Below are positions 1 through 43,821 of a stretch of 43,821 nucleotides of DNA, piece after piece. The notes below the pieces were generated by a model, which had not been told where the DNA came from, did not search any database, and was given only the letters and a program-made list of their open reading frames with translations. The translations under genes were made by a program, and so were the position numbers. Source of the stretch: a virus (Duplodnaviria; Caudoviricetes); IMG/VR virus record IMGVR_UViG_3300010398_000006, positions 1-43,821 of that record. One strand, written 5' to 3'. Position 1 is the first letter of the stretch, and every line of letters begins with the position of its first letter.

Positions 1-123
1 AGTTCATCGCCATCTTCACGCTCTCGAACCCGACCGCGGCGGTGCCGATCGCCAGGCCCTCCAGCGCCAACTTGCCGGCCGCGGCCATCTTGGTCATGGC
101 TGCCTGGAAGCCGCCCATCTCGG
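1..123. repeat. Terminal overlap identical to 43699-43821 (circular contig)
   Basis: Exact 123-nt match of the first and last bases; the tape-measure ORF reads through the join. Confidence 0.97.
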
Positions 124-202
124 ACTTGGCGTCGGCGATGCCGGCCTGGAACTTGTTCGCGTCAGCGATGATCTCGGCGACCACGGGCGGCAGGTACCCC
201 AT
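1..202 (-). CDS. Tape measure protein, 5' part (continues at 43698 down to 42113; about 595 aa in total)
   Basis: ATG at 202 gives MGYLPPVVAEIIADANKFQAGIADAKSEMGGFQ, in frame with ORF 42113..43816. Confidence 0.9.
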   Translation of the reverse strand, partial: MGYLPPVVAEIIADANKFQAGIADAKSEMGGFQAAMTKMAAAGKLALEGLAIGTAAVGFESVKMAMN

Positions 203-224
203 CAGGGCCATGGTCGCCTCCCGC

Positions 225-659
225 TCACTTGAGGACCGCCTCGGTCCAGGCGGTCTTGAACAGGTCCACGATCTCGTCCTTCAGCTCTTCGAAGGACGGC
301 CGCATGTACGGGCGCGCCGGCAGGGTCCGGCCGCGGGCAATGCCGCCGAGCTCCTGGATGCGCCCGTACACCGCGGTGGGGCCGACCTGCCCCTTCCACA
401 TCGACGGGCCGATCGCCTCGGGCCCGGTCACGGTGATCGAGCGGCGCAGGTTGCCGGTCACCAGCGCCGGCGGCTCCCCCGGGTTGGCCGGGGTCGGGGT
501 GCCGGGGCGGTGCGACTTCTGGCCGAGTTTCTGCTTCGCGCGGCGTTCGATCAAATGCAGCGCTTTCGCGGTCGCGTCCCGCGACGCCACCCGCATGGCC
601 GCGACCTTCGCGTCGGCGGCGGCCAGGAACTTCTCGACGCCATGCAGGACGACACTCAT
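225..659 (-). CDS. HK97 gp10-like neck/tail-completion protein
   Basis: TGNLRRSI, YGRIQELGG and PARPYMRP motifs; tail module position. Confidence 0.8.
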   Translation of the reverse strand: MSVVLHGVEKFLAAADAKVAAMRVASRDATAKALHLIERRAKQKLGQKSHRPGTPTPANPGEPPALVTGNLRRSITVTGPEAIGPSMWKGQVGPTAVYGRIQELGGIARGRTLPARPYMRPSFEELKDEIVDLFKTAWTEAVLK

Positions 660-900
660 CTGGCCGCCGCCTTCGCCTTCTCAGCCCGCACCTCGTCGAG
701 GACCGCCGCGTACGCGGGCAGTCGCTCGAGGTACCACTCAGGGTTCTCGTCGAGCGTCTGGCGGAACGTCCACCCGTACCGGTCGGCGAAGAACCCGTAC
801 GCGGCCGTGGCCTCCATCAGGGCGTCCTCGCGGCTGATCGGGTCGCGGACGCCCTGATCGCCCGACAGCAGGGCTTTCAGTCGCTGCCGGGCAGAGTAGG
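656..900 (-). CDS. Tail assembly chaperone, downstream (frameshifted) segment
   Basis: Open -1 frame overlapping the end of 877..1263; YGWTFRQTLDENPEWYLERL resembles gpGT-type C-terminal segments. Confidence 0.6.
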
Positions 901-1263
901 GGATCCAGGGCTCGTGTCGTCGATAGTGGCCTTCTTCGGCGGCGAAATGAGCTCGAGCACCGGCTGCAGGGCGGCCTCGAGGGCGTTGAGGTCGCGGGCC
1001 CGCAGCTTCTTCCACGCGGCCGGGTTGGCCTGCGGGGTGCGCGGGTCGCTGACGAACGGCTCGTACGGGATGTCCCACGTCTTTACGCCGATGCGCATGG
1101 CCTCGATCAGCAGCTTGTTCGTGGTCTCGCCGCCGGTGTCCTGCGTGGCGATCGTGCGGCGCAGGGCGTGCACGTCGGCGCCGGTGAGATCGTCGAGGTC
1201 AATGAACTCCACGCGCCCGCCGGATGGCAGGTCGAGTACCGGGATCTGGCTGGACTGGTCCAC
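877..1263 (-). CDS. Tail assembly chaperone
   Basis: 128 aa, directly after the major tail gene and before the tape measure. Confidence 0.7.
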   Translation of the reverse strand: MDQSSQIPVLDLPSGGRVEFIDLDDLTGADVHALRRTIATQDTGGETTNKLLIEAMRIGVKTWDIPYEPFVSDPRTPQANPAAWKKLRARDLNALEAALQPVLELISPPKKATIDDTSPGSPTLPGSD

Positions 1264-1279
1264 TATGGATGCTCCTGTC

Positions 1280-2299
1280 CTAGTAGGTGGCGGCCGCGGT
1301 GTTGTTCTTGAACGTGACCTTGATCGGTGACAGGCCGCCGGAGGCGCCGGCGTTGGTCGAGTTCATGACCGCCTTGAAGGTGGCGTCGTACCCGACCGCC
1401 TCCTGCCCGCGGTTGATCTTCACGGTCTGGTAGGCGGCGAGCTGGCAGTCGACCTGCAGGTTGCGGTTGTTGCCCAGGGTCAGCCCGTTGTCGACCACGA
1501 GCTGCAGCTGCGGCTGCGAGTTATTGATCAGGTAGGTCATGCTGTTCGACTCGTCGGCCGGGACGGAGAACATGAGCTTGCCCTCTACGTCGACCGGACC
1601 GCGGTAGATCACGAACGGGGTCTGCGCGTTCTGCAAGGTGTACTCGGCCTTCAGCGCCCGCTTGATCGTGATCTCCCACTCGCGGGCGGTCTTGACCTGG
1701 GTGCCGCCGGACGCGATGCCGCCCAAGCCGAGCGCGGTCCGCCACGCTCCGAACGGGGTGTCCGTTGATGTGGCCGGGGTCGGGGCGGCGCCGATGACCG
1801 ACGACGGCCACGCCAGGCCCTTGGCCGACCACATGATCAGGCTGGACTCGGCGTTGCCCTTCAGGGTGAGCTCGGACACGCACGCGCCCGGGTACACGCG
1901 GGCGAAGTTCGACGCGGACGGCGGCCCCTGCCAGTCCACCAGGGTGAGCGACCCCGGCTGGCCGGTGCCCGAGTTCAACAGGCTGATCGCGTGCACGTTC
2001 GGCGTCGACCCGGAGTCGGTGATGTCGCCGAGGATGTTGTTCACGAAGTATGGGCAGGTGTCGAAGAAGCACGGCCCTTCCAGGGACCATTCGACGACGC
2101 CGACGCCCTGGACCTCGCCGGCGAGGTTGGCCATCGATCCGCGGAAGCTCTGGTCGTCCAACCAGGTGTACTTGTCCTCGGGTTCAAACTTGTCCACGGG
2201 GATGGTCGCGGTGATGGGCGTGACCGCGGTGCCCTGCGTGGTTTCCTTCGCCAGCCCCAGGAACTGCTTGGCGCTGGGGTAGACCGTGGGGGTCGGCAT
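1280..2299 (-). CDS. Major tail (tube) protein
   Basis: 339 aa; N-terminal LGLAKETTQGTAVTP; synteny. Confidence 0.8.
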   Translation of the reverse strand: MPTPTVYPSAKQFLGLAKETTQGTAVTPITATIPVDKFEPEDKYTWLDDQSFRGSMANLAGEVQGVGVVEWSLEGPCFFDTCPYFVNNILGDITDSGSTPNVHAISLLNSGTGQPGSLTLVDWQGPPSASNFARVYPGACVSELTLKGNAESSLIMWSAKGLAWPSSVIGAAPTPATSTDTPFGAWRTALGLGGIASGGTQVKTAREWEITIKRALKAEYTLQNAQTPFVIYRGPVDVEGKLMFSVPADESNSMTYLINNSQPQLQLVVDNGLTLGNNRNLQVDCQLAAYQTVKINRGQEAVGYDATFKAVMNSTNAGASGGLSPIKVTFKNNTAAATY

Positions 2300-2302
2300 G
2301 GC

Positions 2303-2464
2303 TCACTCGCCTTCGTGGATCGTGCTTCCGCCGGCGAGCGCGCGGCGGTAGTTGTCGGCCTCGACCGCCGCCAGCTCGTCGACCGGCTCGACCGCCTGGT
2401 CGACCTCGGCGGCGTCGAGCTCGGTGCTGGCCTGGACGTCGGCTGGCGAGGTCGTGGTGGGCAT
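2303..2464 (-). CDS. Small acidic protein, 53 aa (MPTTTSPADVQ...IHEGE), below the ORF-track cutoff
   Basis: AAGGGGG RBS before ATG; fills the gap between two tail genes. Confidence 0.65.
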   Translation of the reverse strand: MPTTTSPADVQASTELDAAEVDQAVEPVDELAAVEADNYRRALAGGSTIHEGE

Positions 2465-2476
2465 GACGGTCCCCTT

Positions 2477-3019
2477 CTAAGCGACGTCGTACGCGTGGGC
2501 TTCGAATTGGATGAGCAGATACGCCTTGGTGCCTTCGGCCTCGGTGGCGCCCTGCTCCATGTGGGTGGCGATCTCGCCGCCGCCGTCTTCCGACCCTTCG
2601 CCGACCTGGAAGGCGTTGTTCTCGATGCCGCCGGTGCCCAGCGTCGGGTCGGTGCGGATCCTGGCGATGATGGCGTCGCGCAGCGTGTACACGAAGTCCT
2701 GGCAGTCCTCCGCATACGCAGCCTTGGACCAGATGAAGCAGTGCAGGTCGATGCCGTAGTGCACCTTCCGGCGGCCCTGGATGGCCGGCAGGGCCACCCG
2801 GCGATCACGGGTGTCCGGGATCTGCACGACCATCTGGCATCCGGTCGCCGTGCCCACGGTCTGGCCGGCGAAGTAGTCGGCGAAGTCGTCCCGCTTCGCC
2901 CACGCGCGCCGCACCACGGACAACCCGGCCACCGCCGGCGAGCGGTACGTGTGCGTGGCCGCGTCGTACGCGCCGCCGAAGAACTGGCACACCTGGTCGA
3001 TGACCGTGGCGGTGGTCAC
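2477..3019 (-). CDS. Tail terminator/neck protein
   Basis: GTG start overlaps the upstream TGA (GTGA); IRTDPTLG motif; synteny. Confidence 0.65.
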   Translation of the reverse strand: MTTATVIDQVCQFFGGAYDAATHTYRSPAVAGLSVVRRAWAKRDDFADYFAGQTVGTATGCQMVVQIPDTRDRRVALPAIQGRRKVHYGIDLHCFIWSKAAYAEDCQDFVYTLRDAIIARIRTDPTLGTGGIENNAFQVGEGSEDGGGEIATHMEQGATEAEGTKAYLLIQFEAHAYDVA

Positions 3020-3918
3020 CGCACACGCCGGTAGCTGAGCAGGAGCCGCATCGCCTTCTGCTCCCACGCCGAGGCGTCCTCGGCCTTCTTCCCGGTGGCC
3101 GACTTGACCCGGGCGCCGGGCCAGTTCGCAGATGACGTGCCCCACCGTTGCAGCCCGTCCACGGTCAGGTAGATCGTGGCGAGCAGCAGGTCCTCGTCGA
3201 AGCCGGTCACCCCGGCGCCCGCGGTGTGCGCGAACTGGGTCGTACCGACAAGCGGGATCGTGGCCGACGTGAAGGGATACGTGTTCTGTCCGGCCCAGCT
3301 CGAACCGACTACCACCGACTCTTCCTTACCCGGCTCCCAGATGCGCAGCGTGTCACCGGCGAAGATGCCGGTCGGGTTGGCCACCTGAATGTTGCTCGCG
3401 CCACCGGCTGGCGAGTTGATCAGGACCGTGTTGGCGAAGGCGGCCACATAGGTGAACGAGGTAAACAACTCCTGCGAGGTGGACGGTGCACCAAGCTGGA
3501 GCGAACCGGACCAGGCCACGCTGCTGCCACCTACGTCGACGGTCACATGCCGGCCGTCCTCGATCCAGAACGGCGGCGTGCTGATGCTGGTGGCGATCGA
3601 ACTCGGACCGGTCTGGTACGAGTAAGACAGCACCGTGCGGACCGGACCGTGGTCGGCGAACAGGTGCAACCGGCCCCAGCGGTCCACGAACAGCCGCCGG
3701 TTGTCGGTCTGCAGATGCGCCTGGAGCGGCTGGTTGCAGAAATTCTCGGCGTACGCCGAGCCCATCAGCAGACAGTTGAACAGTTCAGCGTCCTGGTCGG
3801 CTTGGCTGCTGTCGCCGGATCGCAGGTTGGCCAGGTCGAGGTACGTCGGGTGGGCCTTGAATGTGGGGACGGTGACGAACGGTACGACCAGCTTCGAGTC
3901 CTGCGCGAACACCGTCAC
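3016..3918 (-). CDS. Head-to-tail adaptor/connector
   Basis: AENFCNQPL N-terminal motif and LLSYRRVR C-terminus typical of adaptors; synteny. Confidence 0.65.
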   Translation of the reverse strand: MTVFAQDSKLVVPFVTVPTFKAHPTYLDLANLRSGDSSQADQDAELFNCLLMGSAYAENFCNQPLQAHLQTDNRRLFVDRWGRLHLFADHGPVRTVLSYSYQTGPSSIATSISTPPFWIEDGRHVTVDVGGSSVAWSGSLQLGAPSTSQELFTSFTYVAAFANTVLINSPAGGASNIQVANPTGIFAGDTLRIWEPGKEESVVVGSSWAGQNTYPFTSATIPLVGTTQFAHTAGAGVTGFDEDLLLATIYLTVDGLQRWGTSSANWPGARVKSATGKKAEDASAWEQKAMRLLLSYRRVR

Positions 3919-3929
3919 CGGTCAGTCCC

Positions 3930-4226
3930 TCACTCGGTCGGCGGGGGCTGCTTGGAGTTGAGCAGGGCGAGCAGCTCGTCCTCGGACAGTTCAGCCAGCC
4001 ACGCGGCCTTCTGGTCCTCCGGCGAGAGCTGCGCCCGCGGTTCGCCGCCCGCCGCCGGGCTGTCGAAGTCGTTGGCGAGATCCCACGTCCCGTGCTCGCA
4101 GCTCCAGGCCGTGTAGTCGGGGTGCACCTCGTACTGGCCGCATTCCGAGCACAGTTCGGACAGGTGCACCGGACGCGGCGGTTTGACCACAACGCCGGCC
4201 TCGTCGGTCTTCTTCCTCGGTGGCAT
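3930..4226 (-). CDS. Hypothetical protein with CxxC...CxH zinc-ribbon-like motif
   Basis: MPPRKK start coupled to the upstream stop; CSECG and CEHG. Confidence 0.6.
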   Translation of the reverse strand: MPPRKKTDEAGVVVKPPRPVHLSELCSECGQYEVHPDYTAWSCEHGTWDLANDFDSPAAGGEPRAQLSPEDQKAAWLAELSEDELLALLNSKQPPPTE

Positions 4227-4477
4227 CAGATCTCCTCGCACTTTCCGCAGCGGCGGAACCAGTTACGCCGGCCGCACCTGTCACAGGTGAAGCCGGCCTT
4301 GATGTGGGCGGTCGGCCCAGCCGTGTTCGCCGGCACGGCCACGCCCTCACGCACCATCGTGCGCGCGTCGGCCTGCGGAACCTCCATGGTGCCGTCGCGG
4401 CGCTTGTCGTAGGTGCGCAGCCCACGCTCGCTGTTGATCTGGAGCGAGTAGGCACCGTCGAGCGGCAGCATGCGCAT
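4226..4477 (-). CDS. Small zinc-ribbon protein
   Basis: GGAGG RBS; C-terminal CDRCG...CGKC. Confidence 0.65.
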   Translation of the reverse strand: MRMLPLDGAYSLQINSERGLRTYDKRRDGTMEVPQADARTMVREGVAVPANTAGPTAHIKAGFTCDRCGRRNWFRRCGKCEEI

Positions 4478-4541
4478 GATGGCCTCCTCGCGCGATCCGG
4501 CCGCGGACCCATGGGGGTTCCGCGGCCGGGGGCGACGCGCG

Positions 4542-6329
4542 CTATCGGGTGTTCTGGATGCCGACGACCGACCCGCACCACGCCGGCGCGTAGCAGATCA
4601 GCGCGCCGAACCAGTACGTGGAAGTGTCGTAGCTGAACTGGTTGACCGGCCAGTCGACGCCCATCATGTCCTGCACGTTGTAGACGGCGAAGACGCTGTC
4701 CACGTTGCTGTCCGGGATGTCGAGCTGGTCGGAGAGGATCAGCGAGTTGCCCTGCATCATCCACGGGTGGACCTCGAGCGGGACGATACCGCCGGCGGCC
4801 TCGTTCTGGATCTGGCTGACCAACGCACCCATGGTGAACCCGCCAGTGTCGGACTGGTCGATGCGCAGCTGGTAGTTCGACGCCGCGGTGCCCTTGATCG
4901 CGTCGGAGAGCTGCACCCGGTCCTGCGCGGCCATCAGGATGCGATCCGGGGTCGCCTTCACCGCCAGGTACAGCGCGGCGAAAGCGGTCTGGTACTCAAC
5001 GCCTGGGTTGCTGGTGCTGAACGGGGCGTTCAGCTTCGTGGTGTACCCGGCGCTGGCCCCGGTGCAGTAGGCCAGAATGCCGTCGTACTCGGTCGCCAGC
5101 GCCGACCCGCCGTCGGCCGCGGTCAGGTTGACCACCGCGCCGGTCGTGGTGGTGTATGCGGTCGGCACCACGCCGGAGGTCGGGATGGTGCCCTGGATGG
5201 TCAGCTTGTTGAAGCCGGACCGTCCGTTGTAGATGGTGCCTGCGGTCGTGGTGTAGAGGAACCGGGACGCATCGCCCGGGTCCGCGCCGGCGGCCAGGGA
5301 GATGAACACCCGCGCGCCGGTGGCACCGGCGGGCAGGGTGTAGGTGACGTCGACGACCTGGCCCGTGGTGTACGCACCCGCGGCGGAGGCGGCGGTGGCC
5401 TGGGACACGCCCAGGTCGCCCATCTCGGCTACGACCCGCACGTACAGGTTGCCCGAGGCGTTGGTGATGCCGACCTCGGGGGCGACGACGGAACGGCCGG
5501 CCGACACGGCCACACCGGTGGGTGCGGCGAGGATGCCGGAGTAGCCGGTCAGGGTGCCCCGGCCGTGCAGCAGGGTGCGCTCCTCGACCAGCATCGAGGC
5601 CCACAGCACCGAGTTGCGCGAGAGCGACCGGATGTCCTGGTAGCCCTGGCCGGCGTACTGCGTCGACCACGACACCTCGTCGGAGAGCGAGAACTGGATG
5701 TACGGCAGGATCTGCGTGTCACCGGCGTACGCGATCTTCGGGCCCCGGTTGTAGAACAGGTTGTTGCTCGAGCTGGGGTTGGCGAAGTTGGTCTGTGTCG
5801 CGTCGGTGATGCCGGCCCGGGTGATGCCGACGCCGCCGGTGCCGGTGCCGGTGATCCCGGTGATTCGCTTGAACTGGTGGTTGATACCGACGCCGCGGCG
5901 GCGCGGTAGCCGGTTGCGCAACGGGGTGGGCCGAGGGGTGAGCATCTTCGCCGGGGCTTCGAGGTCGTAGGCGACCAGGCCGGCAGCCACGGGTGAGGTG
6001 AGCGAGATGTCCTTGGTCAGGTCCGGGACCGAGGTCCGCATCGCGGCCAGGGCCGACGTGAGCGAGGCCAGCCCGTCCGGGGACAGGGCCTTGGTGATGT
6101 CCGGCAGCCCGGCCGCCTGGGCCAGGATGTCGTACGGGGTGCGGGGCGCCGCGGCGGCGGAGAAGTCGATTCCACGGCCGGACTGGTGCGGCATCGGGGT
6201 GTTGCGGTCCAGTGTGACCGTGGGGGCCGCGTCGAGCTTGGCGACGTACTCGTCGCGCATGCGGGACTTCTCGGCCGGGGACAGAGTGGGATCGGCGAAC
6301 AGTACGTCAACCGGGGGGATCGAAGCCAT
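4542..6329 (-). CDS. Major capsid protein with internal beta-rich insertion
   Basis: 595 aa after the protease; YDLEAPAKMLTPRPTPLRNRLPR and VHPWM motifs. Confidence 0.8.
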   Translation of the reverse strand: MASIPPVDVLFADPTLSPAEKSRMRDEYVAKLDAAPTVTLDRNTPMPHQSGRGIDFSAAAAPRTPYDILAQAAGLPDITKALSPDGLASLTSALAAMRTSVPDLTKDISLTSPVAAGLVAYDLEAPAKMLTPRPTPLRNRLPRRRGVGINHQFKRITGITGTGTGGVGITRAGITDATQTNFANPSSSNNLFYNRGPKIAYAGDTQILPYIQFSLSDEVSWSTQYAGQGYQDIRSLSRNSVLWASMLVEERTLLHGRGTLTGYSGILAAPTGVAVSAGRSVVAPEVGITNASGNLYVRVVAEMGDLGVSQATAASAAGAYTTGQVVDVTYTLPAGATGARVFISLAAGADPGDASRFLYTTTAGTIYNGRSGFNKLTIQGTIPTSGVVPTAYTTTTGAVVNLTAADGGSALATEYDGILAYCTGASAGYTTKLNAPFSTSNPGVEYQTAFAALYLAVKATPDRILMAAQDRVQLSDAIKGTAASNYQLRIDQSDTGGFTMGALVSQIQNEAAGGIVPLEVHPWMMQGNSLILSDQLDIPDSNVDSVFAVYNVQDMMGVDWPVNQFSYDTSTYWFGALICYAPAWCGSVVGIQNTR

Positions 6330-6356
6330 GATCAGGGTTTCCTTCGCGGGAAGGCC

Positions 6357-7757
6357 CTAGGCGTCGGCTTTGGCCATCAGGTCGTTGGCGCGTTCGCGGT
6401 AGCCCAGCGACAGTGTGGGGTCCTCGCGGCGAACCATGTCGGCCTTGGCTAGCAGCTCGGCGGCCTGGGCGCGCAGAGAAGCGGCGTCAGCTCCACGAGC
6501 CGCCGCAGTCTGCGATGCGGTACGCATCGCGACCGGGCCTCCCGGCTCGGGCATGGCCAGCGCCTTCGCCGTGTCCGCCTTTACGAGCGCGAGCTCGTCC
6601 CGTAGCGGCTTCACGGCCTCTGCAACAGCCGCTTTCACCATATCAGCGATGGCCGGGGTGTCGACCTTGGTCAGTTCCGGCGTTTCGGCCTTGTCGCCCA
6701 TGTACACGTCTCCGTTCATGTTCATCGAGTCCGCCACCTGGGAGGCGCCCGGGTTCGGTTCCATCTCCTTCTCCTCGCAGGAGATGAAGTACTTGAGCGC
6801 CCGCACCGCGTCGAGTAGGCAGGCGATGTCGGCGTCCTCGCCGAGCTGCCCGGCGGCGAGGGAGGCGGCCTCGGAGGAGACCAGTTTGGCGATCAGCGCG
6901 ATGGCCTGCTGGGCGGTGGCGATGTCGGAGGCCTCGTCCTGCTTGGTCAGGTTCGGCACCAGTAGCCGCATTTCGGCCAGCACGGCGTCAGCCTTGGCCA
7001 CGCCCCATTCATCGGGCAGCAGGTTGGTCAGCCCGAGCGCGCGGGCCCGCGAAACGATGTGCGCCTTCGCCGCGGCCTTGTCGCCGGTGTAGTTGCCGAG
7101 GTGGCCGATCGCAGAGCGCAGGTGGCCTTCGTCTGGGATGGGGAAGTCGCCGTTGGGCATGGCGACACCGGAGGAGGCCATCCGGTTGCGGGCGGCGGCG
7201 TTGATCGCCTTGTCCAGGTCGGGCTCGGCCTCCGCGTCGTCGGCCTCAGTTTCCTCGACTTCTGGGGCCGGTACGTCCTCCAGTTCGCCGGCCGCGTCGG
7301 CCTTCACCATCGTGAACGTGGTCCGCGGATTCGCCGGCCGGTCCACAAGGGACACCTCGACGATGCTGCCGCCGATCACCTCACCGTTCGGGGCGTCCGC
7401 CTTCCCGAAGTTGATCTGCGGGTCCTTGATCCCAACGCTGAAGCCCTTCAGCACCCCGGTCTGGACCTTCTTCACCGCGACCGGGTCCACCACGCGGGCG
7501 GTCAGGTTGTGCGTTCCGCTGTCGGATCGGGTCAGGCCGACGGCGACGCCGACGGCGCGGGTGGGCAGGTGCTGCTCGCGCACGTTGCCGCCCTCGGCCA
7601 TCCACGCCGGCATCGCCTTGTCCAACCAGTCCTGGGACAGGCGCTGCCGGTCGCGGTCCACGCCGGCGTCGGTGGCGGGCCCGTGCACCAGCACGGTGCC
7701 GTCGTCCTGGTCCTCGACCTTGGTGATCGGTGCCCACGCGTAGGCGGTCGTGGTCAT
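6357..7757 (-). CDS. Prohead protease/scaffold fusion
   Basis: VREQH, LKGFSVG and EVSLVDRPANP protease motifs; helical C-terminal part. Confidence 0.85.
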   Translation of the reverse strand: MTTTAYAWAPITKVEDQDDGTVLVHGPATDAGVDRDRQRLSQDWLDKAMPAWMAEGGNVREQHLPTRAVGVAVGLTRSDSGTHNLTARVVDPVAVKKVQTGVLKGFSVGIKDPQINFGKADAPNGEVIGGSIVEVSLVDRPANPRTTFTMVKADAAGELEDVPAPEVEETEADDAEAEPDLDKAINAAARNRMASSGVAMPNGDFPIPDEGHLRSAIGHLGNYTGDKAAAKAHIVSRARALGLTNLLPDEWGVAKADAVLAEMRLLVPNLTKQDEASDIATAQQAIALIAKLVSSEAASLAAGQLGEDADIACLLDAVRALKYFISCEEKEMEPNPGASQVADSMNMNGDVYMGDKAETPELTKVDTPAIADMVKAAVAEAVKPLRDELALVKADTAKALAMPEPGGPVAMRTASQTAAARGADAASLRAQAAELLAKADMVRREDPTLSLGYRERANDLMAKADA

Positions 7758-7792
7758 GATGGTGGGCCTCTCGGTGGGTCATACTCGCGGGT

Positions 7793-7948
7793 ATGGCGGA
7801 AGAGCCGACGGTGGTCGGCGAGCAGGTGATCTGGGTCGACGCCCACGGTGACGTCACGCAGGACAAGGCGGCCGCGGTGCGCGGCGAGGTGCTGCAAACC
7901 CTGTCCGACGGGACGACCCGGTCAACCCTGTTCGTGATCGAGGGCTGA
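7793..7948 (+). CDS. Antisense small protein, 51 aa (MAEEPTVVGEQVIWVD...LFVIEG), possibly leaderless
   Basis: -10-like CATACT 7 nt before ATG; GC-biased third codon positions. Confidence 0.55.
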   Translation: MAEEPTVVGEQVIWVDAHGDVTQDKAAAVRGEVLQTLSDGTTRSTLFVIEG

Positions 7949-8083
7949 GCGCTCGGCCCGGTCAATCTCGTCGGCCAGTTGCTCGTCGGCCGGCCGCAAG
8001 ATCTCCACCGGGCCGCCGCCGTCGTCGCCGGCGATGCGGCGCCGCGCTTCCTCGCGCTCGTCTGGGGTTTCGGGCTCGGTCAC
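7922..8083 (-). CDS. Small acidic protein, 53 aa, coupled to MuF-ART; candidate immunity protein
   Basis: GTG start overlaps the MuF stop (GTGA); VTEPETPDEREEARRRIAGDD...HEQG. Confidence 0.55.
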   Translation of the reverse strand: MTEPETPDEREEARRRIAGDDGGGPVEILRPADEQLADEIDRAERSALDHEQG

Positions 8084-11000
8084 GACGGCAACATTTCCAC
8101 ATCGAGAATCCGTACGGGCCGCCCGTGGCGCTCAACGATGGTTTGCCGGATCACCCGATAGGTCAGCCCCCTATCGAGCAGGATCTCCGACTCCCATGTC
8201 CGGTCCGAGAGCATCGCGACGTGAGTGCCCTTCGGGACAATGATGCGCATGAGCATGTCCGACGCGTAGCTCTTCTCCGCCGTCGACCGGTAGGCGGAGG
8301 TGCTGACGAAGCCGTTGTCCCGCCAGATCATCCCGGTGAAGTCCGACGGCCAGCCCTCGCGCGGGCCGAAGGTCTCCTCGGCCTGCATGAGGCCACGCCA
8401 CACGAGCAGATCCTCATCGACTGCCGAGGCGGCCATGATCTTATCCAGGCCGCGGATCCATTCGTCAGTCTGCGCCCGGTACTGCTCGGCCATCGGGCCG
8501 GTAAAGACGTCCTGGCCGCGAAGCTGCGCATTGATTTGCCGGTACCCGTTGCTCCGGTACGCCTGCAAACCTCGGGAGGCGTCAACGTCCGGCATGACGT
8601 CGGCTCCGCCAGGTCGGACGGCGCTGTAGGGCACAGCCTCGAATGCGGCATCCTCAGTGGCTGCCTTCCCTGCGCGGCGCTCGAACTGGGCCAACGTCGG
8701 CCTGCGCGCCACGCCAGACTGCCGGACCGGCGCCTCGACCGTGCGCACCAGCGGCTTAGTCAACTGCATCGTCGTACCATCGGGCAGGGTCAGCGTCACA
8801 CCCGGCCGGACCACGCTGACCTTCGCCCCGGCCGGGATGTCGACCCCGCCCACCGACTCCATCGCGGCTGGGTCGAACTTGACCGCCTGCCCAACCCGAC
8901 CGGTCACGGCCAGGTCGTACTTCTTCCCGACCCGGGTGATCGCCGCCCGCAACTTCGTCGGATCGGCCGCCGCCCGCTCCAAGGCGGCCAGGTCCTTGGC
9001 GTCCATGACCCCGGTCGCCTGGGCGAACGCGAGACGCTCCTCGAAGACCTCGCGGCCGGCTTTCTTCCCGATCAGCTCGACCATCTCGGCGAGGGTGTCG
9101 CCGACCCGGCCTCGGGACTCGATCAGCTGGTTCCGCTCCCGGTTCGCGGCGCGCAGTTCGCGGCCGGTCAGTTCCCGTGCCGTGGCGGTCTGGGCCCGGA
9201 GCGGCTCGCCCGACTCCTGCACGATCGCCCGCCGGAGCTGGACCTCCTCGCCGCCCGGCCTGCGCAGCGAGTAGCCCGGGCGGACGACGTCCACGGGCGT
9301 CCCGGCCGGGATGCTCGGCCCGACGAGCTCGTGAACCTCGCGGCTGAACGCGACAGGTCCGTTCGCCTCGGTCGTCACCTCGCCGATGCGGACCAGGTTC
9401 GCCTCGGCCGCCATCCGGTCGACCTCGGCCAGCAGCGCCTCGTTGTCTCCGACCAGCGGCAGTAGCCGGGACACGTCGACGCCCAGGCGGTTGCCGGCAC
9501 CCCTGATCCGGTGCGCCATCGCTCGGTCGGAGGCCTGGTTGCCGGCCAGTTCGTGGACCTCGGCGGCCACGTCGGCCACCTTGCGGGCCTCTTCGGCCTC
9601 GGCCACCTGCAGCCGCGCGTAGTGCTCGACGTCGCCTTGGAGCAGGTCGAGCAGCTGCGGCCGGGTCATGCGCGAGTACCCGGTCAGGCCGCGATCGCGG
9701 GCGAGCGCGCGCAGCTCGGGCACCTTCAGCCGGGTCAGGTCTTCGGCCGCCACCGGCGCCGACAGGCCGCCGGCCGCGCCGGCGTCGCCCTGGGAGGCGA
9801 AGACCCGGTCCAGCACCCGGGCGCGGGCGGGGAACAGGTCCCGGAACGTCAGGTCCTGCATCGGCCCGTCCGGGGACAGGCGACCGCGGCCGATCACGTC
9901 GGTGGTCTGGATGCGGTCGATCAGGTGCATCTTGACCGACTCGGCGAAGTCCTCCGCGACCGCGGACTGGCCGTACGGGGTGACCCCGTACGGGAATAGG
10001 GCGGCCGGGTCGTCGATCAGCGTGGGTGCCTTGGACAGGTACAGGCCGCGGCCGGTGGGCTTGAAGTCGTACACGGTGCCGCGGACGCCCGGGCCGCGGG
10101 TGGCGGCCTGCCACGCCGCGCCACTGGAGTTGAGCCCCTCGCGGATCATGGCGGCGTCGACGTTGTGGCCGAACTCGTGCAGCAGGGTGTCGTCGTAGGA
10201 CAGTTGCGGTATCGGGTGCCACAGGGTGGTGTGGCCGCCGCCCGCCATGGCCTGCGAGCGGAAGCCCGGCTGCTGGTAGCGCTGGGCCCAGATCGCGTCG
10301 GCCGGGTTGTCCCCGACCGTGACGGTGTATGTCTTCTGGAACCGGCCCCAGGCGCCGAGTTTGGTCTGGAACTGGCGGAGGTCCTCGACCATGCGCCGGG
10401 CTTCGGCCTCGGTCTTGAACCCGGAGATGGTGCCGCCGCGTTCGACCAGGTATCCGACGCCGTCGACCTTGTACGCCCACCCGTCGCTGATGGTGTAGGT
10501 CGGCGTGCCGGCCTGCAGGATCTGCAGGTCCCGCACCGGGATCGGGTTGTCCAGGCCGGTGTCGGGCAGGCCCTCGGCCCAGTGGCGGGAGTCGCCGGTG
10601 ACCTCGGTCGGCAGCGGCACCACGGGCGGCGGCTCCGGCTCGACCGGCTCGGGCTCGGCTTCGGCCTGGGCGAGGATCTCGTCGGCCTCGCGGGTGGTGA
10701 TCGCGGCCAGGTCCTCGCCGCCGGCGCCCAGGCCTCCTCCCAGCGCGGTGAGGTCGCCGCCGGCGGCCGCGGCGTCCTCACGCGACGTCCACGCCGGGGC
10801 CAGAGAGCACCGGCACAACGGGTGCGCCGGCGGCGCGTCGTCCCCGGTCAGGAACGGCACATCCAGGGGGACGGGGCCCTGGTCTTCGTTGGTGTTGCAG
10901 GGCACGCATACGTGCTGGTCGCCGGCGGTCATCCACTCTTTGGCCTCGACGCCGTTGCGGGCGTACCGCCACAGGGTGGCCGACGACACCGCCCTGGTGG

Positions 11001-11589
11001 TCTCTGTCAACGCCACCCGGGCGGCCCACTTGGGGTCGTTGACGAGGATGCGGATGGCCTTCGCGATCGTCGCCGGGCTGTCGCCGTGCTGGACGCCGCG
11101 GGCCAGAATCGCGGCGAGCTGGTTGAGCTTGTGCCCCTCGATCCCCTTCAGGACGACGCCGGCGTGCTCGAGCAGGGCGTGCAGGCCGTCGCCCATGCCT
11201 TCTGTGCCGAGCAGTTCGAGGGCGGCTTCCTCGTCGCCCGGGGCCCAGTGGGCCCAGTCGACGCCCATGGTGACCGTGGCCACGTCATCCGGTTGGGTGG
11301 CCTTCACTATGAGGCCGTGGTGAGCCAGTAGCGACCTCGAGGACAGGGCGCCGATGAGGTAGCCGTCGGTCCACAACCTCCGCAGGACGGGGGCGAGCCG
11401 GTCAGCGATGGGCAGGTGCCGACCGTCCAACCAGGACCGTGCCGCGTCCTGCGTGGTGATACCGGTAGAGGCGAAGTCAGCGGCCAGCCTGCTCGGCCCG
11501 GAGGCCGGCCCAGTCAAAGCCTGGGACAGCAGAGGCGCCCAGTGATCGGCCACCGCCAGGTCCCGTTCCCAGCCGGGCCAGTGCCGCAC
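8080..11589 (-). CDS. MuF (Mu gpF/SPP1 gp7-like) minor head protein fused to HExxH peptidase-like, Rho-N-like, 2x GrpE-like and ADP-ribosyltransferase domains
   Basis: MuF: ALTETTRA, KEWMTAGD..VCVPC, PPAHPLCRCSL. Peptidase: LLHEFGH...EDFAES. ART: YRQINAQLRG, VWRG, FVSTS, ESEILLDRG. Confidence 0.85.
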   Translation of the reverse strand: MRHWPGWERDLAVADHWAPLLSQALTGPASGPSRLAADFASTGITTQDAARSWLDGRHLPIADRLAPVLRRLWTDGYLIGALSSRSLLAHHGLIVKATQPDDVATVTMGVDWAHWAPGDEEAALELLGTEGMGDGLHALLEHAGVVLKGIEGHKLNQLAAILARGVQHGDSPATIAKAIRILVNDPKWAARVALTETTRAVSSATLWRYARNGVEAKEWMTAGDQHVCVPCNTNEDQGPVPLDVPFLTGDDAPPAHPLCRCSLAPAWTSREDAAAAGGDLTALGGGLGAGGEDLAAITTREADEILAQAEAEPEPVEPEPPPVVPLPTEVTGDSRHWAEGLPDTGLDNPIPVRDLQILQAGTPTYTISDGWAYKVDGVGYLVERGGTISGFKTEAEARRMVEDLRQFQTKLGAWGRFQKTYTVTVGDNPADAIWAQRYQQPGFRSQAMAGGGHTTLWHPIPQLSYDDTLLHEFGHNVDAAMIREGLNSSGAAWQAATRGPGVRGTVYDFKPTGRGLYLSKAPTLIDDPAALFPYGVTPYGQSAVAEDFAESVKMHLIDRIQTTDVIGRGRLSPDGPMQDLTFRDLFPARARVLDRVFASQGDAGAAGGLSAPVAAEDLTRLKVPELRALARDRGLTGYSRMTRPQLLDLLQGDVEHYARLQVAEAEEARKVADVAAEVHELAGNQASDRAMAHRIRGAGNRLGVDVSRLLPLVGDNEALLAEVDRMAAEANLVRIGEVTTEANGPVAFSREVHELVGPSIPAGTPVDVVRPGYSLRRPGGEEVQLRRAIVQESGEPLRAQTATARELTGRELRAANRERNQLIESRGRVGDTLAEMVELIGKKAGREVFEERLAFAQATGVMDAKDLAALERAAADPTKLRAAITRVGKKYDLAVTGRVGQAVKFDPAAMESVGGVDIPAGAKVSVVRPGVTLTLPDGTTMQLTKPLVRTVEAPVRQSGVARRPTLAQFERRAGKAATEDAAFEAVPYSAVRPGGADVMPDVDASRGLQAYRSNGYRQINAQLRGQDVFTGPMAEQYRAQTDEWIRGLDKIMAASAVDEDLLVWRGLMQAEETFGPREGWPSDFTGMIWRDNGFVSTSAYRSTAEKSYASDMLMRIIVPKGTHVAMLSDRTWESEILLDRGLTYRVIRQTIVERHGRPVRILDVEMLPS

Positions 11590-13489
11590 TTTTGGGCCGC
11601 CCCTGCGGGGGCGCCTCCCCGAACTCGGCCTTGGTGAGGTCGACGCCGGCGGCGGCCGCGGCGGTCGGGGTGAGGTGCTGGAACCGGAACGGGCGGGATG
11701 CCGTCCCCTTGGCCAGCCACCGGTGGTACGCGCCCAGCTCAGCCTTCACCGCGTCCGGCCCGGCCGGCTTCTCAGGCTGGCCGCCGGGCGGGCCCTGCAG
11801 CTCCTGCACGGCGTTGCCCTGCTCGTCTACCGCCGGCGCGCCCGCGGTCTGCGCCGGATTCGGCGGCCCGATCATCACGCCCGGCTGCGCCAGCTTCGAC
11901 GCACCCTCCAGGAACACCACACCCCGGCCGGTGTCCACCATCGGCATGTCCGCCTCAGGGAACGTGTACCTGGGCAGACCGGTGCGGTCCCGATCCTCGT
12001 TCAGCGTCAGGCCACCACGCTTGATCCGCCGGTCGGCCACCTCATCGGCCGCGTCCTCGTCCTCCGACTCCAGCCCGAGGATGCGGAACTCCAGCTCCGG
12101 CGGGCAGTCCAGATAGGTGCGCATCAACGACGTGCACATTGACTGCAGCCGGCGCAGCGTGGGCTGGGTCGCTTTGCGTTCCTGTACGTCGGCTTGGCCC
12201 TCATGCCAGCCGGTCGAGCCTAAGCCGCCCTGCTCGGTGAAGCCCAGCTCGGCGATCGTCGTGTCGAAGTGGCCGGCCACCAGCTTGATCAGGTGCAGGT
12301 CGTACTCCGGCTTGTACTTCTCCCCCAGGTCGGCCCGGTTCTCGGCCGGCTTCATGCCGAAGGGCAGCAGCCGCAGCCGCATGCGGGCGGTGGTGTTGCC
12401 GTTGTAGTAGTCGTTGAACTCGCGTTCGTACTGGGCCGTCTGCTGGGGCGACCACTCGGCCTGCCCCTCGCCGGACAGCAGCCATCCGGCCGGCATCACC
12501 CCGTCGGTGTACTCGGCCTTCAGCCACTCGATGCGGCGCAGGTACAGCTCGCCGTCGTAGAGCGCCTGCTCGACTGCGGAGAAGCCGTACGGTGTCCAGG
12601 TCCGCGTGTTGTGAACCTTGTACACCAGCCGGTCGGCCGGGTACGCCGTGCCGGCCAGCACCATGTCCCCGTTCTTGTCCGGTTCTGCGTCGGCCACGTA
12701 CTCGCCCCGCGGGAAGCCGTACAGGATCTGCTGGTAAGCCGGCTGCGGCGGCATCGGGCGGAAACCCTCAATGTCCAGCAGCGGTTTGATCGTCGACCCG
12801 TCCAGCACCTCGAAGCCGTACAGGCTGCCGTTGCGCCGCGCGCGGGGGTAGATGGCGATGGCGTCCAGGACGAAATGCTCCTCGAGCACTTTCATGGCCC
12901 AGGCGATGAAGTCGTGGCCGCTGCGCGGGTCTGGTTGCTCCCAGAAGTCGACCAGCCGGCCGATGTGCGGGTCGACCCGCACGCGCATCGCCTTCTCGAT
13001 GTCCGAGCGGGCGCTGTTGGGGTCCTGCCGTTGGGCCCGCTCGACCGCCTTGGCGCTGATGGTCACGTCCCAGTCCAGGGTCGCGACCTCGTCCTTGCGG
13101 ATCTGGATGCAGCGGCGGAACAGGGGTATCTGGTCCGCCGCGTCGCGTAGCACCTTCCACGGGATGAGCCGGTCGCCGAAGCCGGGCAGGTTGTACGCGA
13201 CCGGGTACTCGTATGCCCGCGGTTGGGCCCGGCCGGTTTGCGGGTCAATCGGGCCGATCGGGGCGGGTACCAGCGGCACGCCGGGGCCGAACGGCACCGG
13301 GGCGAACGCGTCCAACCGGGGTAGTGGCCTGGCCGCGCCGCCTCCGGCCTTGGCCGACATCAGCGCCGCCACCTGCTCCGCGGTGTAGGTGGTTTGGGCG
13401 CCGACGACCGCGCCGTTGCGGAAGCCGCCGGGCGTCTGGGCTTTGGTCAGTGGTGGGGCGGAGCGGGGGCGGCCACGGCGACGAGACAC
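11477..13489 (-). CDS. Portal protein
   Basis: GTG at 13489 with AGGGGG RBS; LDGSTIKP, YGFSAVEQA and TLNEDR motifs; follows TerL. Confidence 0.88.
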   Translation of the reverse strand: MSRRRGRPRSAPPLTKAQTPGGFRNGAVVGAQTTYTAEQVAALMSAKAGGGAARPLPRLDAFAPVPFGPGVPLVPAPIGPIDPQTGRAQPRAYEYPVAYNLPGFGDRLIPWKVLRDAADQIPLFRRCIQIRKDEVATLDWDVTISAKAVERAQRQDPNSARSDIEKAMRVRVDPHIGRLVDFWEQPDPRSGHDFIAWAMKVLEEHFVLDAIAIYPRARRNGSLYGFEVLDGSTIKPLLDIEGFRPMPPQPAYQQILYGFPRGEYVADAEPDKNGDMVLAGTAYPADRLVYKVHNTRTWTPYGFSAVEQALYDGELYLRRIEWLKAEYTDGVMPAGWLLSGEGQAEWSPQQTAQYEREFNDYYNGNTTARMRLRLLPFGMKPAENRADLGEKYKPEYDLHLIKLVAGHFDTTIAELGFTEQGGLGSTGWHEGQADVQERKATQPTLRRLQSMCTSLMRTYLDCPPELEFRILGLESEDEDAADEVADRRIKRGGLTLNEDRDRTGLPRYTFPEADMPMVDTGRGVVFLEGASKLAQPGVMIGPPNPAQTAGAPAVDEQGNAVQELQGPPGGQPEKPAGPDAVKAELGAYHRWLAKGTASRPFRFQHLTPTAAAAAGVDLTKAEFGEAPPQGRPKSAALARLGTGPGGGRSLGASAVPGFDWAGLRAEQAGR

Positions 13490-13571
13490 GCGGGCCCCCT
13501 GTCCGAGGTTGAGTCGTGCTGCGATGCTGAGACCCGGCCGCGGTGGGCGCGGCCGGGAAGTGGGTGCGGCC

Positions 13572-13766
13572 ATGGGTGTAGCGGAAACGGCGACCTGGCG
13601 GGAGATCCAGAAGACCAATGAGCGCCTGGACGCGCTGATCGCTGAGCAGCGCAGCACGAACGAGCTGCTGCGGTGGCTGGGCCAGATCCTGCAGCAGCAG
13701 CCGGCGGTCCGGCCGCACCCGGGCGCGGCCCCGCCGTGGCAGGAGCCGGTCGCTACCGGGAGCTGA
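13572..13766 (+). CDS. Antisense small protein, 64 aa, coiled-coil-like (moron-like insert)
   Basis: MGVAETATWREIQKTNERLDALIAEQRSTNELL; fills the TerL-portal gap. Confidence 0.55.
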   Translation: MGVAETATWREIQKTNERLDALIAEQRSTNELLRWLGQILQQQPAVRPHPGAAPPWQEPVATGS

Positions 13767-15279
13767 GCTGCTCGAACCAGCCCGACAGGTCACCCTTCGG
13801 CACGTAGAAGGCGAGCAGCAGGGCATCCGCGTTGTCGGGCGACCGGCCCAAGCGTTCGATTACGTCGTCCTTGGGTTCGATCACGATGCGGCCCTTGGTG
13901 TCCGTCGACCACCTAGGCGCCAGCAGTTGGGCGCAGGTGTTGTCCGGGTTGTCCATGGTGGACAGGTCCCACAGGCGTTGCTCTGAGCCGACCCGGCCGA
14001 CGTCCCACCAGATCTGGGCGCGCAGGTTGGCGAACTTGATCGGGTCGTGGGCCTTCTCCGCCACGTTCACGGGGATGATGCGGCACTGGTGCAGGCCGTT
14101 GGTGGCCATGTTGCGCAGTTCGCCGATCAAACCCGCGCCGACACCGATGCGGTCAATCTTTACCACCGTGGCGCCGGTTTCCCGGATGGCCATGAGGATC
14201 AGCGGGGCGATCTCCTCCGACCGGTCGGAGCGGTGCCGCCACTCCCGTCCGGCGATCGGGCCGCGGCGTTCCCGGATGACGGTTTCGTCGCCGCCCCCGC
14301 CGACGTCGACGCCGAGCTCGACGGGGAGCAGCTCGTGGGGGGCGCGCGGCATGTCCGTGCCGATGCGGCACACGGCGATGTCGGAGGCCCTCACTACGCT
14401 GTTCGGATCGTCGGGCGGGAAGCGGCCCAGCACCTTCGAGATGTAGATGGGGTTGTCCGCGCCCCACTCGAGCCGTTTCTCCTCCACCCAGGCGGCGGAG
14501 ATGAGCAGGTCCGCCAGGTCGGAGGGGATGGTCTCGCCGGTGAGGTTCGGCGAGTCGAATGCCGAGATGCCGATCACGTGCCACCCGGACACCGGACTGC
14601 ACACCTTGGCGAACTGGCTCGTGGCGTTGTCGGGGTTGCCGATCGCGAAGATGCGGCACCCGTCGTTGGTGGTCAACGCGTCGGCGGCGATCCACAGCTG
14701 CTCCGGGATGCCGCACGCCTCGTCGAGGACGACGAGGACGTGGCGGGCGTGGATGCCCTGGAACGCGCCTTCATCGTGGTCGGCGGGTTTGCGGCCGAAC
14801 GCGACCAGCTCGCCGTCGATCTGCCACTCAGTCTGATTCACCTTCCCCGGCAACGGCCCCGGGCTGCCGGGGGCCAGGGACTTGCGGTGGACCTGCCGGA
14901 TGTAGCGCCACAGGATCGCCCGCACCTGCGCAAAGGTCGGCGCCGACGTGACGACGAAGGCCTGCCCGGGTGGGTGGACGTCCAACCACCAGGCGATGAC
15001 GCGGGAGGCGATGTGGGACTTGCCGACGCCGTGGCAGGACATGACCGCGGTCCTGCGGTGTTCCAACACCGCGGTCATGATCTGGCGTTGTTTGGACCAG
15101 GCGAACTCGCCGATCCGCTCGACCACCCAGCCGACCGGATCGGCCTGGTAGCGGGCCGCCTCCTGCCGTTCGCGGGCGGCCTTCAACGCCTGTAGGTCAC
15201 GGAGCTGGCGGAGCTTCTCCAGCCGCAGCTGTTCCAGGGGTGAGGCCGAGCTCGGCGGACAGACGGGCGATCTCGGCAT
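13753..15279 (-). CDS. terL: Terminase large subunit (start uncertain)
   Basis: Walker A SCHGVGKS, Walker B VLDEA, nuclease motifs GVDVG and SPDNADA. Confidence 0.93.
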   Translation of the reverse strand: MPRSPVCPPSSASPLEQLRLEKLRQLRDLQALKAARERQEAARYQADPVGWVVERIGEFAWSKQRQIMTAVLEHRRTAVMSCHGVGKSHIASRVIAWWLDVHPPGQAFVVTSAPTFAQVRAILWRYIRQVHRKSLAPGSPGPLPGKVNQTEWQIDGELVAFGRKPADHDEGAFQGIHARHVLVVLDEACGIPEQLWIAADALTTNDGCRIFAIGNPDNATSQFAKVCSPVSGWHVIGISAFDSPNLTGETIPSDLADLLISAAWVEEKRLEWGADNPIYISKVLGRFPPDDPNSVVRASDIAVCRIGTDMPRAPHELLPVELGVDVGGGGDETVIRERRGPIAGREWRHRSDRSEEIAPLILMAIRETGATVVKIDRIGVGAGLIGELRNMATNGLHQCRIIPVNVAEKAHDPIKFANLRAQIWWDVGRVGSEQRLWDLSTMDNPDNTCAQLLAPRWSTDTKGRIVIEPKDDVIERLGRSPDNADALLLAFYVPKGDLSGWFEQLSSR

Positions 15280-15760
15280 CGATGACGTCCATGGTGAGGA
15301 CCTGGATCTGGGTGGGTGCGTCGAGGCCCAGCAGTTTGGCCCGACGCTCCATGATCTTGATGATGCGGTCGATCGCCTGCAACCTGGGGGCGTCGTCCAG
15401 CAGCGGCACCCACACCCACCGGCCGTCGTCGCCCTTCCGGCGGACCCGGACGACTTTGCCCTGTGACACGAGCAGGTGCTGTGTGCGCATCACCTCGACC
15501 GCGACCCGCAACGCGTCGTCCAGGCGGGCCAACTCCAGCCTGCGCACTGCCTCGGCCGGTTCTGCGATCGTCTCGGCCATGATGCGTTCGACGGCCTTGT
15601 GGGCCTGGGAGTGGTCGCGGAAGCCGAGGTGTTCGGCGATCTGCCGGTAGGTCCAGCCGTCGGCGCGGAGGCGGCCGGCTTCGGCGTCGCGTTGCTGGGA
15701 GGTGAGGGTGCGTTCGAACCGGCCGTTGCCGGGGCCTCGGAAGTTGTCGCCGCGGGGCAT
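15197..15760 (-). CDS. terS: Terminase small subunit (HTH)
   Basis: GWTYRQIAEHLG HTH; IMERRAKLLGLDAP motif; GGAGG RBS. Confidence 0.75.
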   Translation of the reverse strand: MPRGDNFRGPGNGRFERTLTSQQRDAEAGRLRADGWTYRQIAEHLGFRDHSQAHKAVERIMAETIAEPAEAVRRLELARLDDALRVAVEVMRTQHLLVSQGKVVRVRRKGDDGRWVWVPLLDDAPRLQAIDRIIKIMERRAKLLGLDAPTQIQVLTMDVIDAEIARLSAELGLTPGTAAAGEAPPAP

Positions 15761-15868
15761 CAGGTCCTCCCGCATCGCCGGCCGGTGGGCAGACTGATGG
15801 CCGGTAAGGCAGATGATCCGTTGCGAAGATTGGCGATGTCAAACACCGCGTCGGCGGCGCGGCGCTCA

Positions 15869-16339
15869 TCAGAGGATCCAGCTCTCGCAAACACGGGAGT
15901 TCAGCCCGCACCTGCCGCAGTAGGCAAGCCAGGTCGCACCCTCGGGCATTGGCCAGTCAGTCTCCGCCGGATCCCACCACATGCAGTCCCAGCAGCACTC
16001 GACGACGCCGACAATTCGTGTCCACTCGGGCCATTCGAGGTTGGACCTTCCGCCATTGCAGTCCTCGCACAGGGTGCGCAGGTTGTCGCTACGGTCAGCC
16101 ACCTCGGGCGCGGTGCCCGTTGGGAACGAAGACCAGGGCTTGATGTGATCGAGTTGGAGCGAGAGCTCCGAGCGCTGGCACCAGAGGCAGCGGAAGCCGT
16201 CGCGTTCGTAGATCAAGTGGCGCTTGTAGGGGATGATCGGATCCCGTGCGCCGCGTCGCAGCCGCGTATGCCGGTGTCCAGTCTCGAGGGTGGGCGCCGC
16301 GAGTTGGCGCAAGATGGCGGCCAGGGAAGTGTCTGACAT
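15869..16339 (-). CDS. HNH endonuclease
   Basis: RDGFRCLWC...LDHIKPWS...NLRTLCEDCN, upstream of the terminases. Confidence 0.88.
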   Translation of the reverse strand: MSDTSLAAILRQLAAPTLETGHRHTRLRRGARDPIIPYKRHLIYERDGFRCLWCQRSELSLQLDHIKPWSSFPTGTAPEVADRSDNLRTLCEDCNGGRSNLEWPEWTRIVGVVECCWDCMWWDPAETDWPMPEGATWLAYCGRCGLNSRVCESWIL

Positions 16340-16472
16340 CAGGCGAACGGCCCTCCGGTAATTCGTGCAACCACCAGAAGGGTCCGGCCGGTCCGATCGA
16401 ACTGTCCACTTTGGTCACCACGTGGTGACCCGCGTTGGCGGTGACCACCCCAGGGGCCGAAGTAGCGATCCG

Positions 16473-17555
16473 TTACGCTGCCCCTTTCCTGAGCTTGTCG
16501 TGGTCGATGGTGGTGGCGCCGGCGAGCACAGCCGGGAAGCCGCCCGGCCCGTACCGGGTCGCCTCGAGCTCGCGGCGGGCCGCCACCGCCGCAGTCCGCA
16601 ACTCGCCGCGGCGCACCGCGGCCGGGTCCGGGTCGTCCTGCCGCGCCCCGAACCCGGTATCCGTGCTGTAGTCCAGCCAGCCTTCGGCCCCGCAGGCGCG
16701 GCACATGCGGTACACCCACAGATCGTCCGGGCCGGCGTCGGGCAGGACGGCGACGCGGATGACGATGGCCGGCACCCGGTACGGGCCGTCCGGCCGCTGC
16801 TCGACCACGGTCCTGGTGGGCTGTGCGACGCCGGCCGCGTCGAGGGTGGTGCACTGCCAGCAGGCGGCGCCGCGCACGGCACGGTCCTCCACAGCGGCCT
16901 GCAGCAGGCCTTGGATGCGGTGCGCCCAGCAGCCGCCGCGGCAGTCCACCGGGGCCACGTCTTGCCCACACGACGCGCGGCGGCCGATCGTGTCCGCGAC
17001 GAGGTCGTGCCCGGGCCGGGCCGCGGCCGCCGCCGCGGTGCGCAGCAGCCGGCCCACGGGCGGGAGGGTCGGATCGATGAAGCCGGGCGACTCGAGCGGG
17101 AGCGCGACCAGCTCGCCGGCGGCGGCCTGGTCGTCGACGAGCAGCCGCGGCCCCGCCACCGGTATGTCGAGGGGCTGGTCCCAGGCCACCGGGCGCAGCC
17201 ACGGCCGCAGCGTGCGCAACCAGTCGGGCTCCCGCTCCACCGCGGCCCGGATCTGGCGGTCCGTTTCGGCGACCAGGTACGGGCGGCGGTTCACGCCCAG
17301 CTGCTGCGCCCAGGCGTGCACGGTCGCGGTGAGGTCGGACCAGAGTTGCCACGCGTCGACGGCGATGGGTAGGCGGGAGCCAGGGACGGTGCGGCCACCG
17401 GCGCCGCTCGTCGACGAGGCGGTGAGGTCGGCCAGCTGGGTCAGCAGGCTGGGGGCGCGGACGGTGTACGCCCGGTCGGGGTCGCCGGGCAGGTAGTGGA
17501 TGCGCATGGTCTGCTGCCGGATCAGCGTGGCGACAGCGTCGGCAAGGTGCGTCAA
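16473..17555 (-). CDS. Hypothetical protein with C-terminal CxxC pairs (possible late regulator)
   Basis: TTG start coupled to the upstream stop; CWQC and CRAC; last large early gene. Confidence 0.55.
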   Translation of the reverse strand: MTHLADAVATLIRQQTMRIHYLPGDPDRAYTVRAPSLLTQLADLTASSTSGAGGRTVPGSRLPIAVDAWQLWSDLTATVHAWAQQLGVNRRPYLVAETDRQIRAAVEREPDWLRTLRPWLRPVAWDQPLDIPVAGPRLLVDDQAAAGELVALPLESPGFIDPTLPPVGRLLRTAAAAAARPGHDLVADTIGRRASCGQDVAPVDCRGGCWAHRIQGLLQAAVEDRAVRGAACWQCTTLDAAGVAQPTRTVVEQRPDGPYRVPAIVIRVAVLPDAGPDDLWVYRMCRACGAEGWLDYSTDTGFGARQDDPDPAAVRRGELRTAAVAARRELEATRYGPGGFPAVLAGATTIDHDKLRKGAA

Positions 17556-18061
17556 CTGGCCTCCTCGGGGAAGGGCATCTCGGTCCACGTCCGCATCTCC
17601 GTCCAGGTCCCGATGTAGGTGACGGGCACCATGGCGAGCCCTTGCGGGGATGCCGGCCAGTTCTCGCCGGGGTGGGGAAATGAGCACACCCGGGGCGCCG
17701 TCGACAGCCTCAGATCGGGTGGTTGGTGTTCGATCCACCAATGGCTGCACTGGCCGAGGACGAGGACGACGCGCGCGCCAGGGGCAGCGACGCTGGGCGT
17801 GACCGGCTCCTCGCATGCGTCCACCTCGACCGGGGTCACCTGGGCGAGCTCGACCAGGGCCAGGGCCAGGGCGGCGCGCAGCTGCCGGGCGGTGGAGCGC
17901 TGCCGTTCCAGGATCTCCACCACTGCGGCCATGGCCGGGATCGCCCCATGCGTCTGGTAGGCGCGGCGGATGCCGGGCAGGTGCTGGTGAAGGTCGTCCA
18001 GGGACCTGGCGTGCAGCTGGTCGGCGTGGGCCACGTCGGCCGCGTTGTGGTCGGTCGTCAT
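17552..18061 (-). CDS. Hypothetical protein
   Basis: Translationally coupled at both ends. Confidence 0.6.
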   Translation of the reverse strand: MTTDHNAADVAHADQLHARSLDDLHQHLPGIRRAYQTHGAIPAMAAVVEILERQRSTARQLRAALALALVELAQVTPVEVDACEEPVTPSVAAPGARVVLVLGQCSHWWIEHQPPDLRLSTAPRVCSFPHPGENWPASPQGLAMVPVTYIGTWTEMRTWTEMPFPEEAS

Positions 18062-18324
18062 GAGTGTTGGCGTCCTTTCCGGCGGTGGGCGGCCGCTTGG
18101 GGGCAGGTGACGAAATGCGCCAGGCGCAGGTCTGTGCGGCCGAACGCCCGGTCCGCAGGGACGACCTGCGACAGCGGCGGCCGGCCCTCCCTGGCGGTCA
18201 GGCGGATGTTGCCGCCCTGGACAGGTTGCGCGTCGACGAGCTGGGCTTTCCCGCGTTCGGTCTCGGCCCAGATGACCTGGGCGGGGCAGGACTTGCAGTA
18301 CGGGCCCGCGTCGAAGTCAGCCAT
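18058..18324 (-). CDS. Small zinc-binding phage protein
   Basis: CKSC...IWA...VDAQP...HFVTCP pattern; GGAGG RBS. Confidence 0.7.
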   Translation of the reverse strand: MADFDAGPYCKSCPAQVIWAETERGKAQLVDAQPVQGGNIRLTAREGRPPLSQVVPADRAFGRTDLRLAHFVTCPQAAAHRRKGRQHS

Positions 18325-18604
18325 CCCGGGCCTCCGTCGTGTCCGAGCCCACCCGGGCAGCACGGTCGCGAAGCCACTCGGCGATGTTGCGGTTGCTGAT
18401 CGGCGTACCGGGCTCGAAGCCGTCGGCCTGGATCTCGTCGGCGGCTTTGAGTAGCGCGGCCCGTTCGATGTGCGGGGCGGCGGCGCGGACGCCGGGCGCA
18501 GTTAGGTTGAGCCAAGCCGCCCGCGCTCGCGCCGACAGCGGGGGATTGCCGTAAAGGGCTCGGCTCGCCGCTTCGAACGCCTCGGCCAGGGCGTCACTGT
18601 CCAT
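18317..18604 (-). CDS. Hypothetical protein
   Basis: GGAGG RBS; overlapping neighbours. Confidence 0.6.
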   Translation of the reverse strand: MDSDALAEAFEAASRALYGNPPLSARARAAWLNLTAPGVRAAAPHIERAALLKAADEIQADGFEPGTPISNRNIAEWLRDRAARVGSDTTEARDG

Positions 18605-18872
18605 CGGGGACCTCCGTCACGTACGGCGCGATGTCGGTGTTGCCCAGCCACAGCAGCAGCCGCACCAGGTTGTGAACGTCCGGCGGCTTACCCCGCGCGG
18701 TCCTCGTGATGACGCTCAGGCCGGGGACGCCGGCCTCACGCAGCACGGCACGCCATGACAGGTGGCGTTGACGGCGCGCCTTGTCGAGGGCGAGGTAGAG
18801 CGCCTCCACGTCGAACCTGAGCGTCGGGTGTCCGCGTTCGGGTGCGGGGATGTTGGCGGCCCACTCAGCCAT
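18594..18872 (-). CDS. XRE-like HTH protein
   Basis: LSWRAVLREAGV...ITR...GKPP HTH-like pattern; GGAGG RBS. Confidence 0.6.
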   Translation of the reverse strand: MAEWAANIPAPERGHPTLRFDVEALYLALDKARRQRHLSWRAVLREAGVPGLSVITRTARGKPPDVHNLVRLLLWLGNTDIAPYVTEVPDGQ

Positions 18873-18911
18873 GGCGGTCCTCCATCGTTGGTAGGGCGTC
18901 GATCGCCGCGA

Positions 18912-19229
18912 TCAACACCCGCGTCTCCGGCCGCACCGTCGCCCCGGCACGCTCCGCTTCGGCGATGTGCACACCCGCCACGTCCTCGCCGCGACCTTCA
19001 GGTTGGCCACCGCCGTCTGCTCGCGGGCCTCCTCGCGGGCCTCCTGCTCGCCGCGTTGACCAACGAGCAGTGCCACGACTTCGGCTTCGTGGTAGCGGCG
19101 GTGGCCGCCGAGGGTGCGCAGGGTGGTGAGGCGGCCTTCGTTGGCCCAGCGGGTTACCGTGCGGCGGTTGACGCGGAAGATGGCGGCGACCTCGCCGGGG
19201 TTCAGCAGCCGATCCTCCTCAGCGGACAT
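18912..19229 (-). CDS. bldC: BldC-family (MerR/Xis-like) DNA-binding protein
   Basis: LLNPGEVAAIFRVNRRTVTRWANEGRLTTLRTLGGHRRYHEAEV closely follows the recalled BldC sequence. Confidence 0.8.
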   Translation of the reverse strand: MSAEEDRLLNPGEVAAIFRVNRRTVTRWANEGRLTTLRTLGGHRRYHEAEVVALLVGQRGEQEAREEAREQTAVANLKVAARTWRVCTSPKRSVPGRRCGRRRGC

Positions 19230-20079
19230 CGGCATCCTCCCCGGGGCGGATCATTGCGGTGAACAGCACGATGGCGGACTCCTGCAGAACGTCCACTGTG
19301 GGCCGCAACCGATCCCTGGCCGCAGCCCTGGCCGCAGCCCTGGCCGCATCCCCGGCCGCATCCCCGGCCGCATCCCCGGCCGCATCCCAGGCCGCATCCC
19401 CGGCCGCATCCCCGGCCGCAGCCCTGGCCGCAGCCCTGGCCGCAGCCCTGGCCGCAGCCCCGGCCGCAGCCCCGGCCGCAGCCCCGGCCGCATCCCCGGC
19501 CGCAGCCCCGGCCGCATCCCAGGCCGCAGCCCAGGCCGCATCCCAGGCCGCAGCCCCGGCCGCATCCCAGGCCGCAGCCCCGGCCGCATCCCAGGCCGCA
19601 GCCCAGGCCGCAGCCGCCTTCGTCTGCGCGTCCCGGACGACCGGGCCAGCCTCCCGCGCGGCCACCAGATCCACGATGCGGCGCAGATCCCGCAGCGACT
19701 GGGCCTCGGCGGTGAGACCTGCCAGGTCCAGCCACGTCGGAGTGTAGGTGCGGATCAGCCAGTCCAGCGCCATGTACGAGCGGGTCTCGTCCAGCCCGTC
19801 GCCTGCGGTGCCGACCAGTTGCGGGATCAGCGGCTTCAGCAGCTGGCGCCGCTCGTCAGGGAGGACGTCGTTGAGTCGGGTGCCGAAGATCTGCAGCACC
19901 CGTGAGACGCAGGCCGGTGCGTCGGTGTGGCCTTCGCCGGCGAACCAGGCGACGGCTTCGAGGAGGCACACGCCTTCGGCGCGCGTGCCGTGGGCTCCGT
20001 TGAGCAGGGTGACGGTGTCGAGGTTCATGGTGGCGGCGGCGGGATCCGTTTGGGTGTCAACGGTGGTTGACGGTGTCAT
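19219..20079 (-). CDS. Phage protein with AA(W/G/R)(D/A) tetrapeptide repeats
   Basis: CLLEAVAWFAGEGHTDAPACV N-terminal domain followed by the repeat tract. Confidence 0.75.
   Translation of the reverse strand: MTPSTTVDTQTDPAAATMNLDTVTLLNGAHGTRAEGVCLLEAVAWFAGEGHTDAPACVSRVLQIFGTRLNDVLPDERRQLLKPLIPQLVGTAGDGLDETRSYMALDWLIRTYTPTWLDLAGLTAEAQSLRDLRRIVDLVAAREAGPVVRDAQTKAAAAWAAAWDAAGAAAWDAAGAAAWDAAWAAAWDAAGAAAGDAAGAAAGAAAGAAARAAARAAARAAAGDAAGDAAWDAAGDAAGDAAGDAARAAARAAARDRLRPTVDVLQESAIVLFTAMIRPGEDADVR
19313..19612. repeat. 25 x 12-bp tandem repeat (g/t)ccc(t/c/a)ggccgca
   Basis: Counted directly; only two positions vary. Confidence 0.92.
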
Positions 20080-21122
20080 GCTGCGTGCTCCTGTTCTTGG
20101 TGGATGCGGTTGCGGTTGATCCATGCGGCGGTGTGCGAGTCCAGGTAGATGATCTTGACGATGTGTCGCCGGTCGGGGTGTTCGGAGATGATGCGGGCGG
20201 CCTTGGGGGGGCCGTACTCCTGGGCGACCCACACGGTGGGCGGGTCACCAGCGGCAGGTGTGGTCTGCGCCGGTGGTGGGGGCGTAGCAGCGGGGGCAGG
20301 CTCTGACCGTGTCCGGGTCTTGGACGTGCGGGCTGGTTTGGCCGGCTGTGTGGGTCGTTGCCGGGTGTTGCGGCGCCGGCGTGGGGTCGGGGCGTCCGAG
20401 GGCGTGGCCGCGGCAGGTGGGGCACCACCTGGACGGGGTGCCGTGGGGTTTGGGGCAGTCGGGGTGGTGGCCGTTGTGGCCGCGGCGGGTGGGGTGTCGG
20501 TCCACAGTGGTTCCTCTCGCGCGCGCGGATCCGCATCTTCCGTACGGGAGTCGGTGGGTGGTTGGGAGGTAGTAGTGGTGACGTGGTACTGGGAGGTGGG
20601 TACACACGGCGTGGGTTGTGGTCCACCCACGCCATGGGTTGTGGTCCCCGGGTTCCCACCCACGGCGTGGGTTGTGGTGTCGGCGGGCGACAACCCATGT
20701 CCCGGGTTGTCGTCGGCTGGTTGACCACCCACCGGGCGGGTTGTGGTCCGGCGCGATTCGAGGACGCTGCGGGCCTGCCGGATGTGCGCGGCCGCGGCGA
20801 CGACAGCAGCCGGCGACAGGACCTCAACACGCTCGAGCAGATCGGGGTGCAACGTGAGGCGGTACTCGTTCGCGGTACCGCGGCGCCCGGCACGCTTCAC
20901 CAGCTCGATCAGCCCCGCCCGGCGCAGGGTGGCCATGGCGGCTTGGACCACGTTGTACGTGAGCTCACAGTCCACGGCCAGGCGCGCGTTGCCCGGGAAC
21001 ACGCGGGTCCCGTCGGAGTCGGCGTAGGTGGCGAGGGTGAGGGCGACGAGGGTGACGGTGCGGCCGAGGCGGGCGCGTTTGACCACGTCGGTCCACTGCC
21101 GCAACGTCACCAGCTCGTCCAC
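20076..21122 (-). CDS. Replication initiator-like winged-HTH protein
   Basis: VALTLATYADSDGTRVFPGNARLA...LRRAGLI N-terminal wHTH; internal iteron-like repeats. Confidence 0.65.
   Translation of the reverse strand: MDELVTLRQWTDVVKRARLGRTVTLVALTLATYADSDGTRVFPGNARLAVDCELTYNVVQAAMATLRRAGLIELVKRAGRRGTANEYRLTLHPDLLERVEVLSPAAVVAAAAHIRQARSVLESRRTTTRPVGGQPADDNPGHGLSPADTTTHAVGGNPGTTTHGVGGPQPTPCVPTSQYHVTTTTSQPPTDSRTEDADPRAREEPLWTDTPPAAATTATTPTAPNPTAPRPGGAPPAAATPSDAPTPRRRRNTRQRPTQPAKPARTSKTRTRSEPAPAATPPPPAQTTPAAGDPPTVWVAQEYGPPKAARIISEHPDRRHIVKIIYLDSHTAAWINRNRIHQEQEHAA
20605..20747. repeat. Iteron-like repeats GGGTTGTGGT (putative origin)
   Basis: Copies at 20613, 20636, 20669, 20738; variant at 20704; inverted variant 20687-20696. 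Confidence 0.65.
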
Positions 21123-21352
21123 ACGCCCACCGCCCCTTCTGCGCTGGTGCGGGCCCCCCGGCCGGCATCTGGGGAAGTCACGCCGGCCGAGGGGTTCCCC
21201 GGGTTGTGCTCGGGCTTGTCGTGCCCAGTGCCGCCCACCCAGCGGTGGTCTTCGACAAACCCCTCGCCCCGGACTGTGGCCGGGGAATGGGACCGTGATC
21301 GGTCCGCGGCGCCGATACCTGCCACCTGTCAGCAGGTGATCGGCGCACCATG

Positions 21353-21991
21353 TCACCTGGTCATGGGGTGCTCCTCGATGTAGGCGGCCATCACAGCCTT
21401 CGGGATCACACCCCGGCCGGGGCATGCGATGCTGTGCTCCCGGGCCCACGCCCGCACCTGCCTCGGGTCGTGGTCAGGCGTACGGCGCGGCGCCTTCCGA
21501 CCCGGGACACCGGCCGCCGTGGCTTCCTCACGCGCCTGGGCGAGCTCGGCCTCCAGGCGGGCCACCTTCGCCAAAGCCTCAGCCCGGGCCGCCTCCACAC
21601 GCTCGGCCTCGGCCCGCTCGGCGACCTCCGCCTCCAGCCGCTCCAGCAGGTCCTCCAGGAGGTTCCGCGCCCGCACCGCCAACCGTTGGACCAACACCGA
21701 CGGATGAGCCTCGGCGACCTGAAGGACTCCCTCCCACGTGGACAGTGGATCCTCTTCAGGCGGCGGATGTGTGGCGGCGGGTTCGACGAACTCAGCCGCC
21801 GCTGGCGGCCCGGCTGGGGTATCACGGCCGTCGATGATCCGCGCCGCCCGGGCCCGGTCCAGGTCGCACAGGTCGGTCAGCATCCGCTGGATGACGGACA
21901 GGTTCTTGCCCGTGGCGTACGCGATGTCGCCGACGGTGGCGCCGCGCGCGAACCGTTCGAGGGCCTCCCGCTCCGCCGCGGTGAGCTTCAT
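21353..21991 (-). CDS. HTH + coiled-coil + Lsr2 DNA-binding-domain protein
   Basis: C-terminal VRAWAREHSIACPGRGVIPKAVMAAY matches the Lsr2 C-domain pattern. Confidence 0.75.
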   Translation of the reverse strand: MKLTAAEREALERFARGATVGDIAYATGKNLSVIQRMLTDLCDLDRARAARIIDGRDTPAGPPAAAEFVEPAATHPPPEEDPLSTWEGVLQVAEAHPSVLVQRLAVRARNLLEDLLERLEAEVAERAEAERVEAARAEALAKVARLEAELAQAREEATAAGVPGRKAPRRTPDHDPRQVRAWAREHSIACPGRGVIPKAVMAAYIEEHPMTR

Positions 21992-22227
21992 GACCCTTCT
22001 CCGGCCCTGCGTTGGTGCTCCGCCTGGGCAACGGCCACCCGCCGCGTCGCGGCCGCCGCCATCGCGGCGCGGGCGGCCACCGCATCCGGGTCGTGGATGG
22101 CGTTGCCGCGCGGCAGCGGGCACCGGACGCAGCAGCCACGCAACAGCGGGTCGGCCTTGTACTCGTGCGCGTCGGGGTGCGGCGCCCGGGGCACCGGCAC
22201 CCGCCGCCGGCGGGCCCGGGTGGCCAT
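21988..22227 (-). CDS. Small Cys/His-containing hypothetical protein
   Basis: Coupled start and stop; CVRCPLP...H. Confidence 0.55.
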   Translation of the reverse strand: MATRARRRRVPVPRAPHPDAHEYKADPLLRGCCVRCPLPRGNAIHDPDAVAARAAMAAAATRRVAVAQAEHQRRAGEGS

Positions 22228-23972
22228 CAGCCGGCCCTCGCCAACGCAGGCAGGATGTCGACCGGGCGCCGGTCCGGCGGCGTCGCACACGTGCAGTCCT
22301 GGTACGGCTCACCACACCGCACACACTCAGCACTCAGCAGCCGCCCTACCGGGTCCCGGGAGCCGTCCACCACCCGGTGCCCGTCGACCAGTTCGGCCAG
22401 CGCAGCCTCCGCCACCTCGGCAACGCCGGCGAGCTCGTCGACGACCACCAAGGGTGCGGCCATGCGGGGCGCGTACTCGTCGACGAGCTCGGCCGCATGC
22501 TTCTCATCCGCGGCCAGACCGGTGGTGCCCCAGGCCAGGTGCCGGTCCACCCACCGCAACCCTTCCCGGTCCAGCTGCACCCTGGCCCGGGTGACCGCGA
22601 CGTAGGCCAACATGGCGTCGTCCCGTGCGATGCGGCCGGGCATGCCCGCCTCGTCGTCCTTCGGCTCGCGGAAGTCGTCCGCCACAGCCACGACGCCCCA
22701 CTCCCGGCCCTTGGCCTTGTGCGCGGTGGAGAGCACGACCTGGGCGTACTCCTCGTCGACGAGCCGGTCGACGATCTCGATCACCGCGGCCGGGGTGTAG
22801 GTGTCGATCAGCTGGACGAACACGCGCAGGTCGGCGCCGGCCGCGTCCTCCTCCACGTACTGCTGCACCTCCGACCAGGTGCGGAACGCCATCAGCTCCG
22901 GGTGGTCGCAGCCCATGCCCATGCGCAGCGACATCGCGGCCTCCGCCATCCGCCGGATGTCGGTGGCGCCGCCGACGAGGGCCGCGGTGCGGCCGCCGTC
23001 CATCAATGCGACGGCCCGGGCGACGGCGCCGGCGTTGGTGCGGCACAGGACCGCGTCCGCCACCTCCGCCGGCCACACCCGGGACGCGATGTGCGGGTTG
23101 CCTGTCAACCGGAGGTCAGCGTCGAGCAGCTGCAGCCACTTGTTGGCCTCGTCCGCGATCTCGCGACCGAACCGCCACGACTGCGACAACACCAACCGGT
23201 GACCGTCGAATGTGGACATGGCGTCGATCGCGCCGCGCCAGCCGTAGATCGACTGGCACCGGTCCCCCACCATGATCCGCTGCGCGTCCTGCCCTTCGAC
23301 GAGGGCGGCGACGGCCGGGTTGGCGTCCTGCGCCTCGTCCAACAGCACGTAGTCCGCGCCGAGCTGCGGCCGGGTCAGGCACCACGCCTTCAGGTAGTGA
23401 TCGTGGTCGTATTTGAGGCACCCGTCCGGTTGGGTCAAGTCCACATCCCACGCCCGCTGCGCCAGGGGTACGAGGAGGCGGGCGAGCTCGCCGCGGCAGG
23501 CCAGGTCCTCCAGCCCGGTCACCACGGGCACGTGCGCGGCGCTGATCGTGTCGTCGGCGGAGTAGCACCAACGCCGGACGGTGTCCATGACGAGGCGGGC
23601 GATCTGCTGCGGGGCGAGGGGCGCCCGCTCCGCGCTGATGCGGGCGGCCTGGTTGATGCCCAGGATCCGGGCCGTATCGCGGGCGGTCATACGCGGGGCG
23701 GACAGGCGGTGCCCCATCTGCTTGCCCACGGCGGCGAACGCGAACGCGTGCGCCGTCCTGCACTCCACATTGGACGGGAACCGCAGCCGGGCGTCGCCGG
23801 CGATCGCCTTGTTGTACGCCAGATACACCCCGGACTCCGGGGTGGAGGCGGCGATCATCTCCAACGTGGACGTCTTCCCCGTCCCAGCGCCGGCCTCGAT
23901 GACCAGGTCATGCCCGAACGCGAATGCGTCCACAATCGCCTGCTGCTCCAAGGTGGGTGTGCGCCCGGTCAT
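22227..23972 (-). CDS. UvrD/SF1 helicase
   Basis: AGAGTGKT, LDEAQD, GDRCQSIYGWRGA, STAHKAKGREW, YVAVTRAR. Confidence 0.93.
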   Translation of the reverse strand: MTGRTPTLEQQAIVDAFAFGHDLVIEAGAGTGKTSTLEMIAASTPESGVYLAYNKAIAGDARLRFPSNVECRTAHAFAFAAVGKQMGHRLSAPRMTARDTARILGINQAARISAERAPLAPQQIARLVMDTVRRWCYSADDTISAAHVPVVTGLEDLACRGELARLLVPLAQRAWDVDLTQPDGCLKYDHDHYLKAWCLTRPQLGADYVLLDEAQDANPAVAALVEGQDAQRIMVGDRCQSIYGWRGAIDAMSTFDGHRLVLSQSWRFGREIADEANKWLQLLDADLRLTGNPHIASRVWPAEVADAVLCRTNAGAVARAVALMDGGRTAALVGGATDIRRMAEAAMSLRMGMGCDHPELMAFRTWSEVQQYVEEDAAGADLRVFVQLIDTYTPAAVIEIVDRLVDEEYAQVVLSTAHKAKGREWGVVAVADDFREPKDDEAGMPGRIARDDAMLAYVAVTRARVQLDREGLRWVDRHLAWGTTGLAADEKHAAELVDEYAPRMAAPLVVVDELAGVAEVAEAALAELVDGHRVVDGSRDPVGRLLSAECVRCGEPYQDCTCATPPDRRPVDILPALARAG

Positions 23973-25351
23973 GCGGGCACCAGCCCTTGCAGGTGGCCGA
24001 TCACGCGGGCCGCCTGCCACTGCGTCAGGTCCTTCGTCGAGGCCACCTCATCGGGTTCGATCGCCGTGTTGATCTCGACCAGGCCGGCGGCCGGGTCCAT
24101 CAGGTTCAGCTGCCGCAACAACCGGGTCAGCGCGGTCCGCTGCTCCTGCGTGATCGCCGGCCCCCTCGCCGGCGCGGGCGACACCGGCGCATCCGCTGCC
24201 GGTTGGGCGCGGTGGCCCTTCACCCGGCTTTCGAGGGCCTCGATGACGGTGGCCGCCTCAAGGTTGGTCATGGTGGAGCTGGACTCCACGGTTCGGCCCA
24301 GGATCCGCGACGTGGCCTCCAGGCGGCGGTCCCGGTTGGTCTCGCCGCCGTACCCGAGCCGGGTCCACAGGGCGTGCATCGCCTTGTGCTGGTTGTCCGA
24401 CACCGGCCGGGCGGCCGGGGCCGCTTCCTCCCACGGATCCGCCGCCGGGGGCGCCGCGGCGGCCGCGGATTGGGTGGTCTGGCCGCGGGCCACGATCCAC
24501 TCCCCCAGGGTGGTGGCGTCGCCGTGCTCGTCCACGATGGCCGCACCCAACCACCCGGCCGCCCTGGCCCGCTGGTGAAAGTCGAGCAGCTCCTCACGCG
24601 ACGCGCCCGGCCGGGCCAGGATCTCGTCGCGCAGCTGGGCCGCGGACTCGCGCACGGTCTCGCCGGCGTCGAGCCAGTTCAACAGGGTGCGCCCGAATTC
24701 CTCCGTCGGCCGGTTGATGACCGCCCCGGACAGGACCGGGCAGCGGGACTTCGACACCACCAGGGTGTTGTCCAGGTCCAGGGCGGCGACGAGGGTGAAC
24801 TCGTACTCCAGCCCGTCGCGCTGCTCCGCCTTCAACCCGATCTTCCGCGGGACCTTCTTGCCGCGGTCGTTCTCCTCGACCGCGTACTCGGTCTTCACCC
24901 GCAGGGTGGCGATCACATGCCCGGGGTAGGCGAGGATGGCGTCGATCATTTTCCGCTCGAGGGGGCGCAGTTCCTTCCAGCCGGCGAAGCTGTTCCCGCC
25001 GCCGGAGCGTTTCGCGGCCCGGTCGACCTGCTCGAGCATGCCGTCGGCGCCCATCCAGAAGTGCGACCACGAATCGATGATCACCACGTCGTAGGCGGCG
25101 GCGGCCGCGGCGGCCAATGCTTCGATGAGCAGGTCGGGGGCGAACCGGTCCAGCTGCAGGGTGTCGAACTCGAACAGGTCGGCGTAGAGCTCGGCCGAGC
25201 GTCGTTCGGTGTCGATGACCGCGACCCGGCCGCCCAGCGCGCGGGCGGTGACCAGGGCGGTGTAGGTCTTGCCGGACCCGGACGGCCCCTCCAGGGCGAC
25301 GCGGGCCTTCAGTTGTTTCTTCGTGGCGCGGGTGAACGTCAACGTGGTCAT
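23969..25351 (-). CDS. Sak4-like/AAA_24 P-loop ATPase (single-strand annealing recombinase)
   Basis: GPSGSGKT, IDTER, IIDSWSH, GLEYEFT, SKSRC. Confidence 0.82.
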   Translation of the reverse strand: MTTLTFTRATKKQLKARVALEGPSGSGKTYTALVTARALGGRVAVIDTERRSAELYADLFEFDTLQLDRFAPDLLIEALAAAAAAAYDVVIIDSWSHFWMGADGMLEQVDRAAKRSGGGNSFAGWKELRPLERKMIDAILAYPGHVIATLRVKTEYAVEENDRGKKVPRKIGLKAEQRDGLEYEFTLVAALDLDNTLVVSKSRCPVLSGAVINRPTEEFGRTLLNWLDAGETVRESAAQLRDEILARPGASREELLDFHQRARAAGWLGAAIVDEHGDATTLGEWIVARGQTTQSAAAAAPPAADPWEEAAPAARPVSDNQHKAMHALWTRLGYGGETNRDRRLEATSRILGRTVESSSTMTNLEAATVIEALESRVKGHRAQPAADAPVSPAPARGPAITQEQRTALTRLLRQLNLMDPAAGLVEINTAIEPDEVASTKDLTQWQAARVIGHLQGLVPA

Positions 25352-25701
25352 CACGCAACCTCGCCTTCCGGGACGTACGTGGACTGTGGGCGGCAGTAGT
25401 GGGCGATGCCGAACGGCATCCGGTGATGGCACACCGGGCAGACCCGAGGCGGGGCCGTGCTGGCAGCCCCCGGCGCCTGGATGGCCAGGCGTTCGCGCAG
25501 GACGGTGTTGTCGCGGGCAAGGTTCTGGCACTCCCGGTCCAGATCCCCGACGCGGGCGATCAGCGTGCGGGCGAGCAGGCGGTAGCCGTCGCCGTCCATG
25601 CCGGCGAGACGCACGTCCAGATCGGCCATGATCGCGGCCGCGACCGGCGCCGTGAGGACGGCAGGGATCATCGTCCGGTTGACTCCCAGTGGCGGGATCA
25701 T
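25351..25701 (-). CDS. Hypothetical protein (coiled coil + CxxC)
   Basis: ATGA coupling; CPVC. Confidence 0.55.
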   Translation of the reverse strand: MIPPLGVNRTMIPAVLTAPVAAAIMADLDVRLAGMDGDGYRLLARTLIARVGDLDRECQNLARDNTVLRERLAIQAPGAASTAPPRVCPVCHHRMPFGIAHYCRPQSTYVPEGEVA

Positions 25702-26052
25702 GCGGCCACCCCCGCCAGGCTGGTGACGGGCACCCACATCGGTGGCACCGTGTCCGGCACCGCGACTGGCCACACCGCGGCCGGATCCGCCCCGGGCGGG
25801 TACGGCTGGCGAGCCCGGAGGGCGTTCGCATACGGCCACGCCCGGGCCATCACCGCCGACATCCGGTCGGTCTCGGCGAGCTCGGCCGCGCGCACCTGGG
25901 CGAGCATGCCGGCCCGCCAAGCTGTAGTCGTCCAACATGGCCGCGGCCACCCGCCACGCGTACACATTGGGCGGGTCGCCGCCGGCGGCAAGGGCTGCGC
26001 CGGCGACGAGGACGACGGCGAGACCGGCCACGCCGGCGAGGCTGATCGTCAT
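25698..26052 (-). other. Membrane-anchored hypothetical gene apparently split across two frames near 25920
   Basis: MTISLAGVAGLAVVLV is in one frame; MLAQVRAAEL...GVAA is in another frame and coupled to the next gene. Confidence 0.4.
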
Positions 26053-26270
26053 CATCGGTCGGCCCTCCACCCCGCGGGGTCGAAGTCCCACGTCCCCGCG
26101 TGCACGCGTTGCGGGGCGGCCGGAGTCTGTTCGAAGTGCTTGTCCACCGCATCCACCGCCGGCGCGGTGTAGCCGCGCCGGTACTCGCGCAGCCACCACA
26201 CCAACGCGGCCGCGAGGACGACCGCGCAGACCGCGATCGCGGCCACCTGAACCTGCCAGGACCCCATCAC
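26052..26270 (-). CDS. Small membrane protein
   Basis: N-terminal hydrophobic helix; coupled. Confidence 0.6.
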   Translation of the reverse strand: MMGSWQVQVAAIAVCAVVLAAALVWWLREYRRGYTAPAVDAVDKHFEQTPAAPQRVHAGTWDFDPAGWRADR

Positions 26271-26455
26271 CCATCACCTCCGAGGCGGACCGTCAACATG
26301 GGGGCGTCGGCGGACTGGATGGCGAAGGCCTGCGCCTCGTCGCTCTCGCACGGGTACCGGCCGCCCATCGAGTCACACGCCTGGGCGGGCACGCCGCCGC
26401 AATACGGGCATGCCGCCGGCGGCGGCTCCAACACAACATCCGGCGGGGTCGTCAT
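26267..26455 (-). CDS. Small Cys-containing hypothetical protein
   Basis: ATGA coupling; CPYCG. Confidence 0.55.
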   Translation of the reverse strand: MTTPPDVVLEPPPAACPYCGGVPAQACDSMGGRYPCESDEAQAFAIQSADAPMLTVRLGGDG

Positions 26456-27069
26456 CGCAGCGCCTCCAAACCGGGGGCGTTGCGGCGGAGCGACCGCAGA
26501 GCGCGGTACAGCATGGCCTTGATCGCCCCCTCCTGCTTGCCCATCAGGCGGGCGGTCTCCTCAGTGGACAGTTGATCGAAGTAACGCAGCTGCACCACCA
26601 TCCGCTGCTCCGCGGACAGCGTCTCCACCGCCGCGCGCACAACCTGGGCCACATGCTGGCGTTCGGCGAGCTCGGCCGGGCCCAGGTCCTCGTCCGGTTC
26701 GCCCTCGGCGTCTGGGTCATCCAGGCGTGTGAGGAGCTCGAGCCGGTACCGGCCGGACTTGAAGTGGTCGGCGACCAGGTTGCGGGCGATGGTGACGAAC
26801 CAGGCCCCGATGTCGCGGCCCTGCCATGTCACGGTGCCGATCCGGCGCAGGCCGCGCAGGAAGACCTCGGCGGTCAGGTCCTCGGCCACCGCGCGGTTGC
26901 GCAGGACGCGGTGGTACACGAACCGGAACACCGTGTCGTAGTACCGGGTGTGCAGCTGCGCGAACGCATCCGCATCACCGGCCTGGGCGGCCTCCACAAT
27001 GGACCACTCAGCCGCGGCCGCCGCCCCCGCAGCGGGGCGGGCGGGCGGCTCGGCCAGAACCGCGGTCAT
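26452..27069 (-). CDS. bldN: ECF sigma factor, sigma-BldN/AdsA-like
   Basis: AQAGDADAF, AEDLTAEVFLRGLRRIGTVTWQGRDIGAWFVTIARNLVADHFKS and MGKQEGAIKA match recalled BldN signatures. Confidence 0.85.
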   Translation of the reverse strand: MTAVLAEPPARPAAGAAAAAEWSIVEAAQAGDADAFAQLHTRYYDTVFRFVYHRVLRNRAVAEDLTAEVFLRGLRRIGTVTWQGRDIGAWFVTIARNLVADHFKSGRYRLELLTRLDDPDAEGEPDEDLGPAELAERQHVAQVVRAAVETLSAEQRMVVQLRYFDQLSTEETARLMGKQEGAIKAMLYRALRSLRRNAPGLEALR

Positions 27070-27422
27070 GCCAGCACCTCCGCCGGCAGTACCGGGTCGT
27101 CCGGGCTCAGGATCGCCGCAGTGACCTTGGCTGCAAGGGCAACATGGCCCGGCGACACGTCCTTGACCCAGCACTCAACAACCAGCCGCCGGCTGCCAAG
27201 GTTGCCGCCGGTCCATTCGTGCAGGACGCGGCTGTCGTGCCGGAACGGCTCGTCGGTCCTCAATTGGAAGTGCTCAGCCCAGCGTGCGGCGTCGCCCATC
27301 GCGGCGAACTCGAGTCGAAGCGTGTGCTCGCGGATGGCCTGGGTCATCGGGGCGGGGAGACCGTCCCGGGCGATCAGGAGCGCGAGCTCGAGGTAGGTCT
27401 GGCGTGGGCTCATGGCGGTCAC
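27066..27422 (-). CDS. Hypothetical protein
   Basis: Coupled at both ends. Confidence 0.6.
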   Translation of the reverse strand: MTAMSPRQTYLELALLIARDGLPAPMTQAIREHTLRLEFAAMGDAARWAEHFQLRTDEPFRHDSRVLHEWTGGNLGSRRLVVECWVKDVSPGHVALAAKVTAAILSPDDPVLPAEVLA

Positions 27423-27811
27423 CGGCCGGCCATGTGGCGGATGACGTCGAGGAAGTGGCGGGTGTTGGCCGTACCCAGCGAGGCGAGTTCCGTGGGCAGG
27501 TTGATCCGCACGGCGTGGTCGCCCATGGAGCAGGCCAGGGCGAGCAGCCCGCGCTCCTCGCGCGACAGCGGCAGGCTGTACCGCTCCTCGAACAGCATCT
27601 GCCAGTTGACGTCGGCCGTCTTCGGGCCGTGCTCGACCATGTACCGGGTCCGGATGTCGGCCCGGTGGAACAGCCGGCCTTCGTAGAACAGCAGGCTCAG
27701 CCCGGCCTCGACCTCGCGGCGACCGTCCGCGCCGTCGAGCAGCGCCTCGGCGAGCTTCTCAACCTCATCCGGCCAGGTTCGGGTTGGGGGAAGTAGCATG
27801 TGCTCGAGCAC
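27419..27811 (-). CDS. Hypothetical protein
   Basis: AAAGGA RBS before GTG at 27811. Confidence 0.65.
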   Translation of the reverse strand: MLEHMLLPPTRTWPDEVEKLAEALLDGADGRREVEAGLSLLFYEGRLFHRADIRTRYMVEHGPKTADVNWQMLFEERYSLPLSREERGLLALACSMGDHAVRINLPTELASLGTANTRHFLDVIRHMAGR

Positions 27812-27951
27812 CGTGGTGTCCTTTCGTCGTCTCGGTGGTCCTCGCCCCGGCCGCTGCAACGGTCCGGGGCGCTCCCCTATCTGGGGCTTCTGGCCGGCTG
27901 GTCGCGCTGGCCAGATCGTGGTTTGGTGAACTCGGCGCGACCAGCCGGTGT

Positions 27952-28230
27952 TCAGGCGACCCCCCGCTGGCGGGCCCTCGCCGAGGCCAGGGCCATCGCC
28001 CTCATGTGCGCCTTCTTGAGCCGCTCGACGGCGGCGGCCAGCTCGTCCGGCGGCAGGGTGCCGTCCGGGTCGGCCTTGGCCTCCCATGCCGCCCGGCGTG
28101 CGGCCCGCGCCGGGGCGGTCGCCGCCTGCCGGGCCTCCTGGCTGGTGACCCGGGACCACCTGTGCAGCGACCCGATGCCGGCGGCGAGGGACCGCTGGGC
28201 TGGCGAGAGGTTCGCGAACCCGCGGGCCAT
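27952..28230 (-). CDS. Basic early protein downstream of cro
   Basis: TAPARAA...DPDGTLPPDE...KAHMRAMALAS, a pattern recalled from actinophage early regions. Confidence 0.7.
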   Translation of the reverse strand: MARGFANLSPAQRSLAAGIGSLHRWSRVTSQEARQAATAPARAARRAAWEAKADPDGTLPPDELAAAVERLKKAHMRAMALASARARQRGVA

Positions 28231-28481
28231 CAGGCGGCCCTGCCGGGCATGAGGTCGGCCGGCTCGCAGCCGAGGGCGGCGGCGAGTCGGGCGAGCGCGT
28301 GGGGGGACGGGTTGCGGGTGCCCTTCTCCAGCTCGCACAGGTGTCCCGAGCTGAGGTTTGTCTTCGCTGCCAACGCCGCCAAGGTCAGCCCGGCCTCGAT
28401 GCGGCGGCGCCGCAGCCGCCTCGGGTCGTGATCCAGGGGCGTTCTCGCTGCTTGCGCCCGCCGGCTCGTGGTCCCTGGCAT
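28230..28481 (-). CDS. Cro-like XRE repressor
   Basis: LRRRRIEAGLTLAALAAKTNLSSGHLCELEKGTRNPS; divergent from the repressor; TACGTT 7 nt before ATG. Confidence 0.85.
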   Translation of the reverse strand: MPGTTSRRAQAARTPLDHDPRRLRRRRIEAGLTLAALAAKTNLSSGHLCELEKGTRNPSPHALARLAAALGCEPADLMPGRAA

Positions 28482-28622
28482 GCGCAGAAACGTACGCTTC
28501 TTCGCAACGCTTCGCAAGTCTTCGCGCGAAGATCCGCGAAGATGAGGGACCTGAATCACGCCTCAGTAAACATTCACCTGTGCCGTTGCGAAACTCTGCG
28601 AAATGGTGCGTACGCTGCACCT
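28482..28622. promoter_or_regulatory. Lysis/lysogeny switch with divergent leaderless promoters and TTCGC/GCGAA operator repeats
   Basis: -10-like hexamers 6-7 nt before both ATGs; repeats at 28501, 28511, 28521 and 28587, 28597; palindrome 28519-28532. Confidence 0.7.
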
Positions 28623-29114
28623 ATGGCGGACCGGGCCCTGACTCCTCTGGGCGAACTGCTCGAGGAGGCACGGAAGACCGTGCTACACCTCTCGGCCCGC
28701 GAGGCCGCCCGCCGGGCCGGCGTGTCCGAAAGCCGCTGGCGTCAGGTCGTCACCGGCGTCCAGACCAAGGCCGGCGCAACCGTGCCGGTGCGGCCCACCG
28801 CGCGCACCGTGGTCGCCATGGCGTTGGCCGTCCAAGTGGACCCGGCCATCGCGCTCGACAAGGCCGGACTGGCCGTCAGCGATACCGGCCTGGCCGCGAT
28901 GCTGGCCAGCAACCGGGCCACCCCGGGCAGCTACCCGAGCGCACCCGGCGACCGGCCCGAGCTGCAGGCCGAGATCCAACGCATCCAGGACCTGCGCCTG
29001 CCCGCGGCCACGAGGCTGGCCATGCTGCGCGCGCTCATCACCCTGCACGCCGAGGTCGAGGAAGAACAGGAACGCCGCGACGAAGGCCGCGGGTTCGAAC
29101 AAGCGGCCGGCTAA
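28623..29114 (+). CDS. Immunity repressor (CI-like XRE)
   Basis: LSAREAARRAGVSESRWRQVVTG HTH; next to attP and integrase; TACGCT 6 nt before ATG. Confidence 0.8.
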   Translation: MADRALTPLGELLEEARKTVLHLSAREAARRAGVSESRWRQVVTGVQTKAGATVPVRPTARTVVAMALAVQVDPAIALDKAGLAVSDTGLAAMLASNRATPGSYPSAPGDRPELQAEIQRIQDLRLPAATRLAMLRALITLHAEVEEEQERRDEGRGFEQAAG

Positions 29115-29223
29115 GCCGCCGGGACCTGGCCGGACGCGGAAGTAACCGCTTATCGATTTCATGGATGGAGGGATCTTGCTCACCTGCTGCGTGAACGGCC
29201 CAATCGAACAACGCTCAGCCCTC

Positions 29224-29271
29224 CCCGCCTTACAAGCGGGGGGTCGCTGGTTCGAACCCAGCCGTGCCCAC
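29224..29271 (+). other. attP core: 3' half of tRNA-Val(TAC)
   Basis: Anticodon arm CCCGC-CTTACAA-GCGGG, T-arm GCTGG-TTCGAAC-CCAGC, acceptor 3' strand CGTGCCC-A; no 5' half. Confidence 0.85.
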
Positions 29272-29401
29272 AGAACCAACCTGACCAGCGTAAACAACGG
29301 TGTGGCGGTCCGGAACCCGTACCGAACAGAGCACACGGACCAACCGCTGAGCGCCCTCCGCCCGATGGTCGACACCCTCGTCCTGAGTGGAGGGTGAGCG
29401 G

Positions 29402-30334
29402 ATGCCACGCCAACCCCGTCCCCCGGTGCCCGACCATCTGGTCGCGATGATCGACTCGTTCGAGCTCCACCTGCGCGCCCTACCGTCCAGCGACAAGACC
29501 GTCACCACCTACACCGACGCCGTGCGGTGGCTGGCCGGCAGCTTGCCGCCGGACATCAAGGGCTGGTCCAGGGTCACCCACGTGCACCTGCGCGCGTTCT
29601 TCGCCGAGCTCGGCGGCCGCGGCTACGCCAAGGGGTACGTCAACAACATCGGCCGCGCGCTGCAGGCCTTCGACAAGTGGTACGCGGCCGAGGAGGGCCG
29701 GCCGCGGCTGTTCGGCGAGAAGCTGAAGGTGCCCTCCCCGCCCAAGCCCGGGGACCGGCCACCGCCTGTCGTCGCGGTAGAGCAGCTGGCCACGCTCATC
29801 CGGGACGCGGAGAAGGGCCGGTCGTTCGAGGACCGGCGCGACGCGGCGCTGCTGCGCCTGTTCGCCTGCACCGGATGCCGGCTGGCCGAACTGGCCAACG
29901 TCGCGGTGGACGACCTGGGCGACCTCGCCAAGCGTGAGCTCACCGTGACCGGCAAGGCCGGCAAGGTGCGCACCGTGAAGTACGACCACAAGGCTGCCCG
30001 CGCCCTCGACCGGTACATGCGCTCCCGCGCCGAGCACCGGCACGCCTACCTGAGCGCGCTGTGGATCGGCGTACGCCGGGCGCAGGGCATGACGACCAGC
30101 GGCGTGTATCAGATCGTGGAGCGGCGCGGCCGCCGCCTCGGTCTGCAGCTGCACCCGCACCTGTTCCGGCATACCTTCGTCGACCGGTGGTTGGACGCCG
30201 GCGGGGCGGAGGGGGACCTGATGGAGCTGATGGGGTGGGACTCGCCGCAGATGCTGCGCTGGTATGGCCGGTCGGCGAAGGCTGCCCGGGCCCGCCGTGC
30301 GTATGACCGGGTGGACGTGATGGGAGGCGTCTGA
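29402..30334 (+). CDS. int: Tyrosine integrase
   Basis: TGCRLAE (R), TGKAGK (K), HPHLFRH, MGW, RWYG (Y). Confidence 0.95.
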   Translation: MPRQPRPPVPDHLVAMIDSFELHLRALPSSDKTVTTYTDAVRWLAGSLPPDIKGWSRVTHVHLRAFFAELGGRGYAKGYVNNIGRALQAFDKWYAAEEGRPRLFGEKLKVPSPPKPGDRPPPVVAVEQLATLIRDAEKGRSFEDRRDAALLRLFACTGCRLAELANVAVDDLGDLAKRELTVTGKAGKVRTVKYDHKAARALDRYMRSRAEHRHAYLSALWIGVRRAQGMTTSGVYQIVERRGRRLGLQLHPHLFRHTFVDRWLDAGGAEGDLMELMGWDSPQMLRWYGRSAKAARARRAYDRVDVMGGV

Positions 30335-30379
30335 CCCCGGCGGGCCGGCGTGAGCCCTTGCGCCGGCCCGGGTCCGGTT

Positions 30380-30745
30380 TTACGGCTTCGTGGCGTCAAC
30401 GACGACCAGGCGGCCGCCGGGGCGGCTGGTGGCGGCGGTGATGCCTTCGGCGTATCCGCGGGCGTGGGCGTCGGCGGCCTCAGCGCGGATGGTTTCGACA
30501 GCGCGGTCCACGGTGTCGGTGATGCGTCGGATGGCCCAGTCGGCAACTGCCACCCCGGTCAGGGTGGTGAGGCCGGCCAGGGCCACGTTGAAGAAGGGCA
30601 GCTCGTAGGGATGGCCGCCCTGCCCGATGGACATCACGTCGACGGCGAGCAGTGCTGGCCAGCCGATGATCGCGAGCCCTTGGCAGAGCGGGACGAGCAG
30701 CGCGACCACGAGCTTCGCGCCATTGCGGTTGTTCACGGTGGTCAC
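30380..30745 (-). CDS. Two-TM membrane protein
   Basis: Two hydrophobic segments; GC-biased third codon positions. Confidence 0.65.
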   Translation of the reverse strand: MTTVNNRNGAKLVVALLVPLCQGLAIIGWPALLAVDVMSIGQGGHPYELPFFNVALAGLTTLTGVAVADWAIRRITDTVDRAVETIRAEAADAHARGYAEGITAATSRPGGRLVVVDATKP

Positions 30746-31032
30746 CTACCTGGGTGGGGTGTGTTTGAGGGACTGAGGCGCCGGAAGACACCCGTTGTAC
30801 ACGCAACGGTCGCTGTGCGCAGTCCTAGGCGACCGGCCCATCCGATGCGGTGCTTACGGCCAGTTGTGTCTGACCATTACCGGGCGTAAGGTGTGGCGCT
30901 TCTGCCCACAGCGGCTTCCTAGGTGGCCCATTTCGGGCATGAGTTTTGGTCAACTTCTGGACCTGGTCCAGTCAGTGGAAAAGGTCGACTGACTGGCCAC
31001 TCAGGAATGCCCGAACGTCTCATGATCGTCGA

Positions 31033-31470
31033 TCATGAAAAGCGGAGCGTCACCTCATCCCCCGCGATCACTTCCATCCGCCCAGATGGATCGGTCAGCA
31101 CGATCATCGGCACACCCTCGTCCAGATCATGCTCGCGCCGCTCCTCCGGCGTCGGCATCTTCACCACCACCGACGACCCACGCGGCACCCTCACCGGCCG
31201 CCGATCAGGCTGCTGGCGCACCCTCGTACCGTACGGCGCCCGCGTGATCAGGAGTCCCTCACCGCGCAGAATCGTCAACGCCGCCCGTACCGAGTCCCTG
31301 CCGATGCCGTACTCCTGCGCCAGGCGGTGCTCGGCCGGCAACCGGTCGCCCGGGCGCAGCTGCCCAGCCGCGATGCGGGCACGCAGCAGGTCCGCGAGCT
31401 GGCGGTGGACGGGCCGGTCCGCGCGCGGGTCGATCACGGTCAGGAAGCGTAGGAACGCCGGTGGCAACAT
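31033..31470 (-). CDS. GntR-family regulator
   Basis: HRQLADLLRARIAAGQLRPGDRLPAE...GTRV. Confidence 0.85.
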   Translation of the reverse strand: MLPPAFLRFLTVIDPRADRPVHRQLADLLRARIAAGQLRPGDRLPAEHRLAQEYGIGRDSVRAALTILRGEGLLITRAPYGTRVRQQPDRRPVRVPRGSSVVVKMPTPEERREHDLDEGVPMIVLTDPSGRMEVIAGDEVTLRFS

Positions 31471-31495
31471 CTGACTGTGGCACTGTTGCTACAGT

Positions 31496-31759
31496 TCACC
31501 CCTGACGCACGAACACCCCGACACCCTGAACCCCTTCGACCAGGCCGCGGTCGTGCAACAATCCCATCGCCCGGACCACGGTCGACCGGCTCGAGGAGTA
31601 CAGCTCGACTAGGCGGGTGACCGAGGGCAGCTTCTGCCCCGGCCGATACCCGTCCTCGCGCGCGGCGATGCGGGCGGCCAGGTCGTCGGCGATGGCCAGA
31701 TACGACATGTGCTCAGGCGGCAAGGCGGCTCTCCCAGGTTGGCTCACCAAGTGAGCCAT
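31496..31759 (-). CDS. Stand-alone GntR wHTH
   Basis: YLAIADDL...PGQKLPS...GVGVFV; GGAGG RBS. Confidence 0.8.
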   Translation of the reverse strand: MAHLVSQPGRAALPPEHMSYLAIADDLAARIAAREDGYRPGQKLPSVTRLVELYSSSRSTVVRAMGLLHDRGLVEGVQGVGVFVRQG

Positions 31760-31787
31760 GGCCACCACCTCCTCCGCAAGACCATCA

Positions 31788-31817
31788 TTGACTATGCTCA
31801 CTATGCTCACATAGTCT
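31788..31817 (+). promoter_or_regulatory. Putative promoter TTGACT-N18-TAGTCT overlapped by tandem ACTATGCTC repeats
   Basis: Repeats at 31791 and 31800; divergent from GntR. Confidence 0.5.
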
Positions 31818-32158
31818 ATGCCGAGCCGGGGCGGCTCCAGGTTGGCGCCGGGCGGCCCGCCCCGGTCCATGCACGCCGGCCACGGTGCCCTGTAGGGCGG
31901 GACCACCGCGGCCGGTCCGGGGCGGGAAAGCGGCCATCGGCCGATGGGCTTAAGACCCGCCCGCCCCACCTCGAGTAGCTCCGGCGGTTCGTGAACTGCG
32001 GCCGGGTGGGCGGTGCCTGTATGAGATGCAGGGCCGCGCCGCAGGGTATCCGAGCCGTTGGAGGCACCGCCGGCCGGGTCAGGCCCCCGCAAGGTTGGCC
32101 CGGCCGGCGGATCGACAAACCTCCACCAACGAGCACGATGGGGCCCATGGAGGCCAAG

Positions 32159-32452
32159 ATGACCGACACCGCCATCGATCTCAACCGGCCGCTCCGGCGA
32201 CCTGGCCTGTGGCGGGCGCCGCGGCCCAGCTGGGCCATGTTCGCGGCCGCGGTCGCCCTGGCAGGCCTCACCGGCGGCCTGGTTGCCAGCGCCGCCGTGC
32301 AGGCGTCCACGCCGGCTCCTGCCCCGGTTCCCGGTGTGGCCCCGGTGATCCTTCAGGCGCCGGCGACCGGACACGCAGAGTGCCAGGTGGTCGTTGACGA
32401 TGGCCGGGTGTCGTGGAGCTACTGCCGCCACGGGGCGGCCGCGAGCAGCTGA
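32159..32452 (+). CDS. Small membrane/secreted protein
   Basis: GGAGG RBS; hydrophobic helix; two C-terminal Cys. Confidence 0.55.
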   Translation: MTDTAIDLNRPLRRPGLWRAPRPSWAMFAAAVALAGLTGGLVASAAVQASTPAPAPVPGVAPVILQAPATGHAECQVVVDDGRVSWSYCRHGAAASS

Positions 32453-32454
32453 GC

Positions 32455-32676
32455 TCAGTGCAGGTCGGTGCGGGCGCCTTGGCCTGGCCGGCTCGCCATC
32501 CACCTGTCCAGGGTGGTCTTCTTCCAGACTGGTAGGGCGTGGCCGCCGCTGATCTCTCGGCGGTCGGGTGCTGGGGCTTGGCCTCGTTTGACGTAGGGCC
32601 GCCAGGTGTTGACGTTGACGCCGACGTAGGCGGCGGCAGCTTCGTTGCCGATGAGCTCGTCGACGCGCTGGGCCAT
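32455..32676 (-). CDS. AlpA/MerR-like HTH regulator
   Basis: AAAYVGVNVNTWRPYVKRGQAPAPD...PVWKKTTLDRW...RPGQGARTDL. Confidence 0.75.
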   Translation of the reverse strand: MAQRVDELIGNEAAAAYVGVNVNTWRPYVKRGQAPAPDRREISGGHALPVWKKTTLDRWMASRPGQGARTDLH

Positions 32677-32690
32677 GGGGCGGACGGTAG

Positions 32691-32781
32691 CACCGCGCGT
32701 TGCCCCACCTCGCAACGCGCGGTGTGATGTATCTCACATTGCTTAGTGGAACGCGACACATGGCAACGCGCGTTGTATAGT
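32691..32781. promoter_or_regulatory. Divergent promoter region with CAACGCGCG operators; + strand promoter GCGACA-N17-TATAGT
   Basis: Perfect 13-bp inverted repeat 32691-32703/32712-32724; palindrome CAACGCGCGTTG 32764-32775; -10 at 32776-32781. Confidence 0.7.
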
Positions 32782-32787
32782 TAGAGG

Positions 32788-33595
32788 CACAACACCACAG
32801 GAGAAGCGCCCACACCAAGGCCGACTGAAGACGCAACCGCGTGCAGGGAGCTGGGCCGGGATCGCAGCGGACGCCGAGAGGTGCCAGGGAAAAGCGACCG
32901 GGAGACGTGAAACAGGGGACACCCATCCACCACACAGCAACACCAGCAAGGAACCGCCCCGGCTCGGTCGCTGCCCCCACGGCAGCGCCACGGGGCCAAG
33001 GCTTCGGCAGCAGGTGCAGCCGATCGAAACTTCAACCGTGCGACAGGCACGTATCGGGGCCACGCCCCACGGAGGGAAAGCGGAGCGGGTCCGAGTCCCG
33101 CCGAAGCCACGCAGCAATGCCGGCCTAGCCGCTGAGCCGTGATCAGCGCCCAGGAAGGCCGGGGTAACGGGCCGAACTCGACGCCGGAGGGTGCGGGCGA
33201 GGCAAGGCACGGCGTGGAAGGTGTCTACCGATTCCGGGGCAGCCGAGTCGGAGCGGTATCCGAGATCGCCCGGCCGGGAGCGCATCCCGGCACCTACCCG
33301 AGAGCACTGGCAGTGCAGCAGATCCAGCCGCAGGGACAGCACAACAGAGCCCGCCGGCAGTGACGCAGGGCCGGTCCGATTCCGGCCTCGGGCACACGGC
33401 CTCCTGCTGAGCCGCTAATCAGCAGGCGGGACAAGGCCGATCCAACCGGAGAACGGATCGCCGCTGCCGCCGTCGTGAGTACCAGAGCGGATCCAATGAC
33501 AGGCCACGACCTTGGGAGGGGTAGGGCGTGGCGCCCACCATACCGATCCGGCGACCGCGGGGGCCGCCGTTGAGCGACGGTGGTTACCACCCCAG
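32788..33595 (+). ncRNA. Putative long structured RNA containing tRNA-like elements (33000-33109, 33217-33297, 33296-33394)
   Basis: No credible ORF; acceptor-stem plus T-arm geometry; duplicated two-stem motif; many hairpins. Confidence 0.6.
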
Positions 33596-33603
33596 GAGGG
33601 GTC

Positions 33604-34230
33604 ATGAACCGCAACGCTTCATGGCGACAGATCGTGGCTGTCGCCAACTTCTCGACCGGCGGTGCGACCTTCACCATGGCAGTGGCCATGGGGACGTCGT
33701 ACATGACGCAGGTCGGTCTTTTCCTGGCTCACGCCGTGGGCTGGGCGTCGTGGGCGGTGCCAGCCACCATCGACGTGCTCGCTCTGATGAGCAACCTGGC
33801 CTTGGGGTTGCCCCGCCGAGACGGCTTCGGACGCAAGGGATTGTGGTTCATCCTGATCGTCACGCTGTCGGTCTCGATGGTGCTCAACTTCATGGCCGGC
33901 GAGAACTTCATCGCGAGCACGGCGCATGTGTGGGTGGTCGCCGCGTACCTCGCCGCAGAGTACGTGCGTGGATGGGTGAAGGCCTACCGGGCCGCACTGG
34001 AAGACGAGATCGAGGAGAAGACCACGACGGTGACGGAGCCGGCCATTCCGTCCACTGTGGAGGAAATGGCCACCCTTCCTGAGGCGCCGGTATCCCCGGC
34101 CGTTTCGGTGAAGGTGCCCGAGCCGCCGGCGGCAGCACCGGCCATTTCGGGTAAGCCGCGCGGCGAGTACGGCCCCCGTGGGGACCAGTACTCCGAGCGT
34201 CACGACCGGCGCAGGCGCACCGGGAAATGA
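33604..34230 (+). CDS. Multi-pass membrane protein (DUF2637-like)
   Basis: AGGAGG RBS; SWAVPATIDVLA and SMVLN motifs; 4 hydrophobic segments; basic C-terminal tail. Confidence 0.7.
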   Translation: MNRNASWRQIVAVANFSTGGATFTMAVAMGTSYMTQVGLFLAHAVGWASWAVPATIDVLALMSNLALGLPRRDGFGRKGLWFILIVTLSVSMVLNFMAGENFIASTAHVWVVAAYLAAEYVRGWVKAYRAALEDEIEEKTTTVTEPAIPSTVEEMATLPEAPVSPAVSVKVPEPPAAAPAISGKPRGEYGPRGDQYSERHDRRRRTGK

Positions 34231-34280
34231 CCGACCTGGCACCGAACGGACCAGGTAACCGCTCGGTAGTATGACGAAGG

Positions 34281-34322
34281 AGCCCCGACCCTGTTACCTG
34301 GCAGGGTCGGGGCTTTCTTTTT
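34281..34322 (+). terminator. Intrinsic terminator
   Basis: 13-bp stem AGCCCCGACCCTG/CAGGGTCGGGGCT followed by a T-tract. Confidence 0.85.
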
Positions 34323-34385
34323 GCCCGCGATCAGCGTCTACTGTGGACAATGGAATGGCCGAATGGCCGCGCGCCACGCGACGAC

Positions 34386-34436
34386 AAAATGGCCCCGGCC
34401 GACCCTCCACATCGGAGGGTCCGCCGGGGCCATTTC
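34386..34436 (-). terminator. Intrinsic (possibly bidirectional) terminator ending the late operon
   Basis: AAATGGCCCCGGC...GCCGGGGCCATTT stem just past the stop at 34447. Confidence 0.75.
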
Positions 34437-34446
34437 GCTTTTGGGG

Positions 34447-35736
34447 CTATGCGGCGGCCACCAGCGCCCCGGTGTCGGCCCACCGGTTGTCGCCCCACAC
34501 CATTCCCGGCTGCCTGAGGTCGAAGTCCGTCACCGGCCCGTAGAACCCACACTTGGAGTAGATGGCCTCGCCGAACACGTTGCTGGTGAAGGTGATGTAC
34601 TGCGCGGCGAATGGCTTTTGCGGGTTGTCGCCGCCGTAGAAGCAGAAGCTGCCGATGGTGTTAAGCAGGTTGCCGGTGATCACGTAGTGGTTGATCACGG
34701 CGAAGTCGGACATCAGCCCGATGGCCGAGGAGCAGCCCGCGGCGGGGCCGTCGTTGCACTCGACCGTGTTGTGGTTGATGACCGCGTCGGTGCCGTCGCC
34801 TACATACACGCCGTCTTTGTGGTCGCTGGTGTTGCCGCCCAGGCCGTGGATCCAGGAGTCCTGGATGATGACGTGGTTGCGCGGCGCCGCCCCGTGGCCG
34901 CTGCCGGACAGGTCGACCCGCTGCATGGTGAAGCCGTCGTCCTCGATCCCGACCGTGGTGCCGGAGCCGACGGAGGGGCAGCCGCAGGCAATGGTGGAGT
35001 CGCGGATGACCAGCGAGTTGAGGCCGGCGTTCTGCTTCGAAGTGACCGGGCCCTTGATCAGGGAGCGGGTGATGACCACCCCGGTCGCCTTGACCACCAC
35101 GGCACTGTTGAACTGGCACGCGTCGTAAGTGCCGGGCATGGTGATGGTGGTCGGGCAAGTGTGCAGCTGCACGCCGGCGGGGATGCCTGTGTTGCCGGGC
35201 CCGGGCCAGCAGCCGCCCCACGGGTCAGCGGCCCCGGGGAGGTTCCTCCCGGGCATCGGGCACGTGGCCGGGGAGGGACTTGGGCTGGGTGTTGGTGATG
35301 GACTCGGTGATGGGCTTGGAGTAGGCGTCGGGCTCGGCGACGGGGATGGGCTGGGGCTCGGCGAGGGCGACGGCGAGGGCGACGGCGATGGTGAAGGACT
35401 TGGGCTGGGCGATGGGCTAGGGCTCGGTGACGGCGAAGGAGACGGACTCGGAGAGGGAGACGGCGACGGGCTGGGTGATGGCGACGGCGCGGTGAGCGCG
35501 CTCACGCAGGTGTTCAGCCACGCCAGATCCTCCGGCGTCCGCGCGTCGTACCCCAGCGCCTGGCGGCACTCGTCGACGACCGACAGCGGCCCCGGGTCGG
35601 CCGCGGGCCCTGGTGCCGGGCGCATGGCCCCATGTACAACCAGAGCCGCCCCGGTCGTGGCGACCAGGGCGGCGATGGCGGCGGCGAATAGCCGCCTGGG
35701 TCTACTCATTCTCCGTACGTGGTTGCCCTCGTACAC
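34447..35736 (-). CDS. Secreted/surface protein: signal or TM anchor, (PS)n linker, beta-helix-like domain
   Basis: Hydrophobic N-terminus; long PS repeat; IQDSWIH...HKDG...NHNTV beta-helix pattern. Confidence 0.75.
   Translation of the reverse strand: MYEGNHVRRMSRPRRLFAAAIAALVATTGAALVVHGAMRPAPGPAADPGPLSVVDECRQALGYDARTPEDLAWLNTCVSALTAPSPSPSPSPSPSPSPSPSPSPSPSPSPSPSPSPSPSPSPSPSPSPSPSPSPSPTPTPSPSPSPSPTPSPSPSPATCPMPGRNLPGAADPWGGCWPGPGNTGIPAGVQLHTCPTTITMPGTYDACQFNSAVVVKATGVVITRSLIKGPVTSKQNAGLNSLVIRDSTIACGCPSVGSGTTVGIEDDGFTMQRVDLSGSGHGAAPRNHVIIQDSWIHGLGGNTSDHKDGVYVGDGTDAVINHNTVECNDGPAAGCSSAIGLMSDFAVINHYVITGNLLNTIGSFCFYGGDNPQKPFAAQYITFTSNVFGEAIYSKCGFYGPVTDFDLRQPGMVWGDNRWADTGALVAAA
35271..35487 (-). 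repeat. Codon-diversified Pro-Ser dipeptide repeat
   Basis: Seen in translation; the DNA is an imperfect 6-bp repeat. Confidence 0.85.
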
Positions 35737-35779
35737 GCCTTCTCCTTCATCAGCACCGGCGCCGATCGCCGGTGTGGTC

Positions 35780-36115
35780 TCAGCCCCGTGGACCGCCGTC
35801 GTAGGGCACGCCCATCCCAGCGGCGATGACGGCCGCGGACAAGTCGCGCCCGTCCGGCAGCGTGACGTTGCCCAGGACCCGGCCGTACTTGTCGAGGCTG
35901 TGCGAGACGACCGTCACCGCAGTCCCGGCAGGCAGCAGACCGTCCACGAACTCCCGCGCCGGCGGCCCGGCCGGAGTGGCCAGCTCGGGAGCATTCACGC
36001 CGGCCAGCCGGATACTCGCGGTGTAGGTGATGTGCCAGCCCAGGTCCAGGGCGACCTTGATGGTGTCGCCGTCGTGGACCTCAAGCACGGTGCCGGGAAC
36101 GGTCCAGGTGGTCAT
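35780..36115 (-). CDS. Thermonuclease (SNase-like)
   Basis: VHDGDT, IRLAGVNAPE, DKYGRVLG. Confidence 0.88.
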   Translation of the reverse strand: MTTWTVPGTVLEVHDGDTIKVALDLGWHITYTASIRLAGVNAPELATPAGPPAREFVDGLLPAGTAVTVVSHSLDKYGRVLGNVTLPDGRDLSAAVIAAGMGVPYDGGPRG

Positions 36116-36327
36116 GACAGGCCGAAGTGCAGCGGAAGCCACGCCAGCAGGGCGGCGAGCACAATGCGCGCGGCCTGATGCCACCAGCCAGCGCCGGTGA
36201 TGAGCCACATGACGTTGGACGTGAGGCTGCCGCGCTTCGCCCCGCTAACCAGGCCGATGCCCTCGAGCACGCCGAAGGAGACGAACACCAGCAGGGCCCA
36301 GATCAGCCACAGCAGCGGGAAGCTCAC
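36112..36327 (-). CDS. Small membrane protein
   Basis: Two hydrophobic segments; coupled. Confidence 0.7.
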   Translation of the reverse strand: MSFPLLWLIWALLVFVSFGVLEGIGLVSGAKRGSLTSNVMWLITGAGWWHQAARIVLAALLAWLPLHFGLS

Positions 36328-36569
36328 TTCGCACCCGGCGGCGGCAGCATCTTACGCATCCCGTACGACACGGCGGTCTGGATGGCTGTCTTCCCTGCCA
36401 GGCCGGCCAGGGTCAGCCAGTACGCCCGGGTCCAGGCGAAGTCCGAGCCGATAACTATCGGCCCGGCGGCGAGCAGGACCGCCGCGGCCACGTCGATGCC
36501 GAGGCCCTGCAGGAAGGTACGCCAAGCCCGGTTACGGGCGTCGGCGGTGGCCGGGTCGGGCTGGATCAT
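36324..36569 (-). CDS. Holin
   Basis: RAWRTFLQG N-terminal motif, two TM segments, lysis module. Confidence 0.65.
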   Translation of the reverse strand: MIQPDPATADARNRAWRTFLQGLGIDVAAAVLLAAGPIVIGSDFAWTRAYWLTLAGLAGKTAIQTAVSYGMRKMLPPPGAK

Positions 36570-36796
36570 GCGTTGGCCTGCGCAGTGGCGAGCGCGGCCC
36601 GCACGAAGCAGTCCTTCGCCTCGAGGAGCTTACGCAGCCCGGTGGTCAGCTCGGGCCCGTCGGGGAGCCGGTCGACCATGTCCTGGGCGAGGTCGTGGCA
36701 ACGCTCGCTGACACCACGCAGCGACACCTTCAGGTGCTCGTACTCGAAGTAGCGGGCGATCTGAACGGTGCTCGGGTGGCGGCCGCCAGTGTTCAT
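36566..36796 (-). CDS. Small helical-hairpin protein (Acb2/Tad1-like, tentative)
   Basis: FEYEHL...LPDGPELTTGLRKLLEAKDCFVRAA; GGAG RBS. Confidence 0.6.
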   Translation of the reverse strand: MNTGGRHPSTVQIARYFEYEHLKVSLRGVSERCHDLAQDMVDRLPDGPELTTGLRKLLEAKDCFVRAALATAQANA

Positions 36797-36995
36797 GCGC
36801 ACTCCTGTCGTAGGGTCGTGGTATGGGGTTGCCGTGGTGGCCGTGGGTGCCCGACCGGGACAGCGAGGGCCACGAGCTCGCACCGGGCATGGTGTCGGTG
36901 CACCGGTGCAGCTGCCGCGACGCCGTTCACCAGGTGGTGTACTGCCGGGTCACCGGGTGCCGTGCCGCGCCGGCCAGGCCGGAGGGCTGCCGGGG

Positions 36996-37325
36996 CTAGG
37001 CGGCTGGCTGTGTCTGCTCCACGACCCGGTCGACCGCGTCGCGCAGTGACCCTCCCCCGTTGGGGGCCAGCTGGGCCTCTACCGCCGCCAGCCGCGCCAC
37101 CACGTCCGCCTGCTTACCTTCGATTGACTCGAGTCTTGCGAACAGGCCAGGCCGTCCGTCGGGAAACCCAGGCCTCGGCGGCTCTCCTGCCAGGTCGTCG
37201 AGCAGCTGGTTGAGCTTGCGCATGACGCCGTACAGCCAGACGAGGCCTTTGCCGATGACGCCGAGGGCAGCGATGATCGCGGCGGCCAGGAGCAGGCCGC
37301 CGACGATCTGCATCACGGTCGACAC
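36996..37325 (-). CDS. Lysis-module membrane protein
   Basis: N-terminal TM, coiled coil, PNGGGSLRDAVDR motif. Confidence 0.7.
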   Translation of the reverse strand: MSTVMQIVGGLLLAAAIIAALGVIGKGLVWLYGVMRKLNQLLDDLAGEPPRPGFPDGRPGLFARLESIEGKQADVVARLAAVEAQLAPNGGGSLRDAVDRVVEQTQPAA

Positions 37326-38171
37326 CTACTCGGTCGGCTGCGCCGGCCCGGTTTCGCCGACCGGGTGCGTGTGCGCGACGAGGCCGCCCGCGCCGGTGAG
37401 GCCCGCGACCATCGCCTTCAGCGCGGCCAGCTCGGCGTCGATCCGATCCAGTCGGGCCTTGTTCTGGTTTGGGCGGCCCGCGCTCGGGGCGTCCGTCCAC
37501 TCGATGGTGTCCAGGTCGTCGAAGATGGCCTGGCCGCGGCCGATCGCGTCGCGAATCAGTGCCCACTGTTCGTCGGTCATGTCGTCCTCCGCTCCCGGCC
37601 CCCACTGGCCGAAGTTGTTCTGGCGAGCTCGGCATAGGTCGACGACGCCGCCGGCCAGGTTGACGTCGTTCTGGTACTGCTCCACGTGGTTGCCGGTGAA
37701 CCACCGCCCGTACGACCAGGCGTAGGTCTGGAAGAACCAGCGGGCCACCCGGTCCCGGAGGGCCCACTGCATGGCCCGGATGCCGCCGTAGACGCCGACC
37801 CGGCCGGCGCCGAGCACCGTGGCCGCCCCGTTGAGGTACGCGGCGCAGGTGGGCCACTGGGCCTCGGTGACGTCGAAGTCGACGGCGAAGTAGATCGGCA
37901 CCGTGTCCGGTGCGCCGACGGTGCGGGCGCCCGCGAGGGAGGACTGGGCGTGCGCGACGCCGACGGGGAAGCCGCCCAGGGCGCCGTTGGCGGTGCCTTC
38001 CCCGAGCAGGCATATCGAGAGACCGGCGGCCCAGATTTGGTCGCGCTCGTCGACGTGGAGGTGCTTGTCGTCGGTGCCTGGGCCGACGTACCGCATCGCG
38101 AACTCGAGGCCCGCGGCCGCGAGGCCGGCCGGGTTGGGGTGGGAGAACGCGTAGTCGCATCCCTGGGTCAC
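37326..38171 (-). CDS. Endolysin, DUF1906/GH25-like glycoside hydrolase
   Basis: GCDYA, FAMRY, PIYFAVDFD, GVYGG, WFFQTYAWS. Confidence 0.85.
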   Translation of the reverse strand: MTQGCDYAFSHPNPAGLAAAGLEFAMRYVGPGTDDKHLHVDERDQIWAAGLSICLLGEGTANGALGGFPVGVAHAQSSLAGARTVGAPDTVPIYFAVDFDVTEAQWPTCAAYLNGAATVLGAGRVGVYGGIRAMQWALRDRVARWFFQTYAWSYGRWFTGNHVEQYQNDVNLAGGVVDLCRARQNNFGQWGPGAEDDMTDEQWALIRDAIGRGQAIFDDLDTIEWTDAPSAGRPNQNKARLDRIDAELAALKAMVAGLTGAGGLVAHTHPVGETGPAQPTE

Positions 38172-38572
38172 GGCGTCACCTTCCCTGGGGCCTGGGCGGC
38201 CGCTACGACCGCCGCGAGGTCGTCTGGGTGCAGCTGGGCCAGGACTGTCTGCGCAGCGTCGATCTGCGCCTGCCTGGCGGCCTCCGCGCGGGCCTGGGCG
38301 TGAGCGGCGACCGCGGCCGGGTCCACCTTCGTTAGGTCGTCCACGGTGAGCACGGTGGCTGCGGCCATCAGGGTGGGGTGGGGTTCGCCGAAGGTCATGG
38401 CCACCGACCGGGTCGCCGCGTCGGACAGCCAATCGTCGACGGGTGGGAACCCGGTCGCCACCCGCATCCGATTGATCAGGAGCTCGCGCGGTTCGTCGCC
38501 CAGGGCGCCCGGGTCGCCAAGGTTGCACACCCACACGCTGGGGGCCTGCCGGATGATCAGCCACGCGTCCAT
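38168..38572 (-). CDS. Hypothetical tail-associated protein
   Basis: ATG coupled to the upstream stop. Confidence 0.6.
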   Translation of the reverse strand: MDAWLIIRQAPSVWVCNLGDPGALGDEPRELLINRMRVATGFPPVDDWLSDAATRSVAMTFGEPHPTLMAAATVLTVDDLTKVDPAAVAAHAQARAEAARQAQIDAAQTVLAQLHPDDLAAVVAAAQAPGKVTP

Positions 38573-39114
38573 CAGGTGCTCACCCACCGAATCGAGGCCG
38601 TTGCGTTCGTTTGGGCCGGGGCGCCGGCGAGCGTGTTCAGCGCGCCGCCGGACTCCTGGTAGCCCTGCAACTCGACGACGTCGCTGACGTTCAGGAAGAT
38701 GAGCATGGTTCTTGTGACGACCTCGGCGTCGGACGCTGCGGTGGCTGGGCCGGCCTGCTGGCTGCCGTTGAGGATCCCGCCGTTCACGACCCAGGCGGAG
38801 GCGCGGCGGCCGGTGGCGTTGGCCGTCCACGCGATCGCCCCGGTCACCTCGTACCAGCCCGAATACACGGCGGTGTACCGGGACGTGTTGCTCGAGGTGG
38901 AGTGGCCGCCGGCGCCGGTCGGGTCCTTGTCCACGTCCTCCACGTCGAAGGTGATCGACGTGAACGTGGTGTTGGGGACGCTCTGGGCCACCTGCTGCCG
39001 CAGCTGGGCGGTCGGCGGGGCTTGCAGGAACGCGACCGCCTGGACCACGGCCGAGAGCTGCGAGGTGGTGTACACACCGCCCGTGACCGCGGGCAGGACA
39101 GGGACCTGCGCCAT
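38572..39114 (-). CDS. Minor tail/fibre protein (C1q-like beta domain)
   Basis: ITFDVED...SRYTAVYSGWYEV...DVVEL pattern. Confidence 0.7.
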   Translation of the reverse strand: MAQVPVLPAVTGGVYTTSQLSAVVQAVAFLQAPPTAQLRQQVAQSVPNTTFTSITFDVEDVDKDPTGAGGHSTSSNTSRYTAVYSGWYEVTGAIAWTANATGRRASAWVVNGGILNGSQQAGPATAASDAEVVTRTMLIFLNVSDVVELQGYQESGGALNTLAGAPAQTNATASIRWVST

Positions 39115-39126
39115 CAGCCCTCACTC

Positions 39127-39843
39127 TCAGAAGGGAAGAGCATCGGTACCGTCCAGACGCGAGCTGCCGAGCCGGAACCATGGCCCCTCAACACCGGGGG
39201 ATGAGCCCAGCAGCGGGGCGGTCGTCCACTCCGCAACCCGATCGGTCACCGAGGACGCGTGTTGGATGCCTTCGATCACCAGGGACTGGGCGCCGATCGG
39301 CAACCCCGCAGGGACGGGCAGGACGGTGGTGTGGCCGGGGGCGTCCTGCACGGTGCCGGGCCCGAGTGTGAAGCGGTCGCCGATCTCGCGGCCTAGGATG
39401 CGCCACCGCTCTTCGTCCGTACGGGGGACCAGCGACATGGTGATGGTGGGGCAGCGCATCAGCGGGTTGGCGTAGTAGGTGGTCAGGAACGCGGCCAGGT
39501 TCGCCGCGTCGTCCGGGCTGATCGTGTCGAGTGTCGTGGCGGCCGCGAACACCCCGTACGTGGTCTGGGAGGCGGTGGCGTTCACGGTGGCCGCGGCCTG
39601 GTTGACCCGGGTGATCGCGGCCGAGTTGATCGGTTGGTCGGCGCGGAGCTCAATTGGCACGGTGAGCCACGTCCACGGGATGACCGTGGCGTCCGGGGCG
39701 CCGGAACCCCAGAACCAGTCGTTGACGACGAGGCTCGCCGGCGAGGTGGGCCGCTCCACGTCAACGATGAGGTCGTCGTCGGTCCATTCGCCCATGCCCA
39801 TCACGGCGCCCTTGCCGGACGCCGACGTGATGTTCAGCGGCAC
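39127..39843 (-). CDS. Minor tail protein
   Basis: SQTTYG, REIGDR and C-terminal FRLGSSRLDG motifs. Confidence 0.7.
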   Translation of the reverse strand: MPLNITSASGKGAVMGMGEWTDDDLIVDVERPTSPASLVVNDWFWGSGAPDATVIPWTWLTVPIELRADQPINSAAITRVNQAAATVNATASQTTYGVFAAATTLDTISPDDAANLAAFLTTYYANPLMRCPTITMSLVPRTDEERWRILGREIGDRFTLGPGTVQDAPGHTTVLPVPAGLPIGAQSLVIEGIQHASSVTDRVAEWTTAPLLGSSPGVEGPWFRLGSSRLDGTDALPF

Positions 39844-39846
39844 CGG

Positions 39847-40668
39847 TCAGCCCTGGGCGTACGAGAGGGAGCCGTACGTGGCGCCGACCGCGGTGCCGGT
39901 CGGGATGTACACCAGCTGCAGCACCGACGCGTCCCACACGGTTGGCCGGCCGAGCTGGGTGAAGCTCAGGTAGTTCGTGACCGCGGTGACCGGGCCGGGC
40001 GGTAGTTCGCAGACGAGCCGGAACGCGATCAGGTGGATCTGCCCGGACACGTACGAGGTGCCCAGGGTGATGGACTGCACCGATCGGACGCCGACGTCGC
40101 CGGCCTGAAGGCTGAACACCACGAAGGTGCCCTGCGGGGCGGTAGCCGGGAACGAGGTCAGGGTGGCGGTGCGTCCGGCCACCCCTGCCGAGTTGGTGTA
40201 GGACACCGTGGTGTTCGTGATCGGGGCGCCGTTGCCTGTGGCGGCCGAGCACTCCAACGCCAGGACCACGCCGACACCCGAGGTGGATGCGGAGGCGTCG
40301 CGGGCTGGCAGGGTGGGCTGGGTGATCGCCTGGGCGCCGGTGGTGGTGACGACTGGGACGTTGCCCCACTGCCGGTCGACCAACCACATGCCGCCGACGT
40401 TGCCGGCCTGCGTGGCGTTCGCGCGCAGGATGACGCTGGTGGCGCCGGCGACCGCGGCGGGCATGCCGATCTGCCCGGCCACCGCTGGACCGGTGAAGTT
40501 CGCCCCGTTGAGGCCACCGGTCGGGGCGGCGCCGGCGCCGACGATCCCGGTCCCGTACCACGGGGTGTGCGGGATGCCGGCCGCCTTCGCGGTGACCGGG
40601 TCCTTGCCCCAAACGGTGGGAACGCCGATGATCGCGGCGGTCAGACCGTCCATTGAGCTCAGTGGCAT
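39847..40668 (-). CDS. Minor tail/structural protein
   Basis: GGAG RBS; YTNSAGVAGRT and LQAGDVGVRSVQS. Confidence 0.65.
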   Translation of the reverse strand: MPLSSMDGLTAAIIGVPTVWGKDPVTAKAAGIPHTPWYGTGIVGAGAAPTGGLNGANFTGPAVAGQIGMPAAVAGATSVILRANATQAGNVGGMWLVDRQWGNVPVVTTTGAQAITQPTLPARDASASTSGVGVVLALECSAATGNGAPITNTTVSYTNSAGVAGRTATLTSFPATAPQGTFVVFSLQAGDVGVRSVQSITLGTSYVSGQIHLIAFRLVCELPPGPVTAVTNYLSFTQLGRPTVWDASVLQLVYIPTGTAVGATYGSLSYAQG

Positions 40669-40676
40669 CAGCTCTC

Positions 40677-42113
40677 CTACACATTGAGGATCCGGATACG
40701 GTCGTGGAAGACGGCGCGGCCGTCGCCGCCGGCGAAGAAGCGGCCCCGTTCGGTGGTGACCGCGTTCTGGATCGCGGTGAGCGGGTCCTGCCCGGCGAGC
40801 TTGGCCTGCTGCATGTACGACACACCGGGGTCGACAGCCCGGTCGGTGGACAGCACGCCGGCGTAGTCGAGGATCGTGTTGACCCGTTGCCCGGGCAGCT
40901 GCCACTCCAGCCCGTACAGACCCATCTGCCGCTGGGCCAGGAAGTCCGTCCGGGTGAAGTCAGCCGGTGCCCCGTAGTAGATCTGGGCGTGGGCGACGTT
41001 GCCGCACCAGTTGTTTCCGATCCAAGTGTGGGAGACGGTCACCGACGCTGGTGGTGAGCCGGTGACCACGCCGGCGATGGTCTGCCCGTCGACCCACAGG
41101 GTGCACGCCTGCGGCGACAGGGTGAACTGCAGGCCGAGGATCATCCACCGCCCAGTGGAGGTCTCAGGGATCGGGCCGGCGTCGATGCTGCTGGCCCCGC
41201 CGCCGAACTGGCCGCCGCCGCGCCACCGAGGGCCGCCGGTGTTATTGACGTAGATCTCGATCGCGTCGGTGATCGCCCCGGTGGTGGGGTCGGTGGCGAA
41301 TAGGGCGAACATGTCCTGCGGCTGGGCGGCGGAGAAATCGGTCACCCGGCGCACCCACAGGAGCAGCGTCAGGGCGTTGGTGCCGGACAAGGTGATCGGA
41401 GAAGAGAGGGTTCCGGTCAGGACGGTGCCGTCGGCGCCGATGCCGTCGGAGAAGTTGATGAGCACCGGCGACAGGTCGTCGCCGGGGAGACTCGGACCGC
41501 CCTGCGGGGAGATGGTCAGCGTCGGACCGCCGGGGTTGAGCCCAAGGTCGGGGGCGAGGGTGTCCTTGCCGGTGATGGGCGGGAAGCGGTTCGACGGCGC
41601 GGACAGGGTCCAGTAGTTCTTCAGGGCGCTGTTGCGGACGTTGTACAGGATGTGTTCGCCGAGGTTGGAGACGAACTTGCGGCCGCGGGCCAGCCTGGTC
41701 AGGCGGTCGGTGCAGGTGAGCTGGACGGTCTGGTACCCGGTGGGCTGCCAGTTGTTGACGTCGGGGAACTCGATCCACCCGGTGAACAGAACGAAGGTGC
41801 GCCCTCCGATGGTCTCCGTGTAGCGGACCTTCTTCGCCGGCGTCCACGTGGCCCCGTACGGGCCGCCGGTGTACCCGAACGTGAACCGGTTGTCGGTGTT
41901 GTCCAGGTCGCATGTCAACTGGCTGGGTTGGGTTTGGTCCAGTTCCGTCTGGCGGCCGCGGTTGATGCGCAGCGGGTTGTCCTCGGTGCGCACGAACACG
42001 GTGATGTCCTGCCACACCGGGAACGGGTCGTCCGGGTTCCCCGCGGACCACTCCAGGCGGCCGATGCCGCCGAAGACCGAGGGCGCCCCGGTCGGGCCCA
42101 GGCTCTGCGGCAT
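40677..42113 (-). CDS. Minor tail protein with LamG/ConA-like segment
   Basis: WQDIT, RGRQTELD, LDNTDNRFT; follows the tape measure. Confidence 0.75.
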   Translation of the reverse strand: MPQSLGPTGAPSVFGGIGRLEWSAGNPDDPFPVWQDITVFVRTEDNPLRINRGRQTELDQTQPSQLTCDLDNTDNRFTFGYTGGPYGATWTPAKKVRYTETIGGRTFVLFTGWIEFPDVNNWQPTGYQTVQLTCTDRLTRLARGRKFVSNLGEHILYNVRNSALKNYWTLSAPSNRFPPITGKDTLAPDLGLNPGGPTLTISPQGGPSLPGDDLSPVLINFSDGIGADGTVLTGTLSSPITLSGTNALTLLLWVRRVTDFSAAQPQDMFALFATDPTTGAITDAIEIYVNNTGGPRWRGGGQFGGGASSIDAGPIPETSTGRWMILGLQFTLSPQACTLWVDGQTIAGVVTGSPPASVTVSHTWIGNNWCGNVAHAQIYYGAPADFTRTDFLAQRQMGLYGLEWQLPGQRVNTILDYAGVLSTDRAVDPGVSYMQQAKLAGQDPLTAIQNAVTTERGRFFAGGDGRAVFHDRIRILNV

Positions 42114-43821
42114 CAGATCGCCTTCGCGGTGGCGGGGTAGAGGGCGGCGGGCCCGGTCACACCCTTACGCCGGGCCAAGCGCAGCTGCCCCTGCCAGATC
42201 TCGCGGCTGTCCAGGTGGATGTGGGCGTGGATGACCTGGTCCCCGCCGCCGCCGCCGCCGGGTGGGGTGACGGTCTCTCCACCGTGGACCACGGCGAGCA
42301 TGGGGGCGCCGATGGGTCCGGGCACGACACCGCCCGCGGCGAAGTGGGGGAACATGCCGGCGCTGTTCGTCGACCCGCCGGTGCTTCCGGTGACCGCGCC
42401 GCCCAGGTCCGGCAGGGGCGGTGGGGCCAGGTGGGGCACGTTGCCGGTGCCGCCGATGTGCTTGTCCAGCCAGGAGAAGAAGTCCATGACCTTGTTGAAG
42501 ATCGGGCCGACCTTGTTGTAGAACCAGTCGTAGACCACGATCGCGGTGTCCTTGAAGAACGTGCCCCAGGTCATGTGCACCTGGTTGAGCCAGTCGTTCA
42601 GCTTGATGATCTCGTACACCAGGAACGCAATGGCAGCCGCGATGACGAGGAACTCCCAGGTGGCGGCGACGTTGGCCGCGGCGGCGGCGATCATGTTGAC
42701 GGTGTAGGCGGCGATCGCGACGGCGAGGACGCCGCCGATGACGCCGGCGAGGATCTCGGCCTGTTCCTTGTGCTTCTTGGTCCAGTCGACCGCGTCCATG
42801 ATCTTCGGTATGAGGTAGTTGCCCAGCTTGACCCCGGCCGCCTCCAGGGTGGCGATCAGGTCGTCCCATTTCTGCTTGAACTGGGTCTGCTGGTCCGCCC
42901 ACGCCTGCTGCACGCCGGTGACCCGCGACTGGGAGGTGCCGAGCTGGTCGTACTTCGAGCGCAGCTTGTCGATCTCCTCCAGCATCGTCAGGATGCTGCC
43001 TGACGTCTTGCCGCCGCCGAACGCCTGCTCCAACACCTGCGTCTGCTCCACCGCGGACAGGCCGGAGTCCTCGAGGTGTTTCTTCAGGTCCTCCATCGCC
43101 ACCAGCAGACCGTTGGGCTGGCGCAGGTCCGTGGCCAGCGAGGTGGCCTCCAGGCCGATCCGCGACAGGGCCGCGATGGCCGGGTGCGACGGGGCGGCCA
43201 TCATCGAGATCGTCATGCGCAGCCGGGTGGCGGCCTCGTCCGCCGGCGTGCTGTTGTCGGCGATCGTGGCCAGGGCGGCGGAGAAGTCCGCCATCCCCAA
43301 CCCGGCGGACTTGAAGCTGGGCAGGATGCCGGTGCCGATCGCCGCGGCCAGCTGCTGCATCCGCATGTCGCCCATACCCACCGTGGAGTTCATGAACGCG
43401 ATCGCGTCGGTGGCGTTCTGCACGTCCTTCATCCCCACCGACATCACGCCGGACATGGCGTAGGTGACATCATCAAGATCAGCCATGCCGATCTTGGCCA
43501 GGTGGGCGGACTGCTCCAACACATCCAACGCCTGCGCACCGCGCAGCCCGGAGGACTCGATATGGTAGAGGCCTTCGGCGAGCTTCTCGGGGCCGATGCC
43601 GACCGCGCCGGACAGCGCAAGGACCTTGTCCTTGAGTCCGTCCACTTCGGACTGCGACGCCCCGGCCTGGGTGTGGATCATCTCCATGGCCTGGTCGAAG
43701 TTCATCGCCATCTTCACGCTCTCGAACCCGACCGCGGCGGTGCCGATCGCCAGGCCCTCCAGCGCCAACTTGCCGGCCGCGGCCATCTTGGTCATGGCTG
43801 CCTGGAAGCCGCCCATCTCGG
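42113..43821 (-). CDS. Tape measure protein, 3' part
   Basis: TP901-like core; FAAGGVVPGP...VHGGETV C-terminal motif. Confidence 0.92.
   Translation of the reverse strand, partial: EMGGFQAAMTKMAAAGKLALEGLAIGTAAVGFESVKMAMNFDQAMEMIHTQAGASQSEVDGLKDKVLALSGAVGIGPEKLAEGLYHIESSGLRGAQALDVLEQSAHLAKIGMADLDDVTYAMSGVMSVGMKDVQNATDAIAFMNSTVGMGDMRMQQLAAAIGTGILPSFKSAGLGMADFSAALATIADNSTPADEAATRLRMTISMMAAPSHPAIAALSRIGLEATSLATDLRQPNGLLVAMEDLKKHLEDSGLSAVEQTQVLEQAFGGGKTSGSILTMLEEIDKLRSKYDQLGTSQSRVTGVQQAWADQQTQFKQKWDDLIATLEAAGVKLGNYLIPKIMDAVDWTKKHKEQAEILAGVIGGVLAVAIAAYTVNMIAAAAANVAATWEFLVIAAAIAFLVYEIIKLNDWLNQVHMTWGTFFKDTAIVVYDWFYNKVGPIFNKVMDFFSWLDKHIGGTGNVPHLAPPPLPDLGGAVTGSTGGSTNSAGMFPHFAAGGVVPGPIGAPMLAVVHGGETVTPPGGGGGGDQVIHAHIHLDSREIWQGQLRLARRKGVTGPAALYPATAKAI

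What the first reader, a model, noticed from the sequence alone, without database searches (positions are those of the whole stretch)
32788..33600. About 800-nt non-coding transcript carrying an array of degenerate tRNA-like folds
Seen: no credible ORF lies between the promoter (-10 at 32776) and the gene at 33604. Element 1: GGCTTCG (33000-06) pairs with CGAAGCC (33102-08), which directly follows the T-arm GCGGG-TCCGAGT-CCCGC and precedes a discriminator-like A. Element 2: CCCGAG (33297-302) pairs with CTCGGG after GCCGG-TCCGATT-CCGGC (33370-86). Element 3 is weaker: GAAGGTG (33217-23) pairs 6/7 with CACCTAC after CCGGG-AGCGCAT-CCCGG. Elements 1 and 2 also share a D-arm-like GCA..TGC-AGCnGATC. 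None has a normal anticodon arm or an encoded CCA. Known: a stacked acceptor stem plus T-arm is what RNase P and RNase Z recognise, as in tmRNA, bacterial Y RNA and mascRNA. Inference: a polycistronic RNA cut into tRNA mimics, either as decoys for tRNA-targeting defences or as processing signals that release intervening RNAs. I recognise no described family.
Basis: partly seen in the sequence, partly recalled or inferred. Interest (0 to 1): 0.88.

Follow-up and report, generated by a model that had tools for sequence, protein, structure and literature searches.

The report
tRNA-like punctuation in actinophage operons
A soil phage and its relatives place conserved tRNA-shaped folds without an anticodon in front of the genes and RNA domains of one accessory operon, likely as cut sites for the host's tRNA-processing enzyme RNase P that would split the long transcript into separately protected pieces.

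Summary
Two of the three folds are real. Elements 1 (33000-33109) and 2 (33296-33394) have an acceptor stem stacked on a T-arm, then A and C. A descriptor finds 11 such folds in 13.5 kb of 18 related operons, against 0.03 in shuffles and 1 in 173 kb of flanks. Relatives keep the stems through compensatory changes. Element 3 is not a tRNA mimic; it is the last hairpin of a separate conserved RNA domain. The region is not a stand-alone RNA but the non-coding front of an operon: promoter with operators, divergent HTH gene, shuffled RNA modules, DUF2637 gene, terminator. In relatives, 12 of 20 elements sit directly before a ribosome-binding site and gene. G at +1 (19 of 20) and C at position 74 (20 of 20) suit RNase P and disfavour RNase Z. 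Best reading (0.5): host RNase P cuts at each element and leaves it as a folded 5' cap on the downstream message or RNA. No expression or cleavage data exist. No Rfam or ARAGORN match; closest analogues are plant mitochondrial t-elements and phage C4/CI RNAs.

The parts
32455..32679 (-). Divergent small HTH gene (AlpA/excisionase-like), likely regulator of the operon
   Evidence: Pfam HTH_17 weak, phrog_597 E 4e-16; same gene faces the same operon in L046, L082, L089
32691..32775 (.). Three 12-bp palindromic operator-like sites (32691, 32713, 32764); the third lies in the promoter spacer
   Evidence: 2-3 copies in 9 of 10 loci that carry this HTH, none in 3 of 3 loci with another regulator
32753..32781 (+). 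Sigma-70-type promoter (GCGACA-17-TATAGT)
   Evidence: 1 found, 0.1 in shuffles; TTGACN-type promoters at the same place in relatives
32788..32955 (+). Leader module, shared in blocks with L088
   Evidence: comparison by eye
32956..32997 (+). Module 0: structured domain ending GGGGCCA directly before element 1; divergent copy
   Evidence: same position in 11 relatives
33000..33109 (+). tRNA-like element 1: acceptor stem, T-arm, A73, then C; no anticodon loop
   Evidence: two compensatory T-stem pairs and a TTCGA loop in L044
33110..33295 (+).
   Evidence: homologues in L044, L065, L088, L089, L159, L171 and looser ones in L083, L086, L087; the window copy has lost about 10 nt of the central hairpin
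33296..33394 (+). tRNA-like element 2 with D-arm-like hairpin holding GG; first pair mismatched
   Evidence: a like element follows module B in L088, L089, L171
33400..33429 (+). Hairpin repeating the GCTGAGCC...ATCAGC hairpin of module B
33553..33603 (+). Pre-RBS module; the Shine-Dalgarno (33594-33601) is predicted to sit in a 5-bp hairpin
   Evidence: similar module in L044, L065, L087, L089, L111
33604..34230 (+). DUF2637 protein, four predicted helices plus disordered tail
   Evidence: Pfam E 5e-4, homologues carry PF10935, atlas, model; no fold match
34279..34325 (+). Intrinsic terminator closing the operon

Best explanation
The region is the non-coding front of a phage accessory operon in which two tRNA-shaped folds likely act as cut sites for host RNase P, so that each downstream piece would start with a folded, protective 5' end. 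Shown: promoter-like and operator-like sites, absence of coding signal, acceptor/T-arm folds kept by compensatory changes, their position in front of genes or RNA domains, and modular shuffling among phages. Inferred: a strong early promoter is shut by the divergent HTH protein; RNase P cuts before G+1 using the T-loop, the 11-13 bp stack and the A73/C74 contact; C74 keeps RNase Z from cutting the fold off, so the fold stays as a cap against 5'-end-dependent decay. In this phage the products would be element 1 + module B (about 295 nt, a small RNA of untested role) and element 2 + DUF2637 message.
For: 11 descriptor hits in 9 of 18 operon regions (13,483 nt), 0 on the reverse strand, shuffles mean 0.03; 1 hit in 173,452 nt of flanks; without the AC rule 14 T-hairpins against 10 in the flanks. 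Covariation: 7 of 11 pairs in the 40-nt mini form (3 sequences); acceptor 100% paired and 7 of 14 pairs with double changes in 8 module-A copies, 0 of 500 shuffles; window against L044 3 of 16 pairs. Of 20 elements in 15 loci: G+1 19, A73 18, C74 20; 12 precede an RBS and ORF, 4 module B, 3 module C, 1 is window element 2. Interiors vary from an 11-nt linker to over 90 nt while the acceptor/T frame stays. RNase P pairs with C74 (PMC1874595); C74 is the strongest RNase Z antideterminant (PMC3161902); t-elements do this job in plant mitochondria (PMC1920247). The cultured relative phiAsp2 has a repeated promoter before each small gene at the same place instead.
Against: No RNA data. 3 of 18 operons (L052, L084, L159) have no element, and L159 has module B without one. 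6 of 20 T-loops depart from the T-loop pattern. Predicted acceptor pairing in context is below 0.1 for 7 of 18 correctly placed elements. Window element 2 starts with a mismatch. Module A carries a conserved interior loop motif (CGACCAC-like) and GTAAG that a pure cut site would not need. A73/C74 was a rule of the descriptor, and homologous copies are not independent. The two-sequence covariation test alone is not significant (75 of 500).
Confidence: 0.5

Rival explanations
1. The processed RNAs act in trans or in cis by base pairing, like P1 C4 or P4 CI RNA, to hold down DUF2637 or other phage genes; the tRNA-like frame only matures and displays a seed loop.
For: Conserved interior loop motif in module A and in L171 element 2; membrane-protein gene with a hairpin-occluded Shine-Dalgarno at the operon end; divergent AlpA-like HTH; C4 and CI are RNase P substrates (PMC5499578).
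Against: Long-range complements of 8 nt or more are no more frequent than in shuffles in the window (8 against 7.9) and show no shared pattern across 18 operons; best match elsewhere in the phage is 14 nt exact; no Rfam C4 hit; window element 1 lacks the motif. Host targets were not searched.
Confidence: 0.17
2. The folds are released, given CCA and serve as decoys for host toxins or defences that bind the acceptor end or elbow of tRNA.
For: Several copies per strong promoter; 4 of 20 encode ACCA; the 40-nt mini form is a bare acceptor/T domain; relatives carry small, mostly acidic orphan ORFs of the kind seen in anti-defence loci (the likeness is recalled knowledge).
Against: No anticodon loop, so anticodon nucleases are unlikely targets; C74 disfavours RNase Z release; 12 of 20 sit a short way before an RBS, a cis position; acceptor sequences do not copy one tRNA identity.
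Confidence: 0.15
3. The folds are never cut; they act as roadblocks to exonucleases, folding insulators or antitermination and protein-binding scaffolds in the leader.
For: Degenerate T-loops in 6 of 20; operons without elements exist; other conserved non-tRNA modules (0, B, C, pre-RBS) share the operon.
Against: G+1, 11-13 bp stack, T-loop and A73/C74 are kept together, which fits an enzyme that measures tRNA shape.
Confidence: 0.1
4. They are decaying tRNA genes or attachment-site remnants that now only serve as recombination joints between modules, or chance folds in GC-rich DNA.
For: L085's element keeps a near-canonical tRNA D-arm; modules are visibly shuffled among phages; folding z-scores are modest.
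Against: Compensatory changes, strand-specific enrichment and fixed position argue for selection on the + strand RNA fold; ARAGORN calls none.
Confidence: 0.08

Closest known systems
t-elements of plant mitochondria (PMC1920247, passages read)
   Same: Non-canonical tRNA-like folds with a conserved T-arm beside genes, acting as cis signals for RNase P and RNase Z in long transcripts
   Different: Here bacterial phage, several shuffled sub-types, conserved C74 that should block RNase Z; ends not mapped
C4 antisense RNA of P1/P7 and CI RNA of P4 (seen only as cited in PMC5499578 and PMC4919922)
   Same: Phage RNA matured by host RNase P from a leader that runs into small genes
   Different: C4 and CI lack a T-loop equivalent; no Rfam match; no paired targets found; several elements per operon
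Polycistrons of irregular tRNAs and allo-tRNAs (Mukai et al., PMC5389517, passages read)
   Same: Tandem irregular tRNA-like sequences, possible 8/4 acceptor/T split
   Different: Those have anticodons and come from Acidobacteria near toxin-antitoxin genes; these lack an anticodon loop and head phage genes
mascRNA/menRNA, tmRNA tRNA-like domain, bacterial Y RNA (PMC4919922 passages for the first two; Y RNA recalled)
   Same: Acceptor plus T-arm without anticodon arm; the 40-nt mini form has a stemless D-region
   Different: No tag frame, no Rfam match, no Ro60 hit among 24 ORFs scanned; cargo stays on the 3' side in the best model

Membership tests
tRNA gene | Cloverleaf with 7-nt anticodon loop, called by ARAGORN or Rfam tRNA | tested here: not met
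   ARAGORN: only tRNA-Val at 29197 in the window; none at an element in 35 loci; Rfam none
tRNA gene | Acceptor stem stacked on T-arm, T-loop, discriminator | tested here: met
   elements 1 and 2; loops are TCCGA, not TTCGA
allo-tRNA / irregular tRNA polycistrons | 12-bp acceptor branch in 8/4 or 9/3 form | tested here: inconclusive
   element 1 can be drawn 8/4 or 7/5; relatives show 8/4, 7/5 and 5/6
allo-tRNA / irregular tRNA polycistrons | Anticodon arm with anticodon and long variable arm | tested here: not met
   interiors have 8-24 nt loops or no arm
C4 / CI antisense RNA | Match to the Rfam family | tested here: not met
C4 / CI antisense RNA | Loops complementary to repeated targets in the same transcript (feature recalled) | tested here: not met
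   no excess, no shared pattern; weak test for short seeds
C4 / CI antisense RNA | Matured by RNase P | not testable with these tools
   needs RNA ends or in vitro cleavage
t-element (functional class) | Conserved T-arm fold without normal cloverleaf next to a gene | tested here: met
t-element (functional class) | Element ends coincide with mapped transcript ends | not testable with these tools
   no RNA run to lay
tmRNA | tRNA-like domain plus tag reading frame | tested here: not met
   ARAGORN, Rfam
Bacterial Y RNA | Rfam match and nearby Ro60 gene (feature recalled) | tested here: not met
   Rfam none; no TROVE family in 24 window ORFs scanned, not all ORFs
Theta / HDV-like ribozyme behind a tRNA | Nested double pseudoknot core (feature recalled) | tested here: not met
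   crude descriptor 0 of 18 operons; Rfam none

The most novel reading that the evidence does not exclude
A class of phage operons built from interchangeable RNA parts: tRNA-shaped heads turn one burst transcript, by way of host RNase P, into separately capped messages and small RNAs, and the released RNAs (module B, the loop-bearing module A, CCA-ended minis) are themselves effectors against host defence, so that in this phage the operon has become almost RNA-only.
Probability: 0.25. Interest if true: 0.88.

Novelty: new variant of a known kind. Interest (0 to 1): 0.68.

Why it matters
tRNA punctuation is known from mitochondria and a few long RNAs, and single phage RNAs are known RNase P substrates. 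A modular set of anticodon-less tRNA heads used again and again to open genes in a phage operon would extend that logic to bacteria and give a portable RNA cap for actinomycetes. It also shows a group of structured RNAs that ARAGORN and Rfam miss, next to orphan small proteins that are candidates for early host-interaction functions. The predicted ends are exact, so the claim is cheap to test.

Tried and rejected
Rfam on the region (best E about 1) and on 15 homologous loci: nothing. blastn of the region or of L046 against cultured phages: chance or tRNA T-arm hits only; L088 against plasmids: none; DUF2637 against cultured phages: none. Pattern scans: 42 of 42 loci chance; 1 real tRNA-Ser plus L046 itself; 3 new homologues of 32; 2 new of 63. 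Genome searches: 1 true homologue (L116) among 401 genomes of the family of G001, judged from the alignment span and 8 loci read of 30 fetched; exact module-0 pattern 0 of 401 at order level. Loci left out of the 18: L045 (short leader, no element), L090-L100 (distant DUF2637, no credible element) and L101-L105, L108, L109 (HTH relatives, none), so the elements are not a fixed partner of either gene. A covariance model of modules 0+A finds L087, L171 element 2 and L046 but window element 1 only at 7.8 bits, below a chance hit at 8.5: element 1 shares the frame and position, its interior is not shown to be homologous. RNAalifold on the MAFFT alignment of module A found only the T-stem. No element beside the HTH in phiAsp2, Catfish or Banquo. 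DUF2637 fold search: no match. Small ORFs: 0 of 14 with a family above cut-off. No RNA holder listed. Cluster members could not be listed. Earlier scan findings: none.

Full report
Setting. The window is a whole 43.8-kb virus record with integrase, tRNA-Val, portal, tail tube, tape measure and a lysin-like gene: a temperate phage of about 70% GC. A relative lies in a Micromonosporaceae MAG and another in a MAG labelled Chloroflexota; the best cultured match of the HTH gene is Actinoplanes phage phiAsp2. The host is therefore inferred to be an actinomycete of that family.

Observation. Elements 1 and 2 are in the sequence as described. Energy z-scores are modest. A descriptor for T-hairpin, 11-13 bp acceptor/T stack and AC gives 2 hits in the 822-nt region and 2 or more in 0 of 2000 shuffles; the whole window has five hits: these two, the true tRNA-Val and two background hits. 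The descriptor was written after seeing the elements, so the homologues are the fairer test. The region has no SD-led ATG ORF of 25 aa or more and no codon bias. The promoter is confirmed and the first U-tailed terminator follows DUF2637, so the RNA is the leader of a transcript of about 1.5 kb; a U-less stop at the 33400-29 hairpin is not excluded.

Homologues. Using DUF2637, the HTH and short motifs I gathered 17 related operons, chosen because they share modules; the loci left out are listed under Tried and rejected. They share one plan: a divergent small DNA-binding gene, a promoter, a mosaic of conserved non-coding modules with zero to several small ORFs, and usually DUF2637. In these 18 regions the descriptor finds 11 hits in 9 loci, none on the reverse strand, 0.03 in shuffles and 1 in 173 kb of flanking DNA. 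Without the AC rule there are 14 T-hairpins in 13.5 kb against 10 in 173 kb. Adding copies found by their upstream anchor gives 20 elements in 15 of 18 loci.

Covariation. Window against L044: acceptor identical, two compensatory pairs in the T-stem, one in an inner hairpin, and a canonical TTCGA loop in L044; with two sequences this is not significant alone. Eight module-A copies: acceptor 100% paired, 7 of 14 pairs with double changes, 0 of 500 shuffles as high (related sequences can beat this control). Three 40-nt mini elements: 7 of 11 pairs compensatory, all cells paired. Element 3 fails: its proposed acceptor is 60% paired with no double change, while its hairpin is fully paired; it is the end of module B, a domain of about 190 nt with its own covarying hairpins. 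A model of modules 0+A recognises L171's element 2 and L046's first element, which links the two positions into one family, but scores window element 1 at noise level.

Pattern. G at +1 in 19 of 20 (the exception is window element 2), A73 in 18, C74 in 20, ACCA in 4. For L055 and L065 my coordinates overshot by one base; the corrected register is. T-loops: TTCGA 8, TCCGA 3, TGCRA 3, TGCAGAT 3, degenerate 3. Twelve elements are followed within about 55 nt by an RBS and start codon, four by module B, three by module C, and window element 2 by hairpins and DUF2637. Interiors range from an 11-nt linker to more than 90 nt and never form a normal anticodon arm. Three 12-bp palindromes flank and overlap the promoter and travel with this HTH family. 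The passenger ORFs of relatives are 43-89 aa, mostly acidic, with coding-type GC3 and no family.

Mechanism. Shown: the anatomy above. From papers: RNase P pairs with C74 and can cut CCA-less precursors, and RNase Z is blocked by CCA (PMC1874595, passages), with C74 having the largest effect (PMC3161902, passages); t-elements set mRNA ends in plant mitochondria (PMC1920247, passages). Inferred: RNase P cuts before each G+1, RNase Z is held off, and the fold remains as a cap on its cargo. That 5'-paired ends resist decay in actinomycetes is recalled knowledge. phiAsp2 has repeated promoters before each small gene at the same place, which fits a need to express each gene strongly and separately. 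Against this model: no RNA data, three operons without elements, degenerate T-loops, low predicted pairing for some copies, and conserved interior motifs that suggest an added function. A C4-like antisense role found no support in complementarity tests, though these are weak for short seeds and host targets were not searched. A decoy role stays open, chiefly for the minis.

Known or new. No Rfam or ARAGORN match. Ten full-text searches of an open-access library returned no description of this family; subscription papers are not covered. Mukai et al. (PMC5389517, passages) and a review (PMC7609411, passages) describe irregular tRNA polycistrons with anticodons in Acidobacteria. C4 and CI were seen only through citing passages (PMC4919922; PMC5499578), which state that they lack a T-loop. 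Fremin et al. (PMC10690425, passages) list 10,006 candidate viral RNAs; searches of the readable supplements for four sample ids, DUF2637 and three motifs found nothing, but two archives and three large files could not be read, so single modules may be in that catalogue. Other papers in the listings were seen as title and abstract start only.

Verdict. A real, selected RNA architecture, not a member of a curated family, working most likely like t-elements. New variant of a known kind; interest 0.68.

Noticed in passing
window 8080-11589 (-): Phage Mu F-like head protein fused to a C-terminal ADP-ribosyltransferase domain and a Rho_N domain.
   Followed up: no
window 29197-29269 (+), 29387-30334 (+): tRNA-Val(TAC) directly before a tyrosine integrase; likely the attachment site.
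   Followed up: no
window 31033-31810 (-): Two tandem GntR-family regulator genes.
   Followed up: no
window 26452-27174 (-): Phage-encoded ECF sigma factor.
   Followed up: no
window 34447-35736 (-): Protein with a long Ser-Pro repeat and a likely secreted beta-rich domain, no Pfam hit, beside a staphylococcal-nuclease-family gene.
   Followed up: no
L044:1620-1645, L046:918-945, L052, L055, L065, L089; also L063, L069, L071: Module C, a bulged hairpin (GCGTTGAGC...GCTCCGC) before DUF2637 in several relatives; similar motifs follow stop codons in three other GC-rich phage contigs.
   Followed up: partly
alignment A10 columns 1-60 and module B 3' part: Module 0 and the 3' half of module B share CCGAG...CGACA.C...CCGG and both directly precede a tRNA-like element, so they may be paralogues. 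Module 0 has recurring A.C oppositions.
   Followed up: partly
L209:1850-2960 (phiAsp2): The same promoter sequence is repeated three times, once before each small gene opposite the HTH gene.
   Followed up: no
window 32854-32866 and 33272-33284: A 13-nt direct repeat lets the leader pair with the 3' strand of module B's last hairpin; also true in L088, not in L044.
   Followed up: partly
window 17653-17745 (+): One background descriptor hit with a TTCGA loop; probably chance.
   Followed up: partly
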